Shown: piece after piece, positions 1-64,000 of the stretch
How the letters are laid out: each line of letters begins with the position of its first letter
Position numbering within the stretch: position 1 is the first letter of the stretch
Source: Escherichia coli
GTDB lineage: Bacteria; Pseudomonadota; Gammaproteobacteria; Enterobacterales; Enterobacteriaceae
NCBI RefSeq assembly: GCF_965641715.1
Contig: NZ_OZ282453.1
Length of the DNA stretch: 64,000 nt
Strand: one strand, 5' to 3'
The notes under the pieces: generated by a model
Told to the model about the DNA's origin: nothing
The model's input: the letters and a program-made list of their open reading frames with translations, nothing else
Database searches by the model: none
Made by a program: the position numbers and the translations under genes

Positions 1-374
1 GACAAGACCATGCAGAACGCAAATTTTTTGTCGGTGGACTTGGTAACTACCAGTTTGGTTTTTACATGATTAATAACTCAAGGACAGCCAATGGCACCGA
101 TGGTCAGGCGTACATGGACAATAACGGTAACTGGCTTTGTGGCTCGCAAGTTATTCCTGGCAACTATGGCAATTTTGATTCCAGATATGTGAGAGATGTT
201 CGCCTGGGTACGCGAGTTGTTCAATTGATGGCGCGTGGTGGTCGTTATGAAAAAGCCGGACACGCAATTACCGGATTAAGAATCATTGGTGAAGTAGATG
301 GCGATGATGAAGCCATCTTCAGGCCAATACAAAAATACATCAATGGCACATGGTATAACGTCGCACAGGTGTAA
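1..374 (+). CDS. Silent alternative tail-fibre C-terminal segment, promoterless; frame is open from position 3, first Met at 66
   Basis: 102-aa track ORF ends ...RPIQKYINGTWYNVAQV, parallel to the C-terminus of the expressed tail fibre (...[17 protein letters not shown]); opposite strand to the expressed fibre and followed by its own assembly gene. Confidence 0.5.
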   Translation, partial: QDHAERKFFVGGLGNYQFGFYMINNSRTANGTDGQAYMDNNGNWLCGSQVIPGNYGNFDSRYVRDVRLGTRVVQLMARGGRYEKAGHAITGLRIIGEVDGDDEAIFRPIQKYINGTWYNVAQV

Positions 375-905
375 ATGATGCAGCATTTAAAAAATATTAA
401 GTCTGGAAATCCTAAAACGAAAGAACAATATCAGCTAACAAAGAATTTTGATGTTATCTGGTTATGGTCCGAAGACGATAAAAACTGGTATGAGGAAGTG
501 AAAAACTTTCAGCCAGACACAATAAAGATTGTTTACGATGCAAATAATATTATTGTCGCCATCACTAAAGATGCCTCCACGCTTAACCCTGAAGGTTTTA
601 GCGTCGTTGAGGTTCCTGATATTACAGCCAACCGCCGCGCTGATGATTCAGGAAAGTGGATGTTTAAGGATGGAGCTGTAGTTAAACGGATTTATACGGC
701 AGACGAACAGCAACAACAAGGCGAATCACAAAAGGCCGCATTGCTTTCCGAAGCTGAATCAGTCATCCAGCCGCTGGAACGCGCTGTCAGGCTGAATATG
801 GCAACAGACGAGGAACGCACACGACTGGAAGCATGGGAACGCTACAGTGTTCTGGTCAGCCGTGTGGATACGGCAAATCCTGAATGGCCACAAAAGCCTG
901 AATAA
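375..905 (+). CDS. Tail fibre assembly protein, alternate copy
   Basis: 176 aa; N-terminus [25 protein letters not shown] is a clear paralogue of the 177-aa assembly protein at 934-1467 on the other strand. Confidence 0.8.
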
Positions 906-933
906 AAATTAAGGCCCGCGATCGGGCCTTGTC

Positions 934-1467
934 TCATTCAGGTTGTTCGGGAAATGTTACTGGCAGGCTGGAGGTGTCTGTAGATTCGACTTTCTGCGCA
1001 TAGAGCATCCACTCGGTTAATTTTTGTTTATTCTCGTCGGAAATGATGCCCAGCCGTAGCTGTGAGTCCCATAGCTGGGTTTTATCCCTAACGAGCTGTA
1101 GCAGGCTTTGCTTTTCATTTTCCGCCTGCTGCCTCTGCTCTTCCTCGGTATAAGTTCGCTTTACCACTACGCCATCTTTGAACATCCATTTACCAGAAAT
1201 ATCAGCCCGGCGATTTGCTGTAATATCAGGAACCTCAACGACGCTTGCGCCTTCTGGATTAATTGCTGAAACATCCTTTTCAATACAAATAATAACGTTG
1301 TTGTGGTCATAGACCATTTTCAACGTATCAGGCTGAAAGTTCTTTTGTTCCTCATACCAGTTTTTCCCATCCTCTGTATAAAGCCATTTGATGTTAAATT
1401 GTTTCGTTAGCTGGTATTGCTCTTTTGTTTTAGGGTTGCCAGCAGTAATATTTTTTAAGTGCATCAT
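934..1467 (-). CDS. Tail fibre assembly protein (P2 gpG-like)
   Basis: 177 aa directly downstream of the tail fibre gene, same strand; Tfa-like N-terminus [20 protein letters not shown]. Confidence 0.85.
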
Positions 1468-1469
1468 AA

Positions 1470-3698
1470 TTAAATACTCCCCGCGTTATACCACGTCCCA
1501 TTAATGCAATACTGAATTGGCCTTGCCTGAGTTGTATCAATTAATTCATCACGGTTTCCGTTAACTGAACCCGTAACGACATAACCTGACCTGTCAGACC
1601 AGCCGGGACCATTCCATGTCTGAACAGATGACAGACCGCCAAGGCGAATACCTGTAATAAACCTTGAGTTACATTCTGCCTGCGTGTATGCACCAACATC
1701 TCCCGCAGAGGGTTTGCGGGTCGTGGTGTAAAACTCTGACCAGTTAGCCTCAAATCCATAACCATCACGCGCTGAACGATAAAAAATACCGCCGTTCCTG
1801 TAATTCACGCGGAACTGTACAGCAGGGCAGCTCCCCGTATTCATATTGAAGTGGAGGATTAATGTCGATGCACCGCTGATATCTGCATCATAAACACCGC
1901 TATTCCAGTTCCAGCCAACAGCTTTATCATTTGCAACCCTGCTTCCTGTTTGCCCTAAAGCAAATGCAGGCTGCTGGTTTTTCGTGTTGTAGTCTCTTCG
2001 CCAGCCAGGAGCATAAGCATCACCATGATTAATATAAGTGAATTGAGCGTTAGAGGTGCCGCCTCCGGTGGAAGTGCTTGGTGTTGTTACACGGATGGTC
2101 ATGGCACCTTTATTACCCATAACCTCAATAACGCAACCTGCAAGATGAATAGTTCCACAGCCAGTATCGGTAATAATTTTATTATTGCCGTATGACCATG
2201 AACATTTGCACATCCAGTATGGGTGATTGAATGCCCCTTGAGAATCCAGCCATTCAATCAATTGTGCCGTTGTCCAGTTCCCTGCCCCTGTACTAATAGC
2301 ACTGTGAAAAGCGCGACATGCACCAATATTTTTTGTGAAGGTATCTTTTCCTGGAATATCTGCGCCGTTCTGGTTTTTCTGTAATGCGCCAGAAGCCTGA
2401 TTTACCGTTTCTTGTAAACCGAGGTATTCGATAACGGCAGCAACGGTCGATTTCGCAAGAATATCCCGCCCGACTTTTGTCAGGGTTGCCAGGCTGGCGA
2501 CATCATTCCCCGTAAAATACGGAAACCTGTCTGCCGCAGTAGCAAGCCCGGCCAGCGCCGTCAGGGTGGCATCTTTCGGTTGCTTACCCGCAAGCGCGTT
2601 AGTCATGGTGGTCGCAAAATTCGGGTCGTTTCCCAGCGCCGCCGCTAACTCGTTCAGCGTATTCAGTGCGTCAGGTGACGAATCTACAAGGGCGGCAATC
2701 GCAGCCATAACGAAAGCCGTGCTTGCGATTTGGGTATTATTCGTTCCCTGTCGCGCAGTTGGCGTTGTTGGCGTTCCGGTCAGCGCAGGACTGTTTAAGG
2801 GCGCTTTCTTGTTCGTTTCATCCATTACCGCCTTAACCGCTTTCGATGTCGCGGCCAGTGTTTCAGACGTGCTGTTGGTGGCACTACTGAGCTGGACTAT
2901 CCCTTTTTGTGCCGTCGTGGCGTCCTGAGCGGTATATTTTGCGTTAGCAAGGTCATACGCGGCCTTTACTGCTTTCGGCGTTGCAGCCTGCGTTTCAGAC
3001 GTGCTGTTGGTGGCGCTACTGAGCTGAACTATCCCTTTTCGCGCAGTGGTAGCGTCCTGTGCGGTGTATTTGCCATTAGCCAGGTCATATGCCGCCTTAA
3101 CAGCCTTTGGCGTTGCCGCAAGCGTTTCAGACGTGCTGTTAGTGGCGCTGCTAAGTTGAACAAAGCCTTTTGCGGTCAGCGAGGCGTCCGGGTGACGTCG
3201 TGAGTGTTCATGCTCTTTCAGTTTGTCATCCACGTAATCCACTGTGGCCATTACCATGGTGTTATCCACGGTAAGCGCCACGGTGGCAGTGCTGGATACG
3301 GTCAGAATGGTGCGAAATGTTTGTGCACGTCCTGACCCTTCGGCAACGGTTGGCTTGTAACTTTCGGCAGTATTGCCTACTGCGATTAAATCGCCGTGCT
3401 CATCAAACACACCAATTTCCCGGATCCAGAATCCGCCCGTTTCTGGAGGAATAACCAGCTCCGCAATAATGCGGTTCTGATGTGTTGCGTCCAGGATGAC
3501 GCGATTAACAGTGTGTCGCCACACCTCATGCACCAGACGGGTCTGCTTACTGTCTGGTGTGGGCAACGTGCCGCCACCGTCGCCCACGGCCATATGAGTC
3601 AGGCGGACAGGCTTACCATCTGGCGCGGCTGCCTGAGCTAATTTTTTTGCACCCGTATCGGTGATAACGGTTTTAAATTTTCGTGTTGTGGTACTCAT
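1470..3698 (-). CDS. Tail fibre protein (P2 gpH-like)
   Basis: 742 aa; conserved fibre N-terminus, three internal 44-aa repeats ([10 protein letters not shown]...), C-terminus ...[11 protein letters not shown]; sits between gpI-like and assembly genes. Confidence 0.85.
2830..3215 (-). repeat. Three tandem 132-bp repeats (44-aa units) inside the tail fibre gene
   Basis: Motif gtttcagacgtgctgtt(g/a)gtggc recurs at 2860, 2992 and 3124, period 132 bp; protein repeat ...[13 protein letters not shown](L/Q)AATPKAVKA... Confidence 0.8.
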
Positions 3699-3700
3699 GC

Positions 3701-4231
3701 TTAATCGTCCGGATAAATGGTAATGACTTCACCGTCGTAAGTTGCTGCCGCCGCGAAAATATCTCCCGGGATCTCCTGAATGATATTCAGCCCTGTCATG
3801 TGGCGGCTGACCGGGCGGGCATCAGCAATCAACCGCTCCATTTCCAGATACATTTCCTCCGTCACGCCACTGTCCAGCGTGCCGACTTCAACGGTAAATG
3901 TTCCCGGTTCTCCGTCGAACTCCCACCACTCAGACACGCGAATGAGGTATCCCAGCGGCTCAATGGCCCGGCGCAGTGCGCTGATGGTCCCTTTGTGTCG
4001 GTGTATCAGCCATGCATCACGAATCACCTGTCGCTTTGTCTCTTCCGGCCAGTTGCGATCCCAGCGGTCAACGGAAAATGCCCAGGCGAGATAAGGCAGC
4101 AAATGCACCGGGCAGGTGTCCGGTGACCACAGCGTGTTGAGGTCTACCGGGATGTCTGTAATGCGCGCTCCGACAGCTTCGGCGCAACGCATGAAACGGC
4201 TGGCTGATGGCGGTAACAGTGAATTACTCAT
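3701..4231 (-). CDS. Baseplate/tail protein gpI-like; start moved to internal ATG at 4231
   Basis: Track ORF 3701-4264; the sequence from MSNSLLPP... resembles P2 gpI as I recall it (LLPYLAWAFSVDRWD motif); ATG at 4231. Confidence 0.75.
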   Translation of the reverse strand: MSNSLLPPSASRFMRCAEAVGARITDIPVDLNTLWSPDTCPVHLLPYLAWAFSVDRWDRNWPEETKRQVIRDAWLIHRHKGTISALRRAIEPLGYLIRVSEWWEFDGEPGTFTVEVGTLDSGVTEEMYLEMERLIADARPVSRHMTGLNIIQEIPGDIFAAAATYDGEVITIYPDD

Positions 4232-5120
4232 TGCGCCCACCTTCGCTGATGGTGAATGACTCACAGCGCGCCGCCTGTATGTCGCTGATGGCCAGATTCT
4301 GTGTGGGTTCGATTATCTCCACGCGTTGCACACCGTGCACATGCAGTGCGGCAGCAATGGCGGACAACGCCACGTCCTGACCGATAAGCCCCTGCTCAGC
4401 CAGCCACTTCCTGAACGACGATTCAGCCGCCGCCAGAATAGGTTCGGATTCCGGGCCGGGGTAAAAGTACAGTTTTGCATTCAGCCGCCATGTCACGATT
4501 CTGGCACTCTGTACGGTCAGGCGGTCGGCCACCGGGCGGGTATCCTCTGCATTCAGAACGGCGCGAACGGTATTAAGCAACGCCTCCGTTGCTGTGCCGT
4601 CGCCCTCAGTGGACAGGATGGAAACCGTCACGTTGGCCGGAGACGGGCTGATGGCCCGCGCATCGCGCACCAGACCGCTGGCGCTGCGTGCAAAATACTC
4701 GTATGCGCCTGACGGGCCAGCAACACTCAGACCATCATACGCCCGTTGCGCCCGCAGTCTCAGCGAGGTGTCGCTCTCCATCACCGCGTCGGTGGTATCC
4801 GTTGCCGGAGTGATAACCAGGCGCTTTGTGTTCATATTGCCCGCGAGGTTGTCCAGGTCTGTTCCGGTGCTGTGGCTCAACATGCAGGCGCGTGCGCCCT
4901 CGTTAACCCGCTGGCGTAACAGCATTTCACGAAACGACATGGTTTGAGCGATAACGTTCAGGGGTTCCGATTCCAGCTCCAGCGCGGCGGAGACGGCTTC
5001 ACGCTGTTCGGCGGGATAAGCCGCAATCATCATGGCCTTTGTGTCAGCCAGAATTGCTTCAAAGTCAGGCTCCGCGATGATGGCGGGTTCCGGTAACTGG
5101 GAAAGGTCAACGGCAGGCAT
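4224..5120 (-). CDS. Baseplate assembly protein gpJ-like
   Basis: 298 aa; position between W and I and size match P2 gpJ. Confidence 0.8.
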   Translation of the reverse strand: MPAVDLSQLPEPAIIAEPDFEAILADTKAMMIAAYPAEQREAVSAALELESEPLNVIAQTMSFREMLLRQRVNEGARACMLSHSTGTDLDNLAGNMNTKRLVITPATDTTDAVMESDTSLRLRAQRAYDGLSVAGPSGAYEYFARSASGLVRDARAISPSPANVTVSILSTEGDGTATEALLNTVRAVLNAEDTRPVADRLTVQSARIVTWRLNAKLYFYPGPESEPILAAAESSFRKWLAEQGLIGQDVALSAIAAALHVHGVQRVEIIEPTQNLAISDIQAARCESFTISEGGRNE

Positions 5121-5123
5121 GAT

Positions 5124-5474
5124 TTACTCCCTCAGCGTGATGGTTAATTCAACATTCTGCATGGTCTGCATGACAGTACCCGACAGCGTCACCCCGGCGC
5201 GGCCTCCTGCTTTCCAGACAACGTCGATGGCATCCAGGGCAATGCGGGGTTCCCATCGCGTCAGTGCAATCACGGCAGCACTCATGCATTGCAGACGCGT
5301 GGTGTTATTCATGGGTTCGTCAATTAAATCAGGCACAAGGCTGCCATATTCCCGTCGCATAACCCGGCTTGCCAGCGGGGTGATCAGGATGTCCCTGACT
5401 GACTGTTTCAGGTGCTCCATATCGTTCAGGTTTCCCGTCCCGTCCGGGTTCATTCCTGTGTAGCGGGTTGTCAC
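5124..5474 (-). CDS. Baseplate protein gpW-like (GPW/gp25 family)
   Basis: 116 aa; size and position between V and J. Confidence 0.8.
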   Translation of the reverse strand: MTTRYTGMNPDGTGNLNDMEHLKQSVRDILITPLASRVMRREYGSLVPDLIDEPMNNTTRLQCMSAAVIALTRWEPRIALDAIDVVWKAGGRAGVTLSGTVMQTMQNVELTITLRE

Positions 5475-6052
5475 TGCGGGCCTCCTGTCGAATCGCTGCC
5501 ACCTTTAACGCCACCGTGTTTATGCGTATGCACTGTGATGCCGTTTGAGGTGAAATCGCCGCCGCTGTGCGTGATATTGCCGCTCATCTTTCCCCCTTTT
5601 GTGACGTCAAGCGTCGCTGTTCTCAGAAGGTCTGTGCATTCCACGACAGGCGTGTCCAGTGTCACACTGACGGATGCCTGCAGGGTGGCCGTTTTCATGC
5701 CGCTGGCGCTCAGTGCGCCTGCGTCTGCGTCGTAGCGGAACACCGCGCCATCCGGCGCGCTGACCACGATTTCTTTCAGGCTTTTGCCTGGGGCCGGAAT
5801 GGCATCACTCCACAGGCTGCCAATTATCATGGCGGTTTCCGGGTTGCCGCCAATGCAGGCAATGACCACCTGTTCGCCTGGTGATGGCGGCAGCCACACA
5901 TTGAAGGCTCCCGCGCGCGTGGTGTTCCAGCGCAACCAGCCTGTTTCCAGTTCGCCGCTGCGAACGCGCACGCGCCAGGACTTCTCATCAACTTCAGAGA
6001 TGATCCCGGTGCGGATGATATTGCTCAGTAGCCGCATGAGTTCTGCGCTCAC
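5471..6052 (-). CDS. Baseplate spike protein gpV-like
   Basis: 193 aa; position upstream of W; gpV-like N-terminal fold pattern. Confidence 0.75.
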   Translation of the reverse strand: MSAELMRLLSNIIRTGIISEVDEKSWRVRVRSGELETGWLRWNTTRAGAFNVWLPPSPGEQVVIACIGGNPETAMIIGSLWSDAIPAPGKSLKEIVVSAPDGAVFRYDADAGALSASGMKTATLQASVSVTLDTPVVECTDLLRTATLDVTKGGKMSGNITHSGGDFTSNGITVHTHKHGGVKGGSDSTGGPQ

Positions 6053-6693
6053 CGTACAGCCTCCGCAATCCGGCCCAGCACCGTGTTATAAATCAGGCGC
6101 TCATCTGCCTGGCTGATACCCAGCAGCTCACGTACCGGGTAATCGGTGAAAATGCCCGGCGCAACCTGATCGCGCTCACCGAACTGATGAACGCGTGCAA
6201 TACGTGCGGCCACGCCGCTGTAACCCACCGTCACACCGGAAGCATCTGCACGGGCTTTCAGGTAGCGGGCGGTGCGCAGTTTTACGAACATGGGGACGCG
6301 CCTGGTGCTGTCCTGGTTGATGCGCCGGGTGCGTATTTCCAGAAAGCGGTCGATGTCATCCCGGTAAAACGTGCGGATGCTGTTTTTATCCTCATCCCAC
6401 CCGGTGATGGTTCGCCCGTATTTCCCCGTGTCGTGATGCCAGTTTTTCAGCGTGCGTGCTTCGTTATTCCAGATAAAGCGAATGCGCTCCTGTATCCGGG
6501 TTACGCGGCGTCTGCGTGGTGTCCATGCGGTCCCGTCCGGCGCTTTCTGTGACCGGATGCGCGCCTGCTGGGCGCGGCGTAAATCCTGTGCCAGCTTTCT
6601 GGCGATGTTATTGATGGCCTGCTGATTCAGGCTGTCGCGGATGGCCTCAAAGGTTTCATCCACGCGGGTGAATGCCTTATCCATCGCTTTCAC
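6049..6693 (-). CDS. Phage virion morphogenesis / tail completion protein (gpS-like); start uncertain
   Basis: 214-aa track ORF in the R-S position; overlaps the R-like ORF by 17 nt, so the true start may be internal. Confidence 0.55.
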   Translation of the reverse strand: MKAMDKAFTRVDETFEAIRDSLNQQAINNIARKLAQDLRRAQQARIRSQKAPDGTAWTPRRRRVTRIQERIRFIWNNEARTLKNWHHDTGKYGRTITGWDEDKNSIRTFYRDDIDRFLEIRTRRINQDSTRRVPMFVKLRTARYLKARADASGVTVGYSGVAARIARVHQFGERDQVAPGIFTDYPVRELLGISQADERLIYNTVLGRIAEAVR

Positions 6694-7144
6694 CCCACGT
6701 CACATCCTGGAATACATGCGACCAGTCGCCTTCGGAGGAGGGCAGGCGGGGTTTTGGCTCCGGCAGGTGTTCTGCCTGCGGTGTCCCCTGACTGTTGCGC
6801 GTGATGCGAACGCGTTCCCGCAGGGGGAGCGTAAACAGGAGATCGGCGCTGTCATCGTCATTGATAACGGCGGAAAATTTGATGTCCTGATTACACTCCG
6901 GATTAAGCAACAACTGTGGCTGATTTTCGGATAACCACGCCAGCAGCGGCAGCGTGAGGTCGTCCAGCTCTCCGGCGTAATCCATGACAAACATCACCAT
7001 CTGATAGCGGTAAACAAACGAGGGCGTTTCTCCGGTCGTTTCAATGTTGCCGCTCTCCACGAAAATGGTGAATTTTTCCGGGTTGGCCTGACACCATCGG
7101 CATGAACGGGTCATGGCTTCACGCAGGGAATCAGTTTTCAGCAT
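6677..7144 (-). CDS. Tail completion protein gpR-like
   Basis: 155 aa; MLKTDSLR... and LAWLSENQP motifs resemble P2 gpR as I recall it; no TM segment, so not a spanin. Confidence 0.6.
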   Translation of the reverse strand: MLKTDSLREAMTRSCRWCQANPEKFTIFVESGNIETTGETPSFVYRYQMVMFVMDYAGELDDLTLPLLAWLSENQPQLLLNPECNQDIKFSAVINDDDSADLLFTLPLRERVRITRNSQGTPQAEHLPEPKPRLPSSEGDWSHVFQDVTWGESDG

Positions 7145-7184
7145 GGTTGTTGTCCTCGTTATTCACTTGTTGCAGTTCATGAGG

Positions 7185-7730
7185 TTACAGGGCTACACGT
7201 TCTTTCATCCAGCCATAGACAAACGACTCGTTAGCCTCGCGTTTCTCTGCCAGCTCCAGATAGCGTTCGCCCTGCGTACAGTTCATTGCAGACAACATCA
7301 CCATCTCGCCGTCCCGACCGCGTTTTTCCAGATATGCACGCAATGCGTTAATCGTGCGTGGGCCAGTGCGTCCGTCCGTGTCCATATCGGGATACAGTTT
7401 CCCGCCCTGATTGAATACGTTCAGCCAGCGCTGAAGCATTCTGGTTGCCACAGACGGCCCCATATTTACTCCGGTGTCACACAGTTCTGCGGCAATATCC
7501 GGGGACAGCTTCGCTATCTGATCAAAACGCGGTCCGTACCAGTAATCAGCTTCAAGGATTTCCAGTGCCTGTCCGCGAGTTAAATCACGCATATCGCCAC
7601 GGTATCCGTGCGCCCGTGCCACCTTTTCAGTGATGCCCCATTTTGTCGGACCGCCTCTGTCATCCGGGTGATTGACGTAGCCGCCTTCTTTGCCAAGAAC
7701 GACATCAAAAATTTCGTCTTTCGATTTCAT
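7185..7730 (-). CDS. Endolysin, glycoside hydrolase family 108 with peptidoglycan-binding domain
   Basis: 181 aa; motif GGYVNHPDDRGGPTKWGIT typical of GH108 muramidases; located after the holin. Confidence 0.8.
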   Translation of the reverse strand: MKSKDEIFDVVLGKEGGYVNHPDDRGGPTKWGITEKVARAHGYRGDMRDLTRGQALEILEADYWYGPRFDQIAKLSPDIAAELCDTGVNMGPSVATRMLQRWLNVFNQGGKLYPDMDTDGRTGPRTINALRAYLEKRGRDGEMVMLSAMNCTQGERYLELAEKREANESFVYGWMKERVAL

Positions 7731-7784
7731 TTCGTCACCTCTGTGAATGATTTTTATGGTGATTACCGGCTTTAAGCCTGCGAC

Positions 7785-8108
7785 TTATTCATCTCCCTTT
7801 TGGGTTATGCGGTTAAAGGCGGCAATGATCTTGTCGCGTGCTTTTTCTGCGCCCATAAAACCGATAGATGCGCCGAAAAACGTCACGGCATCTTCAGGAA
7901 CTCCGAAGAAGCGCAACGACCCGGCCACGGCCATGGCAAGAACGCCGCACGCCAGCGATCCCGTTACGGTCTGAACCAGCGTTCGTCCGTCATAAAGACT
8001 CATCAGCGCGGAAATGCTGACTGCCGCGCCTGCTGCATACACCGTTGGCAGGTGGTCAAAGAGCCACGCAATAACCTGCTCTGTGATCCCTGTTTGAATA
8101 GTGCTCAC
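7785..8108 (-). CDS. Holin (class I-like); start proposed at GTG 8108 after GGGGGAG
   Basis: Track ORF 7785-8327 overlaps gene X in another frame; internal GTG at 8108 with upstream Shine-Dalgarno gives a 107-aa product with about three hydrophobic segments. Confidence 0.5.
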   Translation of the reverse strand: MSTIQTGITEQVIAWLFDHLPTVYAAGAAVSISALMSLYDGRTLVQTVTGSLACGVLAMAVAGSLRFFGVPEDAVTFFGASIGFMGAEKARDKIIAAFNRITQKGDE

Positions 8109-8110
8109 TA

Positions 8111-8317
8111 CTACTCCCCCCACAACTGAATCATTTCTCGTTTCTTCTTCTCCGGCTCCGGCATCTCCACGTCCTGCCCGGGGTCCAGAAATACCTGCTG
8201 ACAGAGTCCGGGGTTGGCATCCAGCACCTTTTCGGTGACGCCCTGCGTCGTGCCGTAGTACCGGAAACAGAGCGAATCCACGGTGTCGCCTTCCAGTGCC
8301 TTCACTTTCATCAGCAC
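8111..8317 (-). CDS. Tail protein X-like
   Basis: 68 aa; ...LEGDTVDSLCFRYYG... pattern resembles P2 gpX as I recall it; position between L and holin. Confidence 0.7.
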   Translation of the reverse strand: MLMKVKALEGDTVDSLCFRYYGTTQGVTEKVLDANPGLCQQVFLDPGQDVEMPEPEKKKREMIQLWGE

Positions 8318-8805
8318 AACTCCGCAAAGATTCGCGGTCGTCCCAGAATGTCAGAGATGGCCCAGCTCACATCGCGCCACAAATCCGATGTCTGTATATC
8401 CAGTGCGTCCGCCCGGCGGTCGCCCTTATCCGTTGTGTCCGCATCGCGGTAACGCTCCAGAATCAGGGCGCGTGTGGCGGTATAAACGGCATTGCGCCAG
8501 TGCCAGAGATTGACGCTTTCTCCGTTAATTACGGGTGCCGGAACATCGGCCAGCGTCTGGTGGCCAGCCGCCTGCTGTTCCTGCTGCCACGCTTCCAGCT
8601 CGCGGGTAACGTGTGCCACGGCCCCGGTGGCGGTATGCAGCAGGCGGGAGGTGGTCACACGGCCCGGCAGTCGTATCGCCAGACGCAGCTCACGCAGCAC
8701 AATATCCGGCCAGAATGCGCCCGCTGAAATACGGGTATCACCATCATCGGTATCGGTGATGTCGTCCTCTGCGGGGCCGGGGTTGGTTCTGGCAACCATA
8801 CTCAT
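8311..8805 (-). CDS. Head completion protein gpL-like; start moved to ATG 8805
   Basis: Track ORF 8311-8814 starts at GTG; the ATG at 8805 is preceded by AGGAG; position after M. Confidence 0.7.
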   Translation of the reverse strand: MSMVARTNPGPAEDDITDTDDGDTRISAGAFWPDIVLRELRLAIRLPGRVTTSRLLHTATGAVAHVTRELEAWQQEQQAAGHQTLADVPAPVINGESVNLWHWRNAVYTATRALILERYRDADTTDKGDRRADALDIQTSDLWRDVSWAISDILGRPRIFAELC

Positions 8806-8906
8806 GGGGTTCACTCCTGAAAAAATCGGGCGGTGGGTGCGCGGTGTAAACGGTCACGGAGTCAAACCGGAACACCGTGCACGCCGCCCGCTGACGGGGT
8901 CAGTCG

Positions 8907-9707
8907 TTAAACGCGCTTCGCCTTCTGCGTCGCGGTGGTTTTTCGTGTTGCAGGCTTCCGCGTTGTCTTTTTACTTTTGCTGCTTTCGTCCTGCGCCTGC
9001 TGTGCGCTGGCGTCATCTGGGGCGGCTGCGGAATCGGCTTTTTTCAGGGCGCGGGAAAGGGTTGCAATCTCGCGTTTCACACCTGCGTTCGGGTTCAGGT
9101 GCATCGCTTCGCGCAGCAGCTTCAGTGACAGGGCCATGCTGTCCGCATCGCTCAGGCCACGGCGGGCAAAGGCGCACGCCTTGCATAATTTGGCGCGTAC
9201 TTCGTCCGGCATATCCTGGTCGGTGACAATCTCCCGGAGGGTGTCCAGTGGTTCGATAAAGGCGGACAAATCCGCGTCGGCATCCGTCCCGGCCTGCGTC
9301 AGTACCGGGTTGCAGATTTCTTCGGTCAGCACTGTGGCAGCAGTACGGCCAAAGTTATCCGGCATGATGAGGTTGTGACGGACCACATACGCACCAATAC
9401 GCAATGCCAGCGGAAGATCGCCACAGTCAATCGCCCACACCATCAGCGTGGCAATCACCTCATCCTGCTGCCCGCCGTCAGCCTCCAGCGTTCCTTCAAT
9501 CCAGCCAGAAAAGTCCGGTAACAACTCTTTTTTGATGGCGGCTTTGGCGCTTCTGGCCTGTACGCCCTTAAGTCGGGCCTGTGCCAGACGCAGACGATAC
9601 AGCACCTCTTCATGCGCGGTACGTGCGGCGTGATCCACGCCTTCATTCGCCCGGCCTGCGCGCTGCGCCATCACGTTCTGCCAGTGTTGCTGTGCAGGGG
9701 TAATCAT
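8907..9707 (-). CDS. Terminase small/endonuclease subunit gpM-like
   Basis: 266 aa; position between N and L as in P2. Confidence 0.75.
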   Translation of the reverse strand: MITPAQQHWQNVMAQRAGRANEGVDHAARTAHEEVLYRLRLAQARLKGVQARSAKAAIKKELLPDFSGWIEGTLEADGGQQDEVIATLMVWAIDCGDLPLALRIGAYVVRHNLIMPDNFGRTAATVLTEEICNPVLTQAGTDADADLSAFIEPLDTLREIVTDQDMPDEVRAKLCKACAFARRGLSDADSMALSLKLLREAMHLNPNAGVKREIATLSRALKKADSAAAPDDASAQQAQDESSKSKKTTRKPATRKTTATQKAKRV

Positions 9708-9752
9708 TCTTTCTCTCCGTTACAGGCGGGCATGATGCCCGCCGTGAGTTGA

Positions 9753-10805
9753 TTAGCTGTCGGCGAACTTCAGGCCAGTGACCATCGCGCACTTGCCATA
9801 GTCTTCAACGACATAAGCGTCATTGATGGACTGGTAAGTGGCGATGCGGTTGTATTCCGGCTCGTCTTTCATCAGGCGACGCATTGAGCCTCTCTGCCAG
9901 TAAATTGACAGGTTGTTGAATGAGGTAATCAGCATCGTTGCATCCGGGAAGAACGGCGCAAGGAATACATCCAGCCCGCCAATGGTGCGCGATGACAGGA
10001 TGAGCTGTCCGGCGAGTAATTCCGCATTGGGATTCTGGCCGCTGATGCTGTTCAGAACGGGCAGACGCAGCGAGTTAAACAGGTTGCGCCCCATAATCAC
10101 CACGAGGTCGTCTGCTTCCTTGTGCCATTCATCCAGCAGGGATGAGCGCGCGTCCTGTACGAGTGCATCAGCGTTCGCATACTTACCCGCGTGCGCCACG
10201 GTGTTGTCCATGTTGCGGGAAGTCAGCGTCACGTCATTCATTACGCGTTCACTGGCATCGGTTCTGATGTGCTCCAGCCAGCCCACGTTAACGTCCTGAA
10301 GCAGCTTGTTGGTGCTGAAATTGGATTTTTCCGCGTGTGATGTGCCGTTAAAGCCGATCATGATGCGGTCAAGCGCCACCTGCCGGGCAATCTGTGTGCT
10401 GATGCGCGACTGAAAATCGCTGTGAGCCGCCCAGGCATCAAGCTTCGGATACGAAATAAAGGTGTCGTAGTTCACCTGTTCACACTGGTACTGACGAGCC
10501 TTCATATCGACAGCGTTAATCGGATTACGGCGATCTGTGCCGTCATAACTGGTATTCGTGCGCGCAATCGGCCCGGTGGTGTCCAGGAGAACTTTTTCGC
10601 CTTTCTGGTCAGTTACACCGATTACGTTAATTCTTTTCGTAAATTCGGTACTTTCCTTTGAAGCGTTTTCAAAACGCTGTTGTACCGATGGATTGACGGT
10701 AAATCGCGATACCAGCGCAGAAACCGGGATATTGTTAAGCGACGCCTGCTGCGTCATGTAGCAGCCCAGCTTGTTACGGGCATTATCTGACATCACCAGA
10801 TTCAT
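9753..10805 (-). CDS. Major capsid protein gpN-like
   Basis: 350 aa; strong resemblance to P2 gpN (GFNGTS, NLSIYW regions); position after scaffold. Confidence 0.9.
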   Translation of the reverse strand: MNLVMSDNARNKLGCYMTQQASLNNIPVSALVSRFTVNPSVQQRFENASKESTEFTKRINVIGVTDQKGEKVLLDTTGPIARTNTSYDGTDRRNPINAVDMKARQYQCEQVNYDTFISYPKLDAWAAHSDFQSRISTQIARQVALDRIMIGFNGTSHAEKSNFSTNKLLQDVNVGWLEHIRTDASERVMNDVTLTSRNMDNTVAHAGKYANADALVQDARSSLLDEWHKEADDLVVIMGRNLFNSLRLPVLNSISGQNPNAELLAGQLILSSRTIGGLDVFLAPFFPDATMLITSFNNLSIYWQRGSMRRLMKDEPEYNRIATYQSINDAYVVEDYGKCAMVTGLKFADS

Positions 10806-10828
10806 AAAAATTTTGCTCCTTTGTCTTA

Positions 10829-11665
10829 TCAGAAGTCAGCCAGTTGGTCGGAGGCTGCGCCCGTTGCGGTGAACCGGTTCTGCGGATCGCCGTCCTGCGT
10901 GCGCAGTTTTTCCTTCAGTGCTGTCAGCTCTGTGGTCAGTGACGTGATTTTCTGACGGTCCTGCTTATGGCGGGCTTCCAGTGCATTAAAACGGTCGATA
11001 ATGTCGGCCTGTGACGTTGCGACGCCTTCCACCGCTTCCTGAATACGGGAAAAACTGGCGTCATCCGCTTTGCGGCCACGGCCAATAATTCCCATTACGC
11101 GGTTAAACCACTGGGTGCCTTCTTCCTGGCGTTGTTCTGCCATTTCGATGATTTCAGACTCGATGGCTTCGGAGATAAGCGGAGCCTCACCCTGGACACT
11201 GTTGAATTTCATCACTGCCTGACGTTGCTGTGCCGTGAATTTCAGACGTTCAGTGCCCAGGCTTGCCGGGGTGTCGGTCATCGCCAGCCCGACCAGATAG
11301 GCGCGCCCGTTAACGGAGAACTGCGGGTGCAGTTCGATACTGGAATAAATTTTCTTGCCGTCAGCGACAAGCTTCTTCATGCGCTCGGTCGGTTCGATTT
11401 CTGCATACAGCGCAGTACGCCCGGCCAGCGGACCTTCCGTAATGTCTTCCGTACTCAGTGCGGTGACATCGCCCATTGCGGAAAATTCGCTTGACGGGCA
11501 TGGCGAGAGATAGTGCTCAACGTTCACGCGGGCAGCGTAAACATCCGGGTCGAAGTTCTCAGCAGCTTCACGCAGATGCACCGGACTGATTTCGCGGCCA
11601 TCAACAGTTGATCCGGAGACAGCCACGCGAAACTTTTTGCGTGATGTCTTTTTTTCATTAGCCAT
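10829..11665 (-). CDS. Capsid scaffolding protein gpO-like; start proposed at ATG 11665
   Basis: Track ORF runs to 11698; from MANEKK...FRVAVSGSTVDGREISP it parallels the P2 gpO N-terminus; LVGLAMTDTPASLGTE motif. Confidence 0.85.
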   Translation of the reverse strand: MANEKKTSRKKFRVAVSGSTVDGREISPVHLREAAENFDPDVYAARVNVEHYLSPCPSSEFSAMGDVTALSTEDITEGPLAGRTALYAEIEPTERMKKLVADGKKIYSSIELHPQFSVNGRAYLVGLAMTDTPASLGTERLKFTAQQRQAVMKFNSVQGEAPLISEAIESEIIEMAEQRQEEGTQWFNRVMGIIGRGRKADDASFSRIQEAVEGVATSQADIIDRFNALEARHKQDRQKITSLTTELTALKEKLRTQDGDPQNRFTATGAASDQLADF

Positions 11666-11819
11666 AGTTTTTGCCCCTCTGACTGGTTCTTCAGTCATGA
11701 TGGCAAAGCGTAACAGGCTGATACAAAGGGCTTTTGTTGTAAGAAAATGGCCAGAACAGGGGGTTAAGGAGAACGGTTTCGCGCGCGGGTAATCTTCCTG
11801 TAATTACTCAGGGGGAGCA

Positions 11820-13571
11820 ATGATTCAGGACGCTTTTGTGCGCCAGCGTGCGCGACAACTTTACTGGCAGGGTTATCCGCCCGCTGAAATATCACGTCTG
11901 ATGGGAATAAACCCGAACACGATTTATGCGTGGAAAAAACGCGACCAGTGGGATGAAACGCCACCCGTGCAGCGTGTCACGCAGTCCATCGATGCGCGCC
12001 TCATCCAGCTTACTGAAAAACAGAATAAAACAGGCGGTGACTTTAAGGAAATAGACCTGCTGACCCGGCAGCTTAAAAAACTGCATGATGGCCAGCCGGA
12101 TGCGACGGCCACAGGAAAGAAAGGCCGGGCGAAAAAGCTTAAAAATCATTTCACGCCGGAACAGATTGCCGCACTGCGGGAAAAAATCATCAGCAGGCTG
12201 GAGTGGCATCAGCGGGGCTGGTTTGACTCCCTGACCCTTTGCAGGGAAGCCGGGATACGTAACAGGATGATCCTGAAATCCCGACAGATTGGGGCGACCT
12301 GGTATTTTGCACAGGAAGCACTGCTGATGGCGCTGCGTGACGATGTGGCGCAACCTTACCAGCGTAACCAGATTTTTTTGTCTGCGTCGCGTCGTCAGGC
12401 GTTCCAGTTTAAAAGCATTATTCAGAAGGCTGCATCTGAAGTTGATGTGGAGCTGAAAGGGGGCGATAAAATCATCCTCTCCAACGGCGCAGAGCTGCAT
12501 TTTCTCGGCACTTCTGCTGCGACGGCACAGTCCTACACAGGCAATTTTTATTTTGATGAATTTTTCTGGGTCAGTCGCTTTGCTGAACTGCGCAAGGTGG
12601 CTGGCGCTATGGCAACCCTCAGCGGGCTGCGACGCACCTACTTCTCCACGCCATCAACCGAAACGCACGAGGCATACGTCTACTGGAACGGCGACCGCTG
12701 GAACGAGAAAAAGGCCGCGCATAAACGCCAGCGTTTTTCTGTGGACTGGAAAACGCTGCATAACGGGCTTATCTGCCCCGACCGGACGTGGCGGCAAATT
12801 GTCACGCTGGAAGATGTGGTTAATCACGGCTGGAAACACACCGATATTGATGAAATTCGTGATGAAAACACCGAAGACGAGTTCCGCAATCTCTATATGT
12901 GTGAGTTTGTCCGCGAAGGGGAATCGGCATTTAACCTGAATATCCTGATTGGCTGCGGTGTTGACGGATACGACGACTGGAAAGACTGGAAACCTTTTGC
13001 TCCCCGCCCGATGGGGAATCGTCCGGTATGGATTGGGTATGACGCAAACGGCAGCAGTGGAAACGGCGACAGTGGCGCGGTGTCCGTGGTGGTTCCTCCG
13101 GCTGTTCCTGGTGGCCGTTTTCGAACGGTGGAGACGCGACGCGTTCAGGGGCTGGAGTTTGAAGAACAGGCCAGAGTCATTGAAGAGTTCACGTGTCGCT
13201 ACAACGTGGAACACATCGGCATTGATGTGACGGGCGGGAACGGGGAGGCTGTTTATCAGATAGTGAAACGGTTTTTCCCTGCCGCTATTCCGTACACCTT
13301 CACGCTGTCATCAAAACGGTCGCTGGTACTGAAAATGCTGCAAATAATGCGTGCCGGGCGGTGGGAATACGATCGCGCCGAACGCGAGCTGGTCGCGGCC
13401 TTTAACGCCGTGCGTAAGGTGAAAACACCGGGCGGCTTTATCACTTACGAAACGGACCGCGCGAGGGGGATCAGCCACGGCGACCTTGCGTGGGCAACCA
13501 TGCTTGCTGTCATTAACGAACCAATTGGCGGCGAAGGAGAAAACGAGCGTTTCACGGTTATGGAGTTCTGA
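11820..13571 (+). CDS. Terminase large (ATPase) subunit gpP-like
   Basis: 583 aa; divergent from O as in P2; ATG preceded by GGGGGAG; terminase ATPase region. Confidence 0.9.
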   Translation: MIQDAFVRQRARQLYWQGYPPAEISRLMGINPNTIYAWKKRDQWDETPPVQRVTQSIDARLIQLTEKQNKTGGDFKEIDLLTRQLKKLHDGQPDATATGKKGRAKKLKNHFTPEQIAALREKIISRLEWHQRGWFDSLTLCREAGIRNRMILKSRQIGATWYFAQEALLMALRDDVAQPYQRNQIFLSASRRQAFQFKSIIQKAASEVDVELKGGDKIILSNGAELHFLGTSAATAQSYTGNFYFDEFFWVSRFAELRKVAGAMATLSGLRRTYFSTPSTETHEAYVYWNGDRWNEKKAAHKRQRFSVDWKTLHNGLICPDRTWRQIVTLEDVVNHGWKHTDIDEIRDENTEDEFRNLYMCEFVREGESAFNLNILIGCGVDGYDDWKDWKPFAPRPMGNRPVWIGYDANGSSGNGDSGAVSVVVPPAVPGGRFRTVETRRVQGLEFEEQARVIEEFTCRYNVEHIGIDVTGGNGEAVYQIVKRFFPAAIPYTFTLSSKRSLVLKMLQIMRAGRWEYDRAERELVAAFNAVRKVKTPGGFITYETDRARGISHGDLAWATMLAVINEPIGGEGENERFTVMEF

Positions 13572-14617
13572 TGAGCAGAAAAAATAAAAAAGTGCGCATG
13601 AGTTCACGCATTGATCTCGCTGATGCGCTCAGGAAAGAATCGTCGCTCAGTGCATTCACATTTGATGGTCCTTACCGCCTGACCGGGCATGACCTGCTGG
13701 ACAATATGTACTGTGCTGATAACGGGCGGTGGTATGAAACCCCGGTGGACTGGTACGGTCTGGCAAGAGCCGCCCGGCAAACGTCCTGGCATCAGTCTGC
13801 GCTTTACTTTAAGCGCAATGTATTGCTCGGTTGCTACATCCCGCACCCGCTGCTTTCCCGGCAGGATTTCTCGGCGCTGGCGCTGGACTGGTTTGTGTTC
13901 GGTAACGCATTCCTTGAGCTTCGGAGCAATATGCTCGGCGAACCACTTAAATTACGGCACGCACTGGCGAAATACATGCGACGCGGAAGCGATCTTGAAT
14001 CATGGTGGTATGTGCAGGATGGCAAGGACGCGTTTCAGTTTCGCCCTGGCAAAGTGTGCCACCTGATGAATCCGGACATTAACCAGGAAATTTACGGCAT
14101 GCCGGAATATCTTGGCGCATTACTCTCGGCCAGCCTGTCTCATTCGGCGGACATGTTCAGAAAACTGTACTACGACAATGGATCCCACGCCGGGTGCATC
14201 ATCTACATCGGTGCAGCGCAGGTAAACCGCGAAAGCATGGACTCCCTGAAGGAAACGCTACAGGGTGCGCGTGGTGGTGGTGCATTTAAAAACGTGCTCA
14301 TTCACGCGCCCAACGGGGGCAAAGAAGGTGTGCAAATTTTGCCGTTCCAGCAGATCACCGCAAAGGATGAGTTCATGAATGTTAAGGCGGCATCCCGTGA
14401 TGATGTGCTGGCTGCGCACCGCGTTCCGCCGCAACTGATGGGGGCGATGCCGGGCGAAAAAAGTGCGTTTGGTGATGTGGAGAAGGCAGCGCGGGTTTAC
14501 GCAATTAACGAGCTGATGCCCGTCATGGAGGCCATGAAGCATATCAATGACTGGCTTGGCGAAGAGGTGATCCGCTTTAACCCTTACGCACTGCTGGACA
14601 CCCAGCCCACATCCTGA
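13571..14617 (+). CDS. Portal protein gpQ-like
   Basis: 348 aa; start overlaps the P stop (ATGA); P2 portal-like. Confidence 0.9.
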   Translation: MSRKNKKVRMSSRIDLADALRKESSLSAFTFDGPYRLTGHDLLDNMYCADNGRWYETPVDWYGLARAARQTSWHQSALYFKRNVLLGCYIPHPLLSRQDFSALALDWFVFGNAFLELRSNMLGEPLKLRHALAKYMRRGSDLESWWYVQDGKDAFQFRPGKVCHLMNPDINQEIYGMPEYLGALLSASLSHSADMFRKLYYDNGSHAGCIIYIGAAQVNRESMDSLKETLQGARGGGAFKNVLIHAPNGGKEGVQILPFQQITAKDEFMNVKAASRDDVLAAHRVPPQLMGAMPGEKSAFGDVEKAARVYAINELMPVMEAMKHINDWLGEEVIRFNPYALLDTQPTS

Positions 14618-15141
14618 CGCGCTTCGCTTGTCTGCTGCTTCGCCGGGGCATAAAAAATTTATGCCCCGACTCTCCAGCTCCTGTATCAATCAGATAATTT
14701 CACGACGTCTTCCAGCTTATCGCCATCATCGACGGTCAGGCTCTTACGCAATCCCACCGCGTTGACTGCATGTTCTTGCCGCCTCAGTGCGATTTTGACG
14801 GCCTTATCTGTCACCCCATCAAATCAAAAGCCCTCACGCCTTTTTCACGCTCAGTGTGAGAAATACAGCCATTCTGTTGTGTCGCTGCGACATCGTTCAG
14901 GGAATGCTATTTACCCCCTGAAACGCGGGCTGTTCCCCCGTCACCTGCGCGCAGAAAAAACGCGTTTTTTTGTGCACGCACGGATCCTTGACGGATCCAG
15001 TCGCCACGCGGGCCGGAAGGGTAAAAAGTTGTTCAAAAAAATTGTGCAAATTTGTGCACTATTGTGCGGTGTATAAAATGAAAATATGGCGGTGTTATTA
15101 CTGCCCAACAAGCCGTTATACTTACGTTATGGGCGTGCATA
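14618..15141. other. Non-coding interval where cos and the packaging site are expected by P2 synteny; cos itself not identified
   Basis: Lies between portal stop and phd start; contains inverted repeat GGGGCATAAA/TTTATGCCCC (14645-14667), palindromes CTGCGCGCAG and A6CGCGT6 (14945-14970), two GGATCC sites 11 bp apart and TTGTGC repeats. Confidence 0.3.
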
Positions 15142-15498
15142 ATGGAAATGAATATGAAAACTGTAACTGATGATGAATTTCGTGAGAACCTGAGTGAAAT
15201 TCTGGATTACCTTTCTTCCGGTGGCAGTGTCGTTATCACGGCGCAGGGAGGGAAGGATGTTGTTCTTGCTGGTTCTGATCTTAGTCCTGAAATACGGGCT
15301 GTCCTTGGCAAAACCAAAAAACTGCGGGATCAAATAAACAAAATGAAGCAACCACTCTTAATAAATGCAGTGAGAGATCTGGAAAAACGTCATCCAGCTC
15401 TTGTCGCACAGAGAAAAAAAGGATTGTCTTTTGAAGATGCAATGAAGCGTACAAGAGAAAAACATGCGGATATCATTAAAAAGCTTGAGGATAACTGA
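15142..15498 (+). CDS. phd: Phd/YefM-family antitoxin (118 aa, C-terminally extended)
   Basis: N-terminus ...KTVTDDEFRENLSEILDYLSSGGSVVITAQGGKDVVLAGSD has the Phd/YefM pattern; stop overlaps the doc start (ATGA at 15498). Confidence 0.7.
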   Translation: MEMNMKTVTDDEFRENLSEILDYLSSGGSVVITAQGGKDVVLAGSDLSPEIRAVLGKTKKLRDQINKMKQPLLINAVRDLEKRHPALVAQRKKGLSFEDAMKRTREKHADIIKKLEDN

Positions 15499-15905
15499 TG
15501 GACATAGTGTTTTTGTCAAAAGAACAAGTAGAACGTATCCATGCTGAAACTTTACCCCAGAGCGGAAATGCCAATGACGGGCTACTTGAAGGTGCTTTAA
15601 ATCGCGTCAGGACACTACACTACTATGAAGGGGTTGATGATATTCATGCTCTGGCTGCTATGTATTTGATTGGTATAGCCAAGGCTCATGCCTTTCATGA
15701 TGGGAATAAACGCACAGCTTTTCAGGCTGCATCAATATTTTTAATGATGAACTCTTCCGAACTTTCAAACTCCCTGCTGCTGGTTAAATTAACGGTGTTT
15801 TCAGCAATGGGGATAGCTACCCTTGAGGAAGTTACCTTTGCTTTGAAATTGCTGTCTGATTATGGCAATGAATTAATCAGCGACTACGAAGAAGATTATA
15901 TTTAA
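15498..15905 (+). CDS. doc: Doc-family toxin (Fic fold)
   Basis: 135 aa; Fic/Doc signature HAFHDGNKRTA present; coupled to the upstream antitoxin. Confidence 0.85.
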   Translation: MDIVFLSKEQVERIHAETLPQSGNANDGLLEGALNRVRTLHYYEGVDDIHALAAMYLIGIAKAHAFHDGNKRTAFQAASIFLMMNSSELSNSLLLVKLTVFSAMGIATLEEVTFALKLLSDYGNELISDYEEDYI

Positions 15906-16071
15906 TGCTGGCATACTCTGTCGTGTTAAGACAACAGCCTTTGCGGAGACAGGGCAGGGTGCCAGACTTGCCCGCAGCGCGTCTGACATGAGCAGTTATT
16001 CATCTTTTTTATTGTTTTTCTCCATGCAGGGCGACAGTGCGCCCCGATAAAATTAAAAGCCGTCAAATTCG

Positions 16072-16407
16072 TCATTCATGCGTTTTTTCTTCATGGTCTG
16101 TCACTTCTCTCCTGATAACTTCATTGCACAAATCAACGCACTCATTGCAGATGTAAACAGACGGTCCGGCAATCACCTTTGTGACTTCGTACTGGGATTT
16201 ATTGCAGAAGCTGCAATAAATCGTCTCCTCACCTGAAGTCCATGTTTTGCTGGTTTCGCCAGACATCAGTTGTTTGAGGTCTTTTTCACGACGAAGAACT
16301 ATCTGGCCACATTCAGCTATTTTTTGGATGTTGACATTTTCTTCTTTCGCCAGCGCTTCCATCCGCTCAATCAGTCGCTGCGCTTTTTCTCTGTCAATGC
16401 GTTGCAT
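16072..16407 (-). CDS. Small protein with C-terminal ClpX-type C4 zinc-binding domain
   Basis: 111 aa; C-terminus [36 protein letters not shown] matches the ClpX N-domain (LYCSFCGKSQHEV...YICDECVDLCNDII); N-terminal half predicted helical/charged. Confidence 0.7.
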
Positions 16408-16470
16408 TGTGTCCCCCTTGTTTATGTTCCCGGGTTAAAGTCATCAGGGCGGATGCGCCCTGATGTTGTG

Positions 16471-16782
16471 TTATTCGGGAAATAACGCCCGGATATTTCC
16501 GGCCATCTGACTGGTTATCTGTGCGGTTGATACTGGCTGTGACGCGGGGCGTTCTGTCCTGGTTTGTGTCACTGATAACGCTTCATCATCAGCCCATGCA
16601 GCCAGTCGGTAAGCCTCTGCCGGATTCATTTTCAGAAGTGCCAGCCCGGCCAGAAAAGCCACGCGTTGGCCGCTTTTGCGCGCTTCTGGTGTAAGGCTGT
16701 CCAGCCAGGCGCATGCTTCACCTTCGTTCTTGACGGCGGCGGGCTTCAGATAGAAACTTATCCGTCTGGTTGGAGTCGTCAT
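16471..16782 (-). CDS. parR: ParR-like DNA-binding partition adaptor; start at ATG 16782
   Basis: 103 aa from MTTPTRRISFYLKPAAV...; aligns with what I recall of R1 ParR (RRTIAFKLNPDV...LDS...AGLAL); ATG lies 5 nt after the parM stop, with AGGAG upstream. Confidence 0.55.
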   Translation of the reverse strand: MTTPTRRISFYLKPAAVKNEGEACAWLDSLTPEARKSGQRVAFLAGLALLKMNPAEAYRLAAWADDEALSVTQTRTERPASQPVSTAQITSQMAGNIRALFPE

Positions 16783-16786
16783 TGGT

Positions 16787-17746
16787 TTACTCCTTGTCCA
16801 TTGCGTACAGCCCATTAACCAGAGCAAACTGTGGCACCCCGTCCGCGATGAAAGTCGCATTAACTCCGCAGGCTTCGCGGATAGCGGGTGCCACAATCTC
16901 CGCCCCGCCACCGACAACCATCACCCGCCCGTAACCCGAAAAAACCGCCAGCGCGCGGATCACGCGTTGTTTCAGTGTTTCTTCCTTTTCACGAATAACC
17001 GCCATCAGGCTGGCGTAATGCGCGTCATTGTGGATGTGCTGGCGCAACCAGGCTTCATCATGGCGATGTTCGATAATGGTATTGGCGATGTGGTGACTGA
17101 TACGCATACCGTTAGTGGCCATCACCGACAGTACGGCATCGGCCATCAGGGAAACGCCTACGTGTGGATCGCAAAACACCTGGCTGATACCTGCCAGTTG
17201 CCCCTGAACCTTTGCCACATCCAGTGTGGTTCCGCCCAAATCCACAATCAGCAGGGATTCAAGCGGACTCATGTCAGCCAGTGCTTTAAAGCCAGCCGGA
17301 ATGGATTCAGGCATAACCCGTACGTTACGGATAGTGAATGTTTCGCCGTTCTGGTACTCCACCGGGCGCATAACGTTCGCTTTTTTGCGGCTGATGTTGG
17401 CCATGTCCGGCTGTGCGTTTGTGTCGAAATACTCGCTCAATGGCAGGGTGACAACCACATCCACCTCCTGTGGCGTGATGCCTGATTTGACCAGCGCGTG
17501 ATGAATGGCAATGACATTCACATCGCTGTACTGGTATTGCGTGTCGGTCGTCTGGACAAAGCGATCGCTGACCGGATCAAAACCATAGCGCACGCCATCA
17601 AGCATGTAGTTCGCGGGCTGCGAGCCACCGAACGGCGCAGACCATTCCGACTTGAAGCTGTTCGGGCTGATGGCGTTGCGGCGTTCGCCGTTCTCAGTCC
17701 ATGCCAGCTTGATGTTGGTGGAGCCGTCGTCGATACAAATTTTCAT
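16787..17746 (-). CDS. parM: ParM/StbA actin-like partition ATPase
   Basis: 319 aa; MKICIDDGSTNIKL..., ISPNSF, YSDVNV, KKAN, FTI.NV.VMPESIPAG, DLGGTTLD and VMV.GGGAE blocks parallel plasmid R1 ParM. Confidence 0.9.
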   Translation of the reverse strand: MKICIDDGSTNIKLAWTENGERRNAISPNSFKSEWSAPFGGSQPANYMLDGVRYGFDPVSDRFVQTTDTQYQYSDVNVIAIHHALVKSGITPQEVDVVVTLPLSEYFDTNAQPDMANISRKKANVMRPVEYQNGETFTIRNVRVMPESIPAGFKALADMSPLESLLIVDLGGTTLDVAKVQGQLAGISQVFCDPHVGVSLMADAVLSVMATNGMRISHHIANTIIEHRHDEAWLRQHIHNDAHYASLMAVIREKEETLKQRVIRALAVFSGYGRVMVVGGGAEIVAPAIREACGVNATFIADGVPQFALVNGLYAMDKE

Positions 17747-17783
17747 GTCGCTTTTCCTTATGTTGATTAATTAATCGTTTACA

Positions 17784-17890
17784 GGATTTTTAAATCCCGC
17801 TTTTGCCTGTTTTGTGCGCGCTTCATATATCGCGGCACGTTTTTTGCTCATTTATGGGATTTGTGAATCCCGTTTCTGTCTGTTTTTTGT
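17784..17890. repeat. Two imperfect 33-bp direct repeats, each with a GGGATT/AATCCC hairpin and T-run, upstream of parM and overlapping the 3' end of gene A
   Basis: GGATTTTTAAATCCCGCTTTTGCCTGTTTTGTG (17784-17816) and GGATTTGTGAATCCCGTTTCTGTCTGTTTTTTGT (17857-17890). Confidence 0.5.
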
Positions 17891-20645
17891 TTCCACTGGT
17901 CAGGCCACCCCGCAGCAGGTCTGCTTTGCGGCTGGCGCGTTCAGTGGTTTCACTGATTCTCTGTGCGTGCTCTGCGTCGCGGATGGCGCGCAGCATGTCA
18001 GAAAGCACGGTAACGGGTGTTTTCATGGTGTTCTGGTCCTGCTGAAGTGTGGATGCCAGGCGTGCGGCGGCTTCAGGGTCTGATGCCCCCAGCTGTGCCA
18101 GATAGCTGGCGACCGGGTTATGGCGGATCTCCGTGCTGCTTACGCCATGATTACGGCTCAGGCGCTGCCAGAGCTGCGTGATTCGGCTGTCCGGGCGGGT
18201 ATCCGGTTTGCGTACAATTTCAAATCCCTGCGGTGCAATGATGCTGCCGTCAACGTACAGACTGCCGCCCCGTAACAGGTGCTGCATCTGTTGTTCACCG
18301 ATATGCAGGCCGAGAGATTCAGCAGACTCCCGCCATTCTTTAGCGAGTAATTCGTGGTTATCAGGCAAAGGCCGTGGCTGTTTGCGGCTCTGTGTCCAGC
18401 TCTGCATTTCATCACTGCTGTTTTTTGCCTGTTTGTCACGAAGCGAACGCATCAGCGCCCGGCGTTCGTGCCGTTTCAGTGAGCGCATCCATTCGTTCAC
18501 GTCAACGCCGTCAGGAAGCTGCGGCCACGGTGCTGGCCGTTCTTTCGACTGTTCTGTCCCGCTGTTGCCTGTTTCCTGTACACGGGGACAGTTATTGCCA
18601 CGAGTCCAAGGGGCGGCAGGGCCGCCCTGAAGGTCAAAACCATTTTCGCGGGCGCTGTCTTCCGTTTCCGGTTTACGTCTTACCAGTTTCCAGTTATCCG
18701 GATGCGTGCACACACGGGAGGATTCCCCGATGAGTGGTGACCAGATCCCGTAAATCTGTACGCTCTGTTCGCCGTAATCATTCAGCTCATCTGCGAGGTC
18801 GTAGGCGGTGCGAATCAGGTAGTCTTTGCGTGGAACAAGTACGCCGCCCTGTTTTTCAATGTAGGTGGCAAAACACCCGGCATCGGCGGCAGCGAGTACC
18901 GCATCCATTGCGTCATCTTTCAGTCGTTGCGGGCCTTCCGGGTTGCGTGCCATCTGGCTGGCAAGGCGGCGCAGTTCACGCCACACCTGACGGGAGGGGA
19001 TGCCAAAGAACTGGAACTGGCGGACCCGATGAAGGCGCGCCCAGCCGATGGCGCGCTCCACACTCTCGGCCATTGATTTTCCGGTTTCGTGGTCAACGCG
19101 TGGCTTGCCCGTTTTCGGGTCGATGCCATCCACGGCGCGGCTGTCCAGGTTCTTTCCGATGTAGGTCGCGATATAGCTGGTTGGTGTGCCTTTTGAGCCG
19201 TCGACATACTCCGCCTTAAAGCGCGGAGTAATATCATTGCCCAGCTCGTGGCGGTCTTCCTGAATGGCAATATCGCGGGTGATGGCCACGATGCTGTCGA
19301 TTTCTTCCGGATGAGCAAAGACCATCATATGCCAGTGCACGGTGCCGTCATGGTGAGGCTCCACCGTGCGGATGCCATACCAGCGAAGACCGTCGCGGTT
19401 CAGTTTTTTGCGGACCGCCGCAAAAAACGTGTTAACCAGGTAATCGCTGGAGTCGCGCATGGTGGCCCCGTTCCATTTGGGATTCGGATGACCGTTCTCT
19501 GTTGTGGCGTGGTATTTTGACGGGCAGGTGACAGTCAGAAACACCGCTTTGTCGCCACGGGCTTCGGCCAGAAGTTCCAGCCCCTTCATGGTGGCCATCA
19601 TTTCTGCCTTACGGTGAACCGGGTTACTTACTCCCGCGTAATACACCGTCTCGAGATCAATCGTGAACCCGTCTTCATTTTCCAGCATGAAACTTTTCAG
19701 GAAATCGCGTGTTTTCTCGCGCTGTGCGCGAAACTCGCTTAACGCGTCCTGGCTCAGATAGGGCGATGTTTTTCTGGAAACCAGACAGGCGGCGCGGAGT
19801 TGTTCTTCTCTCCACTCGCAACGTAACAGCCACAGTTTGCGTTTCCACCATTCTGCACAGGTCAGGCGAAGGATTGCGCCCGGCAGCAGCTCCGTGTCCG
19901 GTTCGTTCCTCTGGTCTTTGTCTGTTGTCAGTGCGTCATAATGTGGAGGCATGGCGTGCAGGTGTAACGCCATGCGGGCCAGCATCTGATACGCCTTCAG
20001 CGTTACATCCATGGTCAGTTCGCCATCGGTCGCGCCAAAGCCATCGCAGAGTTTTTCGAAGGTGCTGCTGAACATCGCCGCCGTCATGGTGGCCAGTGTC
20101 TGTATCTGGTGTTTGTTGAGCTGCGGCAGGTAAAGCAAATCGTCCAGGCGTTCGCGTCCGGCAAGGGAGCGATAACCCTGTGTCAGCCAGCGGTGATCGG
20201 TGCGCTCCAGACGTTCGAATATTTTGCGCAGGTTTCCGCGCGCGTAGCGTTCAGCCTGCCAGCTCTTTTTGCCTTTCTGACGATCGGCTTCCTGTTTTTT
20301 GCGCAGGAAGGAGAGGTGGCGAATAAGCGGATCGCGCAGATAGGACGGCAGCAGGCGCAGCGAGGCCATGGCTTCATCCACCGCGCCGCGTGCCTGTTTT
20401 CTGGCATCTCCTGCCAGTGTGATGGTTTTGTCCTGTTTTTCCTGTGCGTCCAGGCTTTTATTAATCAGGTTGCCCAGCGGCGTTGCGGAGAACGCCGCAT
20501 CAGCCATTTCCTGGCGGTGCTCGTTCTCTACCCGGTAGGCATCCAGCCAGGAGGAAAGCGCGGATTCAGGAGCGGGGATCCCCGTTCCTTCACGCCCCAC
20601 TGCGTGGCGCGGTTGTTGCCAGTCCCTGATGTACTCTGCCGTCAT
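17823..20645 (-). CDS. Replication initiation protein (P2 gpA-like rolling-circle endonuclease)
   Basis: 940 aa; P2 A position; HUH-like motif ...HHDGTVHWHMMVF...; translationally coupled to the upstream 121-aa ORF. Confidence 0.65.
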   Translation of the reverse strand: MTAEYIRDWQQPRHAVGREGTGIPAPESALSSWLDAYRVENEHRQEMADAAFSATPLGNLINKSLDAQEKQDKTITLAGDARKQARGAVDEAMASLRLLPSYLRDPLIRHLSFLRKKQEADRQKGKKSWQAERYARGNLRKIFERLERTDHRWLTQGYRSLAGRERLDDLLYLPQLNKHQIQTLATMTAAMFSSTFEKLCDGFGATDGELTMDVTLKAYQMLARMALHLHAMPPHYDALTTDKDQRNEPDTELLPGAILRLTCAEWWKRKLWLLRCEWREEQLRAACLVSRKTSPYLSQDALSEFRAQREKTRDFLKSFMLENEDGFTIDLETVYYAGVSNPVHRKAEMMATMKGLELLAEARGDKAVFLTVTCPSKYHATTENGHPNPKWNGATMRDSSDYLVNTFFAAVRKKLNRDGLRWYGIRTVEPHHDGTVHWHMMVFAHPEEIDSIVAITRDIAIQEDRHELGNDITPRFKAEYVDGSKGTPTSYIATYIGKNLDSRAVDGIDPKTGKPRVDHETGKSMAESVERAIGWARLHRVRQFQFFGIPSRQVWRELRRLASQMARNPEGPQRLKDDAMDAVLAAADAGCFATYIEKQGGVLVPRKDYLIRTAYDLADELNDYGEQSVQIYGIWSPLIGESSRVCTHPDNWKLVRRKPETEDSARENGFDLQGGPAAPWTRGNNCPRVQETGNSGTEQSKERPAPWPQLPDGVDVNEWMRSLKRHERRALMRSLRDKQAKNSSDEMQSWTQSRKQPRPLPDNHELLAKEWRESAESLGLHIGEQQMQHLLRGGSLYVDGSIIAPQGFEIVRKPDTRPDSRITQLWQRLSRNHGVSSTEIRHNPVASYLAQLGASDPEAAARLASTLQQDQNTMKTPVTVLSDMLRAIRDAEHAQRISETTERASRKADLLRGGLTSGNKKQTETGFTNPINEQKTCRDI

Positions 20646-20651
20646 AGTGAT

Positions 20652-21017
20652 TTACTTCGTCATGCCATTCAGGGTGTCGCGGCAGACTGTAGCCAGCCGC
20701 TGAATTTCCAGCACGGTGTCTTCTGTGTCGGCATGGCGATGTGTGATGCGGATGCTGTCGGCAATCACATCGACGATTGCAGAGGATGGGCGCTGGTAAA
20801 TGCCAATAACGGACGGGGTGCCACCTTCAATGCGGTAAAGCCTGTAATTTCCCTCGTGGCTGTCAATCATGTAGCGACCATCAATAACAATCTTTCCGTC
20901 AGCGAGCTGCGGTACAGGCAGGGATTTCAGGTACATGTCATAACGATCACGCACGCGAGCGGCAAGATCACGTTCTGTGTTGAGCAGGTATTCAAGAAAG
21001 TCGTTGGCGAGAATCAT
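20652..21017 (-). CDS. Hypothetical early protein
   Basis: 121-aa ORF with ATG and upstream AGAGGA; ends 7 nt before the A start. Confidence 0.5.
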   Translation of the reverse strand: MILANDFLEYLLNTERDLAARVRDRYDMYLKSLPVPQLADGKIVIDGRYMIDSHEGNYRLYRIEGGTPSVIGIYQRPSSAIVDVIADSIRITHRHADTEDTVLEIQRLATVCRDTLNGMTK

Positions 21018-21089
21018 TGCGGCAATCCTCTTGTTACAGATGTGCGAAGGCCTCCCGCCGCAAGGTGCAGGAAAGGCCCGGAACAGGAG

Positions 21090-21320
21090 TTAATGGAGTT
21101 TGTTTTGCTGCTGGATGAGCTGTTGAAGCTCGTGCAGATCATCCGCCAGATAGCTGAAAACAGAGGCGGAATAAATGTTTGATAGTGCGTGGCTGCGCTC
21201 ATGCAGCATATTGATGTGCATGATTTGCGCGACGCGTGATGCGCGGGAAAGTCTGCGGTTGATTTCAGTCTGGATGTGACGACGCTCCGCGATAGCGCGG
21301 TGTGGTTTGCGGTTTGCCAT
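21090..21320 (-). CDS. Hypothetical basic small protein
   Basis: 76-aa ORF (MANRKPHRAIAERR...); preferred over the overlapping low-complexity 205-aa ORF in another frame. Confidence 0.4.
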   Translation of the reverse strand: MANRKPHRAIAERRHIQTEINRRLSRASRVAQIMHINMLHERSHALSNIYSASVFSYLADDLHELQQLIQQQNKLH

Positions 21321-21642
21321 GGTGTGGCCCCTTGTGTAGTAAGTTGTGAAAACTCACCATCCAGAGCTGCGAAACTGTGGGTGGCGAGACGTACGAGGTT
21401 CGCAGTACCGGCTACACAAGAACCCGGCCCGACCGAAGTCGGCCCCGTACGCCCCGCCATAATTCTGACGCGAAAAAAACGTGGCAATACAGTACGCACA
21501 AAAAAACCGCTGGCGCGGTTGTGCGCTTGTGTAGTCAGCAGGCTGCGAAACCCGGCACCCGTTTTGTGAGGTGCAGCGGAAATGTAACCTGACTGATTGC
21601 GGCATGGCAAGCGGTTTTTTTGTGTGTGCATGTTCTGGTTTC

Positions 21643-21942
21643 TTAGTGGTTCAGAAAAAAATCAAAAACCTTGTCAATGCGTTGCAGCAGCTCTTGCTGT
21701 ATTGCTTCCGGCGTTTCCGGTTCGCCTGGCGCCTCCAACGTCGCGCAGAAATCCTCGATTTCATGACGGAGCGTCAGGCGAATGGCGAGAGGTGTGGTTC
21801 TGGCGTGCTCCAGCTCATCCAGCAGCGCCAGCACAGCAGACGGCGAGAGCATTGCGCGAAACGCCAGTAATTTTTGAGGCGTTGCCATTCGTTGCAGGTC
21901 AGTCGCCAGTTCGCGTAATTCCTGGTGGTTGATGGCGCTCAT
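21643..21942 (-). CDS. Hypothetical early protein
   Basis: 99-aa ORF; start overlaps the stop of the upstream ORF. Confidence 0.5.
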   Translation of the reverse strand: MSAINHQELRELATDLQRMATPQKLLAFRAMLSPSAVLALLDELEHARTTPLAIRLTLRHEIEDFCATLEAPGEPETPEAIQQELLQRIDKVFDFFLNH

Positions 21943-22184
21943 GCTCTGGCTTCCTTCAGTAGCTGGTTAAACATGTTGGTAAGTGGATTGCCGCACCCGA
22001 ACGGCATCGGGTTTATCTGGTAAGAAAAGCGACCGCCTGTTTTGCGCTCTTTTCTTATGACTGAACCGCTGCGCCAGAGTCGGCGTAACTCCGCATTAAT
22101 GGCTGTGGTTGGGGTATTCAGTGCTGCGGCGATTTCTCCACCGCTACACCCCGGATTGGCGGCGATATAGTCCAGAATGGTCAT
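21939..22184 (-). CDS. Hypothetical early protein, possibly a winged-helix DNA binder
   Basis: 81-aa ORF in a coupled chain; weak HTH-like pattern. Confidence 0.45.
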   Translation of the reverse strand: MTILDYIAANPGCSGGEIAAALNTPTTAINAELRRLWRSGSVIRKERKTGGRFSYQINPMPFGCGNPLTNMFNQLLKEARA

Positions 22185-22384
22185 CTGCGTGACTCTTGTA
22201 CCTGTCGGATAAGGTTCACCCGCACCACATTCGTGGCGCAGAAGTAAGTGCCGTCAGTGAGATAGATGTGATGTGCATCCTTTTCTGAACGGTGTTTGTC
22301 GATTGTGGTAATCAGGCGTTCGTCGACTTCGTATTCACGCCCTCTGGAGGTAAAACGAACGACAGGAAAATGCTTAATTGCCAT
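22181..22384 (-). CDS. Hypothetical early protein
   Basis: 67-aa ORF, coupled to the downstream gene. Confidence 0.45.
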   Translation of the reverse strand: MAIKHFPVVRFTSRGREYEVDERLITTIDKHRSEKDAHHIYLTDGTYFCATNVVRVNLIRQVQESRR

Positions 22385-22469
22385 TACGCCTCCTTGGCGT
22401 GTGCGAATACCTCCGCGAATGCGGATTGTTTTACATTTTCTTATTTAATCTGTGGTTTTATTTGCTCTG

Positions 22470-22583
22470 TTATTCGCCAGTGAAAAAGCGTTCAATCTTT
22501 TTTATTGAATGAATAATTCGCATAATCCCAATAGCGCAGGCCACCGAAATAATCAGAACAAGCCATGAGATAAATATACTCAT
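22470..22583 (-). CDS. Unannotated 37-aa hydrophobic peptide (MSIFISWLVLIISVACAIGIMRIIHSIKKIERFFTGE)
   Basis: My own translation; ATG overlaps the stop of the upstream 81-aa ORF (ATGA); one predicted TM helix plus a basic tail; below the track length cutoff. Confidence 0.35.
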   Translation of the reverse strand: MSIFISWLVLIISVACAIGIMRIIHSIKKIERFFTGE

Positions 22584-22825
22584 GCGATATTCCCCAGCTT
22601 ATACGGTTCAATATGTTCCCCGCACTCTGCGGCACAGATCAGCTCGGAAAGTTCGTTAAGTGCATCCAGATCATCAGCGTAAAAAGCCACGTCATACAGA
22701 CTTCGGATTGCTCTGGTCAATGAGTCACGGGCCGCACGTTCAGCATGAGCGCCTGATGCACTTAAGCGAAAATAAAAACGCTCAAGTGCTTTGTTAATGA
22801 GAGTTTTATATTCTTTGCCCATCAC
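22580..22825 (-). CDS. Hypothetical early protein
   Basis: 81-aa track ORF. Confidence 0.45.
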   Translation of the reverse strand: MMGKEYKTLINKALERFYFRLSASGAHAERAARDSLTRAIRSLYDVAFYADDLDALNELSELICAAECGEHIEPYKLGNIA

Positions 22826-22833
22826 AACGCCCT

Positions 22834-23121
22834 TTAATCTGCTTTCTGTATTTCAGCTTCTGAATCCATACAAATAATTTCGATATAGGGTTCATCGCCA
22901 TTAACCTGGCGTGCCTTTTCAGCTTCGCTAATGATTTCTCGTACGGTCTGGTACGGAAGTTCCACAAGCAGTCGCGTGCCGTTCAGATAAACGTAAGTGG
23001 CTTCGTCGGCTCCGTTTTTACCCGCCGGAGTTACTCCGTCAATAGCGGATGCACGTAATAACAGTTCACCGCGAAAATCAATAAAACGGATAAATACACC
23101 TTGTGCATGGTCTTTGGTCAT
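22834..23121 (-). CDS. Hypothetical early protein; start moved to internal ATG 23121
   Basis: Track ORF 22834-23235 overlaps the upstream gene by about 100 nt; the internal ATG removes the overlap. Confidence 0.4.
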   Translation of the reverse strand: MTKDHAQGVFIRFIDFRGELLLRASAIDGVTPAGKNGADEATYVYLNGTRLLVELPYQTVREIISEAEKARQVNGDEPYIEIICMDSEAEIQKAD

Positions 23122-23131
23122 AAAGCACCTG

Positions 23132-23473
23132 TTATAAATCAGCCTGTTTAATAAAACTTTGCCCGCGAAGCAGACGATCAACCGTGCGAAGTGCTTCGTA
23201 TAATGTGAAATCCTGCCCGAACTGATTGTCGCCACTGCTTAGAGCAAAAATGCGGTTTCCGGTAAACGGATTGCGTGGGCATTTGTGGATCACGATTCCA
23301 GCTTTCTCAATCAGCCAGGCATGCTCGCCGATTTGTTTTACTGGGTAGCCATCCGGCGTTGCATGTGTATCACTCAGGCTGTAGCGGATGTTGCTGCGTG
23401 ATGCACTGGTAGCAAAACGGTTAGCGTGGCGTTCTGCACCATTGCGAAAGCGTGAATTACGTTGCTGTTTCAT
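23132..23473 (-). CDS. Hypothetical early protein
   Basis: 113-aa track ORF. Confidence 0.45.
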   Translation of the reverse strand: MKQQRNSRFRNGAERHANRFATSASRSNIRYSLSDTHATPDGYPVKQIGEHAWLIEKAGIVIHKCPRNPFTGNRIFALSSGDNQFGQDFTLYEALRTVDRLLRGQSFIKQADL

Positions 23474-23474
23474 G

Positions 23475-23582
23475 TTAAAGACTCTGTACAGATTTAATTA
23501 TTCCGGCATAGAGGCCGAACTCAAAATATTTGCGATTAAATCGCATCGCATTGTTTTCACGTTTTGCGGACTGCTGGTTCAT
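23475..23582 (-). CDS. Unannotated 35-aa basic ORF (MNQQSAKRENNAMRFNRKYFEFGLYAGIIKSVQSL)
   Basis: My own translation; GGAGG 8 nt upstream of the ATG; its TAA stop lies 1 nt before the ATG of the 113-aa ORF. Confidence 0.3.
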   Translation of the reverse strand: MNQQSAKRENNAMRFNRKYFEFGLYAGIIKSVQSL

Positions 23583-23725
23583 TTTCGTTTGCCTCCGCAC
23601 ATGAGAATTGCGCCGCTTAAGAGGTAACCGAAGTTAATTGATAGTATTACAATTAACATAAGGTCCAATTTGTCCATGCCACACATAATTACCCTCATTG
23701 CAGTAGTTGCGGGTTGTCAGGTTTC

Positions 23726-23932
23726 TCACCCGATAAACCAGATAACAAACGCTATAAACATCGCCCCAATAGCTGCCGGGAAAAGTCCTTTGGTATAAGC
23801 GGCGATATATTCAATGCTGAGTTCAATAAAGCGTTCTTCATGTCCCGTTAACTTGCGAAACAAATAGATCTCTATTACGCCTATCTCAATAAAAACAAGG
23901 GTCAGAATGGCGCTGATGATATGGCTGGTCAT
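23726..23932 (-). CDS. Small membrane protein
   Basis: 68 aa with two hydrophobic segments; immediately downstream of cox. Confidence 0.5.
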   Translation of the reverse strand: MTSHIISAILTLVFIEIGVIEIYLFRKLTGHEERFIELSIEYIAAYTKGLFPAAIGAMFIAFVIWFIG

Positions 23933-23938
23933 TTATGA

Positions 23939-24226
23939 CTAAAGTCCCAGCCACAACAACCATGCGTCGCGGCGTTCTTTCGGTTGCTCAAAAAACGCTT
24001 TGCGCATGCCTTCGTTAAATGCTGGCAGATATACCCAGTTTTCTGATGCACGCGTCTTTACTGAACCTGGTTTCACAAAGTCAATTGTCGGTAGCTTTGC
24101 TGCGTCAATCATGGTTCTGACTGTGGATTCCTTGCGGCCGATCATCTTGGCGAATAGTTGATATGGCACCGCTTCAAGTGGATATGGTGCTACCTGAATG
24201 AACCCCCCAAGCTCTGATTCGCTCAT
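23939..24226 (-). CDS. cox: Cox-like regulator/excisionase
   Basis: 95 aa; PYQLFAKMIGRKESTVRTMID...LPTIDFV...NWVYLPAFNEG...RDAWLLWLGL parallels P2 Cox as I recall it; divergent from C. Confidence 0.8.
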   Translation of the reverse strand: MSESELGGFIQVAPYPLEAVPYQLFAKMIGRKESTVRTMIDAAKLPTIDFVKPGSVKTRASENWVYLPAFNEGMRKAFFEQPKERRDAWLLWLGL

Positions 24227-24339
24227 TGTGGTAATCTCCCTAATTCGTTCGAATGGCTCAAAATGGCTTATATCGGCTTATTTGAGTGTTTTTATGTTTG
24301 TGCCCGATGTGGCATGTTGCGATGGAGGATATGCCCGAT
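24227..24339. promoter_or_regulatory. Lysis-lysogeny switch region (divergent early and repressor promoters) with candidate operators
   Basis: Between cox and C; three GGCT(C/T)A repeats at exact 10-bp spacing (24255, 24265, 24275); two palindromes TGCCCGAT(G/A)TGGCAT (24301-15, 24332-46). Confidence 0.5.
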
Positions 24340-24660
24340 ATGGCATCTTTGTCAAGCATGGGTGAAAAATTTCGCCTGATTCGTGAAGCAGAAGGTATGA
24401 CCCGCCAGGAGTTTGCGGATTGTGTTGGGCTGCCTTATGGGACGGTAACTAACTATGAGGTGAGGGGGAAGCAAGTAACAGAGGGTGCCTTACTTAAGGT
24501 TACGAAACACCCTAAATTTAAGAAGTATGCTTATTGGTTATCAACAGATGAAACGATGCCGGAGGTCGGGCAAATTTCTCCGGCTCTCTCTCTTGATGGT
24601 TCCTGCAATTCGGAGGGAGATCGCGTTTCAACCGAAAAAATCCAAAAATTATCCCGCTGA
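24340..24660 (+). CDS. C-type immunity repressor (HTH); start among in-frame ATGs 24322/24331/24340
   Basis: HTH segment QEFADCVGLPYGTVTNYE and ...KYAYWLSTDETMPEVGQISPAL resemble P2 C as I recall it; same strand as int. Confidence 0.7.
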   Translation: MASLSSMGEKFRLIREAEGMTRQEFADCVGLPYGTVTNYEVRGKQVTEGALLKVTKHPKFKKYAYWLSTDETMPEVGQISPALSLDGSCNSEGDRVSTEKIQKLSR

Positions 24661-24756
24661 GGCCAGAAAACTGGTTAGACCTGCTTTTTGTCTGGTCTGA
24701 TTATTGCTGGAAAGAGGCTGGAGAAATTGTAGAGCGGTTCATTGGAGGGCTTCGTA

Positions 24757-25761
24757 ATGTCGATTAAGAAGCTCGAAGATGGTCGTTATTTGCTGGACAT
24801 CAGGCCGAACGGACGCAAGGGAAAGCGCGTGCGTAAGGTATTTGACAAAAAATCGGTAGCGGTGGCCACTGAACGCTACATCATGGCGAACGCTGAAAAG
24901 CGGGAATATATACAGGGCTACCGTGATCGTCGAACGCTAAATGATTTGCTTGAGTTGTGGTGGATGTATCACGGCCAGCACAGGCGTAAGGCGGAAGAAG
25001 ACCGAAAACAACTGCGCAACATAATCAATGAGCTTGGCGCTGATATGCAGGCTGTGGATCTTGATAAGCTGAAAATTATCGCGTGGCGTTCTCAAAAGAT
25101 AGCTGAAGGATTGAAACCGTCATCTGCTAACAGGTACATGAATCGGTTATCCGGAATGTTTACCGTGCTGAAAAAAATAGGTCTTTGGGATGCAGAACAT
25201 CCAGTAAGGGGAATTTCTATTCTTTATGTATCTCCACGAGAAATGGCGTTCCTGTCACAGAAGGAAGTGGCGCTATTGCTCGATACACTGGAGGGCGACT
25301 ACTGGCGTGTTGCGCTTTTGTGTTTAAGCACAGGGGCGCGCTGGAGTGAAGCTTGTAAGCTTCGTGGTGAACAGATAGTTCATAACCGTGTAACGTTTCT
25401 TGAAACCAAAAATGGCCGGAAGAGAACAGTGCCAATTTCGCAGGCAGTTTGTGAGGCGATCAAAACCAGAGAAACAGGCGGCTTGTTTGAGGTGAAGTAC
25501 CGGGAATTCTGCCTGGCGCTGAAAAGAGTTAAGCCCGACTTACCAAAAGGCCAGGCTGCACATGTGCTGCGGCATACGTTCGCCAGCCATTTTGTGATGA
25601 ACGGAGGAAACATTATTGCGCTTCAGAAGATTCTTGGTCACGCAACCATTCAGCAAACAATGGCATATGCGCATTTTGCACCGGATTACCTGCAGGATGC
25701 GGTGGCCCTTAATCCGCTGAAAGGTGGCGTAAGTGTCCACGCAGTGTCCACGGGGGATTAA
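24757..25761 (+). CDS. int: Tyrosine integrase, P2 type
   Basis: MSIKKLEDGRYLLDIRPNGRKGKRVRKVFDKKS... parallels the P2 Int N-terminus; ATG 24757 preceded by GGAGGG; C-terminal catalytic region HVLRHTFASHFVMNGG...LGH. Confidence 0.9.
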   Translation: MSIKKLEDGRYLLDIRPNGRKGKRVRKVFDKKSVAVATERYIMANAEKREYIQGYRDRRTLNDLLELWWMYHGQHRRKAEEDRKQLRNIINELGADMQAVDLDKLKIIAWRSQKIAEGLKPSSANRYMNRLSGMFTVLKKIGLWDAEHPVRGISILYVSPREMAFLSQKEVALLLDTLEGDYWRVALLCLSTGARWSEACKLRGEQIVHNRVTFLETKNGRKRTVPISQAVCEAIKTRETGGLFEVKYREFCLALKRVKPDLPKGQAAHVLRHTFASHFVMNGGNIIALQKILGHATIQQTMAYAHFAPDYLQDAVALNPLKGGVSVHAVSTGD

Positions 25762-25919
25762 TTTTATATAGCCTGAAACGGCTTAAAGGGCGATACTGAA
25801 TAACAATTTTTCAGTATTGCCCGTCTAAATGGTTATGTTGTTATCTGTATGATTATTAATGTTTTTTCAGATTAAACAGCAGTTTGCAAATGGGCGTTTG
25901 TTGATAAAGGAGCCTTAGA

Positions 25920-27077
25920 TTGTCAGAGACTGAAAAAGGGTTAAAAATCCTTGTTGATGAAAATATGCCTTATGCCCGCGACTTATTTAGCCGTTTGGGT
26001 GAGGTGACCGCGGTTCCCGGGCGTCCAATCCCCGTCGCTCAACTGGCAGACGCGGATGCGCTGATGGTGCGTTCGGTCACGAAAGTGAATGAATCTTTGC
26101 TGGCAGGAAAACCCATTAAATTTGTTGGCACTGCCACTGCGGGGACCGACCATGTCGATGAAGCATGGTTGAAGCAGGCGGGAATTGGTTTTTCCGCTGC
26201 ACCTGGCTGTAATGCGATTGCGGTGGTGGAATATGTTTTCTCCTCCCTGCTGATGCTTGCCGAACGCGATGGATTTTCACTGCACGAGCGTACCGTGGGG
26301 ATCGTGGGCGTTGGTAATGTTGGTCGGCGTTTACAGGCACGACTGGAAGCGTTAGGGATTAAAACCTTGCTTTGCGATCCGCCTCGCGCTGACCGTGGGG
26401 ATGAGGGTGATTTCCGCTCGCTGGATGAATTAGTTCAGCATGCGGATATTCTGACTTTCCATACGCCACTTTTCAAAGACGGGCCGTACAAAACGCTGCA
26501 TCTGGCGGATGAAAAACTGATCCGTAACCTGAAGCCAGGAGCGATTCTGATTAACGCCTGCCGTGGCGCAGTCGTCGATAATACCGCGCTGCTGACCTGC
26601 CTGAATGAAGGCCAGAAGTTAAGCGTAGTGCTGGATGTCTGGGAAGGCGAACCGGAACTTAACGTGGAGTTGCTGACAAAAGTGGATATCGGCACGCCGC
26701 ATATTGCAGGCTATACCCTGGAAGGTAAAGCACGCGGTACTACGCAAGTGTTTGAAGCCTATAGCAAGTTTATTGGGCATGAACAGCACGTTGCGCTGGA
26801 TACATTACTACCCGCGCCAGAGTTTGGTCGCATTACACTGCATGGCCCGCTCGATCAACCGACGCTGAAAAGGCTGGTGCATTTGGTGTATGATGTGCGC
26901 CGCGATGACGCACCGCTGCGTAAAGTCGCCGGGATACCGGGTGAGTTCGATAAACTGCGCAAAAACTATCTTGAGCGCCGTGAATGGTCATCTCTGTATG
27001 TAATTTGTGATGACGCCAGTGCGGCATCATTGCTGTGTAAACTGGGTTTTAACGCCGTTCATCATCCGGCACGTTAA
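25920..27077 (+). CDS. pdxB: Erythronate-4-phosphate dehydrogenase; start codon uncertain (TTG 25920 or ATG 25965)
   Basis: Near-identity over ...[21 protein letters not shown]... to E. coli PdxB as I recall it. Confidence 0.9.
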
Positions 27078-27142
27078 TCTCTTCTTCATGCTCTCTGCTG
27101 TAACATTGGCAGGGAGCTTTGCTATTTCTGGAGTAAACCACC

Positions 27143-28156
27143 ATGTCTGAAGGCTGGAACATTGCCGTCCTGGGCGCAACTGGCGCTGTGGGCGAAGCCC
27201 TGCTTGAAACGCTGGCTGAACGTCAGTTCCCGGTTGGGGAAATTTATGCACTGGCACGTAACGAAAGCGCAGGCGAACAACTGCGCTTTGGTGGTAAGAC
27301 AATCACCGTGCAGGATGCTGCTGAATTCGACTGGACGCAGGCGCAGCTGGCATTTTTTGTCGCAGGCAAAGAAGCTACCGCTGCCTGGGTTGAAGAAGCG
27401 ACCAACTCAGGTTGCCTGGTGATCGACAGCAGCGGACTGTTTGCTCTCGAACCCGACGTACCGCTGGTGGTGCCGGAAGTAAACCCGTTTGTACTGACCG
27501 ATTACCGCAACCGGAATGTCATCGCCGTACCGGACAGTCTGACCAGTCAGTTGCTGGCGGCACTGAAACCGTTAATCGATCAGGGCGGTTTATCACGTAT
27601 CAGCGTTACCAGCCTGATTTCAGCCTCCGCCCAGGGCAAAAAAGCGGTCGATGCGTTAGCGGGGCAGAGTGCGAAATTGCTCAACGGCATTCCGATTGAC
27701 GAAGAAGATTTCTTCGGGCGTCAGCTGGCGTTCAACATGCTGCCGTTACTGCCGGATAGCGAAGGTAGCGTGCGTGAAGAACGTCGTATCGTTGACGAAG
27801 TACGCAAAATCCTGCAGGACGAAGGGCTGATGATTTCGGCAAGCGTCGTCCAGGCACCGGTATTCTACGGTCATGCCCAGATGGTCAACTTTGAAGCACT
27901 GCGTCCGCTGGCGGCAGAAGAAGCGCGTGATGCGTTTTCTCAGGGCGAAGATATTGTGCTCTCTGAAGAGAACGAATTCCCGACTCAGGTAGGGGATGCT
28001 TCGGGTACGCCGCATCTTTCTGTTGGCTGTGTGCGTAATGACTACGGTATGCCGGAGCAAGTCCAGTTCTGGTCGGTGGCCGATAACGTTCGCTTTGGCG
28101 GCGCGCTGATGGCAGTAAAAATCGCCGAGAAACTGGTGCAGGAGTATCTGTACTAA
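27143..28156 (+). CDS. usg: USG-1 protein (aspartate-semialdehyde dehydrogenase paralogue)
   Basis: 337 aa; position between pdxB and truA. Confidence 0.9.
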
Positions 28157-28968
28157 TGTCCGACCAGCAACAACCGCCAGTTTATAAAATTGCGCTGGGC
28201 ATTGAGTACGACGGCAGTAGGTATTACGGCTGGCAACGGCAGAATGAAGTCCGCAGTGTGCAGGAGAAGCTGGAAAAGGCGCTCTCCCAGGTGGCGAACG
28301 AACCGATCACCGTCTTCTGCGCCGGGCGTACTGACGCAGGGGTACACGGTACCGGGCAGGTGGTGCATTTCGAAACAACCGCGCAGCGCAAAGACGCTGC
28401 GTGGACGTTGGGCGTAAATGCGAATTTACCTGGTGACATCGCCGTGCGTTGGGTTAAAGCTGTACCTGATGATTTTCATGCCCGATTTAGCGCCACGGCT
28501 CGCCGTTATCGCTACATCATCTACAATCATCGGCTGCGCCCGGCGGTACTGAGTAAAGGGGTAACCCATTTTTACGAACCGCTGGACGCTGAACGGATGC
28601 ATCGGGCTGCGCAATGCTTGCTGGGCGAGAATGATTTCACCTCGTTCCGTGCGGTGCAGTGCCAGTCCCGAACCCCGTGGCGCAACGTTATGCATATTAA
28701 TGTCACGCGTCACGGTCCTTATGTGGTGGTTGATATCAAAGCGAATGCCTTTGTACATCATATGGTCAGGAATATTGTCGGCAGCCTGATGGAAGTCGGT
28801 GCCCACAACCAGCCGGAGAGCTGGATAGCAGAGTTGCTGGCGGCAAAGGACAGAACGCTGGCGGCAGCAACGGCAAAAGCGGAAGGGCTGTATCTGGTCG
28901 CGGTGGATTACCCTGACCGGTATGATCTTCCAAAACCGCCAATGGGCCCGCTATTTCTGGCGGACTAA
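28156..28968 (+). CDS. truA: tRNA pseudouridine(38-40) synthase
   Basis: 270 aa; TruA sequence; conserved locus. Confidence 0.95.
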
Positions 28969-29050
28969 CGAGAATAATGCTCGGAACATTTCAGGCTGTA
29001 GCCAACGTAGTTACAGCCTGAAAGATGACGAGTACAAGGCATAGGCAAAT

Positions 29051-29710
29051 ATGGACCTGATTTATTTCCTCATCGATTTTATCCTGCACATTGACGTGCA
29101 TCTGGCAGAGCTGGTCGCGGAGTACGGCGTCTGGGTTTATGCCATTTTGTTCTTAATTTTGTTCTGTGAAACCGGTCTGGTGGTAACGCCGTTTTTACCG
29201 GGTGATTCATTGCTGTTTGTTGCCGGAGCGTTGGCATCACTGGAAACCAACGATCTCAACGTCCATATGATGGTGGTGCTGATGCTGATCGCCGCGATTG
29301 TGGGTGACGCGGTCAATTACACTATCGGGCGGTTGTTCGGTGAAAAGTTATTCAGTAATCCCAATTCGAAAATTTTCCGTCGCAGTTATCTCGACAAAAC
29401 CCATCAGTTTTATGAGAAACATGGCGGCAAAACGATTATTCTCGCCCGTTTTGTGCCGATCGTCAGAACGTTCGCCCCGTTTGTTGCGGGAATGGGCCAC
29501 ATGTCGTACCGTCATTTCGCTGCTTATAACGTGATCGGCGCACTGTTGTGGGTACTGCTTTTTACCTACGCAGGCTATTTCTTCGGTACAATCCCGATGG
29601 TTCAGGATAACCTTAAGCTGCTGATCGTCGGGATTATTGTGGTTTCTATTTTGCCGGGCGTCATCGAAATAATCCGTCACAAACGCGCTGCGGCACGCGC
29701 CGCAAAATAA
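29051..29710 (+). CDS. dedA: DedA-family inner membrane protein
   Basis: 219 aa hydrophobic; conserved locus. Confidence 0.9.
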
Positions 29711-29865
29711 AAAGTAACTCCGCGGTTCGACCACTTTTTTATCCAAAGTTTCGGGCTGTTATGTTTTAATGTGCAACATTCATGGTCTGTTGGGGGCAAA
29801 AATGGCATTATGCGTCCCCAAAGATAAAACTGGCATCGAACCAGGTTCAGACAGAAAGGTCCCTA

Positions 29866-30780
29866 ATGAGCTGGATTGAACGAATTAAAAGCAACATTAC
29901 TCCCACCCGCAAGGCGAGCATTCCTGAAGGGGTGTGGACTAAGTGTGATAGCTGCGGTCAGGTTTTATACCGCGCTGAGCTGGAACGTAATCTTGAGGTC
30001 TGTCCGAAGTGTGACCATCACATGCGTATGACAGCGCGTAATCGCCTGCATAGCCTGTTAGATGAAGGAAGCCTTGTGGAGCTGGGTAGCGAGCTTGAGC
30101 CGAAAGATGTGCTGAAGTTTCGTGACTCCAAGAAGTATAAAGACCGTCTGGCATCTGCGCAGAAAGAAACCGGCGAAAAAGATGCGCTGGTGGTGATGAA
30201 AGGCACTCTGTATGGAATGCCGGTTGTCGCTGCGGCATTCGAGTTCGCCTTTATGGGCGGTTCAATGGGGTCTGTTGTGGGTGCACGTTTCGTGCGTGCC
30301 GTTGAGCAGGCGCTGGAAGATAACTGCCCGCTGATCTGCTTCTCCGCCTCTGGTGGCGCACGTATGCAGGAAGCACTGATGTCGCTGATGCAGATGGCGA
30401 AAACCTCTGCGGCACTGGCAAAAATGCAGGAGCGCGGCTTGCCGTACATCTCCGTGCTGACCGACCCGACGATGGGCGGTGTTTCTGCAAGTTTCGCCAT
30501 GCTGGGCGATCTCAACATCGCTGAACCTAAAGCGTTAATCGGCTTTGCCGGTCCGCGTGTTATCGAACAGACCGTTCGCGAAAAACTGCCGCCAGGATTC
30601 CAGCGCAGTGAATTCCTGATCGAGAAAGGCGCGATCGACATGATCGTCCGTCGTCCGGAAATGCGCCTGAAACTGGCGAGCATTCTGGCGAAGTTGATGA
30701 ATCTGCCAGCGCCGAATCCTGAAGCGCCGCGTGAAGGCGTAGTGGTACCCCCGGTACCGGATCAGGAACCTGAGGCCTGA
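29866..30780 (+). CDS. accD: Acetyl-CoA carboxylase carboxyltransferase beta subunit
   Basis: Starts [18 protein letters not shown]... with the CDSCGQ...CPKCDHH zinc finger; the track ORF is extended upstream to 29782. Confidence 0.95.
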
Positions 30781-30790
30781 TAACTGATAA

Positions 30791-30817
30791 GGGCAGGGCC
30801 ACTGGCTCTGCCCTTTT
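30791..30817 (+). terminator. Possible intrinsic terminator after accD
   Basis: GGGCAGGGCC/GGCTCTGCCC stem followed by TTTT. Confidence 0.4.
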
Positions 30818-30849
30818 GCTATTCTCACCGTAACGAATCAGCGGATACC

Positions 30850-32118
30850 ATGATTATCAAACGCACTCCTCAAGCCGCGTCGCCTCTGGCTTCGTGGCTT
30901 TCTTATCTGGAAAACCTGCACAGTAAAACTATCGATCTCGGCCTTGAGCGCGTGAGCCAGGTCGCGGCGCGTCTTGGCGTTCTGAAACCAGCGCCATTTG
31001 TGTTTACCGTTGCGGGTACGAATGGCAAAGGCACCACCTGCCGTACGCTGGAGTCGATTCTGATGGCGGCAGGGTACAAAGTGGGCGTCTACAGTTCGCC
31101 TCATCTGGTGCGTTATACCGAGCGCGTACGTGTGCAGGGTCAGGAATTGCCGGAATCGGCCCACACCGCCTCTTTTGCGGAGATTGAATCGGCACGCGGT
31201 GATATTTCCCTGACCTATTTCGAGTACGGTACGCTGTCGGCGTTGTGGCTGTTCAAACAGGCACAACTTGACGTGGTGATTCTGGAAGTAGGGCTGGGCG
31301 GTCGTCTGGACGCAACCAATATTGTCGACGCCGATGTCGCGGTAGTAACCAGTATTGCGCTGGATCATACCGACTGGCTGGGGCCAGATCGCGAAAGTAT
31401 TGGTCGCGAGAAAGCAGGCATCTTTCGCAGCGAAAAACCGGCAATTGTCGGTGAGCCGGAAATGCCTTCTACCATTGCTGATGTGGCGCAGGAAAAAGGT
31501 GCACTGTTACAACGTCGGGGCGTTGAGTGGAACTATTCCGTCACCGATCATGACTGGGCGTTTAGCGATGCTCACGGCACGCTGGAAAATCTGCCGTTGC
31601 CGCTTGTCCCGCAACCGAATGCCGCAACAGCGCTGGCGGCACTGCGTGCCAGCGGGCTGGAGGTCAGTGAAAATGCCATTCGTGACGGGATTGCCAGCGC
31701 AATTTTGCCGGGACGTTTCCAGATTGTGAGCGAGTCGCCACGCGTTATTTTTGATGTCGCGCATAATCCACATGCGGCGGAATATCTCACCGGGCGTATG
31801 AAAGCGCTACCGAAAAACGGGCGCGTGCTGGCGGTTATCGGTATGCTACATGATAAAGATATTGCCGGAACTCTGGCCTGGTTGAAAAGCGTGGTTGATG
31901 ACTGGTATTGTGCGCCACTGGAAGGGCCGCGCGGTGCCACGGCAGAACAACTGCTTGAGCATTTGGGTAACGGCAAATCATTTGATAGCGTTGCGCAGGC
32001 ATGGGATGCCGCAATGGCGGACGCTAAAGCGGAAGACACCGTGCTGGTGTGTGGTTCGTTCCACACGGTCGCACATGTCATGGAAGTGATTGACGCGAGG
32101 AGAAGCGGTGGCAAGTAA
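30850..32118 (+). CDS. folC: Dihydrofolate synthase / folylpolyglutamate synthase
   Basis: 422 aa; FolC sequence; conserved locus. Confidence 0.95.
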   Translation: MIIKRTPQAASPLASWLSYLENLHSKTIDLGLERVSQVAARLGVLKPAPFVFTVAGTNGKGTTCRTLESILMAAGYKVGVYSSPHLVRYTERVRVQGQELPESAHTASFAEIESARGDISLTYFEYGTLSALWLFKQAQLDVVILEVGLGGRLDATNIVDADVAVVTSIALDHTDWLGPDRESIGREKAGIFRSEKPAIVGEPEMPSTIADVAQEKGALLQRRGVEWNYSVTDHDWAFSDAHGTLENLPLPLVPQPNAATALAALRASGLEVSENAIRDGIASAILPGRFQIVSESPRVIFDVAHNPHAAEYLTGRMKALPKNGRVLAVIGMLHDKDIAGTLAWLKSVVDDWYCAPLEGPRGATAEQLLEHLGNGKSFDSVAQAWDAAMADAKAEDTVLVCGSFHTVAHVMEVIDARRSGGK

Positions 32119-32770
32119 GTTTCAGAATCGGTTAGTGGGCACGATCGTGCTGGTGGCGCTGGGGGTGATTGTACTTCCAGGGCTGCTGGACGGGCAGAAA
32201 AAACATTATCAGGATGAGTTTGCGGCTATCCCGCTGGTGCCAAAAGCGGGCGATCGCGATGAGCCTGATATGATGCCAGCCGCCACCCAGGCGTTGCCGA
32301 CGCAGCCGCCGGAAGGCGCAGCGGAAGAGGTGCGGGCAGGTGATGCCGCAGCACCGTCGCTCGATCCGGCCACTATTGCAGCCAATAACACCGAGTTTGA
32401 ACCGGAACCTGCACCGGTCGCCCCACCGAAGCCGAAACCGGTGGAGCCGCCTAAGCCGAAGGTTGAAGCACCACCTGCGCCGAAGCCAGAACCGAAGCCG
32501 GTCGTGGAAGAAAAAGCAGCGCCAACGGGTAAAGCCTATGTTGTGCAACTGGGCGCGCTGAAAAATGCCGATAAAGTGAATGAGATTGTCGGTAAGCTGC
32601 GCGGTGCCGGTTATCGGGTTTATACGTCGCCATCCACGCCAGTGCAGGGTAAAATTACCCGTATTCTGGTTGGGCCAGATGCCTCGAAAGATAAGCTGAA
32701 AGGATCGCTTGGCGAACTGAAGCAGATCTCTGGTTTGAGCGGCGTGGTGATGGGCTACACGCCGAATTAA
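32108..32770 (+). CDS. dedD: Cell division protein DedD (SPOR domain); GTG start at 32108
   Basis: Matches DedD from ...ASKFQNRLVGTIVLVALGVIVLPG...; Pro/Ala-rich linker. Confidence 0.9.
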   Translation: MASKFQNRLVGTIVLVALGVIVLPGLLDGQKKHYQDEFAAIPLVPKAGDRDEPDMMPAATQALPTQPPEGAAEEVRAGDAAAPSLDPATIAANNTEFEPEPAPVAPPKPKPVEPPKPKVEAPPAPKPEPKPVVEEKAAPTGKAYVVQLGALKNADKVNEIVGKLRGAGYRVYTSPSTPVQGKITRILVGPDASKDKLKGSLGELKQISGLSGVVMGYTPN

Positions 32771-32779
32771 TACGGTTTT

Positions 32780-33230
<451 letters not shown>

Positions 33231-33392
33231 CATTGCACGATGCCGCAAAGGCATAAAAAGTCGATGGCGTTGAATATTTTTTCAGCGCCATTTTTATTGA
33301 TGCGCGGGAAGGAAATCCCTACGCAAACGTTTTCTTTTTCTGTTAGAATGCGCCCCGAACAGGATGACAGGGCGTAAAATCGTGGGACACAT

Positions 33393-33881
33393 ATGGTCTG
33401 GATTGATTACGCCATAATCGCGGTGATTGCTTTTTCCTCTCTGGTTAGCCTGATCCGCGGCTTTGTTCGTGAAGCGTTATCGCTGGTGACATGGGGGTGT
33501 GCTTTCTTTGTTGCCAGTCATTACTACACTTACCTGTCAGTCTGGTTTACGGGCTTTGAAGACGAACTGGTTCGAAATGGGATTGCCATCGCGGTACTAT
33601 TTATCGCTACCCTGATCGTTGGTGCTATTGTGAACTTCGTGATAGGCCAGCTGGTGGAGAAAACGGGGTTGTCAGGCACCGACCGGGTGCTGGGCGTCTG
33701 TTTCGGTGCGTTGCGCGGTGTGTTGATTGTTGCTGCCATTCTCTTCTTTCTCGACTCCTTTACCGGGGTGTCGAAAAGCGAAGACTGGAGCAAATCACAG
33801 CTGATCCCGCAGTTCAGTTTTATCATCAGATGGTTTTTTGATTATCTGCAAAGCTCGTCAAGTTTCTTGCCCAGAGCGTAA
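33393..33881 (+). CDS. cvpA: Colicin V production membrane protein
   Basis: 162 aa; conserved locus upstream of purF. Confidence 0.9.
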   Translation: MVWIDYAIIAVIAFSSLVSLIRGFVREALSLVTWGCAFFVASHYYTYLSVWFTGFEDELVRNGIAIAVLFIATLIVGAIVNFVIGQLVEKTGLSGTDRVLGVCFGALRGVLIVAAILFFLDSFTGVSKSEDWSKSQLIPQFSFIIRWFFDYLQSSSSFLPRA

Positions 33882-33917
33882 GTGCTCTGAGATGTGGCTT
33901 AACGAGGAAAAAGACGT

Positions 33918-35435
33918 ATGTGCGGTATTGTCGGTATCGCCGGTGTTATGCCGGTTAACCAGTCGATTTATGATGCCTTAACGGTGCTTCAGCATCGCGG
34001 TCAGGATGCCGCCGGCATCATCACCATAGATGCCAATAACTGCTTCCGTTTGCGTAAAGCGAACGGGCTGGTGAGCGATGTATTTGAAGCTCGCCATATG
34101 CAGCGTTTGCAGGGCAATATGGGCATTGGTCATGTGCGTTACCCCACGGCTGGCAGCTCCAGCGCCTCTGAAGCGCAGCCGTTTTACGTTAACTCCCCGT
34201 ATGGCATTACGCTTGCCCACAACGGCAATCTGACCAACGCTCACGAGTTGCGTAAAAAACTGTTTGAAGAAAAACGCCGCCACATCAACACCACTTCCGA
34301 CTCGGAAATTCTGCTTAATATCTTCGCCAGCGAGCTGGACAACTTCCGCCACTACCCGCTGGAAGCCGACAACATTTTCGCCGCCATCGCTGCTACAAAC
34401 CGCTTAATCCGCGGCGCGTATGCCTGTGTGGCGATGATTATCGGCCACGGTATGGTTGCTTTCCGCGATCCAAACGGTATTCGTCCGCTGGTTCTGGGAA
34501 AACGTGATATTGACGAGAACCGCACAGAATATATGGTCGCTTCCGAAAGCGTAGCGCTCGATACGCTGGGCTTTGATTTCCTGCGTGATGTCGCGCCGGG
34601 CGAAGCGATTTACATCACTGAAGAAGGGCAGTTGTTTACCCGTCAATGTGCTGACAATCCGGTCAGCAATCCGTGCCTGTTTGAGTATGTATACTTTGCT
34701 CGCCCGGACTCGTTCATCGACAAAATTTCCGTTTACAGCGCGCGTGTGAATATGGGCACGAAACTGGGCGAGAAAATTGCCCGCGAATGGGAAGATCTGG
34801 ATATCGACGTGGTGATCCCGATCCCGGAAACCTCGTGTGATATCGCGCTGGAAATTGCTCGTATTCTGGGCAAACCGTACCGCCAGGGCTTCGTTAAAAA
34901 CCGCTATGTTGGCCGCACCTTCATCATGCCGGGCCAGCAGCTGCGTCGTAAGTCCGTGCGCCGTAAACTGAACGCCAACCGCGCCGAGTTCCGCGATAAA
35001 AACGTCCTGCTGGTCGACGACTCCATCGTCCGTGGCACCACTTCTGAGCAGATTATCGAGATGGCACGCGAAGCCGGAGCGAAGAAAGTGTACCTCGCTT
35101 CTGCGGCACCGGAAATTCGCTTCCCGAACGTTTATGGTATTGATATGCCGAGCGCCACGGAACTGATCGCTCACGGTCGCGAAGTAGATGAAATTCGCCA
35201 GATCATCGGTGCTGACGGGTTGATTTTCCAGGATCTGAACGATCTGATCGAAGCCGTTCGCGCTGAAAACCCGGATATCCAGCAGTTTGAATGCTCGGTG
35301 TTCAACGGCGTCTACGTCACCAAAGATGTTGATCAGGGCTACCTCGATTTCCTCGATACTTTACGTAATGACGACGCCAAAGCAGTGCAACGTCAGAACG
35401 AAGTGGAAAATCTCGAAATGCATAACGAAGGATGA
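33918..35435 (+). CDS. purF: Amidophosphoribosyltransferase
   Basis: 505 aa; starts MCGIVGIAG... Confidence 0.95.
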
Positions 35436-35529
35436 TGCCTTCGCTCAGGGTGTCGGTCTGGCACCCTGACTTGCAACTCCCGCCGAAATCCTGCAAAGTC
35501 TGCCTGCAAGTCTGACAGGGCAACTATTT

Positions 35530-36099
35530 ATGAAACGACTCATTGTAGGCATCAGCGGTGCCAGCGGCGCGATTTATGGCGTGCGTCTATTACAGGTTCT
35601 GCGCGATGTCACAGATATCGAAACGCATCTGGTGATGAGCCAGGCGGCGCGCCAGACCTTATCCCTCGAAACGGATTTTTCCCTGCGCGAAGTGCAGGCA
35701 TTAGCTGATGTCACGCATGATGCGCGCGATATTGCCGCCAGCATCTCTTCCGGTTCTTTCCAGACACTGGGGATGGTGATTTTACCCTGTTCAATCAAAA
35801 CCCTGTCCGGCATTGTCCATAGCTATACTGATGGCTTACTGACCCGTGCGGCAGATGTTGTGCTGAAAGAGCGTCGCCCGTTGGTGCTCTGCGTGCGTGA
35901 AACACCATTGCACTTAGGCCATCTGCGTTTAATGACGCAGGCAGCAGAAATCGGTGCGGTGATTATGCCTCCCGTTCCGGCGTTTTATCATCGCCCGCAA
36001 TCCCTTGATGATGTGATAAATCAGACGGTTAATCGTGTTCTTGACCAGTTTGCGATAACCCTTCCTGAAGATCTCTTTGCCCGCTGGCAGGGCGCATAA
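35530..36099 (+). CDS. ubiX: Flavin prenyltransferase UbiX
   Basis: 189 aa; UbiX sequence. Confidence 0.95.
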   Translation: MKRLIVGISGASGAIYGVRLLQVLRDVTDIETHLVMSQAARQTLSLETDFSLREVQALADVTHDARDIAASISSGSFQTLGMVILPCSIKTLSGIVHSYTDGLLTRAADVVLKERRPLVLCVRETPLHLGHLRLMTQAAEIGAVIMPPVPAFYHRPQSLDDVINQTVNRVLDQFAITLPEDLFARWQGA

Positions 36100-36280
36100 C
36101 TCCGCTGTTGCCCTGTTTCAGGGCAATTTTGCAACCGCGATCAAATCCTCGACATTTTGTTTCTGCCATTCAATCGAAACGCTGCGATTCAACCGCTATA
36201 CCTGCTATCTTCAACTTTAGGACAATAATGCAACGTCTTATTAACATATTTAACGTTGAATGTTACTGTTGTCGTCAAGA

Positions 36281-36296
36281 TGGCATAAGACCTGCA
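36281..36296 (+). promoter_or_regulatory. Sigma-54 (-24/-12) promoter of argT
   Basis: TGGCATAAGACCTGCA fits TGGCAC-N5-TTGCA with GG and GC 12 nt apart, 68 bp upstream of the argT ATG; argT is known to be nitrogen-regulated. Confidence 0.6.
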
Positions 36297-36363
36297 TGAA
36301 AGAGCCTGCAAACACACAACACAATACACAACATAAAAAGCCATTTTCACTTGAGGGTTATGT

Positions 36364-37146
36364 ATGAAGAAGTCGATTCTCGCTCTGTCTTTGTTAGTCG
36401 GTCTCTCCGCAGCGGCTTCCAGCTATGCGGCGCTACCGGAGACGGTACGTATCGGAACCGATACCACCTATGCGCCGTTCTCGTCGAAAGATGCTAAAGG
36501 TGATTTTGTTGGCTTTGATATCGATCTCGGTAACGAGATGTGCAAACGGATGCAGGTGAAATGTACCTGGGTTGCCAGTGACTTTGACGCGCTGATCCCC
36601 TCACTGAAAGCGAAAAAAATCGACGCCATTATTTCGTCGCTCTCCATTACCGATAAACGTCAGCAGGAGATTGCTTTCTCCGACAAGTTGTACGCCGCAG
36701 ATTCTCGTTTGATTGCCGCCAAAGGTTCGCCGATTCAGCCAACGCTGGATTCACTGAAAGGTAAACATGTTGGTGTGCTGCAGGGATCAACCCAGGAAGC
36801 TTACGCTAACGAGACCTGGCGTAGCAAAGGTGTGGATGTGGTGGCCTATGCCAACCAGGATTTGGTCTATTCCGATCTGGCTGCAGGACGTCTGGATGCT
36901 GCACTGCAGGATGAAGTTGCTGCCAGCGAAGGATTCCTCAAACAACCTGCTGGTAAAGACTTCGCCTTTGCTGGCTCATCAGTGAAAGACAAAAAATACT
37001 TCGGTGACGGCACCGGTGTAGGGCTACGTAAAGATGATGCTGAACTGACGGCTGCCTTCAATAAGGCGCTTGGCGAGCTGCGTCAGGACGGCACCTACGA
37101 CAAGATGGCGAAAAAGTATTTTGACTTTAATGTCTACGGTGACTGA
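36364..37146 (+). CDS. argT: Lysine/arginine/ornithine-binding periplasmic protein
   Basis: 260 aa with signal peptide; ArgT sequence. Confidence 0.95.
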
Positions 37147-37366
37147 TACGTCGCAGGGAAGCTGTACCTGATGGAATGATCATCATGGTGCACGCCAGGT
37201 TTGTTGCACTATCGTGGTGCATTGAAATGCATACTTAAGCATTTTTAATGAAAAATAATACGTCTAACGGGGCGGGATATTTTGCCTTGATGGTCAATTT
37301 TATGGCACGATAAGTGTAACAAACCTGTAAATATTCCCTATAAAAAGACTGTCAGTTGAGGACATT

Positions 37367-38149
37367 ATGAAAAAACTGGTGCTATCGCTCTCTCTGGTTC
37401 TGGCCTTCTCCAGCGCAACTGCGGCATTTGCTGCGATTCCGCAAAACATCCGCATCGGTACCGACCCGACCTATGCGCCATTTGAATCAAAAAATTCACA
37501 AGGCGAACTGGTTGGTTTCGATATCGATCTAGCGAAGGAGTTGTGCAAACGCATCAATACGCAATGTACGTTTGTCGAAAACCCACTGGATGCGTTAATC
37601 CCGTCCTTAAAAGCGAAGAAGATTGACGCCATCATGTCATCGCTTTCCATTACGGAAAAACGTCAGCAAGAAATAGCCTTCACCGACAAACTGTACGCTG
37701 CCGATTCTCGTCTGGTGGTGGCGAAAAATTCCGACATTCAGCCGACAGTCGAGTCGCTGAAAGGCAAACGGGTAGGCGTATTGCAGGGCACCACCCAGGA
37801 GACGTTCGGTAATGAACATTGGGCACCAAAAGGCATTGAAATCGTCTCGTATCAGGGGCAGGACAACATTTATTCTGACCTGACTGCCGGACGTATTGAT
37901 GCCGCGTTCCAGGATGAGGTCGCTGCCAGCGAAGGTTTCCTCAAACAACCTGTCGGTAAAGATTACAAATTCGGTGGCCCGTCTGTTAAAGATGAAAAAC
38001 TGTTTGGCGTAGGGACCGGCATGGGCCTACGTAAAGAAGATAACGAACTGCGCGAGGCACTGAACAAAGCCTTTGCCGAAATGCGCGCTGACGGTACTTA
38101 CGAGAAATTAGCGAAAAAGTACTTCGATTTTGATGTTTATGGTGGCTAA
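37367..38149 (+). CDS. hisJ: Histidine-binding periplasmic protein
   Basis: 260 aa; HisJ sequence; paralogue of argT. Confidence 0.95.
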
Positions 38150-38238
38150 TCGCCATCGGTGAAAGAAAGCCCGCTCCCTTCGGGTAACCGGAGGGAGACA
38201 AGAGGCGGTAATTCACCACACACGACAGGACAGGCTGC

Positions 38239-38925
38239 ATGTTGTATGGGTTTTCAGGTGTTATTTTACAGGGTGCGCTCGTCACGCTGGAGCTGGCTAT
38301 CAGCTCTGTAGTGCTCGCTGTAATCATCGGTTTAATTGGCGCTGGCGGTAAGCTCTCGCAAAATCGGCTTTCGGGGCTGATTTTCGAAGGGTACACCACG
38401 CTGATTCGTGGCGTGCCGGACTTAGTGTTGATGCTGCTGATTTTCTACGGTTTGCAGATTGCGCTAAACACGGTGACGGAGGCGATGGGCGTCGGGCAGA
38501 TTGATATCGATCCGATGGTCGCTGGTATTATCACTCTCGGTTTTATCTACGGTGCTTATTTTACCGAAACGTTCCGTGGTGCTTTTATGGCAGTGCCGAA
38601 AGGACATATAGAGGCGGCAACGGCGTTCGGTTTTACTCGTGGGCAAGTGTTTCGGCGGATCATGTTTCCGGCGATGATGCGTTACGCCCTGCCAGGCATT
38701 GGCAACAACTGGCAGGTGATCCTCAAATCTACCGCACTGGTTTCGTTACTCGGCCTGGAAGATGTGGTCAAAGCCACGCAGCTGGCAGGCAAAAGTACCT
38801 GGGAACCGTTCTATTTCGCTATCGTCTGTGGCGTGATTTACCTGGTTTTCACCACCGTTTCCAATGGTGTGCTGCTGTTCCTTGAGCGCCGCTACTCCGT
38901 GGGTGTGAAGAGGGCTGACCTGTGA
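38239..38925 (+). CDS. hisQ: Histidine ABC transporter permease
   Basis: 228 aa. Confidence 0.95.
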   Translation: MLYGFSGVILQGALVTLELAISSVVLAVIIGLIGAGGKLSQNRLSGLIFEGYTTLIRGVPDLVLMLLIFYGLQIALNTVTEAMGVGQIDIDPMVAGIITLGFIYGAYFTETFRGAFMAVPKGHIEAATAFGFTRGQVFRRIMFPAMMRYALPGIGNNWQVILKSTALVSLLGLEDVVKATQLAGKSTWEPFYFAIVCGVIYLVFTTVSNGVLLFLERRYSVGVKRADL

Positions 38926-39638
38926 TCGAAATCTTACATGAATACTGGAAACCGCTGCTGTGGACCGACGGTTATCGCTTTACTGGTGTGGCGATCACTC
39001 TGTGGCTGCTTATTTTGTCGGTAGTGATAGGCGGAGTCCTGGCGCTGTTTCTGGCGATTGGTCGTGTCTCCAGTAATAAATACATCCAGTTTCCAATCTG
39101 GTTATTTACCTATATTTTTCGCGGTACGCCGCTGTATGTTCAGTTGCTGGTGTTCTATTCCGGCATGTATACGCTGGAGATTGTTAAGGGGACCGAGTTT
39201 CTTAACGCCTTTTTCCGCAGTGGCCTGAACTGTACCGTGCTGGCGCTGACGCTTAACACCTGCGCTTACACTACCGAGATTTTTGCTGGGGCAATCCGTT
39301 CGGTTCCGCATGGGGAAATTGAAGCCGCCAGAGCCTATGGCTTCTCGACTTTTAAAATGTATCGCTGCATTATTTTGCCTTCTGCGCTGCGTATTGCGTT
39401 ACCGGCATACAGCAACGAAGTGATCCTGATGCTGCACTCTACTGCGTTGGCATTTACTGCCACGGTGCCGGATCTGCTGAAAATAGCCCGCGATATTAAC
39501 GCCGCCACGTATCAACCTTTTACCGCCTTCGGCATTGCCGCGGTGCTCTATTTAATCATCTCTTATGTCCTGATCAGCCTCTTTCGCAGAGCGGAAAAAC
39601 GCTGGTTGCAGCATGTGAAACCTTCTTCAACGCACTGA
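38922..39638 (+). CDS. hisM: Histidine ABC transporter permease
   Basis: 238 aa; overlaps hisQ stop. Confidence 0.95.
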
Positions 39639-39645
39639 GAATACG

Positions 39646-40419
39646 ATGTCCGAGAATAAATTAAACGTTATCGATTTGCACAAACGCTATGGCGAACACG
39701 AAGTGCTGAAAGGGGTGTCACTGCAAGCGAATGCCGGGGATGTCATAAGCATCATCGGATCGTCGGGATCGGGGAAAAGTACCTTTCTGCGCTGCATTAA
39801 CTTCCTCGAAAAACCGAGTGAAGGGGCGATCGTGGTCAATGGCCAGACGATCAATCTGGTACGCGACAAAGACGGTCAACTCAAAGTCGCCGATAAAAAT
39901 CAACTGCGCTTACTGCGCACACGCCTGACGATGGTATTCCAGCACTTCAATCTCTGGAGCCATATGACGGTGCTGGAAAACGTCATGGAAGCGCCGATTC
40001 AGGTGTTGGGCCTGAGCAAGCAGGAAGCGCGCGAGCGGGCGGTGAAGTATCTGGCAAAAGTCGGGATAGACGAACGTGCACAGGGGAAATATCCGGTGCA
40101 TCTTTCCGGCGGTCAGCAACAGCGTGTTTCTATCGCGCGGGCGCTGGCGATGGAACCGGAAGTTTTACTGTTTGATGAACCTACCTCGGCGCTCGATCCT
40201 GAACTGGTAGGCGAAGTGTTGCGCATTATGCAGCAACTGGCAGAAGAGGGGAAAACCATGGTGGTAGTGACTCACGAAATGGGCTTTGCTCGTCATGTTT
40301 CTACTCACGTCATTTTCCTCCATCAGGGGAAAATAGAGGAAGAAGGCGCGCCGGAGCAGTTATTTGGCAACCCGCAAAGCCCTCGTCTGCAACAGTTCCT
40401 TAAAGGTTCGCTGAAATAA
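39646..40419 (+). CDS. hisP: Histidine ABC transporter ATP-binding protein
   Basis: 257 aa; Walker [10 protein letters not shown]. Confidence 0.95.
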
Positions 40420-40425
40420 TTGCCT

Positions 40426-40456
40426 CTCCGGTGGCTAACGCTGCCGGAGTATTTTC
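40426..40456 (+). terminator. Possible terminator after hisP
   Basis: CTCCGG...CCGGAG stem followed by TATTTTC. Confidence 0.4.
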
Positions 40457-40615
40457 AAGGGGAATTTGCGAGTCAGCTTCCGCTGAAATGTAAAAGTTGC
40501 AGTCCGCTAAAAATACTTCTGAATTCGCTGTCCAAAGATAAAAACTGCCTGCTGCATTGGGTGTTAATCGTGGTTATTGTCGCGTCATCTTAAATTTGAG
40601 GGGTGACGGAACGCC

Positions 40616-41506
40616 ATGACAATATCGACAACTTCCACGCCGCATGATGCGGTATTTAAATCTTTTTTACGCCATCCAGACACCGCGCGGGATTTTATTG
40701 ATATTCATCTTCCCGCGCCGCTGCGCAAACTGTGTGATTTAACGACGCTTAAACTGGAACCAAACAGTTTTATAGATGAAGACCTGCGGCAATATTATTC
40801 CGACCTCTTGTGGTCTGTGAAAACGCAGGAGGGAGTGGGTTATATTTATGTAGTGATAGAGCACCAAAGTAAGCCGGAAGAATTAATGGCTTTTCGCATG
40901 ATGCGTTATTCCATTGCGGCAATGCAAAACCATCTTGATGCGGGCTATAAAGAGCTTCCATTGGTGATCCCGATGCTGTTTTATCATGGTTGCAGAAGTC
41001 CTTATCCTTATTCACTCTGCTGGCTTGATGAATTTGCCGAGCCTGCGATTGCCCGTAAAATATATTCATCGGCTTTTCCGTTGGTGGATATTACCGTGGT
41101 GCCGGATGACGAGATTATGCAACATCGCAAAATGGCGCTGTTGGAGTTAATTCAGAAACATATTCGTCAGCGCGATCTGTTGGGATTAGTCGACCAAATT
41201 GTTTCGCTGCTAGTTACAGGGAACACTAATGACAGACAGCTAAAAGCCCTGTTTAATTATGTATTACAAACGGGAGATGCCCAGCGTTTCCGTGCATTTA
41301 TTGGTGAGATAACAGAACGCGCACCACAAGAAAAGGAGAAACTGATGACCATTGCTGACAGATTACGTGAAGAAGGCGCAATGCAGGGCAAACACGAAGA
41401 AGCTCTGCGTATTGCTCAGGAGATGCTGGAAAAAGGATTTGACCACGAAGTCATCCTGACGCTGACCCGACTTTCACCAGACGATCTTATCGCGCAAAGC
41501 CACTAA
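40616..41506 (+). CDS. rpnB: Recombination-promoting nuclease RpnB (YfcI, transposase_31 family)
   Basis: 296 aa; [18 protein letters not shown]... Rpn-family N-terminus; conserved position after hisP. Confidence 0.8.
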
Positions 41507-41553
41507 CCCTGTAACACCGGGAGTTAACTGGCGGATGTTTGCAGTAAACCACA

Positions 41554-42447
41554 TCAGCGAACGACATCCGCCAGCGCCTCTTCTAAATCGTACCAGCGAA
41601 ACGCAAAACCCGCTTCTTCCAGCCGTTTAGGCAGCGCGCGTTGTCCACCTAATACCAGTACTGAAGATTCGCCCATTAACAGCCGAATGGCGGTTGCGGG
41701 GACGCGCAAAATAGCCGGGCGATGCAGCGCATGACCGAGCGCATGGGCAAATTGTTCATTGCGTATCGGGTAGGGTGAAACCATATTAAATGACCCGCGC
41801 AGCTCGTTATCCAGCAGCCAGAGAATGCCGTTGACCATATCATCGATATGAATCCAGGCCAGATACTGCCGACCGGAACCAATCGGCCCGCCCAGGCCAA
41901 GACGAAACGGCGGCAGCATTTTACCGAGAATACCGCCATCCGGTGCCAGCACTACGCCGGTACGCAGCAGGCACACTCGCGTTTTGTCACTTTGCGCCCG
42001 GCAGGCAATTTCTTCCCAGCGGGCGCAGAGTTTATGGGTAAATTCGTTATGCGGCGGTTCCTCTTCGGTAACCACCACTTCACCTAAGTCGCCATAATAG
42101 CCCGTTGCCGAGCCGGAAATGAGTACCGACGGTGGCGTGTCGCTGGCATTAATCAAATCGACCAGTTTTTGCGTGATATTCCAGCGGCTTTGGCAGAGAC
42201 GCTCTTTTTGCTCGTGAGTCCAACGTTTATCAGCAATCGGTTCTCCGGCCAGGTTGATTACCGCATCAACGCCGTTGAGGTTGCTTTGATCGGCAAGCCC
42301 TTGCCATAGTGTCACCCGAGGGCCGAGAACGGAACTGGCTTTCTGCGGGTTACGCGTCATTACCGTGATTTGATGGCCCAGCTCCAGCAAACGTGGAATC
42401 AAATGGCGACCAATTAATCCCGTCCCTCCGGTGATCACTATGTTCAT
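41554..42447 (-). CDS. yfcH: Epimerase-family protein YfcH
   Basis: 297 aa; Rossmann motif ITGGTGLIG. Confidence 0.85.
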
Positions 42448-42467
42448 GCAGCCTCCCGATATGGCGG

Positions 42468-42830
42468 TTAACGCTGCCAGCTTAAGGTCATGGATACCGA
42501 ATCGGCGTAGCGCAGCGCGTGCAGTTTATCGATCTCCACTTCAGCATACGTCACCCAGTGATGTTCACGTGCGATATCGAGCACATCCTGAGTTAATTTT
42601 TCCAGCAAAGAGAAACGGTTATTCTCTACATGCTGAATAATGTTTTTCGTTACGGTGCGATAATTCAGCGCATCGTTGATATCTTCGCTGGTGCGCGCTT
42701 TATCGGCGGGGTAGTGGATCGTCACATTGATAACAATATCCTGACGGTTGTTAATTTCTTCTTCCTTAATTCCGATAAATGTACGTAAACGAAGGTTCTT
42801 TATACGAATAATAGCGGCAGGTTGTGCCAT
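42468..42830 (-). CDS. folX: Dihydroneopterin triphosphate 2'-epimerase
   Basis: 120 aa; FolX sequence. Confidence 0.9.
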
Positions 42831-42886
42831 TGCAGGTTCTCCGTTGTTTTACTTAGGATGAAATAATACACGAGAACCTGTTTCTG

Positions 42887-44363
<1,477 letters not shown>

Positions 44364-44366
44364 TGA

Positions 44367-44921
44367 GTGATGAAACTGATGTTTGCATCGGACATTCATG
44401 GGTCGTTACCGGCGACGGAACGTGTTCTGGAGTTGTTTGCCCAAAGCGGTGCCCAGTGGCTGGTGATCCTTGGCGACGTGTTGAATCACGGCCCGCGTAA
44501 TGCTTTACCGGAGGGTTACGCGCCAGCCAAAGTCGCTGAACGGCTTAATGAAGTGGCACATAAGGTTATCGCTGTGCGCGGCAACTGCGACAGCGAAGTG
44601 GATCAAATGCTGCTGCATTTCCCGATAACCGCGCCGTGGCAACAGGTATTACTGGAAAAACAACGTCTGTTTTTGACGCATGGTCATCTTTTTGGCCCGG
44701 AAAATCTGCCTGCTTTAAACCAGAACGATGTGCTGGTGTACGGCCATACCCATCTGCCAGTGGCAGAACAGCGGGGGGAGATTTTCCACTTCAACCCCGG
44801 CTCGGTGAGTATTCCGAAAGGCGGTAATCCGGCGAGTTATGGCATGCTGGATAATGACGTACTTAGTGTAATCGCACTCAATGATCAAAGTATCATTGCG
44901 CAGGTCGCGATTAATCCGTAA
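44367..44921 (+). CDS. yfcE: Phosphodiesterase YfcE (calcineurin-like)
   Basis: 184 aa; DIHG and GNCD motifs. Confidence 0.85.
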   Translation: MMKLMFASDIHGSLPATERVLELFAQSGAQWLVILGDVLNHGPRNALPEGYAPAKVAERLNEVAHKVIAVRGNCDSEVDQMLLHFPITAPWQQVLLEKQRLFLTHGHLFGPENLPALNQNDVLVYGHTHLPVAEQRGEIFHFNPGSVSIPKGGNPASYGMLDNDVLSVIALNDQSIIAQVAINP

Positions 44922-44978
44922 TTTACCCACAACTCATAATGCGCCGTAAGAGCGCCAGAAAAAGAAGGTTTCCTGATA

Positions 44979-45521
44979 ATGGAACAGCGTCGTTTGGCAA
45001 GTACTGAATGGGTGGATATTGTCAATGAAGAGAACGAAGTCATTGCACAAGCCAGCCGGGAACAAATGCGGGCACAGTGTCTGCGTCATCGTGCAACTTA
45101 CATCGTCGTGCATGATGGCATGGGCAAAATTCTGGTCCAGCGTCGTACCGAGACAAAAGACTTTTTACCCGGCATGTTAGATGCGACCGCAGGCGGTGTG
45201 GTTCAGGCCGATGAGCAACTGCTGGAATCCGCGCGTCGCGAAGCGGAAGAAGAGTTGGGCATTGCCGGTGTCCCCTTTGCCGAGCACGGGCAGTTCTATT
45301 TCGAAGATAAAAATTGCCGTGTCTGGGGCGCGTTGTTCAGCTGCGTCTCTCACGGTCCCTTCGCCCTACAGGAAGATGAAGTCAGTGAAGTTTGCTGGCT
45401 GACGCCGGAAGAAATCACCGCACGCTGCGATGAGTTCACTCCAGACTCGCTGAAAGCGCTGGCGTTGTGGATGAAGCGCAATGCCAAAAATGAAGCCGTA
45501 GAGACTGAAACGGCAGAATGA
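44979..45521 (+). CDS. yfcD: NUDIX hydrolase YfcD
   Basis: 180 aa; Nudix box region. Confidence 0.8.
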
Positions 45522-45555
45522 AAAAAGAGCCGCAATTGCGGCTCTTAACATTTTT
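45521..45555. terminator. Bidirectional intrinsic terminator between convergent yfcD and yfcC
   Basis: AAAAAAGAGCCGCAATTGCGGCTCTTAACATTTTT: perfect hairpin flanked by A-run and T-run. Confidence 0.7.
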
Positions 45556-47074
45556 AGTGGTAGCCCATCAACTGAGCGCCGATCACCACGACGCTGGACA
45601 TAATAAACAGCAGTCCAAGCAGGGTCGCGCCCACCTTCAGCCAGTTACGGAAGTCCACCCGGCAAACACCGAGCGTCGCCATTAACGAAGCTGAGGTCGG
45701 GTAAATGATGTGACTGAAGCCATCACCAAACTGGAAAGCCAGCACGGTAACCTGACGGTTAACACCGACCAGATCGCCAAGCGGTGCCAGTAACGGCATG
45801 GTTAACGCCGCCTGACCAGAACCGGACGTCACGAAGAAATTAAATACCGCCTGGAAGAGCAACATAAACCAGGCCGCGACCGCGTTGTCCAGACCGCTAA
45901 TGGCATTGGCAATGCTGTTGAGGATAGTATTTAACACGCTGGCATCACCCGCTTCACCATTACCGACCAGCAGCAAAATCCCTTTGGCGAAACCCACCAG
46001 CAGGGCAGGGGCGATCATCATTCGCGCCCCTTCGGTGAAGGATGAAGCCATGGTATTAACCGTCATACCGTTAAGGCGGAAAACAACGCCGATGATGCCA
46101 ATCACCAGACCCATGGTGAAGAACTGGCTGGCAATTTCTGGAATAAACCAGGCATTAACGATCACGCCCCAAATCACCCAGACCATTACGGCAGTCAGGA
46201 CAATCAATACCAGCCAGTCACCAAAGGTAAACGGACGTTGTTCAACATCCGCCTGCTTTTCACGAAAGAAGCGGTCGGACTCATGCACGCGTGACAGAAG
46301 AGGATTCTTTTTCACTCGTGAGGCGTACACCATGGTAAAGATCAGGCCAATCAGAGTGGCGATAACCCACACCACGATGCGCAACCCGGAGCCAGAAAGC
46401 ACCGGAACGCCGGCAATCCCCTGAGCAACAACCACACAAAACGGGTTCATCCACGAACTGGCAAAACCGATTTGCGTGGCAATATAGGTCACCAGGACGG
46501 TGGTAATACTGTCATAGCCCAGCCGGACCATTAGCGGTGCGATGATAATGGCAAAGGCGACGGCCTCTTCCCCCATACCAAATACCGCGCCGCCAAGTGA
46601 AAACAGAATAAACAGCGCAGGAATAAAGAGAATTTCATTCCCGCGGGTATGGCGAATAAGCGCCAGGATACCGTTATCAATGGTTCCTGTACGCATCACA
46701 ATGCCAAACGCGCCGCCAATCACCAGCATAAACATGATGATGCCAACGGCTGTCCCGTATTTCGATCCTGAGGTTAACCCTTCAAACGGGAAGTTCATCA
46801 GGCCCGGGCGTTCATCGCCCGTCGTGAACAGCTGTACGCGGTGATACTCAGGTTCGCCTGCTTCGTTAGTCAGAATGCGAAATGAGTGTGGATCTACGAC
46901 TTTGCGTGTTTTTGTTTGACCATCAACCTGATACTGCACTTCCTGACTGTCAAACATCCCCACCGGAACTACCCAGGTGGCAAGGCTGGTTAAAATAGCA
47001 ACAAAAAAGATAATCACCAACGTATCGGGCATTGCCCATCTTCTTGTTGGTTTGGATTCAGTGATTGCGGACAT
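45554..47074 (-). CDS. yfcC: Inner membrane protein YfcC
   Basis: Start set to MSAITESKPTRRW... (track ORF extends to 47095); polytopic membrane protein. Confidence 0.85.
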   Translation of the reverse strand: MSAITESKPTRRWAMPDTLVIIFFVAILTSLATWVVPVGMFDSQEVQYQVDGQTKTRKVVDPHSFRILTNEAGEPEYHRVQLFTTGDERPGLMNFPFEGLTSGSKYGTAVGIIMFMLVIGGAFGIVMRTGTIDNGILALIRHTRGNEILFIPALFILFSLGGAVFGMGEEAVAFAIIIAPLMVRLGYDSITTVLVTYIATQIGFASSWMNPFCVVVAQGIAGVPVLSGSGLRIVVWVIATLIGLIFTMVYASRVKKNPLLSRVHESDRFFREKQADVEQRPFTFGDWLVLIVLTAVMVWVIWGVIVNAWFIPEIASQFFTMGLVIGIIGVVFRLNGMTVNTMASSFTEGARMMIAPALLVGFAKGILLLVGNGEAGDASVLNTILNSIANAISGLDNAVAAWFMLLFQAVFNFFVTSGSGQAALTMPLLAPLGDLVGVNRQVTVLAFQFGDGFSHIIYPTSASLMATLGVCRVDFRNWLKVGATLLGLLFIMSSVVVIGAQLMGYH

Positions 47075-47194
47075 AGCGCAAATATTCCCTTGCACAAAAC
47101 AAAGTGGTAAGTATGCAAAGTGAAATGGCGCAATTCATTGATGCAGCGCAGTTAAGCAAGATAATCAGAAAGGATTAATGCAAATTAAGAGAAT

Positions 47195-47223
47195 AAAAAA
47201 CCGGAAATAGTGACTATTTCCGG
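47195..47223 (-). terminator. Intrinsic terminator of the ackA-pta operon
   Basis: On the minus strand, hairpin CCGGAAATAGTCACTATTTCCGG followed by TTTTTT; a second hairpin at 47231-47253. Confidence 0.7.
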
Positions 47224-47263
47224 TTCAGATATCCGCAGCGCAAAGCTGCGGATGATGACGAGA

Positions 47264-49408
47264 TTACTGCTGCTGTGCAGACTGAATCGCAGTCAGCGCG
47301 ATGGTGTAGACGATATCGTCAACCAGTGCGCCACGGGACAGGTCGTTAACCGGCTTGCGCATACCCTGCAGCATCGGCCCGATGGAGATCAGGTCGGCAG
47401 AACGCTGTACCGCTTTGTAGGTGGTGTTACCGGTGTTCAGATCCGGGAAGATGAACACGGTAGCGCGACCTGCAACCGGAGAGTTCGGCGCTTTAGATTT
47501 CGCAACGTCAGCCATTACCGCAGCGTCGTACTGCAGCGGACCGTCGATCATCAGGTCAGGACGTTTTTCCTGCGCCAGACGAGTTGCTTCGCGAACTTTT
47601 TCTACGTCGCTACCTGCACCAGAAGTACCGGTGGAGTAGGAGAGCATAGCAACGCGCGGTTCGATACCGAAGGCTGCAGCGGAATCAGCGGACTGAATCG
47701 CGATTTCTGCCAGCTGTTCTGCGGTCGGATCCGGGTTGATCGCACAGTCACCGTAAACGTAAACCTGTTCCGGCAGCAGCATGAAGAACACGGAAGATAC
47801 CAGGGAGCTGCCCGGTGCAGTTTTGATCAGCTGCAGCGGCGGACGGATGGTGTTTGCGGTAGTGTGAACAGCACCGGAAACCAGACCATCAACTTCATCC
47901 TGTTCCAGCATCAGCGTACCGAGCACCACGTTGTCTTCCAGCTGTTCGCGGGCAACGGTTTCGGTCATGCCTTTGTTCTTACGCAGCTCGACCAGACGAC
48001 CAACATAGCTTTCGCGAACCACTTCTGGATCAACGATTTCAATGCCTGCACCCAGTTCTACACCCTGAGACGCTGCAACACGGTTGATCTCTGCCGGATT
48101 ACCCAGCAGTACGCAAGTTGCGATACCACGTTCAGCACAGATAGCGGCTGCTTTAACGGTACGCGGTTCGTCACCTTCCGGCAGTACGATACGTTTGCCC
48201 GCTTTGCGCGCAAGTTCAGTCAGCTGATAACGGAACGCTGGCGGAGACAGACGACGGCTGCGCTCAGAAGTGGCAGTCAGAGAATCGATCCAGTCAGCGT
48301 TGATGTAGTTAGCAACGTATTCCTGAACTTTCTCGATACGCTCGTGATCGTCAACTGGAACTTCCAGGTTGAAGCTCTGCAGGCTCAGAGAAGTCTGCCA
48401 GGTGTTGGTGTTCACCATAAATACCGGCAGGCCGGTAGCGAAAGCACGTTCGCACAGTTTAGAAATGCGCGCGTCCATTTCGTAGCCGCCAGTCAGCAGC
48501 AGGGCACCGATTTCTACGCCGTTCATGGCAGCCAGGCAAGCGGCAACCAGCACGTCAGGACGGTCTGCGGAAGTCACCAGCAGAGAACCGGCACGGAAGT
48601 GCTCCAGCATGTGCGGAATGCTGCGTGCGCAGAAAGTGACGGATTTAACGCGGCGAGTATTGATGTCGCCTTCGTTGATGATGGTCGCATTCAGGTGGCG
48701 AGCCATATCGATCGCACGAGTCGCGATCAGGTCAAAGCTCCACGGCACAGCGCCGAGAACCGGCAGCGGGCTGGATTCTTGCAGCTTCGCCGGATCAACA
48801 TTGTTTACTTTAGCTTTGGAAGAGTCGTCGAAAATCTCGGACAGATCCGGGCGAGTACGACCCTGTTCATCAACCGGTGCGTTCAGTTTGTTAACGATAA
48901 CGCCGGTGATGTTGGTGTTTTTGGCACCGCCGAAGCTGTTGCGGGTCAGTTCGATACGCTCTTTCAGCTGTTCCGGGGTGTCAGTGCCCTGAGACATAAC
49001 GAAGACGATTTCCGCATTCAGCGTTTTAGCGATTTCGTAGTTCAGAGACTGGGCAAACTGGTGCTTACGTGTCGGGACCAGACCTTCAACCAGAACGACT
49101 TCAGCGTCTTTGGTGTTAGCGTGGTAGTTTGCGACGATCTCTTCCATCAGCACATCTTTCTGATTGCTGGAAAGCAGACCTTCAACGTAGCTCATTTTCA
49201 GCGGTTCAGCGGCCGTCGTGGTGGAAGAGTTCGCACGCACGATAGTCGTAGTCTGATCGGGCGCATCGCCACCGGTACGCGGCTGAGCGATAGGTTTGAA
49301 AACGCTCAGACGAACGCCTTTGCGTTCCATTGCACGGATCACGCCAAGGCTGACGCTGGTCAGACCGACGCTGGTTCCGGTAGGGATCAGCATAATAATA
49401 CGGGACAC
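47264..49408 (-). CDS. pta: Phosphate acetyltransferase
   Basis: 714 aa; starts [22 protein letters not shown]... Confidence 0.97.
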
Positions 49409-49482
49409 GGTTTATCCTCTTTCGTTACCGCCGATTTGGCGGGTTACAAAACAGCACCGCCAGCTGAGCTGGCGGTGTGAAA

Positions 49483-50685
49483 TCAGGCAGTCAGGCGGCT
49501 CGCGTCTTGCGCGATAACCAGTTCTTCGTTGGTTGGGATAACCACCGCAGGACGGGTACCTTCTTTGTTGATGAAACCAGATTTGCCGAAACGTGCAGCC
49601 AGGTTGCGTTCATGATCAACTTCAAAGCCCAGCACGCCCAGTTTGCCCAGAGACAGTTCACGAACCATCGCGGCATTTTCACCGATACCACCGGTGAATA
49701 CAACAGCGTCCAGACGACCATCCATCAGCGCAGTGTAGGCACCGATGTATTTCGCCAGGCGGTGGCAGTAAACGTCCATTGCGCGCTTCGCGTCTTCTTT
49801 CGTCGCGTAGTTGTCTTCAACATAGCGGCAGTCGCTGGTCACTTCGGTCAGACCCAGCAGGCCAGACTCTTTGGTCAGCAGTTTGTTGATTGCGTCAACG
49901 CTCATGCCCAGGGTGTCGTGCAGGTGGAAGATGATCGCCGGATCGATATCACCAGAACGGGTACCCATGACCAGACCTTCCAGCGGGGTCAGGCCCATAG
50001 AGGTGTCAACGCATTTACCGTTGCGGATAGCAGAAACGGAACCACCGTTGCCCAGGTGGCAGGTGATGATGTTCAGTTCTTCTACCGGTTTGTTCAGCAT
50101 TTTTGCCGCTTCCTGGGTTACATAGAAGTGGCTGGTGCCGTGCGCGCCGTAACGACGGATGCCGTGCTCTTTGTACAGGTTGTACGGCAGGGCGTAGAGG
50201 TAAGACTCTTCCGGCATAGTCTGGTGGAACGCGGTGTCAAATACAGCAACGTTTTTGTCTTTCAGCTGTGGGAAAGATTTCAGAGCTTCTTCGATACCGA
50301 TCAGGTGAGCCGGGTTGTGCAGCGGTGCAAAAGAAGCTGCATCTTTGATACCCTGAATAACAGACTCATCGATCACTACGGAGCTGGTATACTTTTCGCC
50401 GCCGTGTACGATACGGTGACCGATAGCAGTCAGCTGCGCAGACAGTTCTGGTTTTTGTGCCAGAATAGTATTAACGATAAAGTTGAGCGCTTCGCTGTGA
50501 GCGGCGCCTGCACCTAAAGCCGCTTCCTGTTTATTGCCGTCCATTTTCCATTTGATACGTGCTTCGGGCAGGTGGAAACATTCGGCTAAACCAGAAAGGT
50601 ACTCTTCACCATTTACTGCATCGATGATGGCAAATTTCAGTGAAGAACTACCGCAGTTCAGAACCAGTACTAACTTACTCGACAT
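49483..50685 (-). CDS. ackA: Acetate kinase
   Basis: 400 aa; starts [20 protein letters not shown]... Confidence 0.97.
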
Positions 50686-51022
50686 GGAAGTACCTATAAT
50701 TGATACGTGGCTAAAAAAACGTCAGGGAGCCATAGAGCGTAGCGCATGATGACACCGACATTTATGATTAACATCATGCACTGCAAATTTTTTTTGCATG
50801 ATGGAAGAAATATCTTGAGTCTATGCCATTTTGCGTAATTTTCAGCCAATGGCATAATGTATATGAATTTGACGACTCAATGAATATGTACTACTTAGGC
50901 CTTCAGGCTGCTAAAGGATACCTGATAGTGGGTATGGAAGACAAAATGTTTTGAACGTTGTCCCGCTGAGTTGTGAATTTGCACAAATTTTTGAATCTTT
51001 ATATGTGAAGTTGAGGTGAAGC

Positions 51023-51478
51023 ATGTCAACGCCGGATAATCGTTCTGTTAATTTTTTTAGCTTGTTTCGCCGGGGACAGCATTACTCAAAGACGTGGCCG
51101 CTGGAAAAACGCCTTGCCCCGGTCTTTGTCGAAAATCGCGTTATCAAGATGACGCGTTATGCGATCCGTTTTATGCCGCCGATCGCCGTATTTACTCTCT
51201 GCTGGCAGATTGCCCTGGGCGGTCTGCTTGGGCCGGCAGTTGCCACTGCCCTGTTCGCCTTAAGTTTACCCATGCAGGGATTGTGGTGGCTGGGCAAGCG
51301 TTCTGTCACGCCATTACCCCCTGCAATCCTCAACTGGTTTTATGAAGTTCGCGGTAAATTGCAGGAGTCTGGACAGGTGTTGGCACCCGTTGAAGGCAAG
51401 CCTGATTACCAGGCATTAGCTGACACGCTTAAGCGCGCCTTCAAACAACTGGATAAAACTTTCCTTGATGATTTGTAA
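51023..51478 (+). CDS. yfbV: UPF0208 membrane protein YfbV
   Basis: 151 aa; conserved position divergent from ackA. Confidence 0.85.
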
Positions 51479-51482
51479 TTGA

Positions 51483-52055
<573 letters not shown>

Positions 52056-52065
52056 GGAGGCCCGC

Positions 52066-52716
52066 GTGCGGTGCAAAGGTTTTCTGTTTGATCTTGATGG
52101 AACGCTGGTGGATTCCCTGCCTGCGGTAGAACGGGCGTGGAGCAACTGGGCCAGACGTCATGGGTTAGCGCCGGAAGAGGTGCTGGCTTTCATTCACGGT
52201 AAACAGGCGATCACCTCTCTGCGCCATTTTATGGCGGGCAAATCCGAGGCTGATATTGCCGCCGAGTTTACGCGTCTGGAGCAAATCGAGGCCACGGAAA
52301 CCGAAGGTATTACCGCGCTTCCGGGGGCAATCGCCTTACTCAATCATTTGAATAAAGCAGGTATTCCGTGGGCCATTGTGACTTCTGGCTCCATGCCGGT
52401 AGCGCGAGCGCGCCATAAAATAGCGGGGCTTCCCGCACCAGAGGTGTTTGTAACCGCTGAGCGAGTGAAGCGCGGAAAACCAGAACCTGATGCGTATCTG
52501 TTAGGCGCGCAGCTGCTGGGGCTTGCGCCGCAGGAGTGTGTGGTGGTGGAAGATGCTCCCGCTGGCGTGCTTTCTGGCCTGGCGGCGGGTTGCCATGTCA
52601 TTGCGGTTAACGCTCCGGCAGATACCCCGCGCCTGAATGAGGTCGATTTGGTCCTCCACAGTCTGGAGCAAATTACTGTGACCAAACAGCCAAATGGCGA
52701 TGTTATTATTCAGTGA
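52066..52716 (+). CDS. yfbT: HAD-family sugar phosphatase YfbT
   Basis: 216 aa; FDLDGTLVDS motif; GTG start. Confidence 0.85.
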   Translation: MRCKGFLFDLDGTLVDSLPAVERAWSNWARRHGLAPEEVLAFIHGKQAITSLRHFMAGKSEADIAAEFTRLEQIEATETEGITALPGAIALLNHLNKAGIPWAIVTSGSMPVARARHKIAGLPAPEVFVTAERVKRGKPEPDAYLLGAQLLGLAPQECVVVEDAPAGVLSGLAAGCHVIAVNAPADTPRLNEVDLVLHSLEQITVTKQPNGDVIIQ

Positions 52717-52734
52717 AACACCTGATCATGATTT

Positions 52735-52759
52735 AGCCCCGTCTCGTCGGGGCTTTTTT
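52735..52759 (+). terminator. Intrinsic terminator after yfbT
   Basis: AGCCCCGTCTCGTCGGGGCTTTTTT. Confidence 0.7.
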
Positions 52760-52802
52760 ATGGCAGAATCAAGTCATCCCCCTCAATTAACAAGGATAAG
52801 TT

Positions 52803-54635
52803 GTGAACGGTGAATTGATTTGGGTTCTTTCATTACTGGCCGTTGCCATCGTCTTGTTTGCGACGGGCAGAGTGCGTATGGATGCGGTCGCTTTGTTTGT
52901 TATTGTCGCGTTTGCATTAAGCGGAACGCTGACAGTCCCCGAAGTATTTTCCGGCTTTTCTGATCCTAACGTTGTCCTGATTGCCGCCTTGTTTATTATT
53001 GGCGATGGTTTGGTCCGTACCGGTGTTGCCACCGTAATGGGGACATGGCTGGTCAAAGTGGCGGGCAACAGTGAAATCAAAATGTTGGTTTTGTTGATGC
53101 TGACCGTCGCGGGGCTTGGCGCGTTTATGAGTTCAACCGGCGTTGTCGCTATCTTTATTCCCGTGGTGTTAAGCGTTGCCATGCGTATGCAAACTTCGCC
53201 GTCACGTCTGATGATGCCGTTAAGTTTTGCCGGGCTGATTAGCGGCATGATGACGCTGGTGGCGACGCCGCCGAACCTGGTAGTCAACAGTGAATTGCTG
53301 CGTGAAGGCTATCACGGCTTCAGTTTCTTTAGCGTAACACCTATTGGCCTGGTCGTGCTGGTGCTGGGTATTTTGTATATGTTAGTGATGCGTTTCATGC
53401 TGAAAGGGGATACCCAGACCCCGCAGCGCGAAGGCTGGACGCGTCGAACCTTTCGCGATCTTATCCGTGAATATCGACTGACCGGGCGTGCGCGACGTCT
53501 GGCTATTCGCCCCGGATCGCCAATGATTGGTCAACGGCTGGATGATCTCAAATTACGTGAGCGTTATGGCGCTAACGTCATCGGTGTTGAACGCTGGCGG
53601 CGTTTTCGTCGCGTTATCGTGAACGTTAATGGGGTTTCTGAATTTCGCGCGCGTGACGTTTTGCTTATTGATATGTCTGCGGCTGATGTCGATCTCCGGC
53701 AATTTTGTAGTGAGCAATTGCTGGAGCCGATGGTACTGCGCGGCGAGTATTTTTCTGACCAGGCCCTTGATGTGGGCATGGCAGAGATTTCATTAATTCC
53801 TGAGTCAGAACTTATTGGTAAATCGGTGCGCGAAATTGGTTTTCGTACCCGCTACGGACTGAATGTGGTGGGGCTAAAGCGCAATGGCGTGGCGCTGGAA
53901 GGTTCGCTGGCGGATGAGCCTCTGCTGCTGGGCGATATCATCCTGGTTGTGGGTAACTGGAAACTGATCGGTATGCTGGCCAAACAGGGCCGCGACTTCG
54001 TAGCGCTGAACTTACCGGAAGAGGTGAGTGAAGCATCGCCCGCGCACAGCCAGGCACCCCATGCCATTTTCTGTCTGGTGCTAATGGTGGCGTTAATGCT
54101 GACAGATGAAATTCCTAATCCTGTTGCCGCTATCATCGCCTGCCTGCTGATGGGGAAATTCCGCTGTATAGATGCTGAAAGCGCCTATAAATCCATTCAC
54201 TGGCCGAGCATTATTTTGATCGTTGGGATGATGCCGTTTGCTGTGGCATTACAGAAAACGGGAGGTGTCGCGCTGGCGGTGAAAGGGCTGATGGACATTG
54301 GCGGTGGTTACGGGCCACATATGATGCTGGGTTGTTTGTTTGTCTTGTCGGCGGTTATTGGGCTATTTATCTCTAATACCGCGACGGCGGTGTTGATGGC
54401 TCCGATTGCGCTGGCTGCTGCCAAAACGATGGGGGTGTCGCCTTATCCATTCGCGATGGTCGTGGCGATGGCAGCATCCGCCGCCTTTATGACACCGGTT
54501 TCTTCACCGGTTAACACACTGGTTTTAGGTCCGGGAAATTACAGCTTCAGTGACTTTGTGAAGCTGGGGGTACCGTTCACCATTATCGTGATGGCGGTTT
54601 GTGTGGTGATGATCCCGATGCTGTTTCCGTTTTGA
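52803..54635 (+). CDS. yfbS: Putative transporter YfbS (two TrkA-C-like domains between transmembrane halves)
   Basis: 610 aa; hydrophobic N- and C-terminal halves with a soluble central region; GTG start. Confidence 0.85.
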
Positions 54636-54640
54636 CAAGA

Positions 54641-54680
54641 GCCTGATGTCGCATCCGGCGCTTATTGCCTGATGCGACGC
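54641..54680. repeat. REP element between convergent yfbS and yfbR
   Basis: GCCTGATGTCGCATCCGGCGCTTATTGCCTGATGCGACGC. Confidence 0.5.
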
Positions 54681-54693
54681 AGACTCCCGCTGC

Positions 54694-55293
54694 TTACAGC
54701 GGTGAATCCTGGCTAATCTCATCGAGCGAAAGATGGAAGCTGGGAACAAATACTTCCATGAAGTAGTCCATCTCCTGGCTGCGACGCGCTTCAAGCGTCG
54801 CTTCCAGTCGCGTTTTTGCCAGCAAGAATTCATTATTTCCGGCCGCGAGTTCTTCCAGACATTTCAGATATGCACACAGTGCATCTGCCTGTTTCACCAG
54901 CGATTTTTCTTCATCGCTATATGCATGCTCGTCAATTAACGGCGCAAAGATATCCCGCAGCTCTTCCGGAACCATATCGACCAGTTTTTGCTGAGCGATT
55001 TTTTCAATAGCCTTGTACTCCTGAGCGATTTGCGAATTGAAGTATTTCACCGGAGTAGGGAGATCGCCGGTGAGCACTTCTGAGGCATCGTGGTACATCG
55101 CCAGTAAAGCGATACGTTCGGCGTTGACATTACCGCCAAATTTCCGATTTTTGATAGCTGCCAGCGCATGGGCGACCATCGCTACCTGCAAACTGTGTTC
55201 GGACACATTTTCCGTCCGCACGTTGCGCATGAGCGGCCAGCGGTTAATGAGTTTCAGGCGGGAGAGATGGGCAAAAAAATGGCTCTGTTTCAT
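54694..55293 (-). CDS. yfbR: 5'-deoxynucleotidase YfbR (HD domain)
   Basis: 199 aa; HD motif region ...[12 protein letters not shown]... Confidence 0.9.
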
Positions 55294-55376
55294 AGTGACC
55301 TTACGTATGATGACATCATCAGGTCATTGTGGCGGGATAACACTGCCGGATGCAATCTCCGGCAGTGAAATTAAGA

Positions 55377-56594
55377 TTACAGCTGATGATAACCAGAAAG
55401 GAAACGCGCGAACTTGCTCAAAGACAGCTCGATATCATCGACACGCGGTAGCGTGACAATGCGGAAGTGATCCGGCCACGGCCAGTTGAATGCCGTCCCT
55501 TGCACCAACAGAACTTTTTCCTGCAACAGGAAATCCAGCACCATTTTCTGATCGTCGTGAATGTTAAAGCGTTTGGCGTCGATTTTCGGGAACATGTACA
55601 GCGCACCACGAGGTTTCACGCAGGAAACGCCCGGAATATCGTTGATCAATTCCCACGCGCGGTTACGCTGCTCATAAAGACGACCGCCAGGGGTAATAAA
55701 TTCACTGATGCTCTGATAACCACCCAGCGCGGTCTGAATGGCGTGTTGCGCAGGAACGTTAGCACACAGGCGCATTGAAGCCAGCATTTCCAGACCTTCG
55801 ATGTAGCCTTTGGCGTGTTTTTTCGGCCCGTTCAACACCATCCACCCCTGACGGAAGCCTGCAACGCGGTACGTTTTCGACAGTCCGTTAAAGGTAATGG
55901 TCAGCAGGTCAGGTGCCAGCGGCGCAATTGAGTGATGCTCAGCGTCGTCGTAGAGAATTTTGTCATAAATTTCATCGGCGAAGATAATGAGATTATGCTG
56001 ACGTGCAATCTCCACAATCTCCATTAAAAGCTCTTTGGAATATACCGCGCCGGTTGGGTTATTTGGGTTGATAATAACGATCCCACGCGTACGAGGCGTA
56101 ATTTTAGCGCGAATATCATCGAGGTCCGGGAACCAGTCAGAGGATTCATCGCAAAGATAATGCACCGCTTTACCGCTGGAAAGCGAAACCGCCGCGGTCC
56201 ATAGTGGGTAATCTGGTGCAGGAACCAACATTTCGTCCCCGCTGTTCAGCAATGCCTGCATTGCCTGAACGATAAGCTCCGATACACCATTGCCGATGTA
56301 AATATCTTCCACGGTAACATCACACATGCCACGAGCCTGATAGTGCTGCATGATGGCTTTACGCGCGGAGTAAAGACCTTTGGAATCGCAATACCCTTGA
56401 GCGGTAGGCAGGTTGCGTATCACGTCAACGAGGATTTCATCTGGCGCGTCAAAACCGAACGGGGCTGGGTTGCCGATGTTCAGTTTCAGTACCTTGTTAC
56501 CTTCTTCTTCCAGGCGTTTTGCTTCTTTCAGCACCGGACCACGGATGTCATAACAGACATTCTCTAATTTGCTGGATTTTTCAATGGGGGACAT
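55377..56594 (-). CDS. alaA: Glutamate-pyruvate aminotransferase AlaA (YfbQ)
   Basis: 405 aa; class I aminotransferase; conserved locus. Confidence 0.9.
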   Translation of the reverse strand: MSPIEKSSKLENVCYDIRGPVLKEAKRLEEEGNKVLKLNIGNPAPFGFDAPDEILVDVIRNLPTAQGYCDSKGLYSARKAIMQHYQARGMCDVTVEDIYIGNGVSELIVQAMQALLNSGDEMLVPAPDYPLWTAAVSLSSGKAVHYLCDESSDWFPDLDDIRAKITPRTRGIVIINPNNPTGAVYSKELLMEIVEIARQHNLIIFADEIYDKILYDDAEHHSIAPLAPDLLTITFNGLSKTYRVAGFRQGWMVLNGPKKHAKGYIEGLEMLASMRLCANVPAQHAIQTALGGYQSISEFITPGGRLYEQRNRAWELINDIPGVSCVKPRGALYMFPKIDAKRFNIHDDQKMVLDFLLQEKVLLVQGTAFNWPWPDHFRIVTLPRVDDIELSLSKFARFLSGYHQL

Positions 56595-57510
56595 GAATCT
56601 TGACCTTTTTTGCTGTTATCGCCACTCCCTGCCGTGGAAGTCAGCTTAGAACAATGTACTCCCCCAGGACGGTGTTTTGAAGGTCTGCAGAATAAGATTT
56701 TGCCAGAGGGGAAGGCTCGATTGTGCTGTTAATAACTTAATAATGACAAAATAATGAGGTGTATATGCTTTACATGCAATGTTATATAGTGAATTGTTCT
56801 GATTCTTAATTGTAAGTCTGGTTTTTTTATCTGTAAGATAATTGTGTGAAAATGCCTCATTTAAGAATTCACTAATGAAACGCGATGATGATATTTCCGC
56901 ATTACGGAGAGTTTAACAGCGTGATGATTTCCGAGGTGTCGCAATGGGGGCAAGGTGTGAAACTATTGTTAAGCGGAATTAATGAATGAGGATGATGCTA
57001 ATTAATTATTATTTAATATTCAAAAAGGTTTTGATGTGCTTATTAATAATAGAAGATTACTTTGCCTAACATAACATAACTTTGCATCAGATAATTCGCA
57101 ATGACCCTTATAAATAAAAGGTTTTTGGGGTAAAATGCTCGCATAAATGACGGATCCCTGCTCTTGATGCCGCCTCACCATTGCTGTTTGTACGTGTTCG
57201 CGTATGACCAGCGATGCTGCACGAGAGTGGAACAAGGACTCACATTTACATTTATACAAACACGCGCATGTCATAAATAGAAAAGAGTGAGTAACTTAAT
57301 AGATATGCGATCCCTGAAGATATATTCTGTGATCTACTTCAGGCATTATAACGGAACAATGTGAGTCGCTTTTTTAGTGCAACTCATATGCATTTTTACT
57401 TTCGTCCGGGTTCCGGATGAAACTGCCAGGGAGGCACATTACAAATGGAATTGCTTGTTTGTGTGTGCACAGCATTAACCAGCTCAGTATGAGCCGCCAG
57501 TAAGTGATAA

Positions 57511-58452
<942 letters not shown>

Positions 58453-58495
58453 TCGACGGACGATAGATAATTCCTGAGACAATAGTGTAAAAAAC

Positions 58496-58535
58496 GAGCC
58501 GCTGGGGGTGTTTTAAACCCCAGCGGCTTTTTTTT
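58496..58535 (+). terminator. Intrinsic terminator after lrhA
   Basis: GCCGCTGGGG...CCCCAGCGGC 10-bp stem followed by eight T. Confidence 0.8.
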
Positions 58536-59082
58536 AGTAAAGAACCTTCTTCACATCGTGCAGAACGTACAAAACTGTTCATTTTTCAATCACCAGAGAT
58601 TCACGCCCCGTACGCACAAATAATCGCCTGAAAAAAATCACCTGCTACAATGATGTTAAAAAATACGTAAATTTGTTGCTGCGTTTTTGTTATGGAATGA
58701 CAAAAGCGTGTCACAGATCAAGAAAATACTCTCTTTTGGGGGGAGGAATCGACACAAATTCCTGTCAAAATAGACCCGTATTTTTTCCATTGCTTCACAA
58801 CGGACACGATTCAACAACATCTAATTATCCTGGAGTCGTCAAGGATCTGGGGTGAAAGGGCATTAAATGCTAATGGTGTTGATATTATGTAAACTAATGT
58901 GAAGAAACTTTTGTTAAAGTTGACAAAAGGTTATAGAAAGGAGTAAAAGACCACATCAATTAGCTGTATAAAAGAGTTTCTACAGTAATTGTAAGGTTTT
59001 TTTTATTCCTCCCCATGAATCGATGTGGCGTCCATCTGCCGTGAAGAGCAGTGAATCTGGCGCTACTTTTGATGAGTAAGCA

Positions 59083-59526
59083 ATGAGTATGTCAACATCC
59101 ACTGAAGTCATCGCTCATCACTGGGCATTCGCTATCTTTCTTATCGTTGCCATTGGCCTGTGTTGCCTGATGCTGGTAGGCGGTTGGTTTTTAGGCGGTC
59201 GCGCACGCGCGAGGTCAAAAAACGTGCCGTTTGAATCCGGTATCGACTCGGTCGGCTCCGCCCGCTTACGCCTGTCCGCCAAGTTTTATCTGGTGGCCAT
59301 GTTCTTCGTTATCTTCGACGTTGAAGCGCTGTATCTGTTCGCATGGTCAACCTCTATCCGCGAAAGCGGCTGGGTAGGCTTTGTGGAAGCTGCAATTTTT
59401 ATTTTTGTGTTACTGGCAGGTCTGGTTTATCTGGTGCGTATTGGCGCGCTGGACTGGACGCCCGCGCGTTCACGCCGCGAGCGTATGAACCCGGAAACGA
59501 ACAGTATCGCTAATCGTCAACGCTAA
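59083..59526 (+). CDS. nuoA: NADH-quinone oxidoreductase subunit A
   Basis: 147 aa. Confidence 0.95.
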
Positions 59527-59541
59527 CCGCGAGGCATTAAG

Positions 59542-60204
59542 ATGGATTATACGCTCACCCGCATAGATCCCAACGGTGAGAACGACCGTTACCCCCTGCA
59601 AAAGCAGGAGATCGTAACCGACCCTCTGGAGCAAGAAGTTAACAAAAACGTGTTTATGGGCAAGCTCAATGACATGGTTAACTGGGGTCGTAAAAACTCA
59701 ATTTGGCCGTATAACTTCGGTCTTTCCTGCTGTTACGTTGAGATGGTGACTTCGTTTACCGCGGTGCATGACGTGGCGCGTTTTGGCGCAGAAGTATTGC
59801 GTGCTTCGCCGCGTCAGGCTGACCTGATGGTGGTTGCAGGAACCTGCTTTACCAAAATGGCACCGGTTATTCAGCGTCTCTATGACCAGATGCTGGAACC
59901 AAAATGGGTTATCTCAATGGGTGCCTGTGCCAACTCTGGCGGTATGTACGATATTTATTCCGTTGTGCAGGGCGTCGATAAATTCATCCCGGTTGATGTG
60001 TATATCCCGGGCTGCCCGCCGCGTCCTGAAGCGTACATGCAGGCACTGATGCTGTTGCAGGAATCTATCGGTAAAGAACGTCGTCCGCTCTCCTGGGTGG
60101 TTGGCGATCAGGGCGTTTATCGCGCCAATATGCAATCAGAGCGCGAACGCAAGCGCGGTGAACGCATTGCCGTAACCAACCTGCGTACACCTGACGAGAT
60201 TTAA
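59542..60204 (+). CDS. nuoB: NADH-quinone oxidoreductase subunit B
   Basis: 220 aa; Fe-S cysteine motifs. Confidence 0.95.
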
Positions 60205-60297
60205 TTTGCGCCTGTCGGCAAAGGGATTTTTCTTCGCTTATTCCTAAATCTATTTCGCGAAGCTTACTGCGCCGACAGTCACCACGGACCATTTGCA

Positions 60298-62100
60298 ATG
60301 GTGAACAATATGACCGACTTAACCGCGCAAGAACCCGCCTGGCAGACCCGCGATCATCTTGATGATCCGGTAATTGGCGAACTGCGCAACCGTTTTGGGC
60401 CGGATGCCTTTACTGTTCAGGCGACTCGCACCGGGGTTCCCGTTGTGTGGATCAAGCGTGAACAATTACTGGAAGTTGGCGATTTCTTAAAGAAACTGCC
60501 GAAACCTTACGTCATGCTGTTTGACTTACACGGCATGGACGAACGTCTGCGCACACACCGCGAAGGGTTACCTGCCGCGGATTTTTCCGTTTTCTACCAT
60601 CTGATTTCTATCGATCGTAACCGCGACATCATGCTGAAGGTGGCGCTGGCAGAAAACGACCTGCACGTACCGACCTTCACCAAACTGTTCCCGAACGCTA
60701 ACTGGTATGAGCGTGAAACCTGGGATCTGTTTGGCATTACATTCGACGGTCACCCGAACCTGCGCCGCATCATGATGCCGCAAACCTGGAAAGGTCACCC
60801 GCTGCGTAAAGATTACCCGGCGCGCGCTACCGAATTCTCGCCGTTTGAGCTGACCAAAGCCAAACAGGATCTGGAGATGGAAGCCCTGACCTTCAAACCG
60901 GAAGAGTGGGGGATGAAGCGCGGCACCGAAAACGAGGACTTCATGTTCCTCAACCTCGGTCCGAACCACCCGTCGGCGCACGGTGCTTTCCGTATCGTTT
61001 TGCAGCTCGATGGCGAAGAGATTGTCGACTGCGTACCAGACATCGGCTACCACCACCGTGGTGCGGAGAAAATGGGCGAACGCCAGTCCTGGCACAGCTA
61101 CATTCCGTATACCGACCGTATCGAATACCTCGGCGGCTGCGTTAACGAAATGCCTTACGTGCTGGCGGTAGAGAAACTGGCCGGGATCACCGTGCCGGAT
61201 CGCGTTAACGTCATTCGCGTAATGCTCTCCGAACTGTTCCGCATCAACAGCCACCTGCTGTATATCTCGACCTTTATTCAGGACGTCGGCGCAATGACGC
61301 CCGTGTTCTTCGCCTTTACCGATCGTCAGAAAATTTACGATCTGGTGGAAGCAATCACGGGTTTCCGTATGCACCCGGCGTGGTTCCGTATTGGCGGTGT
61401 AGCGCATGACCTGCCGCGTGGCTGGGATCGCCTGCTGCGTGAGTTCCTCGACTGGATGCCGAAACGTCTGGCGTCTTACGAGAAAGCGGCGCTGCAAAAT
61501 ACCATTCTGAAAGGTCGTTCCCAGGGCGTTGCCGCCTATGGCGCGAAAGAGGCGCTGGAGTGGGGCACCACTGGCGCGGGCCTGCGTGCTACCGGGATCG
61601 ACTTCGACGTGCGTAAGGCGCGTCCTTATTCTGGCTATGAAAACTTCGACTTTGAAATCCCGGTTGGTGGTGGTGTTTCTGACTGCTACACCCGCGTAAT
61701 GCTGAAAGTGGAAGAGCTGCGCCAGAGTCTGCGCATTCTTGAGCAGTGCCTCAACAACATGCCGGAAGGCCCGTTCAAAGCGGATCACCCGCTGACCACG
61801 CCACCGCCGAAAGAGCGCACGCTGCAACATATCGAAACCCTGATCACCCACTTCCTGCAAGTGTCGTGGGGGCCGGTGATGCCTGCCAATGAATCTTTCC
61901 AGATGATTGAGGCGACCAAGGGGATCAACAGTTACTACCTGACCAGCGACGGTAGCACCATGAGTTATCGCACTCGTATCCGCACGCCGAGTTATGCGCA
62001 TTTGCAGCAAATTCCGGCGGCGATCCGCGGCAGCCTGGTGTCTGACCTGATTGTTTATCTGGGCAGTATCGATTTTGTTATGTCAGATGTGGACCGCTAA
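60298..62100 (+). CDS. nuoC: NADH-quinone oxidoreductase subunit C/D (fused)
   Basis: 600 aa; fused 30K/49K subunits as in E. coli. Confidence 0.95.
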
Positions 62101-62102
62101 TT

Positions 62103-62603
62103 ATGCACGAGAATCAACAACCACAAACCGAGGCTTTTGAGCTGAGTGCGGCAGAGCGTGAAGCGATTGAGCACGAGATGCACCACTACGAAGACCCGCG
62201 TGCGGCGTCCATTGAAGCGCTGAAAATCGTTCAGAAGCAGCGTGGCTGGGTGCCGGATGGCGCGATCCACGCGATCGCCGATGTGCTGGGTATTCCGGCG
62301 AGCGACGTCGAAGGCGTGGCAACGTTCTACAGCCAGATCTTCCGCCAGCCGGTTGGCCGCCATGTGATCCGTTATTGCGACAGCGTGGTCTGTCATATCA
62401 ACGGTTACCAGGGTATTCAGGCGGCGCTCGAGAAAAAGCTGAACATCAAACCAGGGCAAACGACATTTGATGGCCGCTTTACGCTGCTGCCAACTTGCTG
62501 CCTGGGGAACTGTGATAAAGGGCCAAACATGATGATCGATGAGGACACTCACGCGCATCTGACCCCGGAAGCGATCCCTGAACTGCTGGAGCGGTATAAA
62601 TGA
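62103..62603 (+). CDS. nuoE: NADH-quinone oxidoreductase subunit E
   Basis: 166 aa; 2Fe-2S cysteines. Confidence 0.95.
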
Positions 62604-63937
62604 AAAACATTATCCGTACTCCCGAAACGCATCCGCTGACCTGGCGTCTGCGCGATGACAAACAGCCAGTGTGGCTGGACGAATACCGCAGCAAAAACGG
62701 TTACGAAGGGGCGCGTAAGGCGCTGACCGGGCTGTCTCCGGACGAAATCGTTAATCAGGTAAAAGACGCTGGTCTGAAAGGGCGCGGCGGCGCGGGCTTT
62801 TCGACTGGCCTGAAATGGAGCCTGATGCCGAAAGACGAATCCATGAACATCCGTTACCTGCTGTGTAACGCCGATGAAATGGAGCCGGGCACCTATAAAG
62901 ACCGCCTGTTGATGGAGCAACTGCCGCACCTGCTGGTGGAAGGTATGCTCATCTCCGCGTTTGCGCTGAAAGCTTACCGTGGCTACATCTTCCTGCGTGG
63001 CGAATATATTGAAGCGGCAGTGAATCTGCGCCGCGCCATTGCCGAAGCGACTGAAGCGGGGCTGCTCGGCAAAAACATTATGGGAACAGGTTTCGATTTC
63101 GAACTGTTCGTCCATACCGGGGCAGGGCGCTACATCTGCGGTGAAGAAACAGCGTTAATCAACTCCCTGGAAGGGCGTCGCGCTAACCCGCGTTCGAAAC
63201 CGCCATTCCCGGCAACTTCCGGCGTATGGGGCAAACCGACCTGTGTCAACAACGTCGAAACCCTGTGTAACGTTCCGGCGATCCTCGCTAACGGCGTGGA
63301 GTGGTATCAGAACATCTCGAAAAGTAAAGATGCTGGCACCAAGCTGATGGGCTTCTCCGGTCGGGTGAAAAATCCGGGCCTGTGGGAACTGCCGTTTGGT
63401 ACTACCGCGCGCGAGATCCTCGAAGATTACGCCGGTGGTATGCGTGACGGTCTGAAATTCAAAGCCTGGCAGCCAGGCGGCGCGGGCACCGACTTCCTGA
63501 CCGAAGCGCACCTTGATCTGCCGATGGAATTCGAAAGTATCGGTAAAGCGGGAAGCCGTCTGGGTACGGCGCTGGCGATGGCGGTTGACCATGAGATCAA
63601 CATGGTGTCGCTGGTGCGTAACCTGGAAGAGTTTTTCGCCCGTGAGTCCTGCGGCTGGTGTACGCCGTGCCGCGACGGTCTGCCGTGGAGCGTGAAAATT
63701 CTGCGTGCGCTGGAGCGTGGCGAAGGTCAGCCGGGCGATATCGAAACACTTGAGCAACTGTGTCGATTCTTAGGCCCGGGTAAAACTTTCTGTGCCCACG
63801 CACCTGGTGCAGTGGAGCCGTTACAGAGCGCCATCAAATATTTCCGCGAAGAATTTGAGGCGGGGATCAAACAGCCGTTCAGCAATACCCATTTGATTAA
63901 TGGGATTCAGCCGAACCTGCTGAAAGAGCGCTGGTAA
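62600..63937 (+). CDS. nuoF: NADH-quinone oxidoreductase subunit F
   Basis: 445 aa; NADH/FMN-binding glycine-rich region and 4Fe-4S motif. Confidence 0.95.
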
Positions 63938-63989
63938 CCGAATTTCGATTAACGCTCAGTCTCTGACTGAGAAAACTGGAAGCATGCTA

Positions 63990-64000
63990 ATGGCTACAAT
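63990..64000 (+). CDS. nuoG: NADH-quinone oxidoreductase subunit G, first codons only (runs off window)
   Basis: ATG GCT ACA AT... encodes MATI..., the expected NuoG N-terminus, at the expected position after nuoF. Confidence 0.5.

Follow-up and report, generated by a model that had tools for sequence, protein, structure and literature searches.

The locus at positions 16,072–16,407 raises the question of why a prophage should carry the docking domain of the host unfoldase ClpX without the unfoldase itself, and on which proteins such a free domain would act. The window, that is the whole stretch of 64,000 nucleotides that was analysed, is E. coli chromosome with a P88-like prophage (genus Xuanwuvirus, Peduoviridae, P2-like), and approximately 3 kb around the gene in question, referred to below as the ZnF gene, match the chromosome of E. 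coli RM10740 at 100% identity. The minus-strand order starts with Cox and arrives at a gpA-type endonuclease, ParM, a ParR-like protein and the ZnF gene; these are followed by the convergent phd/doc pair on the plus strand and then by the cos region, the portal and the terminase. The features of this region are as follows.

17823–20645, minus strand: P2 gpA-type replication endonuclease (homologous loci carry Phage_GPA)
16787–17746, minus strand: ParM (StbA), actin-like segregation ATPase, 319 aa (phrog_691, E=1.6e-89; PGAP)
16471–16782, minus strand: ParR-like "plasmid partitioning/stability family protein", 103 aa (phrog_2515 partition protein, E=1e-58; PGAP)
16442–16465, no strand: perfect 10-bp GC-rich hairpin in the 63-bp ParR–ZnF spacer (terminator scan, RNA fold)
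16412–16419, minus strand: Shine-Dalgarno sequence AAGGGGGA, 4 nt 5′ of the ZnF ATG (sequence reading)
16072–16407, minus strand: ZnF coding sequence (WP_001561007.1; phrog_6797), from the ORF list, PGAP, PF06689 and the phrog_6797 profile
16261–16407, minus strand: predicted N-terminal helical hairpin, codons 1–49, with helices 6–22 and 27–49 (AlphaFold model, profile search)
16225–16260, minus strand: predicted disordered, variable linker, codons 50–61 (pLDDT, family alignment)
16102–16224, minus strand: predicted ClpX-type C4 zinc-binding domain (ZBD), codons 62–102 (Pfam, PDB match, alignment, model)
15154–15905, plus strand: convergent cassette of phd (15154–15498) and doc (15498–15905) (PGAP)

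The ZnF open reading frame encodes 111 aa from an ATG start on the minus strand, and its ribosome-binding site is strong (AAGGGGGA). At the identical RM10740 locus, PGAP names the product "ClpX C4-type zinc finger protein" (WP_001561007.1). The PHROGs family phrog_6797, to which no function is assigned, describes the whole protein: it matches residues 1–105 (profile positions 5–106 of 107, E=1.6e-57) and also recognises the divergent copy of the viral lineage L084. An older label, "carboxylate--amine ligase", is attached to P88 gp19, D6 orf93 and many GenBank entries of the family; this identity is without backing in any profile search.

Judged by sequence and by model, the protein is a stand-alone ClpX-type ZBD joined to a helical N-terminal part, with no ATPase. 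The initial annotation had recognised the C-terminal domain as a near copy of the ClpX ZBD, and this reading holds. The Pfam family zf-C4_ClpX (PF06689) covers residues 64–99 (i-E=3.1e-17, 62.6 bits, model positions 2–38 of 39), a phmmer search of the PDB finds the E. coli ClpX ZBD in 1ovx (E=2.3e-19) and 2ds5 (E=9.4e-19), and the 41 residues 62–102 share 73% amino acid identity with residues 12–52 of E. coli ClpX. Such a likeness is far beyond chance. The predicted zinc ligands, C65-x2-C68-x18-C87-x2-C90, are four cysteines that are invariant in every aligned member of the family, and their spacing models as the ClpX ZBD fold of two short strands and a C-terminal helix: the AlphaFold (AF2) domain, a model only, superposes on 2ds5, 2ds6 and 2ds8 with an rmsd of 0.6–0.8 Å over 38–42 residues and a TM-score (target) of 0.88–0.92. 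Zinc binding and dimerisation, as in ClpX, are presumably retained as well. The hydrophobic patch of the ClpX domain is also kept, with F67 and V97 at the positions of the ClpX residues F16 and I46. Across the diverged family F67 is invariant and I98 nearly so, and position 97, the counterpart of I46, is valine here, isoleucine in most members, and one of these two in all that were aligned. Because the branch of the D6- and SSU5-type phage-plasmids has GDAVF in place of GPSVY within the ZBD, the surfaces of the domain are not fixed throughout the family.

The absence of an AAA+ module, also claimed at the outset, is equally clear. The protein ends at residue 111 and has no ClpP-binding (IGF) loops, and against the NCBIfam clpX model (TIGR00382) it scores 49.3 bits, where the cutoff is 370.75, aligning at model positions 6–53 only and thus falling outside the ClpX unfoldases (TIGR00382/NF003745). 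The N-terminal part had been described as helical, in agreement with the AlphaFold model, in which helices span residues 6–22 and 27–49 with pLDDT 84–94. The linker between this hairpin and the ZBD (residues 50–61) is modelled as disordered, with pLDDT below 50 at residues 54–59, and it varies in length and sequence across the family. A search of 1.84 billion (1.84e9) protein representatives with a profile of the hairpin returned only about 15 clusters, all of the ZnF family. Every near-full-length match that was inspected (109–129 aa) has a C-terminal ZBD, and the shorter matches are fragments. No relatives outside the family were found among these representatives, the PDB sequences, Pfam or NCBIfam, and a Foldseek search of the PDB with the ZnF model gave matches to the ZBD only. 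By these profile searches, the hairpin is a private domain of the ZnF family.

The age of the gene can be read from its codons. Over the ZBD, DNA identity to E. coli clpX is 64% and the synonymous sites are saturated (pS 0.92), which rules out a recent capture or a fragment of the host clpX. Since 73% of the amino acids are identical despite this saturation, the domain appears to be an old capture rather than a recent gene fragment, and the comparison argues for long-term selection that has maintained its ClpX-like surface. Among the P88-type copies in IMG/VR, all 33 of 33 are intact and represent 21 alleles. The pN/pS ratio over 20 alleles is 0.38 in the N-domain, 0.39 in the ZBD and 0.62 in the linker. 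The gene is therefore a maintained one, with values of about 0.4 that indicate moderate constraint only.

The genomic setting bears on the partners of the protein. The gene had been taken for the third member of a parMR operon. What stands of this is the arrangement: the ZnF gene lies on the same strand, 63 bp 3′ of ParR, and no promoter-like site was found in the 63-bp spacer. What does not stand is a conserved co-occurrence. Among 5426 complete E. coli genomes, DNA of the ParMR-replication type is present in 1328 and the ZnF gene in 111, so that about 8% of the ParMR-bearing P88-like prophages have it and about 92% have ParMR without it. The locus list of Rousset 2022 (Table S5), which already catalogues the ZnF locus, holds in the part covered here 43 zf-C4_ClpX rows vs 489 StbA rows; the other supplementary files of that work, including the table of systems evaluated for defence, do not mention ClpX. 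In other xuanwuviruses, ParR is followed by an Ea22-like gene (P884B11) or by unrelated genes, and ZnF homologues in other P2-like phages and in the D6/SSU5 phage-plasmids occur with no ParMR. Where the homology between related prophages breaks off, it does so precisely at one of three points: 16416 (ZnF start), 16471 (ParR stop) or 16075 (ZnF stop). From these breakpoints and the distribution it follows that the conserved core ends before the ZnF gene, which is the first of the optional genes and no integral part of parMR.

The spacer also contains the perfect hairpin at 16442–16465, which folds as RNA with -25.2 kcal/mol (z=-4.8). Its T-rich tail is present on the plus strand only, with none on the ZnF coding strand, and for this reason it resembles a terminator directed against transcription from the cargo side. 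In P884B11, which is without the ZnF gene, the homology extends past this hairpin and ends at 16416. The element is probably a boundary and not part of the ZnF gene.

The interval from gpA to the portal is the cos-proximal hotspot of the P2-like phages, where old and tin are found in P2 and anti-phage systems are abundant (Rousset 2022, PMC9122126). The ZnF gene lies at the edge of this hotspot and closes the series of co-oriented genes that make up the early replication operon. A role as a member of a known anti-phage defence system was considered and rejected: the protein matches no defence-system family of PADLOC-DB 2.0 at E<=0.01. The position at the operon end is recurrent. Relatives with 30–70% identity come after gpA and, in the same orientation, one or two small ORFs, and precede Ogr or the portal, with or without ParMR, and the gene is the last of the early operon before cos and portal in at least 12 diverged P2-like lineages (L014, L016, L117, L118, L121, L050/51, L079-81, L082/86, L083, L084, L090/94/97), whose hosts are E. 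coli, Salmonella and others. The second set of homologues, with about 50% identity, occurs in D6-type and SSU5-type phage-plasmids within strings of early accessory genes of the Ea22/EaA type, usually with an Ea22-like gene on one side and a phrog_6026 protein on the other. What is conserved, then, is a place at the end of the early replication operon in P2-like phages and in the early accessory region in phage-plasmids. A two-gene cassette with a fixed downstream partner was also considered and rejected; depending on the context, the ZnF gene is followed by P88 gp20, by a 174-aa protein, by a phrog_6026 protein or by phd/doc. A constant neighbour (phrog_6026) is seen in the phage-plasmids only, and shared ancestry may suffice to explain it.

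The next neighbour in the window is the Phd/Doc pair, which had been reported as convergent and 170 bp away, with a proposed functional tie to the ZnF protein. The pair is there, and the stop codons of ZnF and doc are 166 bp apart. Doc scores 53.6 bits with TIGR01550, above the cutoff, and Phd falls below the cutoff of TIGR01552 and matches phrog_375 at E=4e-5. As a conserved module the tie fails, going back in E. coli to one recent event, with related cassettes found without the ZnF gene. The phd/doc allele of the window occurs in 19 E. coli genomes, and since all copies are at least 99% identical they represent one acquisition; 17 of the 19 genomes have the ZnF gene in the same arrangement as the window. 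In UPEC132 and 300444 a deletion has taken ZnF, ParR and most of ParM, and phd/doc persists there next to the 54 aa that are left of ParM. About 85% of the ZnF occurrences in E. coli are without phd/doc (17 of 111 have it). A remnant of the start of the 174-aa gene, which is the ZnF neighbour in other prophages, lies between the ZnF stop and doc, with the junction at approximately 15926–15931; phd/doc therefore replaced an earlier cargo.

Outside the E. coli allele, 6 of about 8 lineages of the Doc subfamily (IMG/VR, GTDB) have no ZnF gene within 6 kb. Citrobacter youngae carries a related Phd/Doc pair at the gpA–portal hotspot, and L103 and L106-L111 (5–6 other viral lineages) carry related pairs too, all without ZnF within this distance. 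The second co-occurrence is that of L013/L083, where Doc is 58%, Phd 29% and ZnF 34% identical to the proteins of the window; the order is different there, with ZnF upstream, on the opposite strand and beside a ParR-like remnant. Two of the four hotspot Doc lineages have ZnF, for which p is about 0.05 as a crude estimate with an assumed base rate of 10%. The pattern scan of GTDB for Doc used patterns that were too narrow and returned a single locus, and tblastn of Doc against isolated phage genomes gave no match; because of both, the association rests on few lineages. A link between Phd/Doc and ZnF is suggestive at best, with few independent lineages behind it, and phd/doc is a cargo of the hotspot, not a conserved partner of ZnF. 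The parMR and Phd/Doc story from which the interest in this gene arose is mostly not borne out.

The reading which we prefer, with a rough probability of one half, is that the ZnF protein imitates the ClpX N-domain in free form and competes for the adaptors and substrates docking on the ZBD. SspB, RssB, trigger factor, lambda O, MuA and FtsZ all dock on the ClpX N-domain, which ssrA-tagged proteins can do without (PMC5415555; PMC7804408; PMC7226468). MuA recognition requires this domain (PMC5415555), and lambda O, trigger factor, SspB and RssB make use of its F16/I46 hydrophobic patch (PMC7804408). Since the docking surface is kept and the ATPase and the ClpP-binding loops are absent, the ZnF protein should bind the clients of the ClpX N-domain. 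It would be transcribed last in the P2-type early (gpA replication) operon, and because the gene ends that operon, the protein would be made when the prophage enters lytic growth, a timing inferred from gene order only. A presumed ZBD dimer, held on a flexible linker behind the private helical hairpin, would then bind candidate clients such as the adaptors SspB and RssB, UmuD-type partners, or N-domain-dependent substrates of the lambda O and MuA type, and would withhold them from ClpXP. The likely beneficiary would be an unstable early protein of the phage, most obviously the replication initiator encoded next to it, and/or regulators of the host or the prophage that are labile, such as antitoxins. 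That the gene recurs beside replication initiators is a hint that the protected client may be an unstable replication or early protein.

The decoy idea has a direct in vitro precedent by analogy with the isolated ZBD. Added in trans, the E. coli ZBD inhibits RssB-mediated breakdown of sigma-S by ClpXP (Micevski 2020, PMC7226468, Fig. 1d). The free E. coli domain dimerises, and its self-crosslinking has been reported (PMC7226468). In vitro, 5–20 µM of the free ZBD was needed vs 0.6 µM ClpXP (PMC7226468), which means that a decoy would have to be expressed strongly or gain avidity in some further way. Shorter stand-alone ZBD ORFs are also present beside replication genes in unrelated phages, namely gp081 of the Pseudomonas phage PP9W2 and an ORF between cII and an O-like gene in a Klebsiella lambdoid phage. 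No functional study of any phage-encoded stand-alone ZBD was found in the searchable literature. The accessory status of the gene (about 8% of the ParMR-bearing P88-like prophages) and a pN/pS of about 0.4 count against the decoy model. A wider claim can be put forward only tentatively, with the odds leaning against it: the free ClpX docking domains of temperate phages (Peduoviridae and D6-/SSU5-type phage-plasmids, with shorter forms in lambdoid and Pseudomonas phages) would be a general and so far unrecognised class of ClpXP reprogramming factors, which titrate adaptors and N-domain substrates, stabilise replication initiators and labile antitoxins, and in this prophage also allow an escape from its own Phd/Doc abortive module at induction.

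A pure decoy gives the conserved N-terminal hairpin no role. The hairpin could add avidity by oligomerisation, or could make the ZnF protein a tethered adaptor or a poison acting in a mixed dimer with ClpX. The latter is the main rival to the decoy model, and we judge it unlikely. The ZnF ZBD would pair with a ClpX N-domain and plant the hairpin on the hexamer, where it would block the movement or docking of the N-domain or recruit a hairpin-bound target for unfolding and degradation. The ClpX ZBD was reportedly described by Wojtyra in 2003 as a dimerisation domain, and the isolated ZBD as an in vitro competitor. That ZBDs are dimerisation domains which crosslink to themselves (PMC7226468), and that the ZnF domain is so close to the host one (73%), would make such pairing possible; a family-specific domain on a flexible linker fits a "dock plus cargo" design and would explain the hairpin that the decoy leaves unexplained. 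Newly made ZnF protein is, however, likelier to form homodimers than the hypothetical heterodimer. Quite improbable is a function unrelated to ClpX, in which the zinc ribbon and the hairpin would form a small phage regulator that binds nucleic acid or protein and the likeness to ClpX would reflect ancestry only. Phages commonly have small C4 zinc proteins as regulators, genes of the Ogr/Delta type adjoin several of the homologous loci, and the N-domain is without an assigned function; yet profile searches show no resemblance of the ZnF protein to the Ogr/Delta and DksA/TraR families, and the ZBD identity that persists despite synonymous saturation points to selection on ClpX-like surfaces and not on the zinc knuckle alone.

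We rate lower still a dedicated tuner of the adjoining Phd/Doc, or of ParR, which would stabilise Phd against ClpXP so that, for example, Doc is not self-triggered at induction. Phd of P1 is a ClpXP substrate, and it is an assumption that this carries over to the long Phd of the window. The two diverged co-occurrences in P2-like hotspots, that of the E. coli allele and that of L013/L083, with the crude p of about 0.05, speak for such a tuner, whereas the single E. coli event, the persistence of phd/doc in UPEC132 and 300444 after the loss of ZnF, the related pairs of C. youngae, L103 and L106-L111, the many ZnF genes without phd/doc and the lack of a fixed order or spacing all speak against it. 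For ParR, the objection is that most ParMR occur without ZnF. The least credible of the readings considered here is a lysogen defence or exclusion factor, that is a constitutive N-domain decoy against invaders which need the ClpX N-domain. An example of such invaders would be transposable phages of the Mu type, whose transpososome is remodelled by ClpX and for which MuA recognition depends on the N-domain (PMC5415555). The hotspot is rich in anti-phage systems (PMC9122126) and ZnF is variably present there, but the gene has no PADLOC match and no promoter-like site of its own, it is co-oriented with a repressed early operon, and its D6/SSU5 homologues stand in early accessory strings, not in defence islands.

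ClpXP governs how stable antitoxins, sigma-S, SOS and division proteins and the phage replication proteins lambda O and MuA are. If the ZnF protein is a decoy, as we prefer to think, phages would take over the host by a new principle, mimicry of a domain of the unfoldase, and research would gain in the protein a tool, already at hand, that selectively inhibits adaptor-dependent ClpXP proteolysis; it would also offer a possible explanation of how prophages with protease-triggered toxin-antitoxin cargo escape self-killing. If the decoy model is false, ZnF reduces to an annotated domain protein in a known hotspot.

Several known systems resemble parts of this proposal. Phages modulate host proteases by lambda CIII, which acts on FtsH, by T4 PinA and T7 Gp4.5, which act on Lon, and by lambda RexB, which acts on ClpP-dependent antitoxin decay. 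These are, like ZnF, small early or accessory phage proteins, and they protect labile proteins from a host AAA+ protease; they have no homology to ZnF, and to our knowledge none of them copies a domain of the protease or targets docking on the ClpX N-domain. The anti-adaptors IraD, IraM and IraP, which are small proteins too, occupy RssB and in this way keep a ClpXP substrate from degradation. The site on RssB at which the ZBD binds overlaps with that of IraD (PMC7226468). There is no relation in sequence or fold between the Ira proteins and ZnF, and the former are host-encoded, stress-induced and specific for RssB. The recombinant isolated ClpX ZBD (PMC7226468) is, like the ZnF domain, a free ZBD without the ATPase, and it inhibits the RssB/sigma-S delivery; it is a laboratory fragment, whereas ZnF occurs in nature, as a gene under selection that encodes a further domain and has a putative inhibitory activity. 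The ClpX N-terminal ZBD itself shares with ZnF the fold, the C4 spacing, the F16/I46 patch and 73% identity. It differs in that ZnF is without the AAA+ unfoldase, has its ZBD at the C-terminus behind the hairpin and the linker, and is encoded by phages and phage-plasmids. The short phage ZBD ORFs (phrog_12435, phrog_5259; PP9W2 gp081, 65 aa) are likewise without an ATPase and lie beside replication or nin-type early genes, and unlike ZnF they consist of the ZBD only, without the hairpin that defines phrog_6797. In the searchable literature, no natural protein was found that acts by copying the ClpX docking domain, whereas FtsH and Lon do have known phage inhibitors. The domain, the PGAP name and the locus entry of Rousset 2022 are thus known already; what we propose as new is a phage modulator that copies the docking domain of the protease.

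The interval between the gpA-type endonuclease gene and the portal gene carries variable cargo in P2-like phages. In the window, the zinc-finger (ZnF) gene at 16072-16407 (- strand) and the phd/doc cassette lie among the following features:

1-2371: IS66-family element (ISCro1: tnpA, tnpB, transposase), at the start of the window, immediately following the phage tail gene
about 15926-16013, - strand: 5′-terminal remnant of a gene for a 174-aa protein, directly downstream of the ZnF gene
16442-16465: perfect 10-bp GC-rich hairpin in the spacer between ParR and the ZnF gene (-25.2 kcal/mol, z=-4.8)
16471-17746: complete ParM/ParR pair, core genes of the integrated P2-like prophage
about 24764-25768: integrase adjoining pdxB, with coordinates mapped from the RM10740 annotation

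The 174-aa gene is intact in strain CDE6306 and in the compared loci L022, L036 and L121. Homology to it stops at about 15931, and this position marks the junction at which the phd/doc cassette took the place of an earlier cargo. The 49-aa ORF at 15926-16075 is probably not a gene.

The Phd protein of the cassette (15154-15498) is unusually long, at 114 aa, and matches the Phd models weakly, with a TIGR01552 score below the cutoff. The homologue from locus L013, which is 29% identical, has kept the C-terminal motif GLSFE(D/E)A..(K/R)HAD(I/V)IK.LE(D/N)N of this protein, presumably the Doc-binding segment. Further features are found in the compared loci, each in its own coordinates:

L011 (E. 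coli UPEC132), 3013-3949, and L012 (strain 300444): deletion variant of the window-type prophage
L083, 4825-5630 and 6233-6885: second lineage combining a ZnF gene with Phd/Doc
L005, 5300-5830, and L052-L078: ZnF gene neighbourhood in D6/SSU5-type phage-plasmids
L116 (Klebsiella phage ST846-OXA48phi9.2), 2501-2722, + strand: 73-aa ORF, lacking an annotation, that encodes a ClpX-type zinc finger
L115 (Pseudomonas phage PP9W2), 2495-2692, + strand: 65-aa stand-alone zinc-binding domain (ZBD; gp081)

In the deletion variant, the ZnF gene has been lost together with ParR and the greater part of ParM, and only 20 bp separate phd/doc from a 54-aa ParM stub. The retention of phd/doc in both loci shows that the pair is maintained in the absence of these genes. 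In the second lineage, the small ORF following gpA and the remnant of a ParR-like gene, which shows 40% identity and contains no intact ORF, are separated by the toxin-antitoxin pair, inserted there on the opposite strand. Its ZnF gene is followed by a 92-aa ORF and a 125-aa HTH-like protein (phrog_11214), possibly another two-gene cassette.

The hairpin has a T-rich tail on the + strand only, and therefore looks like a terminator shielding the early operon from transcription out of the hotspot cargo. It is also kept in the related phage P884B11, which has no ZnF gene.

The ZnF gene itself seems to move between P2-like backbones by recombination. This is indicated by a 128-aa Salmonella family member (P0019), identical in L117 and L118/L119, which follows a gpA module of 763 aa and two small ORFs in the former, whereas that of the latter comprises 838 aa and one small ORF. 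The label "carboxylate--amine ligase", widespread for this family (L001 4002-4334, P88 gp19; L004 4980-5300, D6 orf93; many GenBank entries), was supported by no profile search and was rejected.

The ISCro1 element probably interrupts the tail-fibre region, and thus the prophage may be defective.

In the D6/SSU5-type phage-plasmids, the ZnF gene almost always has an Ea22-like gene before it and, with overlapping stop and start, a gene for a protein of ~176 aa (phrog_6026/phrog_368) 3′ of it; this adjacency may reflect a functional pair or mere shared ancestry. The 73-aa ORF of the lambdoid Klebsiella phage is flanked by cII and O-like/DnaC-like replication genes, and gp081 lies in a nin-like region after DnaB. 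Free ZBDs next to replication genes may be a wider phage theme. The ParM/ParR pair of the P2-like prophage, an actin-type segregation system in a phage that integrates, occurs in 1328 of the 5426 E. coli genomes. Pfeifer et al. (2021, PMC7969092) flagged P88 as a candidate phage-plasmid, existing as an episome as well as in integrated form.

Follow-up and report, generated by a model that had tools for sequence, protein, structure and literature searches.

Among the closest described relatives of the locus analyzed here are the ParMRC partition systems of plasmids R1 and R100, with the same gene order parC, parM, parR. The parC of R1 is made of ten 11-bp direct iterons located around the par promoter. 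In the SXT/R391 ICEs a system named srpMRC, together with relaxase rolling-circle replication and a toxin–antitoxin, prevents the loss of the excised form of the element (Carraro et al., 2015; PMC4489591). In the CGP3 prophage of Corynebacterium glutamicum the AlpA adaptor, which binds upstream of its own operon, attaches the circular phage DNA to filaments of the actin-like AlpC. This system is switched on early, and efficient replication depends on it (Donovan et al., 2015; PMC4446434). Plasmid partition genes are also carried by temperate phages that are kept as plasmid prophages, such as P1, D6, N15 and KS14, the last of which has P2-like morphogenesis genes and a RepB/ParA system (PMC3091744).

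A ParM/ParR pair in P88-like phages is already on record. In RefSeq the two proteins are named 'plasmid segregation protein ParM' and 'plasmid partitioning/stability family protein', and both have a family in PHROGs. It was remarked that P88 contains partition genes (Pfeifer et al., 2021; PMC7969092), the gene is listed as a fitness factor in the phiSM paper (PMC6456863), and P88 was shown to be mitomycin-inducible from the chromosome and plaque-forming (PMC5285337). In the literature that we searched, we met with no work on what ParMR does in P2-like phages. We analyzed such a pair in a stretch of 64,000 nucleotides from Escherichia coli (assembly GCF_965641715.1, contig NZ_OZ282453.1), hereafter the window. 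What is added here is how deep the conservation runs across genera, how strong the selection is, and a two-palindrome candidate centromere that is unlike the R1 parC.

P88 (NC_026014), phiSM and other Xuanwuvirus genomes have the same genes (PHROGs 691 and 2515) in the same position at 94–98% protein identity, under the annotations ParM and partition protein; nothing substantive differs, and the window adds one more copy of the lineage. The carrier of the pair is an integrating P2-family phage with rolling-circle replication, which sets it apart from R1 and R100. It shares plasmid partition genes with the plasmid prophages, and the StbA-type ParM of D6 is 47.5% identical to the window ParM, yet those phages are plasmid replicons for which integration is not the normal state, whereas the window lineage encodes an integrase and possesses an att site. 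As with srpMRC, a ParMRC-type system resides on a normally integrated element, and the parallel set here is gpA, parMRC and Phd/Doc. Unlike the phage, the ICE is not a virus, the function of srpMRC was demonstrated while the window cassette is known from its sequence, and SrpM and SrpR are distant from the R1 proteins whereas the phage proteins are close family members. The likeness to AlpAC/alpS of CGP3 lies in an integrated prophage that encodes an actin-like filament former and a DNA-binding adaptor; the differences are another actin-like family, another host phylum, an adaptor gene that comes first and a replication role that was shown experimentally.

The ParM/ParR pair and its prophage

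The genes of the locus are as follows.

16471..16782, minus strand: parR, a predicted 103-aa ribbon-helix-helix centromere-binding adaptor with a predicted C-terminal ParM-binding helix
16787..17746, minus strand: parM, a 319-aa actin-like ATPase and type II partition motor, with structure, Pfam and PHROG matches
17823..20645, minus strand: gene A, 940 aa, a P2-type rolling-circle replication endonuclease (phrog_91 'nicking at origin of replication', 1e-275)
24742-25761: tyrosine integrase ORF, adjoining the pdxB junction

The carrier element is an integrated P88-like prophage of the P2 family, with P2-type structural and replication genes, a tyrosine integrase and a host-gene junction. The 2-kb cassette region has 97.6% DNA identity to P88 (Xuanwuvirus, Peduoviridae), and about a dozen related isolates also match, including Citrobacter phage phiSM. 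The initial annotation placed the pair in an integrative prophage, and the window confirms that the element is integrated: the similarity to a circular P88-like genome stops at position 25963, in the first codons of pdxB and beside the integrase ORF. On the minus strand the gene order is cox … A, parM, parR and a small ClpX-zinc-finger protein, followed by Phd/Doc on the other strand and then by the portal gene. Gene A, which is annotated as a replication endonuclease, is the upstream neighbour of parM on the same strand. In P2, the interval between A and the portal gene is a known cargo region (tin/old); parMR is located at its A-proximal edge, with variable cargo beyond parR. The annotation drew on the RM10740 prophage, whose identity with the window is limited to the surroundings of the query; the IS66 insertion and the inverted tail of that prophage have no bearing on the window.

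The 319-aa ORF is a bona fide ParM and is predicted to form filaments. R1 ParM (PDB 1MWK) aligns with its residues 2–316 at E=7.5e-94, further R1 ParM structures also align end to end, and BLASTP gives 47.2% identity to R100 ParM over the full length. Pfam matches are StbA_N (5.6e-82) and the ParM C-terminal domain (5.4e-68), and in PHROGs the protein falls in phrog_691 'partition protein'. The initial annotation matched the protein to R1 ParM block by block, and the alignment contains all the blocks that it quoted: IDDGSTNIKL, ISPNSF, YSDVNV, RKKAN, VMPESIPAG, DLGGTTLD and GGGAE. The actin-fold motifs are the same as in R1, namely DDGST (phosphate 1), PESIPAG (connect 1), DLGGTTLD (phosphate 2) and GGGAE (adenosine); the equivalents of R1 E148 and D170 lie in the PESxPAG and DLGGTT motifs, respectively. 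Mutated ATPase residues had been named as a sign of decay, but every nucleotide-binding motif is intact, and these motifs are invariant across an alignment of 63 ParMs.

The parR ATG is found 5 nt past the last base of the parM stop on the same strand, the spacing that had been read initially. The 103-aa ORF is a ParR: it has the PF10784 (Plasmid_stab_B) domain at 2e-24 and the N-terminal ribbon-helix-helix fold that is shared with the R1/R100 ParR. Its resemblance to the ParR N-terminal region, which had been pointed out initially, holds in BLASTP with 34% identity to R100 ParR over the N-terminal 56 aa. The AlphaFold model (pLDDT 77.6) shows an extended strand at the N-terminus and three helices, with residues 62–85 as a disordered linker and 86–100 as a C-terminal helix. 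The only strong structural match of this ribbon-helix-helix model is the pB171 ParR, and a sequence-only search of solved structures with the window ParR gave no match.

The tail of the protein follows the family as well. We aligned the ParR C-termini of R100, an IncI1 plasmid, an Erwinia plasmid, an integrated plasmid, an ICE and five phage lineages, and all end in basic-N-(A/I)-x-x-(L/M)-F; the tail common with R1/R100 can be written N-x-x-x-[LM]-[FI]. The window version is GNIRALFPE (N96-x-x-x-L-F101); N96 is unchanged in all of 26 aligned sequences, and F101 in nearly all. In R1 the C-terminal region of ParR is the part that contacts ParM (PDB 4A62). When the last 30 ParR residues were linked flexibly to ParM in AF2, the tail was modelled as a helix with a pLDDT of 80–90, against 73–79 for ParR modelled alone, and the ParM part reached about 95. 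The fused model weakly favours a predicted ParM-binding tail. The window ParR is shorter than that of R1/R100 (103 vs 116 aa), and the P88-like ParRs lack about 9 residues of a helical segment that is conserved in other ParRs.

The linker of the P88-like ParR is hypervariable. ParR alleles in E. coli diverge down to about 50% identity while ParM stays at 97.5% or above, and the divergence between the allele classes is found in the disordered linker. One possible option was that these alleles represent new centromere specificities. This idea was rejected because the N-terminal DNA-reading strand is invariant and the same palindromes lie beside both allele classes.

The paired palindromes upstream of parM

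Repeats had been noticed between 17747 and 17900, and they are real. A repeat search found two 42-nt direct repeats (17775–17816 and 17848–17889) that are 79% identical, with a spacing of 73 and one palindrome in each.

17775..17889, minus strand: candidate parC region, two 42-nt direct repeats bracketing the gene A stop codon
17781..17800, minus strand reads GCGGGATTTAAAAATCCTGT: proximal 20-bp palindrome, candidate ParR site that makes up half of the candidate parC; 52 nt before the parM ATG
17854..17873, minus strand reads ACGGGATTCACAAATCCCAT: distal 20-bp palindrome, second candidate ParR site, within the last codons of gene A

Relative to the parM ATG the palindromes are at -52 and -125, 73 bp apart, and their consensus is ACGGGAYT-N4-AATCCCGT. 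When the window was searched for CGGGAYT-N4-AATCCCG with up to 2 mismatches, 6 strand-hits were found against 0.71 expected. In the prophage part the motif appears at these two places only; a third locus, with 2 mismatches, lies in host DNA. Across 80 P88-like loci the arms CGGGAYT/AATCCCG are kept and the 4-nt spacer varies (CACA, CACG, TCAG, TAAA), which is the pattern that would be expected of a protein-binding palindrome.

The layout is conserved together with the genes, immediately upstream of parM, and also in other genera. In Hafnia and Plesiomonas relatives, with ParMs that are 61–62% identical to the window ParM, two GGG-N10-CCC sites are found 73 bp and 72 bp apart, respectively, at the same distance from the ATG. 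Serratia and Enterobacter relatives have inverted arms with a GGGAAC core, 46–47 bp apart. The GGGA core is accompanied by an invariant Arg in the N-terminal strand of ParR. R100 has an A/C-rich 11-bp iteron array at the same position, and its repeats and those of R1 share the GGG/CCC core with the window. An R1-type array of about ten short direct iterons is not present upstream of the window parM, where only the two 42-nt repeats with their 20-bp palindromes are seen, and the distal site, unlike in R1/R100, is inside the coding sequence of the upstream gene. Since the upstream sites are paired and conserved across genera while R100 has an iteron array, the region agrees with a parC in position and logic and differs from the R1 type in architecture.

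We suggest that the two palindromes are a candidate centromere to which ParR would bind. The number of sites speaks against a working partition complex, as two sites would hold perhaps four ParR dimers, to be compared with the ten iterons of R1. Another explanation is that the palindromes are transcription terminators or a simple operator, with the true parC elsewhere or absent. A T-rich run on the plus strand follows each palindrome, one of them was flagged as terminator-like, and two sites are far below the number in known parC loci. The hairpins, however, have little stability (-7 to -9 kcal/mol), and those of the plus strand do not surpass shuffled sequences (z -0.3 and -0.5). Pairing in Hafnia and Plesiomonas would be limited to GGG/CCC, and still the sites keep their spacing and position. 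It is the sequence (CGGGA) that is conserved and not the pairing; nor does the prophage part of the window have any further copy of the motif. With weak hairpins and pairing that is not conserved in other genera, the terminator reading is at best weakly supported, and we regard a terminator or operator role in place of a centromere as quite unlikely.

Other signals in this region are few. A-tract or bending periodicity of the window candidate parC is not significant (p about 0.08); elsewhere it is significant in R100, Serratia and Enterobacter and not in Hafnia and Plesiomonas. An Rfam search of the cassette gave no family. Sigma-70 promoter scans of the sequence before parM, run on the window and on four divergent loci, gave no usable promoter, but such a scan is uninformative because it also misses the known R100 parA promoter. 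One hairpin is found behind the pair.

16442..16465, no strand assigned: G+C-rich hairpin just after the parR stop, 10-bp stem with 7 GC pairs

It is a possible end of the parMR transcription unit, although a T-rich tail is found on the plus strand only, which makes its role for a minus-strand transcript uncertain.

Conservation and age of the cassette

The cassette region is present in 1324 of 5426 complete E. coli genomes (about 24%), and the matching type of gene A in 1432. With such near-equal prevalence, parMR is essentially core to the P88-like lineage. The initial annotation regarded segregation genes in an integrating prophage as unusual, and this stands for integrating phages in general; for the P88-like lineage it does not, as the pair is core there and is carried by around a quarter of complete E. 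coli genomes. Among phage records, ParM was found only in P88-like phages and in the plasmid-prophage D6.

Relatives of intermediate divergence were obtained from a search of 5.8 billion proteins, while a single-protein scan of genome contigs returned three near-identical loci only. ParMs with 55–62% identity are found in Hafnia, Plesiomonas, Serratia and Enterobacter, and all four are in P2-like prophages in the same slot, with gene A, parM, parR (PF10784), cargo and portal in this order. Homologues of 50% identity or less on long contigs belong to an integrated plasmid and an ICE. No true plasmid ParM exceeds about 52–53% identity to the window ParM. There are 'plasmid' records at 95–99% identity, but most of them turned out to be chromosome fragments under a wrong label or large plasmids in which a copy has integrated. 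Neighbour-joining groups the phage ParMs together and away from the plasmid and ICE ParMs, with a bootstrap of 200/200 for the subclade and 127/200 for the whole phage clade.

Both genes are under purifying selection. Of 82 sampled P88-like loci, all carry ParM as an intact 319-aa ORF and 80 carry an intact ParR; in pairwise comparisons dN/dS amounts to 0.075 (parM) and 0.24 (parR). It could be asked whether the pair is a decaying remnant of a captured plasmid fragment that has no present function. Nothing beyond the plasmid-type annotation speaks for this; the reading frames and the dN/dS values stand against it, as does a slot that is kept across five genera, and the intact ATPase motifs of ParM argue that the cassette is no decaying remnant. 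The nearest true plasmid ParM, at only ~52% identity, argues against a recent capture. We therefore consider a functionless remnant to be highly improbable. From the same slot across genera, the purifying selection and the separate phage ParM cluster, we conclude that the cassette is an old, vertically kept module of one branch of P2-like phages.

Possible roles of the cassette

One of the questions that such a module raises is on which DNA it would act. Since the pair lies behind gene A, which codes for the rolling-circle initiator, and the phage rests in integrated form, the substrate is most likely an extrachromosomal circle. The reading that we slightly favour is that the cassette is a working type II (ParMRC) segregation system, fixed in the early replication-side block of P88-like phages and acting on such circles. 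All the components that such a system should have are there, selection points to their being in use, and srpMRC and AlpAC provide precedents. ParR dimers would bind both 20-bp palindromes via the N-terminal ribbon-helix-helix, and the C-terminal helix of ParR (…GNIRALFPE) would capture the ends of ATP-bound ParM filaments. Growth of a ParM filament between two ParR–DNA complexes would then push two DNA copies apart. The gene A product would make the circular copies for the cassette to act on, and the substrate would be the circular phage genome, copied by gpA after infection or after excision by Cox/Int, rather than the integrated prophage. We infer the time of expression from the location of the pair, which would place it with the early genes. 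The pay-off might be that copies are spread through the cell and each half keeps one until (re)integration, or that replication and packaging are made efficient. Cells that have switched on the early operon normally lyse, and for this reason a pay-off in inheritance is not obvious. The segment of about 9 residues that P88-like ParR lacks, its hypervariable linker and the chromosomal location of 1475 of the 1477 places in complete E. coli genomes also speak against this reading.

This leads to a second possibility, in which the cassette serves the lytic cycle only, in the manner of AlpAC, and positions or spreads replicating circles for efficient replication and packaging with no role in inheritance. 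P2-type replication gives monomeric circles, which are the packaging substrate, and the cassette lies directly behind gene A on the early-operon strand. A precedent exists in CGP3, where AlpA and AlpC are induced early and are needed for efficient replication (PMC4446434). On the other side, the window ParM belongs to the plasmid ParM family and not to the AlpC family, and P2, 186 and other relatives, with no ParM in their records, replicate well without it. We hold a lytic-only role to be possible but rather doubtful. At the level of sequence a srpMRC-like pay-off, in which loss of the excised form is prevented, and an AlpAC-like one in replication would look alike, and our estimate that the cassette is a partition or positioning device on extrachromosomal circles is only a little better than even.

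A third possibility is a facultative phage-plasmid lifestyle. Besides integrating, the phage would be able to last for generations as a heritable low-copy episome, with gpA for its replication, a minimal two-site ParMRC for its partition and toxin–antitoxin genes to police it. Episomal plus integrative states were proposed for P88 (Pfeifer et al., 2021; PMC7969092), and the P2-like KS14 is a plasmid prophage (PMC3091744), although it relies on RepB/ParA and not on gpA/ParM. Toxin–antitoxin genes are found nearby, with Phd/Doc near the cassette here, HicAB in the Serratia relative and hok beside ogr in P88-like genomes. In addition, a complete P88-like genome is deposited as a circular record of 34,461 bp. 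Yet this record may simply be induced phage DNA, and a phage that is 99.9% identical to it is chromosomal in a sister strain; the record shows that the circle can be abundant, from which inheritance does not follow. In complete E. coli genomes, 1475 of 1477 cassette places are chromosomal. Apart from the circular record, the 'plasmid' entries are again wrongly labelled parts of chromosomes or large plasmids into which a copy has integrated. Furthermore, we know of no copy-number control for gpA-type rolling-circle replication. A dual lifestyle is, in our opinion, unlikely.

As the cassette has stayed under purifying selection in the P2-like phages of five or more enterobacterial genera, it must be of some use to the phage. 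Its role, once established, would tell us what an integrating phage does with a cytoskeletal motor of plasmid type, be it lytic DNA handling, insurance against loss while episomal or a hidden plasmid state. If the two palindromes drive ParM segregation, they would be the smallest parC known for the family and a compact tool for the stabilization of vectors. And if the dual lifestyle were true, a quarter of E. coli strains would carry a latent phage-plasmid.

Candidate distal ParR site, ParR alleles and the variable cargo region

The distal ParR-type palindrome falls within the final 17 codons (17823-17873) of gene A, the rolling-circle replication endonuclease gene upstream of parM (ending …TGFTNPINEQKTCRDI*), and in the Hafnia and Plesiomonas relatives the distal site likewise overlaps the upstream coding sequence. 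The early region matches the C4 antisense RNA at full length, at a position upstream of gene A, with 83 bits against an Rfam gathering score of 45.

21377-21464, minus strand, match to C4 antisense RNA (RF01695)

Among the E. coli P88-like prophages (L019-L098), ParR falls into two allele classes of 103 and 104 aa that are ~55% identical, and its linker, encoded in the 3' half of parR (16471-16600 in the window), is hypervariable. Alongside this variation ParM is at least 97.5% identical and ParR residues 1-18 are invariant. For the variable cargo region, the mosaic boundary seems to start within parR. The cargo slot lies between parR and the portal gene; in the window it holds an intact Phd/Doc pair, in which the Phd-family antitoxin (118 aa) and the Doc toxin (135 aa) overlap at their stop and start, and in other lineages it holds HicAB, a KAP NTPase or DUF3800.

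15142-15905, plus strand, Phd-family antitoxin and Doc toxin pair, intact ORFs
16072-16407, minus strand, 111-aa ClpX-zinc-finger protein (NCBIfam clpX residues 60-107; phrog_6797)

The gene of the 111-aa protein is located immediately 3' of parR, has a counterpart in P88 and is adjoined by the Phd/Doc pair. Its product has a coiled N-terminal part followed by the C4 zinc-finger N-domain, which is all that it contains of ClpX. ClpXP substrates include Phd of P1, and since a Phd/Doc pair is adjacent here, the 111-aa protein might modulate the substrate choice of ClpXP.

Attachment site and state of the prophage

The ribosome-binding region and first ~25 nt of the host gene pdxB are duplicated at the phage end (25900-25963), so the pdxB start and the attachment core overlap and the 5' end of pdxB is restored by the prophage. 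The best local match is found in E. coli RM10740 (L001/L099), in whose prophage IS66 has inserted into the tail-fibre region, a block of tail genes is inverted and gpD is truncated; despite these changes its parMR is intact. The window comes from a different strain, and its tail-fibre ORF is intact.

1470-3698, tail-fibre ORF of 742 aa, intact

A circular P88-like genome and its hok/gef gene

The 34,461-bp database 'plasmid' L100 (NZ_CP148288.1, 1-34461) represents a P88-like phage genome, circular and complete, that carries int, cox, A, parMR, structural genes, ogr and hok, and a sister strain has a chromosomal phage 99.9% identical to it. In P88-like genomes (L099, L100) a hok/gef family gene adjoins ogr.

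L099 9133-9273 and L100 1291-1431, hok/gef family gene next to ogr, outside the window

The classical stability loci of plasmid R1 are parA, which is parMRC, and parB, which is hok/sok. With hok/gef and parMR together, homologues of both are thus found in one phage genome.

Follow-up and report, generated by a model that had tools for sequence, protein, structure and literature searches.

Two repeated blocks of DNA, each with an internal palindrome, lie where the replication gene A of a P2-family prophage of Escherichia coli gives way to the segregation genes parM and parR, and the locus raises the question of which of these neighbours, if any, the blocks serve. An initial annotation had offered three readings: parC-like centromere or operator sites, terminators insulating the cargo operon, or a recombination scar where cargo was inserted after A. 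We find it fairly likely that the two blocks are the parC-like cis site (centromere) of a type II ParM/ParR cassette residing in the A-to-Q hotspot of a P88-like prophage. Among the readings offered at the outset, centromere or operator is the one that the comparisons below favour, given the linkage of the blocks to parMR, their fixed position and spacing, and a putative ribbon-helix-helix (RHH) ParR as partner.

The locus and its neighbourhood

The stretch analysed (the window, 64,000 nt of contig NZ_OZ282453.1) carries a P88-like (Xuanwuvirus, P2-family) prophage with 97-98% identity to phage P88, in which gene A, parM and parR follow one another on the minus strand, as do all nearby genes (Table 1). 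The A reading frame ends in a stop codon at 17825-17823, leaving a gap of 76 nt before parM. On the plus strand beyond these genes lie phd/doc and, further off, the portal and terminase genes; transcription of portal, terminase and phd-doc is directed towards parR and parM. The A-to-Q region is a cargo hotspot of P2-like phages, about a quarter of which carry a putative plasmid partitioning system (Rousset et al. 2022, PMC9122126). Cargo of the parMR type in such phages is thus already reported; no mention of its centromere or of another cis site was found in the part of the literature that was checked.

Of 5,426 complete E. coli genomes, 1,286 (about a quarter) have the A-parM junction, and 1,530 of the 1,532 copies in these genomes are chromosomal. 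A circular record of 34,461 bp deposited as an E. coli plasmid (NZ_CP148288.1, L179) is a complete P88-like genome with int, cox, A, parM and parR; such a circle is compatible with an extrachromosomal state and does not prove it. A and parM are also found on large plasmids, one of 228 kb (NZ_MK439959.1) and one of 272 kb from Salmonella (NZ_CP110658.1).

Table 1. Features at the A-parM junction of the window, with coordinates counted from its first nucleotide.
Feature	Coordinates	Strand	Remarks
Replication endonuclease gene A	20645..17823	minus	Phage_GPA domain, E 6e-131
Junction zone	17887..17923	minus	Homology to A genes with other cargo ends near 17923; homology to parMR in other contexts starts near 17887-17890
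Block 2, upstream 42-nt copy	17848..17889	minus	A-rich flank, palindrome, then AAATGA; first element of the parMR cassette
Upstream 20-bp palindrome	17854..17873		Plus-strand sequence ATGGGATTTGTGAATCCCGT; core starts at -125 from the parM ATG, within the last codons of A
Stretch between palindromes	17801..17853	minus	Centre (about 17826-17838) is the most polymorphic part; no sigma-70 consensus promoter found
26-codon ORF (MSKKRAAIYEARTKQAKAGFKNPVND)	17771..17851	minus	Spans the spacer and block 1
Block 1, downstream 42-nt copy	17775..17816	minus	In the A-parM gap
Downstream 20-bp palindrome	17781..17800		Plus-strand sequence ACAGGATTTTTAAATCCCGC, degenerate relative to the consensus; core starts at -52 from the parM ATG
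parM, actin-like segregation ATPase	17746..16787	minus	StbA_N, E 4e-82; ParM C-terminal domain, E 3.5e-68
parR-like adaptor, 103 aa	16782..16471	minus	Plasmid_stab_B, E 1.6e-24

Several further features of the neighbourhood were recorded. The phd/doc pair (Phd/YefM antitoxin and Doc/Fic toxin, 15142-15905, plus strand) occupies the same A-Q hotspot and is directed towards parR/parM. A ClpX C4-type zinc-finger protein of 111 aa is encoded directly 3' of parR (16072-16407, minus strand); elsewhere its gene stands outside the parMR unit, other genes coming after parR in other loci. PADLOC returned no defence-family match for ParM, ParR or the zinc-finger protein. In one relative (L095, 5602-5910) a second Plasmid_stab_B (ParR-like) gene lies farther along the hotspot, past SSB and two unknown genes. 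Gene A itself has at least three alternative C-terminal ends (17823-18700, minus strand, against L003, L005 and L072), and one lineage has a separate 155-aa CxxC-rich ORF between A and parMR. A search with the C-terminus of A gave mostly fragments, and through these the key comparison loci were reached. Just past the portal gene, a long hairpin (GGGGCATAAA/TTTATGCCCC) at 14623-14676 is probably a terminator near cos; its Rfam match to 'gyrA RNA' is sub-threshold (22 bits against a gathering score of 45).

Two 42-nt blocks carry a shared palindrome

A direct-repeat search recovered one family, 42 nt long, with 33 of 42 positions identical (79%). We scored the best 42-mer pair in dinucleotide-preserving shuffles of 17600-18100 or 17747-17900: none of the 500 shuffles reached 33 matches, the best attaining 27-28. 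The pair that the initial annotation had picked out is real, and its start-to-start spacing of 73 bp stands, with each copy 42 nt in length rather than the 33 nt first given.

The internal palindromes noticed in both copies were confirmed. Read on the plus strand, the upstream one is perfect (GGGATT-TGTG-AATCCC, 17856-17871) and the downstream one has a single mismatch (aGGATT-TTTA-AATCCC, 17783-17798); the family consensus is ACGGGATT-N4-AATCCCGT, relative to which the window's own copies are slightly degenerate. The placement of one copy inside the last codons of A also holds, block 2 overlapping about the last 21-22 codons of that gene.

The blocks belong to parMR and not to A

Where the same A gene is followed by other cargo, a Dam-type methylase and an AAA ATPase (loci L003 and L004), the palindrome is absent and identity to the window stops at about 17923. 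This A-Dam/ATPase junction occurs in 15 E. coli genomes, and of the other ~1,350 A matches all those among the matches listed end at that same point. Conversely, both blocks are present where parMR has a different upstream neighbour, be it a different A variant with a 155-aa zinc-ribbon-like ORF (L005, L072 and L133) or a 31-aa ORF (L124). Identity to the window in these other contexts starts ~20 nt before the upstream palindrome, and in a BLASTP comparison of the A tail with the 155-aa ORF only the final 21 residues align, which is the cassette-encoded part. By these alignments, the edge of the cassette is best placed ~20 nt upstream of the first palindrome, and the last ~21 codons of the annotated 'replication endonuclease' are best taken as cassette DNA rather than as A proper.

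In all, parMR and its blocks were found together downstream of at least four different sequences. Across 670 kb from 102 loci, the motif (at most one mismatch) was found only at -52 and -125 from the parM start, and an exact scan for the palindrome pair in 2.9 million viral contigs gave 72 matches, every one of which (72/72) lies 36 nt upstream of a parM ATG. The GGGATT-N4-AATCCC palindrome was not found in four plasmid parM loci.

Repeats standing in prophages that lack parMR, which the initial annotation had named as the sign of a conserved A-gene terminator, did not turn up: A with other cargo (L003, L004) has neither copy. The same two loci speak against a scar left by cargo insertion after A, or a duplicated core-gene end, as no copy stays with A when the cargo differs and the mobile parMR cassette contains both copies (L005, L072, L124, L133). 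Since the blocks always travel with parM, they are most likely a centromere, and neither an A terminator nor an insertion scar. P2-family replication origins lie inside gene A, and the palindromes were also considered as a replication origin for A; this candidate was rejected because A genes without parMR lack them.

Two of the loci compared are unusual in other respects. At L005 (5836-8617), parM is broken up: two StbA_N pieces are separated by a 311-aa ORF, apparently through an insertion or duplication, and both blocks upstream are intact. L091 is a 3.7-kb contig, with parM 97% identical, that was binned in a Collinsella metagenome-assembled genome; the assignment is probably a binning error, because all other hosts are Enterobacterales.

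The region evolves as non-coding DNA

Both copies can be read as K-Q-x-x-x-G-F-x-N-P, and we therefore weighed the region as a duplicated A C-terminus or as a genuine 26-aa peptide. The 26-codon ORF is open in 153 of 167 loci, Hafnia included, and has no Shine-Dalgarno sequence. Polymorphic sites at its codon positions 1/2/3 number 6/10/8 (17851..17771), compared with 6/3/7 in the A tail and 11/5/65 in the first 300 nt of parM. With neither a Shine-Dalgarno sequence nor a third-position bias, the ORF is probably not a gene. The upstream palindrome is read in another frame by the Hafnia A gene (which ends in KQKRDS and a stop) and by the 155-aa ORF of L133, and in L106 A stops earlier, ~100 nt before parM. 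Both protein readings were rejected on this lack of frame conservation and of third-position bias, and the likeness of the two peptides (GFTNP and GFKNP) is a by-product of the DNA repeat, frames being unconserved and the polymorphism non-coding.

Cores, spacing and position across relatives

Among 94 loci, the commonest upstream allele is the perfect palindrome ACGGGATT-CACA-AATCCCGT (37/94) and the commonest downstream allele the perfect palindrome ACGGGATT-TCAG-AATCCCGT (36/94). The four central bases vary freely (CACA, CACG, CATG, TCAG, TAAA and TGAA), the spacing of the blocks is 73 in 89 of the 94 loci, their position relative to parM is constant throughout these loci, and all changes in the arms are one-sided. 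No double or compensatory arm changes were found in these loci, and the arm sequence is the same in both copies and both lineages.

The second of these lineages, assigned to Hafnia (L098, L099), has nucleotide identities to the window of 87% in parM, 74% in parR and 59% at the A 3' end. Both cores are still in place there, with their A-rich flanks, at the same 73-bp spacing and the same distance from parM, and the middle of the spacer has diverged; of the comparisons made, this one is the best independent test. Hafnia is the only truly diverged lineage, most loci being 96-98% identical, and much of the observed conservation may therefore be shared ancestry. The genome-contig search for relatives yielded only 3 loci, all 97-98% identical, and the phage collection search yielded only the P88 group and the P1-like D6.

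Two smaller observations concern the spacer and the spacing. The Hafnia spacer has a possible compensating pair of 1-nt indels (CGATATA moved by one), which is suggestive only, MAFFT having put no gaps there. At L027 (2936-2975) a single hybrid block is left by a 73-bp deletion through recombination of the two blocks; A there ends in ...KKQTKTGFKNPVTD, and the parM and parR ORFs are still of normal length.

The partner proteins

ParM matches the solved R1 ParM (1MWK) with E 7.5e-94. The ParR profile matches the solved pB171 ParR (2JD3) with E 0.002, and the alignment with R1 ParR extends through the strand and both helices. The AlphaFold2 model of the ParR monomer is of low confidence (pLDDT 56). 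The partner pair is assigned as an actin-like ParM and a small, putatively RHH-type ParR.

The N-terminus of ParR (RRISFYLKPAAV) and its tail (NIRALFPE) are fixed across variants down to ~50% overall identity, and variants down to 50% identity have the same N-terminal head together with the same site. Because head and palindromes are invariant together, covariation offers no test of specificity. Within E. coli the invariance of the head is in part shared ancestry, since parR starts with ~54 nt that hardly differ; in Hafnia the differences in the parR head are synonymous, as read by eye from the diff. A side result of this comparison is that parR is mosaic (16471-16782 against L100, L104 and L106): the E. 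coli variants are near-identical over the first ~54 nt, and beyond that point protein identity falls to ~50%, a pattern that suggests a recombination breakpoint within parR.

Comparison with plasmid parC sites

In the parC site of plasmid R1, 159 bp long, a 39-bp spacer with the promoter separates two groups of five direct iterons of 11 bp each (55 + 39 + 55); each iteron is bound by approximately one ParR dimer, and the DNA is strongly curved (PMC2241845). The phage site is like the parC of R1 and NR1 in lying directly upstream of parM, in consisting of two repeat blocks with a spacer, and in having an A-rich sense strand. The proteins are similar too: the phage ParM is 47% identical to ParMs of R1-group plasmids, and the phage ParR shares with R1 ParR the RR-x-I-x-F head and the LDS-P-ER-R-RAA-AGLAL helices. 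The phage arm with its flank (AATCCCGTAAA) resembles the iterons of R1 and Erwinia (AACCCAATAAA, AATTCCCATAT), a by-eye reading without statistics.

A further likeness lies in the phasing of A-tracts. The power of AA dinucleotides has its maximum at 10.5-10.75 bp in R1 parC and likewise in the E. coli consensus, the Hafnia region and each single block, and none of 1000 mononucleotide shuffles reached the observed 10.5-bp power for the whole consensus and Hafnia regions. The site is accordingly predicted to be curved through helically phased A-tracts, as reported for R1 parC.

The repeat architecture is where the two differ. The phage site lacks the 11-bp tandem periodicity of R1 parC (z 1.3 against 4.5); autocorrelation at lag 10-11 gives z ~1.3 for the window and 0.9 for Hafnia, whereas four plasmid parC regions score 4.0-5.0 at the lag of their iterons. 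With no tandem array of 10-11-bp iterons, the site does not have the defining repeat architecture of an R1-type parC. It has only two strong sites, one pair of inverted half-sites per block, in place of the ten iterons of R1, and its blocks recur at 73 bp rather than 94. Gene A of the phage takes its last codons from the upstream block, and the phage site is most polymorphic at the centre of the spacer, where R1 has its promoter. No promoter was detected by sigma-70 consensus scanning, with no site in 16500-18500 of the window or in 2700-3200 of the Hafnia locus L099, although a weak or non-consensus promoter could escape such a scan. An R1-style autoregulated promoter between the blocks is not supported.

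Plasmid parM homologues likewise have a pair of repeat blocks in front of parM, recurring at 61-94 bp. Erwinia p_unnamed_2, IncI-gamma/K1 and IncL/M (ParM ~52% identical) have two blocks like the phage, with periods of 83, 61 and 73 bp, and a T/A-TCCC core resembling the phage arm is present in the Erwinia iterons. Their blocks, unlike those of the phage, are arrays of 10-11-bp direct repeats (z 4-5) without the GGGATT-N4-AATCCC palindrome. Among prophages, AlpAC/alpS of the Corynebacterium prophage CGP3 likewise combines an actin-like protein, a DNA-binding adaptor and specific DNA sites, and has been proposed to move viral DNA (PMC5539076); its protein families, host and phage type are unrelated to those of the phage parMR.

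Alternative explanations

The palindromes might act as intrinsic terminators on the plus strand, antisense to A, parM and parR, stopping convergent phd-doc transcription or late P-to-Q read-through before it reaches the early operon. We regard this as unlikely, and such a role could coexist with that of a centromere. A T-rich run follows each hairpin on that strand, as the initial annotation had remarked, the RNA hairpin of copy 2 folds at -8.4 kcal/mol (z -2.2), and portal, terminase and phd-doc are all transcribed towards the site. A plus-strand scan for terminator-like patterns flags both copies in the Hafnia locus and, in the window, 17854-17873 only. Against this reading, copy 1 of the window has no palindrome hairpin in its minimum-energy plus-strand fold (z -0.3). 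The stems have little stability (-7 to -9.5 kcal/mol), the nearest plus-strand gene end is 1.9 kb away, and the T-runs are merely the complement of the phased A-tracts. Nor do the arms behave as a stem kept by pairing: their sequence is the same in both copies and lineages, and the changes seen in 94 loci are all one-sided, none offset by a change in the opposite arm. A role in termination would not explain why the blocks stand exactly 73 bp apart and at a constant distance from the parM ATG. On the sense (minus) strand the hairpins run into A-rich sequence with no U-run, so that they can neither end transcription of A nor shield parMR from it, contrary to the idea that they insulate the cargo operon. 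A conserved A-gene terminator was rejected as well, being on the wrong strand and absent where A carries other cargo.

The same stem-loops could be elements of the sense (minus-strand) early transcript between A and parM, whether processing or stabilising structures, a regulator of parM translation, or operators for a protein other than ParR. A polycistronic A-parM-parR RNA is likely, since no sense terminator and no promoter were detected between A and parM, the sense-strand hairpins fold at -7.1 and -9.5 kcal/mol, and the downstream one ends 36 nt before the parM ATG. Selection on RNA pairing is nonetheless hard to see, as the 94 loci hold no compensatory substitution and a common variant of copy 2 (GGGACT...AATCCC, 39/94 loci) puts a C-A mismatch into the sense RNA; helical spacing and A-tract phasing are properties of DNA and not of RNA, and no Rfam family matches at the repeats. 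G-U wobble as an indicator of the RNA strand was mixed, with the variants of copy 2 favouring the plus strand and those of copy 1 the minus strand. We consider such RNA elements very unlikely. It is highly improbable, too, that the repeat is a functionless duplication, whether left over from cargo shuffling in the A-Q hotspot or copied from the 3' end of an upstream gene. The upstream block does coincide with the left edge of the cassette, recombination between copies does happen (the single-copy L027), both copies are readable in the same codon register, and recombination in P2 hotspots is known to be intense and to leave remnants (bioRxiv 10.64898/2026.02.27.708500). Yet both copies lie within the cassette in every upstream context and neither occurs in A with other cargo, the codon-position statistics are non-coding for both readings, and Hafnia keeps cores, spacing and parM distance while the spacer and the A 3' end have diverged. 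A decaying relic, moreover, would not preserve the perfect 8+8 palindromes seen in the commonest alleles.

A proposed mechanism

How a centromere of this form might work can be sketched from the family of its putative partner. RHH dimers bind adjacent major grooves, and a dimer of dimers can occupy a site made of two inverted half-sites spaced by roughly one turn of the helix; operators available for comparison include those of Arc, Mnt, CopG and MetJ, the heptads of omega protein and the 20-bp repeats of pSK41 ParR, all from repressors or other partition families. The half-site centres of the phage palindromes are 10 bp apart, a distance at which a dimer of dimers would fit each palindrome, and we infer that ParR dimers would read the GGGATT/AATCCC half-sites. 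The separation of the palindromes by 73 bp (~7 helical turns) and the flanking A-tracts phased at ~10.5 bp would set both ParR complexes on the same side of bent DNA. The compact partition complex so formed may then cap growing ParM filaments and push sister phage circles apart; binding, stoichiometry, shape of the complex and segregation are all inferred here.

The overlap of block 2 with gene A would be incidental in this scheme, A simply reading on into the cassette until it meets a stop codon. Transcription of parMR may occur by read-through from A, which would limit its expression to derepressed phage. A more speculative extension, which we consider unlikely, is that P88-like phages possess a minimal two-palindrome centromere and that ParMR acts on the excised, A-replicated circle, which would make them facultative phage-plasmids or provide active positioning of replicating genomes. 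On that reading, with A translated through the upstream site and parMR presumably having no promoter of its own, occupancy of the centromere would be coupled to early-operon activity.

Implications

The description that fits the element best is that of a variant centromere in a known type of system, with an unusual layout in which two palindromes and phased A-tracts stand against the ten 11-bp iterons of R1. It provides a handle for ParR footprinting, for stabilisation assays and for labelling phage DNA in vivo. If ParR binds, an R1-family ParR would be able to use two palindromic sites in place of an iteron array, and the site touches on the question of what role a plasmid segregation machine may have in a phage that integrates.

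Follow-up and report, generated by a model that had tools for sequence, protein, structure and literature searches.

A P88-like Escherichia coli prophage replication endonuclease of normal length, with variable modules at both ends

The stretch of Escherichia coli DNA that we analysed (64,000 nucleotides, hereafter the window) carries on its minus strand a long replication gene, rep, with two partition genes downstream. The rep open reading frame begins with ATG and ends with TGA, and RefSeq has the same 2823-nt coding sequence, labelled 'replication endonuclease'. The gene and the landmarks of its catalytic region are as follows.

17823..20645, minus strand: rep, gpA-family HUH rolling-circle replication initiator ('replication endonuclease'), 940 amino acids plus stop (open reading frame, Pfam, PHROG, RefSeq)
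19137..20111, minus strand: Pfam Phage_GPA catalytic region (PF05840), amino acids 179-503
19317..19337, minus strand: HUH motif HWHMMVF, amino acids 437-443 (motif position and alignment)
19149..19175, minus strand: active-site tyrosine pair YIATYIGKN, amino acids 491-499 (alignment)

The family assignment is secure. Rep matches Pfam Phage_GPA over amino acids 179-503 with an E-value of 6e-131 (436.7 bits against a cut-off of 31.4), covering the full profile (1-321), and phrog_91, 'nicking at origin of replication', matches amino acids 3-940 (E=1e-275). A preliminary description of this DNA had proposed a rolling-circle initiator on the basis of an HUH-like motif, HWHMMVF, and this is borne out by the Pfam match and by alignment, in which H437, W438 and H439 are invariant in P88, SW5, Cartapus, P2, 186 and PM2. 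Y491 and Y495 (YxxxY) are likewise invariant and align with Y452 and Y456 of the 763-amino-acid P2-type protein; P2 A has a two-tyrosine active site in which the role of the pair has been described (cited in PMC3986222). An AlphaFold2 model of Rep has pLDDT values mostly of 85-95 over amino acids 100-660. When the full-length model was searched against the PDB, only weak matches to HUH enzymes were recovered (Helitron, the AAV Rep origin-binding domain OBD and the IS608/ISDra2 TnpA proteins; probability about 0.9, E above 0.04). These modelled similarities are consistent with the gpA family and say little about the extension discussed below.

The same description had called attention to the length of the protein, putting P2 gpA at about 180 residues shorter. 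This estimate was accurate, as Rep exceeds the P2-type A protein by 177 residues (940 versus 763 amino acids). Among the other comparators, whose lengths were taken from public records, 186 A has 694, Cartapus gpA 804, SW5 878 and PM2 P12 634 amino acids. The implication that the length is unusual does not hold. The Rep proteins of P88 (KP063541, AIZ95124.1) and of the Xuanwuvirus P884B11 have the same 940 residues, are 96.6% and 98.1% identical to the window protein at 100% coverage, differ from it by point differences only, and have the same neighbours (a 121-amino-acid open reading frame upstream, ParM and ParR downstream). Database clusters of 946, 941 and 940 amino acids hold 16,881, 3,025 and 910 members, and the rep region is found in 1,145 of 5,426 complete E. 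coli genomes at a coverage of at least 80%. Thus, the 940-amino-acid protein is an ordinary, already annotated rolling-circle initiator of a P88-like (P2-family) E. coli prophage, and 940 residues is the normal length for this lineage.

It might still be asked whether so long a reading frame could be an artefact, namely a fusion or pseudogene that arose when a stop codon was lost, or a gene with a mis-called start. Relatives with broken or shortened versions do exist, including phage 503458, where the gene is annotated in pieces, and a number of partial or frameshifted variants. However, we regard such an artefact as extremely improbable, given that a product of 940-946 amino acids recurs in more than 20,000 sequences and that P88 is reported to be inducible and to lyse E. 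coli strains (PMC5285337, PMC6456863). The rep start codon also lies just 6 nt past the stop of the upstream gene, and most of Rep is modelled with confidence.

The more useful question is where the additional residues reside. Alignment to the P2 and 186 A proteins, suggested in the preliminary description as a way to locate an insertion, divides the excess over P2-type A into 44 residues in an N-terminal variable module, 14 in the catalytic core and 119 after a candidate origin within the gene. Therefore, no single inserted domain accounts for the 177 extra residues; Rep is longer than the P2 protein because both of its ends are variable, swappable modules. The regions outside the catalytic landmarks are as follows.

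20292..20645, minus strand: N-terminal variable module, amino acids 1 to about 118, contributing a net 44 residues to the excess over P2-type A (alignments)
18585..18614, minus strand: candidate replication origin (nick region) GCCCCTTGGACTCGTGGCAATAACTGTCCC, encoding A678-P687; also a recombination junction (homology to the P2 and 186 sites)
18036..18377, minus strand: conserved C-terminal domain of long gpA proteins, amino acids about 757-870, predicted as two helices, a three-stranded sheet, then helices
17913..18017, minus strand: lineage-specific long helix PVTVLSDMLRAIRDAEHAQRISETTERASRKADLL, amino acids 877-911, predicted as a single helix
17826..17912, minus strand: cargo-dependent terminal peptide, amino acids 912-940, putative read-through into the region upstream of the par cassette (homology break and model)

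We propose that Rep is built from three independently recombining modules: the N-terminal module (amino acids 1 to about 118), the catalytic core (about 120-687) and a post-origin tail (688-940). At the N-terminal boundary, the nucleotide identity of rep to two relatives, L009 and L008, rises from about 50% before amino acid 120 or so to 83-99% after it. In other E. coli copies the N-terminal allele is a different one, giving proteins of 946 or 941 amino acids, or the cargo-dependent last residues differ. The helices modelled in the N-terminal module have low to moderate confidence. No significant Pfam match was obtained with amino acids 1-180, 681-940 or 831-940 (the top one, a Death domain at E=0.018, falls under its cut-off), an NCBIfam search of the extra sequence found no family, a PHROGs search of it found only Rep's own families, and a sequence search of solved structures found no relative (best E=0.73).

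Rep shares with P2 gpA (PF05840) the HUH motif, the tyrosine pair and an in-gene origin that encodes a ..NNC.. peptide, at 30-32% identity over amino acids 77-800. The P2-type A protein lacks about 44 N-terminal and about 119 post-origin residues of Rep, and in it the C-terminal domain aligns only to about amino acid 826 of Rep. The 186 A protein belongs to the same family, is 35.6% identical over amino acids 173-739 and has an annotated rep_origin in the homologous motif, but nearly all of the post-origin tail is absent from it (net 177 amino acids).

The candidate origin is the hinge of this arrangement. The 30-nt block is homologous to the P2 sequence GCGCCTCGGAGTCCTGTCAA (L003:3229-3248), which lies inside P2 gene A, and to the annotated 186 rep_origin; the location of the P2 origin inside gene A has been described previously (PMC3986222). 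The nick position is assigned by homology, from a GenBank annotation and a secondary citation. The block is identical in six enterobacterial lineages whose flanking sequences differ by 40-50%. Since the peptide it encodes sits in a segment predicted to be disordered (amino acids 662-706) and yet is invariant, conservation there is likely exerted at the DNA level. Given the homology with P2 gpA, Rep most likely nicks one strand at this origin inside its own coding sequence. By analogy with the family, the protein would then link to the 5' end through one of its two tyrosines (Y491 or Y495), and the nicked strand would prime rolling-circle replication by host enzymes.

Beyond the origin, the tail would begin with a disordered linker, whose invariant residues reflect the DNA-level constraint of the origin, and continue into the folded C-terminal domain and then the lineage-specific helix. 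The first 60 residues of the domain are modelled with pLDDT above 90. The preliminary description had suggested that the extra sequence may be an added domain, and this was right in part: the C-terminal excess does contain a predicted folded domain, but the excess as a whole is split over three regions. Moreover, the domain is not new in Rep, since it recurs in other long gpA proteins. SW5 (878 amino acids) and P0132 (841 amino acids) carry the common pattern LGxxLSxxQLxxLLRGxxLxxxG...IRxxPVGxYxxML, whereas both lack the helix at amino acids 877-911 and the par-linked end. Neither a Pfam family nor a structural neighbour was found for the domain. An exhaustive profile-free search of 1.84 billion representatives with the 251-amino-acid tail returned 26 matches; those retrieved were gpA C-termini or fragments plus the repetitive protein P0141 (the 2,998-amino-acid P0131 was not among them), and these gave no evidence that the tail occurs in another family.

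Apart from P88-like proteins, the helix at amino acids 877-911 was found just in a Hafnia relative, and it is kept beside four different downstream cargos. In three pairwise comparisons with the diverged cargo variants L013-L015 (12-20 substitutions each), its dN/dS is 0.17-0.28; against Hafnia the value is 0.87. The helix thus appears, from these substitution patterns, to be under purifying selection. A relationship between the helix and the Ead/Ea22-like open reading frame at 21643-21942 was considered and rejected, as BLASTP gave no alignment. As for function, our guess would be that the domain and helix assist without taking part in catalysis, for instance in oligomerisation or in recruiting a host replication factor.

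A different view of this region would be that DNA downstream of the origin is retained mainly for roles in cis (initiator sites, lagging-strand priming signals), with the protein beyond about amino acid 690 being largely dispensable. The invariance of the origin peptide within a disordered segment would fit such DNA-level conservation, the alleles of the tail follow the DNA downstream of them and not the core, and some close relatives have only about 75 residues after the origin (P0104 totals 761 amino acids). Even so, we consider this view rather unlikely, because the C-terminal domain has a high-confidence predicted fold and keeps 25-35% protein identity in distant relatives, and because dN/dS in informative pairwise comparisons is low for amino acids 777-856 (0.06-0.25) as well as for the helix.

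The final part of the tail cannot be understood apart from the DNA that follows it, which includes the features below.

17848..17889, minus strand: repeat copy 1, inside the 3' end of rep, with palindrome CGGGATTCACAAATCC at 17857-17872
17775..17816, minus strand: repeat copy 2, between the rep stop codon and the start of parM, with palindrome CGGGATTTAAAAATCC at 17784-17799
16787..17746, minus strand: parM, actin-like partition ATPase, 319 amino acids, first cargo gene after rep (Pfam StbA_N PF06406/PF21523 ParM_N; RefSeq ParM)
16471..16782, minus strand: parR/stbB-type partition adaptor, 103 amino acids (Pfam Plasmid_stab_B PF10784, E=1.6e-24)

The Pfam matches of ParM (PF06406 and PF21523) have E-values of 4e-82 (StbA_N) and 3.5e-68 (ParM_N), and the ParM and ParR/StbB adaptor genes form one operon, as in type II ParMRC systems. 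The two 42-nt direct repeats are 79% identical and lie 73 bp apart. As the preliminary description had noted, the 3' end of rep overlaps the repeats, with one complete copy inside the reading frame. Each copy contains the palindrome CGGGATTnnnnAATCC, for which there are five strand matches in the window against 0.49 expected; four of the five are at the two repeats, and none of 100 shuffles reached five. In the Hafnia locus the palindrome arms are conserved, while the centres and the rep frame vary. No sigma-70 consensus promoter was found. Like the R1/NR1 (stbAB-type) ParMRC loci, the window has direct repeats immediately upstream of a ParM and StbB/ParR operon, and in a related IncL/M plasmid locus the repeats upstream of parM are also 73 bp apart. 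The window differs in that there are no more than two units, each 42 nt long and containing a palindrome of 16 bp, and in that one of the units falls inside the preceding gene; these would be putative ParR sites. By their arrangement, the repeats upstream of parM are centromere-like and constitute a candidate parC.

An accessory-gene (defence) hotspot between gpA and gpQ of P2-like phages has already been described (Rousset et al. 2022, PMC9122126); the genes that lie between those for the replication endonuclease and the portal differ among otherwise similar phages. Catalogues of P2-like prophages already contain roughly 8,000-18,000 of them (PMC9122126; bioRxiv 10.64898/2026.02.27.708500). 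Five different cargos were seen at this location among close relatives. The cargos include ParMR in the window, L010 and L011; an AAA ATPase with an S8 peptidase in L013; three unknown genes in L014; a methyltransferase with AAA_15/21 in L015; and others in L008 and L009. In contrast with the hotspot as described, the left boundary of the variable DNA in the P88-like lineage lies inside the rep reading frame, after codon 911, and the last Rep residues are thus encoded by whichever cargo is present. In the passages of PMC9122126 that mention gpA, portal or tin, we saw no description of a boundary inside rep.

Homology among the cargo variants stops after codon 911, and the alternative endings give Rep proteins of 910, 916, 940 and 943 amino acids. 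In L011 and L010, one-nucleotide indels shift the frame of the last 29 codons although the underlying DNA is conserved, and frameshifted or truncated Rep variants are also represented by P0017 and P0032. Amino acids 912-940 are predicted to be disordered (pLDDT below 50). On this modelling and comparative evidence, the last 29 residues do not form a domain, although they are intact in the large 940-946-amino-acid clusters and some weak function is conceivable. Their existence would be due solely to the position of the left hotspot edge inside the reading frame; since the cargo here is a ParM/ParR cassette, translation runs through the first palindromic, centromere-like repeat until it meets a stop.

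An alternative is that the C-terminal excess was acquired in one piece, as a functional domain linking replication to ParMRC partition, for instance through contacts with ParR, ParM or the repeats. In the phage collection, ParM follows at about 80 bp in all 14 records that have the last 81 residues; the remaining ParM matches there are just the two phage D6 records, which lack the tail. The Hafnia locus and the L011 recombinant have both tail and ParM. However, the tail through amino acid 911 also occurs beside the three ParM-less cargos of L013, L014 and L015, and the ParM-linked part comprises only the last 29 residues, with their predicted disorder and broken frames. A coupling domain of this kind therefore seems improbable to us. 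A link between ParM and the entire 81-residue end, as the phage collection had seemed to indicate, was rejected for amino acids 860-911 in view of the variants with other cargos; only amino acids 912-940 are ParM-linked.

Taken together, the locus very probably encodes a gpA-type HUH initiator of a P88-like (Xuanwuvirus, Peduoviridae) prophage that has normal length, three recombining modules and a cargo-derived end. In related genomes, the origin block is precisely where ancestry changes, and a second change follows codon 911, within the reading frame at the hotspot edge. Before the 30-nt block, L011 shares 88-99% identity with Cartapus; past it, the identity is 94-100% to the window. L009 and L008 switch ancestry at the block and again near amino acid 120. 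We offer, as a speculation that we hold with little confidence, that the origin block may be a fixed, nick-initiated recombination junction at which P2-family phages could swap everything downstream (the Rep tail plus the gpA-gpQ cargo) as a unit, independently of the core. In the same speculative vein, the centromere-like repeat within the rep frame of ParMRC phages could make rep expression and partition complex formation interfere.

The question of length itself matters little, as this is a known and routinely annotated endonuclease that is typical of P88-like phages in size. What is gained is a map of a common E. coli prophage gene that separates its origin, its catalytic parts and its swappable parts, and that cautions against reading the last 29 residues as a domain. 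The points at which ancestry switches could help to set hotspot boundaries in surveys of defence cargo among P2-like phages. If interference between rep and partition does occur, it might matter for a plasmid-like state of the phage.

The replication initiator gene, rep, is an ordinary and already annotated gene within a P88-like prophage (genus Xuanwuvirus, family Peduoviridae). At this position, RefSeq annotates a ‘replication endonuclease’ of 2823 nt, and the 4.7-kb surroundings of rep are present at a coverage of at least 80% in 1,145 of 5,426 complete E. coli genomes. The ‘replication protein’ of phage P88 is also 940 aa, is 96.6% identical to the initiator (Rep) over its full length and has the same neighbours, and that of phage P884B11 is 98.1% identical. 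Furthermore, clusters in a large protein collection contain 16,881 sequences at 946 aa, 3,025 at 941 aa and 910 at 940 aa. Given these relatives, the RefSeq annotation and the clusters, 940 aa is the normal length in the P88-like subfamily, the very outcome that the preliminary description had set as its refutation. An E. coli ‘plasmid’ record (L017, NZ_CP148288.1, circular, 34,461 bp) is itself a complete P88-like phage genome carrying integrase, cox, a 946-aa Rep, ParM, ParR, and head and tail genes. Given its ParMR cassette, this record might represent a prophage in a plasmid-like state, or simply an excised phage circle captured by the assembly.

The gene and its catalytic motifs are as follows.

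17823-20645, minus strand: rep, an ORF called from ATG to TGA, 940 aa
aa 437-443 of Rep: HWHMMVF motif
aa 491-499 of Rep: tyrosine pair, YIATYIGKN

The first motif agrees with the HUH-like assignment made in the preliminary description. Residues 179-503 match Pfam Phage_GPA (PF05840, E=6e-131), and the alignment to PHROG 91 (‘nicking at origin of replication’, profile length 852) spans aa 3-940. The family match, the motifs and an origin homologue can be read directly, whereas the activity of Rep we infer from family membership: most likely, the protein would nick the origin in its own gene, attach via Y491 or Y495 and then start rolling-circle replication.

Comparator lengths were taken from public records. 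The early estimate that Rep exceeds P2 A by about 180 aa was accurate, as the P2-type protein has 763 aa and the measured excess is 177 aa. Rep exceeds 186 A (694 aa) by 246 aa, 177 of them beyond aa 687, and other proteins compared are Cartapus gpA (804 aa), SW5 gpA (878 aa) and PM2 P12 (634 aa). Alignment to P2 and 186 A, meant to locate one insertion, revealed no single inserted domain. Instead, the net excess over P2-type A is spread along the protein: +44 up to aa 178, +14 between aa 179 and 687, and +119 beyond. The suggestion of an added domain therefore holds in part: the C-terminal excess includes a predicted domain, but the excess falls in three regions and this domain is common to long gpA proteins.

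The tail of Rep (aa 690-940) gave only 26 hits among 1.84 billion representative proteins, and those retrieved were gpA C-termini or fragments and one repetitive protein. When modelled alone, the tail has a mean pLDDT of 82, and the following parts can be distinguished.

aa ~757-870: C-terminal domain common to long gpA proteins (SW5 and comparison proteins P0132, P0139 and P0145)
aa 877-911: predicted single long helix, found only in P88-like proteins and one Hafnia relative
aa 915-940: predicted disordered end

The domain, which also occurs in short called ORFs that are possibly fragments, is predicted with high confidence (pLDDT above 90 in its first 60 residues) to form two helices, a three-stranded sheet and then more helices. 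No family for it was found in Pfam, and a structure search with the model found no structural neighbour. Compared with the diverged cargo variants L013-L015, aa 877-911 have dN/dS values of 0.17-0.28 (12-20 substitutions per comparison), which suggests that the helix is a translated and constrained part of Rep. Since tail alleles are compatible with different cores, and much shorter tails occur in close relatives (P0104, 761 aa), our guess is that the domain and helix might have an accessory, non-catalytic role. In some prophages (L012:4001-4273 and L015), rep is largely absent or cut. The 90-aa ORF P0136, adjoining methyltransferase and AAA_15/21 cargo, retains only the helix of Rep (PVTVLSDMLRAIRD...), fused to new sequence.

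The tail begins just beyond the candidate origin.

18585-18614, minus strand: candidate origin, GCCCCTTGGACTCGTGGCAATAACTGTCCC, encoding A678-P687, by homology to the P2/186 site

The sequence GCGCCTCGGAGTCCTGTCAA, which we take to be the P2 origin, is present in P2-type gene A, and the rep_origin annotated in the 186 record lies in a motif homologous to the P2 site. PMC3986222 places the P2 ori in gene A, citing the study that mapped it. By the same homology, the putative nick position would lie within 18585-18614. This 30-nt block is identical, with zero synonymous changes, in the window, Cartapus, the Hafnia locus and three further lineages, whereas its flanks differ by 40-50% among them. 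Because of this invariance, and because the encoded peptide lies within aa 662-706, where pLDDT is below 50 in the AlphaFold2 model, the simplest reading is a constraint on the DNA rather than on the protein.

Sliding DNA identity along rep locates the block as the exact ancestry switch point in three independent recombinant genes (L011, L009 and L008). For the L011 gene (925 aa), identity to Cartapus is 88-99% as far as the block and drops to about 49% beyond it, whereas identity to the window rises from 47-72% to 94-100% at the same point. The L009 and L008 genes (879 and 830 aa) match the window at 83-99% identity from aa ~120 to 690. Their identity to it is only 34-77% downstream of the block and about 50% upstream of aa ~120, which marks a second switch near codon 120. 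Divergence starts immediately 3′ of ...AACTGTCCC. Judging from these sharp switches, rep is built of three independently recombining parts: an N-terminal module, a catalytic core and the tail beyond the origin.

As the preliminary description proposed, the 3′ end of rep overlaps repeats.

17848-17889: 42-nt direct repeat copy inside the rep 3′ end
17775-17816: 42-nt direct repeat copy between rep and the following gene (76-bp gap)

The palindrome CGGGATTnnnnAATCC within them has five strand matches in the 64-kb window (0.49 expected), four at the two repeats. The units immediately precede parM (Pfam StbA_N, ParM_N) and a gene of the StbB/ParR family, and the arms CGGGATT and AATCC are kept in Hafnia while the centres vary. 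Direct repeats also precede related parM genes in an IncL/M plasmid (L019:1102-1272; spacing 72-73 bp, as in the window) and phage-plasmid D6 (L018:715-884), although their sequences are unrelated to ours. No consensus promoter was found at the repeats upstream of parM. Given their position, the kept arms and these related loci, the repeats fit a putative parC-like centromere or operator.

Other ORFs flank this region.

15142-15905, plus strand: antitoxin-like 118-aa ORF and 135-aa ORF
16072-16407, minus strand: 111-aa protein with a ClpX-type C4 zinc finger
21014-21631, minus strand: 205-aa ORF overlapping, in another frame, a 76-aa ‘derepression protein’ ORF (21090-21320)

The first two sets (15142-16407) are more cargo downstream of parMR, replaced in E. 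coli CH468 by an HTH protein and a PIN-domain protein. The 118-aa and 135-aa ORFs presumably match the PhdYeFM-like and Fic genes that are called in L009 at the equivalent position. Positions 15023-15067, within the AT-rich gap that precedes the 15142 ORF, hold 2-3 copies of a short AAAAAATTGTGCA-like tandem repeat. The 205-aa ORF may be spurious; L014 has a called gene of the same length.

After a common ...AEHAQRI(S/N)ETT, close relatives of Rep have at least four different endings, each paired with different downstream cargo.

940 aa: ParM and ParR (window, Hafnia, L011)
916 aa: AAA ATPase and S8 peptidase
910 aa: three unknown genes, opposite strand
943-aa type: methyltransferase and AAA_15/21 protein

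The 916-aa Rep and its hotspot cargo occur in a P88-like prophage in L013 (6431-9751). ParM is present in 14 of 14 phage records that have the 81-aa end; the proposal that this whole end is ParM-linked was rejected, since the cargo variants link only the last 29 residues. Homology among the variants includes many synonymous differences and ends after codon 911. Under the 29 subsequent codons of the ParM-type ending, the DNA shows strong conservation that extends to the Hafnia locus, while the rep frame over it is shifted by one-nucleotide indels in L011 and Hafnia, and the E. coli variants P0017 and P0032 are frameshifted or truncated. The last 29 residues are thus best read as incidental translation of the par cassette upstream region.

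The gpA-gpQ region, between the replication endonuclease and portal genes, has been described in P2-like phages as a hotspot for accessory and defence genes, and in the passages of that account that we consulted we found no mention of a left boundary inside rep in the P88-like lineage (PMC9122126). In the alignments, this boundary falls inside the rep ORF in that lineage. With three recombinant lineages supporting the breakpoint at the origin block and four supporting the hotspot edge inside the ORF, we regard these breakpoints as a modest side observation on a gene that is otherwise ordinary.

Follow-up and report, generated by a model that had tools for sequence, protein, structure and literature searches.

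Between the 99-aa and 76-aa genes of the early operon of a prophage in Escherichia coli (RefSeq assembly GCF_965641715.1, contig NZ_OZ282453.1), a gap of about 320 nucleotides (21321-21642 of the 64,000-nt stretch analysed here, hereafter the window) raises the question of what it encodes. A sequence-only reading had found no credible open reading frame there, only repeats and hairpins, and had offered four options: an sRNA, an anti-termination or processing structure, an origin-like element, or a small insert with flanking repeats. Our analysis indicates that the gap is very probably the regulatory core of an RNA immunity cassette of the P4/P1 type, and that the prophage is P88-like (Xuanwuvirus, P2 family). 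The cassette is real and functional-looking, and elements of its kind are already known. It comprises a predicted C4/CI-type antisense RNA, a predicted IsrK-like decoy RNA and matching target sites, and it is placed just 5' of an anti-repressor-like gene that is followed by a replication gene. The present analysis bears directly on family membership, structure, three-way complementarity with covariation, geometry, homology of the downstream gene and conservation of an open frame, and the roles ascribed below to the cassette in the P88-like prophage are carried over from its homologues. In P1, P4 and Gifsy-1, the homologous RNAs are made by termination or processing of one leader transcript and control downstream genes.

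Every motif named in the sequence-only reading was recovered where it had been placed. CCGACCGAAGTCGG (21429-21442) is a UUCG-tetraloop hairpin on the minus strand, which also carries the RNAs, target sites and open frames described below. On that strand, too, the hairpin AACCGCGCCAGCGGTT (21520..21505) with a T7 run behind it makes up the terminator-like element. CTTGTGTAG occurs three times (plus strand at 21331 and 21526, inverted at 21412) against 0.29 expected, a count reached in 0/100 shuffles; GCTGCGAAAC occurs twice (21366 and 21542) against 0.20 expected, and 2/100 shuffles reach two. CTGCGAA and TTCGCAG are indeed complementary, not as the arms of a simple hairpin stem but as a single-stranded segment of the C4 RNA and its target just downstream. 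The CGTACG palindrome is part of the 17-bp closing stem of C4.

An Rfam scan, which that reading had proposed as a check, placed members of both RNA families above their gathering scores. The C4/CI-type antisense RNA (C4, RF01695) spans 21377..21464 and scored 83.2 bits against a gathering score of 45 over the entire model (1-87 of 87, E 7e-16) in local and whole-window scans alike; its mature form, predicted from the P1 annotation by homology, would cover 21458..21380 (~79 nt). Folding and covariance across relatives, proposed alongside the Rfam scan, also pointed to a structured RNA. The C4 fold has an energy of -47.7 kcal/mol (z = -4.46, equalled by 0/200 shuffles), and the minimum-free-energy structure consists of a closing stem and two hairpins. 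The UUCG hairpin (21442..21429) lies inside the 17-bp closing stem, the loop of the second hairpin carries b' (CUUGUGUAG, 21420..21412), the junction holds a' (CUGCGAA, 21405..21399), and the 3' end carries an ACC tail. Among 20 relatives, each of the three C4 helices is 100% paired, with seven pairs of the 17-bp stem changed on both sides, and the internal helices are 98% paired with 14 pairs compensated, a strong compensatory signal.

The AAUUAU/GG 5' junction and the ACC 3' tail are conserved and the same in P1, consistent with processing. RNase P releases a ~77-nt mature C4/CI RNA from a longer transcript in P1 and P4. At the 5' edge of C4, within the conserved AAUUAUGG, a nested AUG (21458..21460) lies in the phase of a long open frame, the Eta-like frame discussed below, and keeps that phase with respect to C4 in P4 Eta. 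Judging by its coordinates, this AUG is a possible equivalent of the start of Gifsy-1 orf45, which begins at nt 107 of the isrK transcript and whose translation is needed for anrP expression (PMC4825925). A promoter of C4's own (TTGCCA-17-AATTAT, 21487..21459) is unlikely: its -35 is not kept in P88, in the lambdoid relatives or in P1, and a start 7 nt past the AATTAT -10 would cut into the conserved C4 stem. AAUUAU is better explained as a processing junction combined with the nested AUG.

The IsrK-like (seqA-like) leader sRNA occupies 21500..21574 and matched isrK (RF01394) along the whole model (1-77 of 77) in both scans, its 64.1 bits exceeding the gathering score of 50; its helices, too, co-vary among relatives. 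The narrower c4-a1b1 model, which overlaps this segment, reached 20.9 bits against 46.7 and stayed below threshold. The RNA contains a 5' hairpin, a1 (UUCGCAG, 21549..21543) within a hairpin loop, b1 (CUACACAAG, 21534..21526) and an intrinsic terminator found by a terminator scan (the hairpin at 21520..21505, with a 6-bp stem, plus U7). Taken alone, the IsrK segment folds no better than its shuffles (z = -1.16). IsrK and C4 occur as a pair in 6/6 related phage loci scanned, spaced 24-35 nt apart. The options of an sRNA and of an anti-termination or processing structure were right in substance: the gap encodes one small RNA each of the known families C4 and isrK.

A consensus scan placed an internal, PisrK-like promoter at 21581..21621. 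It has a -35 hexamer TTGCCA (21610..21605), an 18-nt spacer, a -10 hexamer TACATT (21586..21581) that stops 7 nt short of where the isrK model begins, a predicted transcription start at a G (21574) and an A7 tract (21621..21615) as a possible UP element. All 20 aligned relatives keep TTG in the -35, TA...T in the -10 and the G at +1, although their flanks diverge; the site is the predicted sigma-70 promoter of the IsrK-like RNA. The homologous Gifsy-1 promoter is experimentally active (PMC4825925), and the P1 homologue is annotated as P1c4/P51b. We also considered an upstream anti-terminator, CACAAAAAAACCGC (21625..21612), complementary to the 3' half of the terminator, as acting in long transcripts; we regard it as kinetically implausible, and the A7 tract fits a UP element equally well. 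Searching for C-repressor operators near the internal promoter, we found no word of at least 8 nt common to the Pe/Pc switch (24180-24320) and 21570-21660. By analogy with Gifsy-1, the only system for which this is known, the IsrK-like RNA may bind Hfq and activate the read-through mRNA in trans.

Two further sites lie in the mRNA leader downstream of C4: a2 (UUCGCAG, 21373..21367) and b2 (CUACACAAG, 21339..21331), the latter overlapping the Shine-Dalgarno sequence AAGGGG (21333..21328) of the 76-aa, epsilon-like gene. The distance from b2 to the ATG (21320) is 10 nt, exactly the P1 value. As b2 covers the Shine-Dalgarno sequence, pairing with C4 would block translation of the epsilon-like gene. 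C4 a' (7 nt) and b' (9 nt) are perfectly complementary to all four sites, a1, b1, a2 and b2, and duplex energies for the downstream pair of sites are -10.9 and -8.8 kcal/mol. We found 17 a'/b' specificity types among 86 unique loci. Cognate sites match perfectly over 9 nt (b) and 7 nt (a), whereas non-cognate combinations have a median match of 4-5 nt, 4 nt at the downstream sites, and fewer than 3% of them reach 7 nt.

The covariation between these sites was evaluated on an alignment of 20 relatives, with 500 shuffles and, for a1/b1, slid controls. Between C4 and a1/b1, 97.5% of cells are paired and 13/16 pairs have changed on both sides, a score reached by 0/500 shuffles, with 28-51% in the slid controls. 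Between C4 and a2/b2, 85.9% of cells are paired versus 63% in shuffles, and the covariation score is again reached by 0/500. The co-varying pairs include G-U pairs, and variable columns are concentrated in the RNA recognition sites (33/48, versus 40/206 elsewhere). C4, the IsrK sites and a2/b2 change together as a recognition code. The many modular a'/b' types fit an immunity determinant, and homology would assign to C4 both the repression of the anti-repressor gene and its operon and the specificity of immunity.

The geometry matches that of the P1/P7 immI operon, which is laid out as a1 b1 - c4 - a2 b2 - icd - ant and whose C4 belongs to the same Rfam family (68.8 bits). In both loci, b1 and C4 are 66 nt apart, a2 lies just past the C4 3' end, a terminator-like hairpin lies between b1 and c4, and the regulated product is a repressor antagonist (presumed for the present locus). 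The differences are that P1 regulates icd and ant1/ant2 rather than an epsilon-type small protein, that it has an extra C1-controlled promoter, P51a, that its leader scores only 35.1 bits with isrK, below the gathering score, and that its frame across c4 closes after 14 codons.

The Salmonella Gifsy-1 locus (isrK - orf45 - anrP) contains the same Rfam models in the same order, with a C4-family RNA (69 bits) 25 nt downstream of IsrK and then an anti-repressor-like gene; the C4-shaped segment likewise has an AUG at its 5' border. There, an internal promoter and a leaky terminator yield a short sRNA and a read-through mRNA (PMC4825925). Unlike the present locus, Gifsy-1 encodes an anti-repressor-like protein of another type, AnrP, its orf45 stops before anrP and is coupled to it, and the locus adjoins the Q antiterminator gene instead of a replication gene. 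The published Gifsy-1 model stresses activation by IsrK and leaves the C4 homology unnamed, referring only to the P4 seqA/CI analogy and to a processed RNA, STnc1160 (PMC4825925). In that work, a constitutively expressed C4-equivalent (the STnc1160/orf45 region) enhanced the IsrK effect and did not counteract it (PMC4825925), so the logic of C4 as a repressor is not established for every member of the family.

These observations bring up the rival that survives best, namely that the cassette is an induction trigger of the Gifsy-1 type, in which the IsrK-like RNA would act in trans on read-through mRNA and turn on translation of the orf45-like frame and of the anti-repressor, the C4 segment being chiefly a cis-acting mRNA structure and not a diffusible repressor. 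The IsrK homology, the layout and the conserved AUG at the C4 5' edge all agree with it, and in Gifsy-1 the isrK promoter was required for spontaneous induction and IsrK supplied in trans raised anrP translation more than 100-fold by pairing with the orf45 region (PMC4825925). However, the Shine-Dalgarno sequence that b2 covers belongs to the anti-repressor-like gene of the present prophage itself, which does not lie in the orf45-like frame, the geometry is identical to that of P1, whose C4 is a trans-acting repressor, and modular, freely assorting a'/b' types are what would be expected of a diffusible immunity determinant. We therefore regard this reading as improbable as the main account, yet the induction-trigger and C4-repressor readings are compatible and not mutually exclusive.

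The statement that the gap lacks a credible open reading frame was correct only in part. A frame of 205 codons (21014..21631) is open across the internal promoter, IsrK, C4, a2/b2 and, in the +1 frame, the whole epsilon-like gene. It is open in 18/20 aligned relatives, and in 97/99 loci it extends 168 nt or more beyond the C4 AUG on the upstream side. In 95/99 loci its ATG precedes the -35 hexamer, adjoining the stop of varied upstream genes; here the 99-aa gene stops 11 nt before the ATG, and the -35 follows 21 nt after it. Its end forms an ATGA overlap with the next gene in 66/71 P88-type loci, across four divergent alleles of that gene. Over the epsilon-like gene, the probability of such openness by chance is 0.05-0.29 per allele, the alleles being related by descent. 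Residues 16-109 match Pfam Phage_ASH (E 1.4e-5), as do residues 22-146 of P4 Eta (ORF199; E 8e-23); we call it the Eta-like frame. BLASTP detected no protein similarity between this frame and P4 Eta, and the Phage_ASH link therefore probably reflects shared RNA-coding nucleotides. The frame probably forms part of the cassette mechanism. It is kept open without constraint on its amino acids and ends in ATGA, and its translation may, by analogy with P4, suppress RNA-dependent premature termination.

The same organization characterizes the immunity region of the satellite P4, where both Rfam models recur in the same order (C4 74.9 bits, isrK 60.8 bits); seqA - CI RNA - seqC sit within the eta/kil frame, with epsilon and then the replication gene alpha behind it. 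As in the present prophage, a Phage_ASH-matching open frame encloses the RNAs; it begins before the internal promoter and runs in an identical phase with respect to C4. In both, the next functional gene belongs to the epsilon/Derepression family and precedes a replication gene. According to PMC10111431, transcripts from the constitutive internal promoter of P4 terminate early and are processed to CI, and translation of eta from an upstream promoter prevents this termination (Forti et al. 1999, cited there). The present cassette differs in residing in a full P2-family phage (Peduoviridae) and in preceding a P2-type nickase A rather than the alpha primase-helicase. Spacings differ as well: 35 nt separate IsrK and C4 here, versus 107 nt in P4, and epsilon starts 57 nt after C4, versus 245 nt. 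The Eta-type frame overlaps the whole epsilon-like gene here and only 8 nt of epsilon in P4.

A related core of IsrK, C4 and a2/b2, with ~70% identity, occurs at the Rha/anti-repressor loci of the lambdoid phages Stx2a_WGPS2, ST64B, mEp460 and 1720a-02. It is similarly placed in the early operon, between cII-like and replication genes, and a long open frame that overlaps the stop of the upstream gene (ATGA) passes through the RNAs. In these phages, however, the frame runs in phase into a real Rha-family protein of ~185-242 aa, whereas in the P88-like prophage it crosses a distinct small gene out of phase.

Could the region then simply be protein-coding, a 205-aa 'Ash family' protein or 'transcriptional regulator' with incidental repeats and hairpins? 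NC_049391 and some of the E. coli genomes in RefSeq annotate the frame as such, and its Pfam match, its openness in nearly all relatives and its packed, operon-like fit between the upstream stop and the ATGA end would suit a gene. Its sequence, however, shows no coding signature. Variable columns are spread evenly over the codon positions (24/24/25), with no codon-position bias, and amino-acid identity shows no conservation relative to the other two frames (0.81 versus 0.81 and 0.80). Variation is instead centred on the RNA recognition sites, and changes at three distant sites compensate for one another. Where the 205-codon frame crosses the epsilon-like gene, just 12% of the codons that differ are synonymous in it, versus 40% in the 76-aa frame. 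The P1 C4 works despite the early closure of the P1 frame, and PMC10111431 identifies the genetic repressor of P4 as an RNA and not a protein. The sequence-only reading had named a coding frame conserved in relatives as evidence that would speak against an RNA. A conserved frame was found, but since it carries no coding signature and the RNA pairings are strongly compensatory, it does not refute the RNA reading, and we consider a purely coding role very unlikely.

The presumed regulated anti-repressor is the epsilon-like gene itself (21090..21320, 76 aa). Residues 12-67 of its product match the Pfam Derepression family (PF25738, E 8.1e-8), of which P4 epsilon is a full-length member (E 1e-50), and BLASTP aligned the product with P4 epsilon at 29% identity over 66 aa (E 4e-9). 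The P88 orthologue is named 'derepression protein' in RefSeq. In contrast to the overlapping Eta-like frame, this gene has a clear coding signature: 38 clean alleles show 52 variable third positions versus 29 and 25 at the other positions, and the synonymous share of differing codons given above compares with 12-15% in the other frames. The P4 E protein binds and inactivates the P2 C repressor (PMC2995052), and by analogy the epsilon-like protein may act on the prophage's own C repressor (24358-24660). We detected no tight association of epsilon allele with C repressor, one epsilon allele occurring with nine C clusters that share <80% identity. Epsilon-like alleles, C-repressor types and C4 specificity types assort almost freely, so an allele-specific partnership between epsilon and C gets no support.

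Downstream lie a 121-aa gene (20652..21017, from the ORF list) and the replication nickase A (17823..20645, PHROG 91, 'nicking at origin of replication'). A scan found no minus-strand promoter-like or terminator-like site between 21300 and 20500. The 121-aa gene and A are likely the final targets of the cassette, sharing its transcription unit, and would be under its control. The 121-aa protein has no similarity to P4 ORF151 or ORF106; Pfam gave only DUF5405 at E 0.15 and NCBIfam returned nothing.

The locus might also be an inert remnant, left when a P2-like prophage acquired P4-like or lambdoid sequence by recombination. The cassette is mosaic: similarity to P88 and phiSM ends at ~21624, upstream genes vary among relatives, and among isolated phages close homologues of the epsilon-like protein are limited to the P88-like group. 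Against a loss of function, perfect three-way complementarity is kept in all 17 specificity types, and changes in the promoter core, the terminator and the stems are either absent or compensated. Moreover, the module or a relative is present in 1800/5426 complete E. coli genomes, about one third, and P88 phages with the module are viable, having been obtained following treatment with mitomycin C, which leaves the remnant reading scarcely credible. Finally, an origin-like DNA element or a small mobile insert bounded by repeats, for which the direct and inverted repeats within 320 bp are the sole point, can be set aside with near certainty: the repeats are RNA-RNA recognition sites rather than insertion scars, since they coincide exactly with loops and targets known from a described RNA family and co-vary with the loops of C4, G-U pairs included, there are no target-site duplications and no transposase, and nothing supports an origin.

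For the RNA immunity cassette, the homologues suggest the following course of events. In the lysogen, the internal promoter at ~21610..21581 would drive the leader transcript, and most transcripts would end at the intrinsic terminator, producing the IsrK/seqA-like sRNA with a1 and b1. Read-through transcripts would be processed to the ~79-nt C4/CI-type RNA, as by RNase P in P1 and P4. Its b' in the hairpin loop and a' in the junction could then pair with b2 and a2 on the mRNA; pairing over the Shine-Dalgarno sequence would prevent synthesis of the epsilon-like protein, and polarity or premature termination would also limit the 121-aa gene and A. The IsrK-like RNA, carrying the same sites, may titrate C4 or refold the leader and so relieve the block, as shown for Gifsy-1. 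In the lytic cycle, transcripts from the upstream early promoter would include the Eta-like start codon (21631). As they cross the terminator, C4 and its targets, translating ribosomes would keep transcription from terminating and C4 from pairing, and at the ATGA stop-start overlap they would be handed over to the next gene, opening the route to A. Experiments in P1, P4 and Gifsy-1 are the source for processing, for repression of translation, for the control of termination and for anti-termination by translating ribosomes; the gating of A and the action of the epsilon-like protein on the C repressor are inferences for the P88-like prophage.

More tentatively, the cassette in P88-like phages may act as a frame-choice gate before the replication gene, a peptide-irrelevant transit frame with an ATGA hand-off being set against the immunity RNAs of the internal promoter. 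On early-promoter transcripts, ribosomes would traverse the terminator, C4 and its targets and then, in the +1 frame, the full length of the anti-repressor gene. Internal-promoter transcripts would lack the start codon at 21631, and from these the epsilon-like protein would be made only once C4 is titrated. We regard this proposal as less likely than not. If true, a phage of the helper family would gain a second, RNA-based immunity with freely exchangeable specificities, and P88-like phages would carry their own copy of the weapon of satellite P4 against P2 repressors.

The principle behind the cassette is already known and none of it is new. Should the mechanism hold, immunity in P88-like prophages would have two determinants that work independently, the C repressor and the C4 RNA, and these prophages would also possess an RNA-gated replication gene and an epsilon-type anti-repressor, with a bearing on prophage induction, superinfection immunity and helper-satellite conflict. 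The practical value lies in annotation and in linking separate literatures: P1 c4, P4 CI/seqA and Gifsy-1 IsrK/orf45/STnc1160 have been handled apart and represent one homologous cassette. Among the 40 RefSeq records listed, the module is left unannotated or labelled 'ash family protein', 'Rha family' or 'hypothetical protein', and public phage records conflict, giving nothing, a 62-aa CDS on the opposite strand or a 205-aa 'transcriptional regulator'.

The interval 21321-21642, which the sequence-only reading called hairpin-rich and non-coding, encodes two members of known RNA families together with their target sites. When both strands were read and each motif was located by script, all the coordinates given in that reading were borne out. 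The 64-kb window contains CTTGTGTAG at just three places, all of them within the interval (plus strand at 21331 and 21526, inverted at 21412), against a chance expectation of 0.29 for the window, and none of 100 shuffles reached three copies; GCTGCGAAAC has two copies (21366 and 21542) where 0.20 were expected. The minus strand carries a UUCG hairpin (21442..21429) and a terminator-like hairpin followed by U7 (21520..21505). Searching Rfam identified a C4 antisense RNA (RF01695; 21464..21377, minus; 83.2 bits, gathering score 45) and, upstream of it, an isrK RNA (RF01394; 21574..21500, minus; 64.1 bits, gathering score 50). Both matches are full-length and over the curated thresholds, and both were recovered again by a whole-window gathering scan. 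The C4 segment folds into the family structure (z = -4.46 against shuffles); the IsrK segment by itself folds no better than shuffles (z = -1.16).

The C4 RNA presents two recognition segments, b' (CUUGUGUAG, 21420..21412, minus) in the loop of its second hairpin and a' (CUGCGAA, 21405..21399, minus) in its junction. Exact complements of both lie on the same strand upstream of C4, in the IsrK-like RNA (a1, 21549..21543; b1, 21534..21526), and downstream of it, in the mRNA leader (a2, 21373..21367; b2, 21339..21331), where b2 overlaps the Shine-Dalgarno sequence AAGGGG (21333..21328) of a 76-aa gene starting at 21320. The repeats listed in the sequence-only reading form the recognition code of this C4/IsrK system. 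A consensus scan placed an internal promoter ahead of the RNAs (-35 at 21610..21605, -10 at 21586..21581, minus), whose core bases and +1 G are invariant across 20 relatives. Directly upstream of this -35 lies CACAAAAAAACCGC (21612..21625, minus), a 14-nt perfect complement of the 3' half and U-tract of the IsrK terminator (GCGGUUUUUUUGUG, 21496..21509, minus), which could be an UP element or an alternative pairing partner in long transcripts.

The 322 bp are found at 99-100% identity in six phage records, including Xuanwuvirus P884B11 and PhiR44_2, and at about 87% in phage P88 and Citrobacter phage phiSM (P2-family, Peduoviridae), and a core of about 190 nt is shared at about 70% identity with lambdoid Stx, ST64B and mEp460-type phages. 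A match is present in 1800 of 5426 complete E. coli genomes, and the IsrK and C4 pair was recovered in all six related phage loci scanned. Searching IMG/VR for exact matches to a 21-nt C4 core yielded more than 80 further loci. Among 86 unique sequences we counted 17 b'/a' combinations, and in nearly all of them the IsrK and mRNA-leader sites had changed correspondingly. The median complementarity between cognate partners is 9 nt for b and 7 nt for a, against 4-5 nt between non-cognate ones, where fewer than 3% of comparisons reach 7 nt.

We counted base pairs on an alignment of 20 diverse sequences. C4 paired with a1/b1 in 97.5% of cells, with 13 of 16 pairs changed on both sides (slid partners, 28-51% paired). 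With a2/b2, 85.9% of cells were paired, a figure lowered by register shifts in the lambdoid rows, and 11 of 16 pairs had changed on both sides (shuffled, 63% paired); the internal helices of both RNAs were paired in 98% of cells, with 14 of 44 pairs changed on both sides (slid partners, 37-43%). For each of these three sets, none of 500 shuffles reached the covariation score. In the P88-type set, 33 of 48 columns in the six recognition sites are variable, compared with 40 of 206 elsewhere. Such compensatory, site-concentrated variation is what would be expected of RNA-RNA immunity specificity, rather than of a protein or a DNA site.

The 76-aa ORF (21320..21090, minus) matches the Pfam Derepression family (PF25738, E 8e-8). 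It shares 29% identity (E 4e-9) with P4 epsilon, the family archetype (E 1e-50); P4 epsilon, also called the E protein, is an anti-repressor and binds the C repressor of P2 (PMC2995052). The coding signature of the 76-aa frame is clear: among 38 alleles, first, second and third codon positions account for 29, 25 and 52 variable columns, respectively, and 40% of differing codons are synonymous, compared with 12-15% in the other frames. This epsilon-like gene is followed by a 121-aa gene and then by the replication nickase gene A, and a scan found no minus-strand promoter-like or terminator-like sites between the three. In the related phages P884B11 and P88, a gene annotated as a ParM-like plasmid segregation/partition protein, an unusual accessory for a P2-family phage, lies directly downstream of A (1..426 of both loci); by identity with these, it is expected below 17823 in the window.

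The geometry is the same as in phage P1, whose record annotates a1, b1, c4, a2, b2, icd and ant. P1 and the window share the distance from b1 to the C4 5' end (66 nt), the placement of a2 directly past the C4 3' end, the spacing from b2 to the ATG (10 nt), and the AAUUAU|GG 5' junction and ACC 3' tail. The P1 leader is IsrK-like too and carries a terminator-like hairpin, but at 35.1 bits it falls below the isrK threshold. The P4 immunity region matches C4 (74.9 bits), isrK (60.8) and c4-a1b1 (44.1). Behind it come epsilon, two small ORFs and then alpha, the replication gene. That relatives of CI and seqA are detected with the Rfam profiles for C4 and isrK was already on record (PMC10111431). 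In Gifsy-1 (34316..34131 of our Gifsy-1 locus), a full-length C4-family RNA (69 bits) lies 25 nt past IsrK and is followed by an anti-repressor-like gene. From the coordinates we infer that the orf45/STnc1160 segment described for Gifsy-1 marks the position of a C4 homologue. Constitutive STnc1160 was reported to enhance the IsrK effect, not to oppose it (PMC4825925). IsrK and c4 still appear as unrelated entries in a 2025 review of phage sRNAs.

The claim that the interval holds no credible ORF proved only partly right. A 205-codon Eta-like frame (21631..21014, minus) crosses the promoter, IsrK, C4, a2/b2 and, in the +1 frame, the whole epsilon-like gene. Of 20 diverse relatives, 18 keep it open, and its match to Pfam Phage_ASH coincides exactly with the RNA-coding part (residues 16-109). 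The frame has no codon-position bias (variable columns 24/24/25), and its amino-acid identity is no better than that of the other two frames. Openness without a coding signature is explained by the mechanism of P4 eta. PMC10111431, citing Forti et al. 1999, places CI and seqA within the eta gene, with a constitutive promoter internal to it, and states that eta translation prevents RNA-dependent termination; by the same account, full-length eta is translated only from an upstream promoter, coupled to the preceding gene. P4 ORF199 (8767..8168 of our P4 locus) is likewise an intact frame, in the same phase relative to C4 as that of the window, and matches Phage_ASH (PF10554, E 8e-23) over the seqA-CI stretch.

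The geometry of the frame is conserved as well. In 97 of 99 loci it runs on for 168 nt or more upstream of the C4 AUG, and in 95 of the 99 its ATG lies upstream of the -35 hexamer. This ATG abuts or overlaps the stop codon of whichever gene lies upstream (offsets -9, -11, -15 or +4, the last as ATGA). At the other end, 66 of 71 unique P88-type loci have the frame closing in an ATGA that overlaps the next gene's start, and these span four divergent alleles of that gene. In the stretch 21014..21320, the +1 frame is open over the epsilon-like gene in all 38 alleles (per-allele chance 0.05-0.29), and the +2 frame in none. We read this pattern as probable selection for the passage of ribosomes and not for a peptide product; stop codons may be selected against in this overlapping, non-coding "transit" frame. 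PF10554 does not match P4 epsilon itself (8175..7888 of the P4 locus), a member of PF25738 (E 1e-50). In a large survey of P4-like satellites, "Ash" was taken to be epsilon and PF10554 served as the epsilon marker (PMC8628076); the marker in fact detects the RNA-coding frame adjoining epsilon.

We propose a model that builds on the family membership, structures, complementarity, covariation, geometry, homologies and frame conservation observed here, in which processing, repression, termination control and anti-termination by translation would operate as in P1, P4 and Gifsy-1. In a lysogen, the leader from the internal promoter would mostly end at the IsrK terminator, and read-through molecules would be processed to C4, which would pair with a2/b2 and block the epsilon-like ribosome-binding site; the 121-aa gene and A would be held down by polarity. 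De-repression would come from the IsrK-like RNA, which has the same sites and, as in Gifsy-1, could titrate C4 or change the fold of the leader. During lytic growth, transcripts of the C-repressed early promoter near 24.3 kb would include the Eta-like start codon, and translation across the terminator and pairing sites would override the block, with ribosomes reaching the gene that precedes A. We infer for this phage that its epsilon-like protein acts on the C repressor and that A is gated.

Epsilon-like alleles, the 14 C-repressor clusters and C4 types assort almost freely, which fits two independent immunity determinants but lends no support to a specific epsilon-C pairing. Across the IMG/VR loci (L009-L128) and the window, b' and a' recombine independently, one b' occurring with three different a' and vice versa, and both assort independently of the C-repressor type. 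This suggests modular exchange of RNA immunity determinants. One contig (L082, IMGVR_UViG_2563366990_000002) has apparent Illumina adapter sequence (AGATCGGAAGAGCACACGTCTGAACTCCA) fused into the epsilon-like gene, probably an assembly artefact of the public contig.

Earlier work has described the RNA families, the logic of three-site recognition and anti-termination by a nested frame; our literature search found no paper on the cassette in P88-like or Xuanwuvirus phages. Peculiar to this locus are the overlap of the transit frame with the whole epsilon-like gene, out of phase, and the position of the cassette ahead of a P2-type replication gene. Public records do not agree on how to annotate it: that of P884B11 (NC_049391) calls the 205-aa frame (3694..4311, minus) a "transcriptional regulator" and lacks the 76-aa epsilon-like gene, that of P88 (NC_026014) has a 62-aa "hypothetical protein" on the opposite strand inside C4/IsrK (4061..4249, plus), and that of phiSM has nothing annotated at the ncRNA interval.

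In the rest of the window, ARAGORN detected no tRNA genes over the whole length. Four tandem naRNA4/CssrE copies (RF02564, 78-83 bits) with 91-nt spacing lie outside the prophage early region, at 32833-33176 (plus). A nuoG RNA motif (RF01748, 50.3 bits) at 63940-63982 (plus) marks the right end of the window, which may therefore lie in or near the nuo operon.
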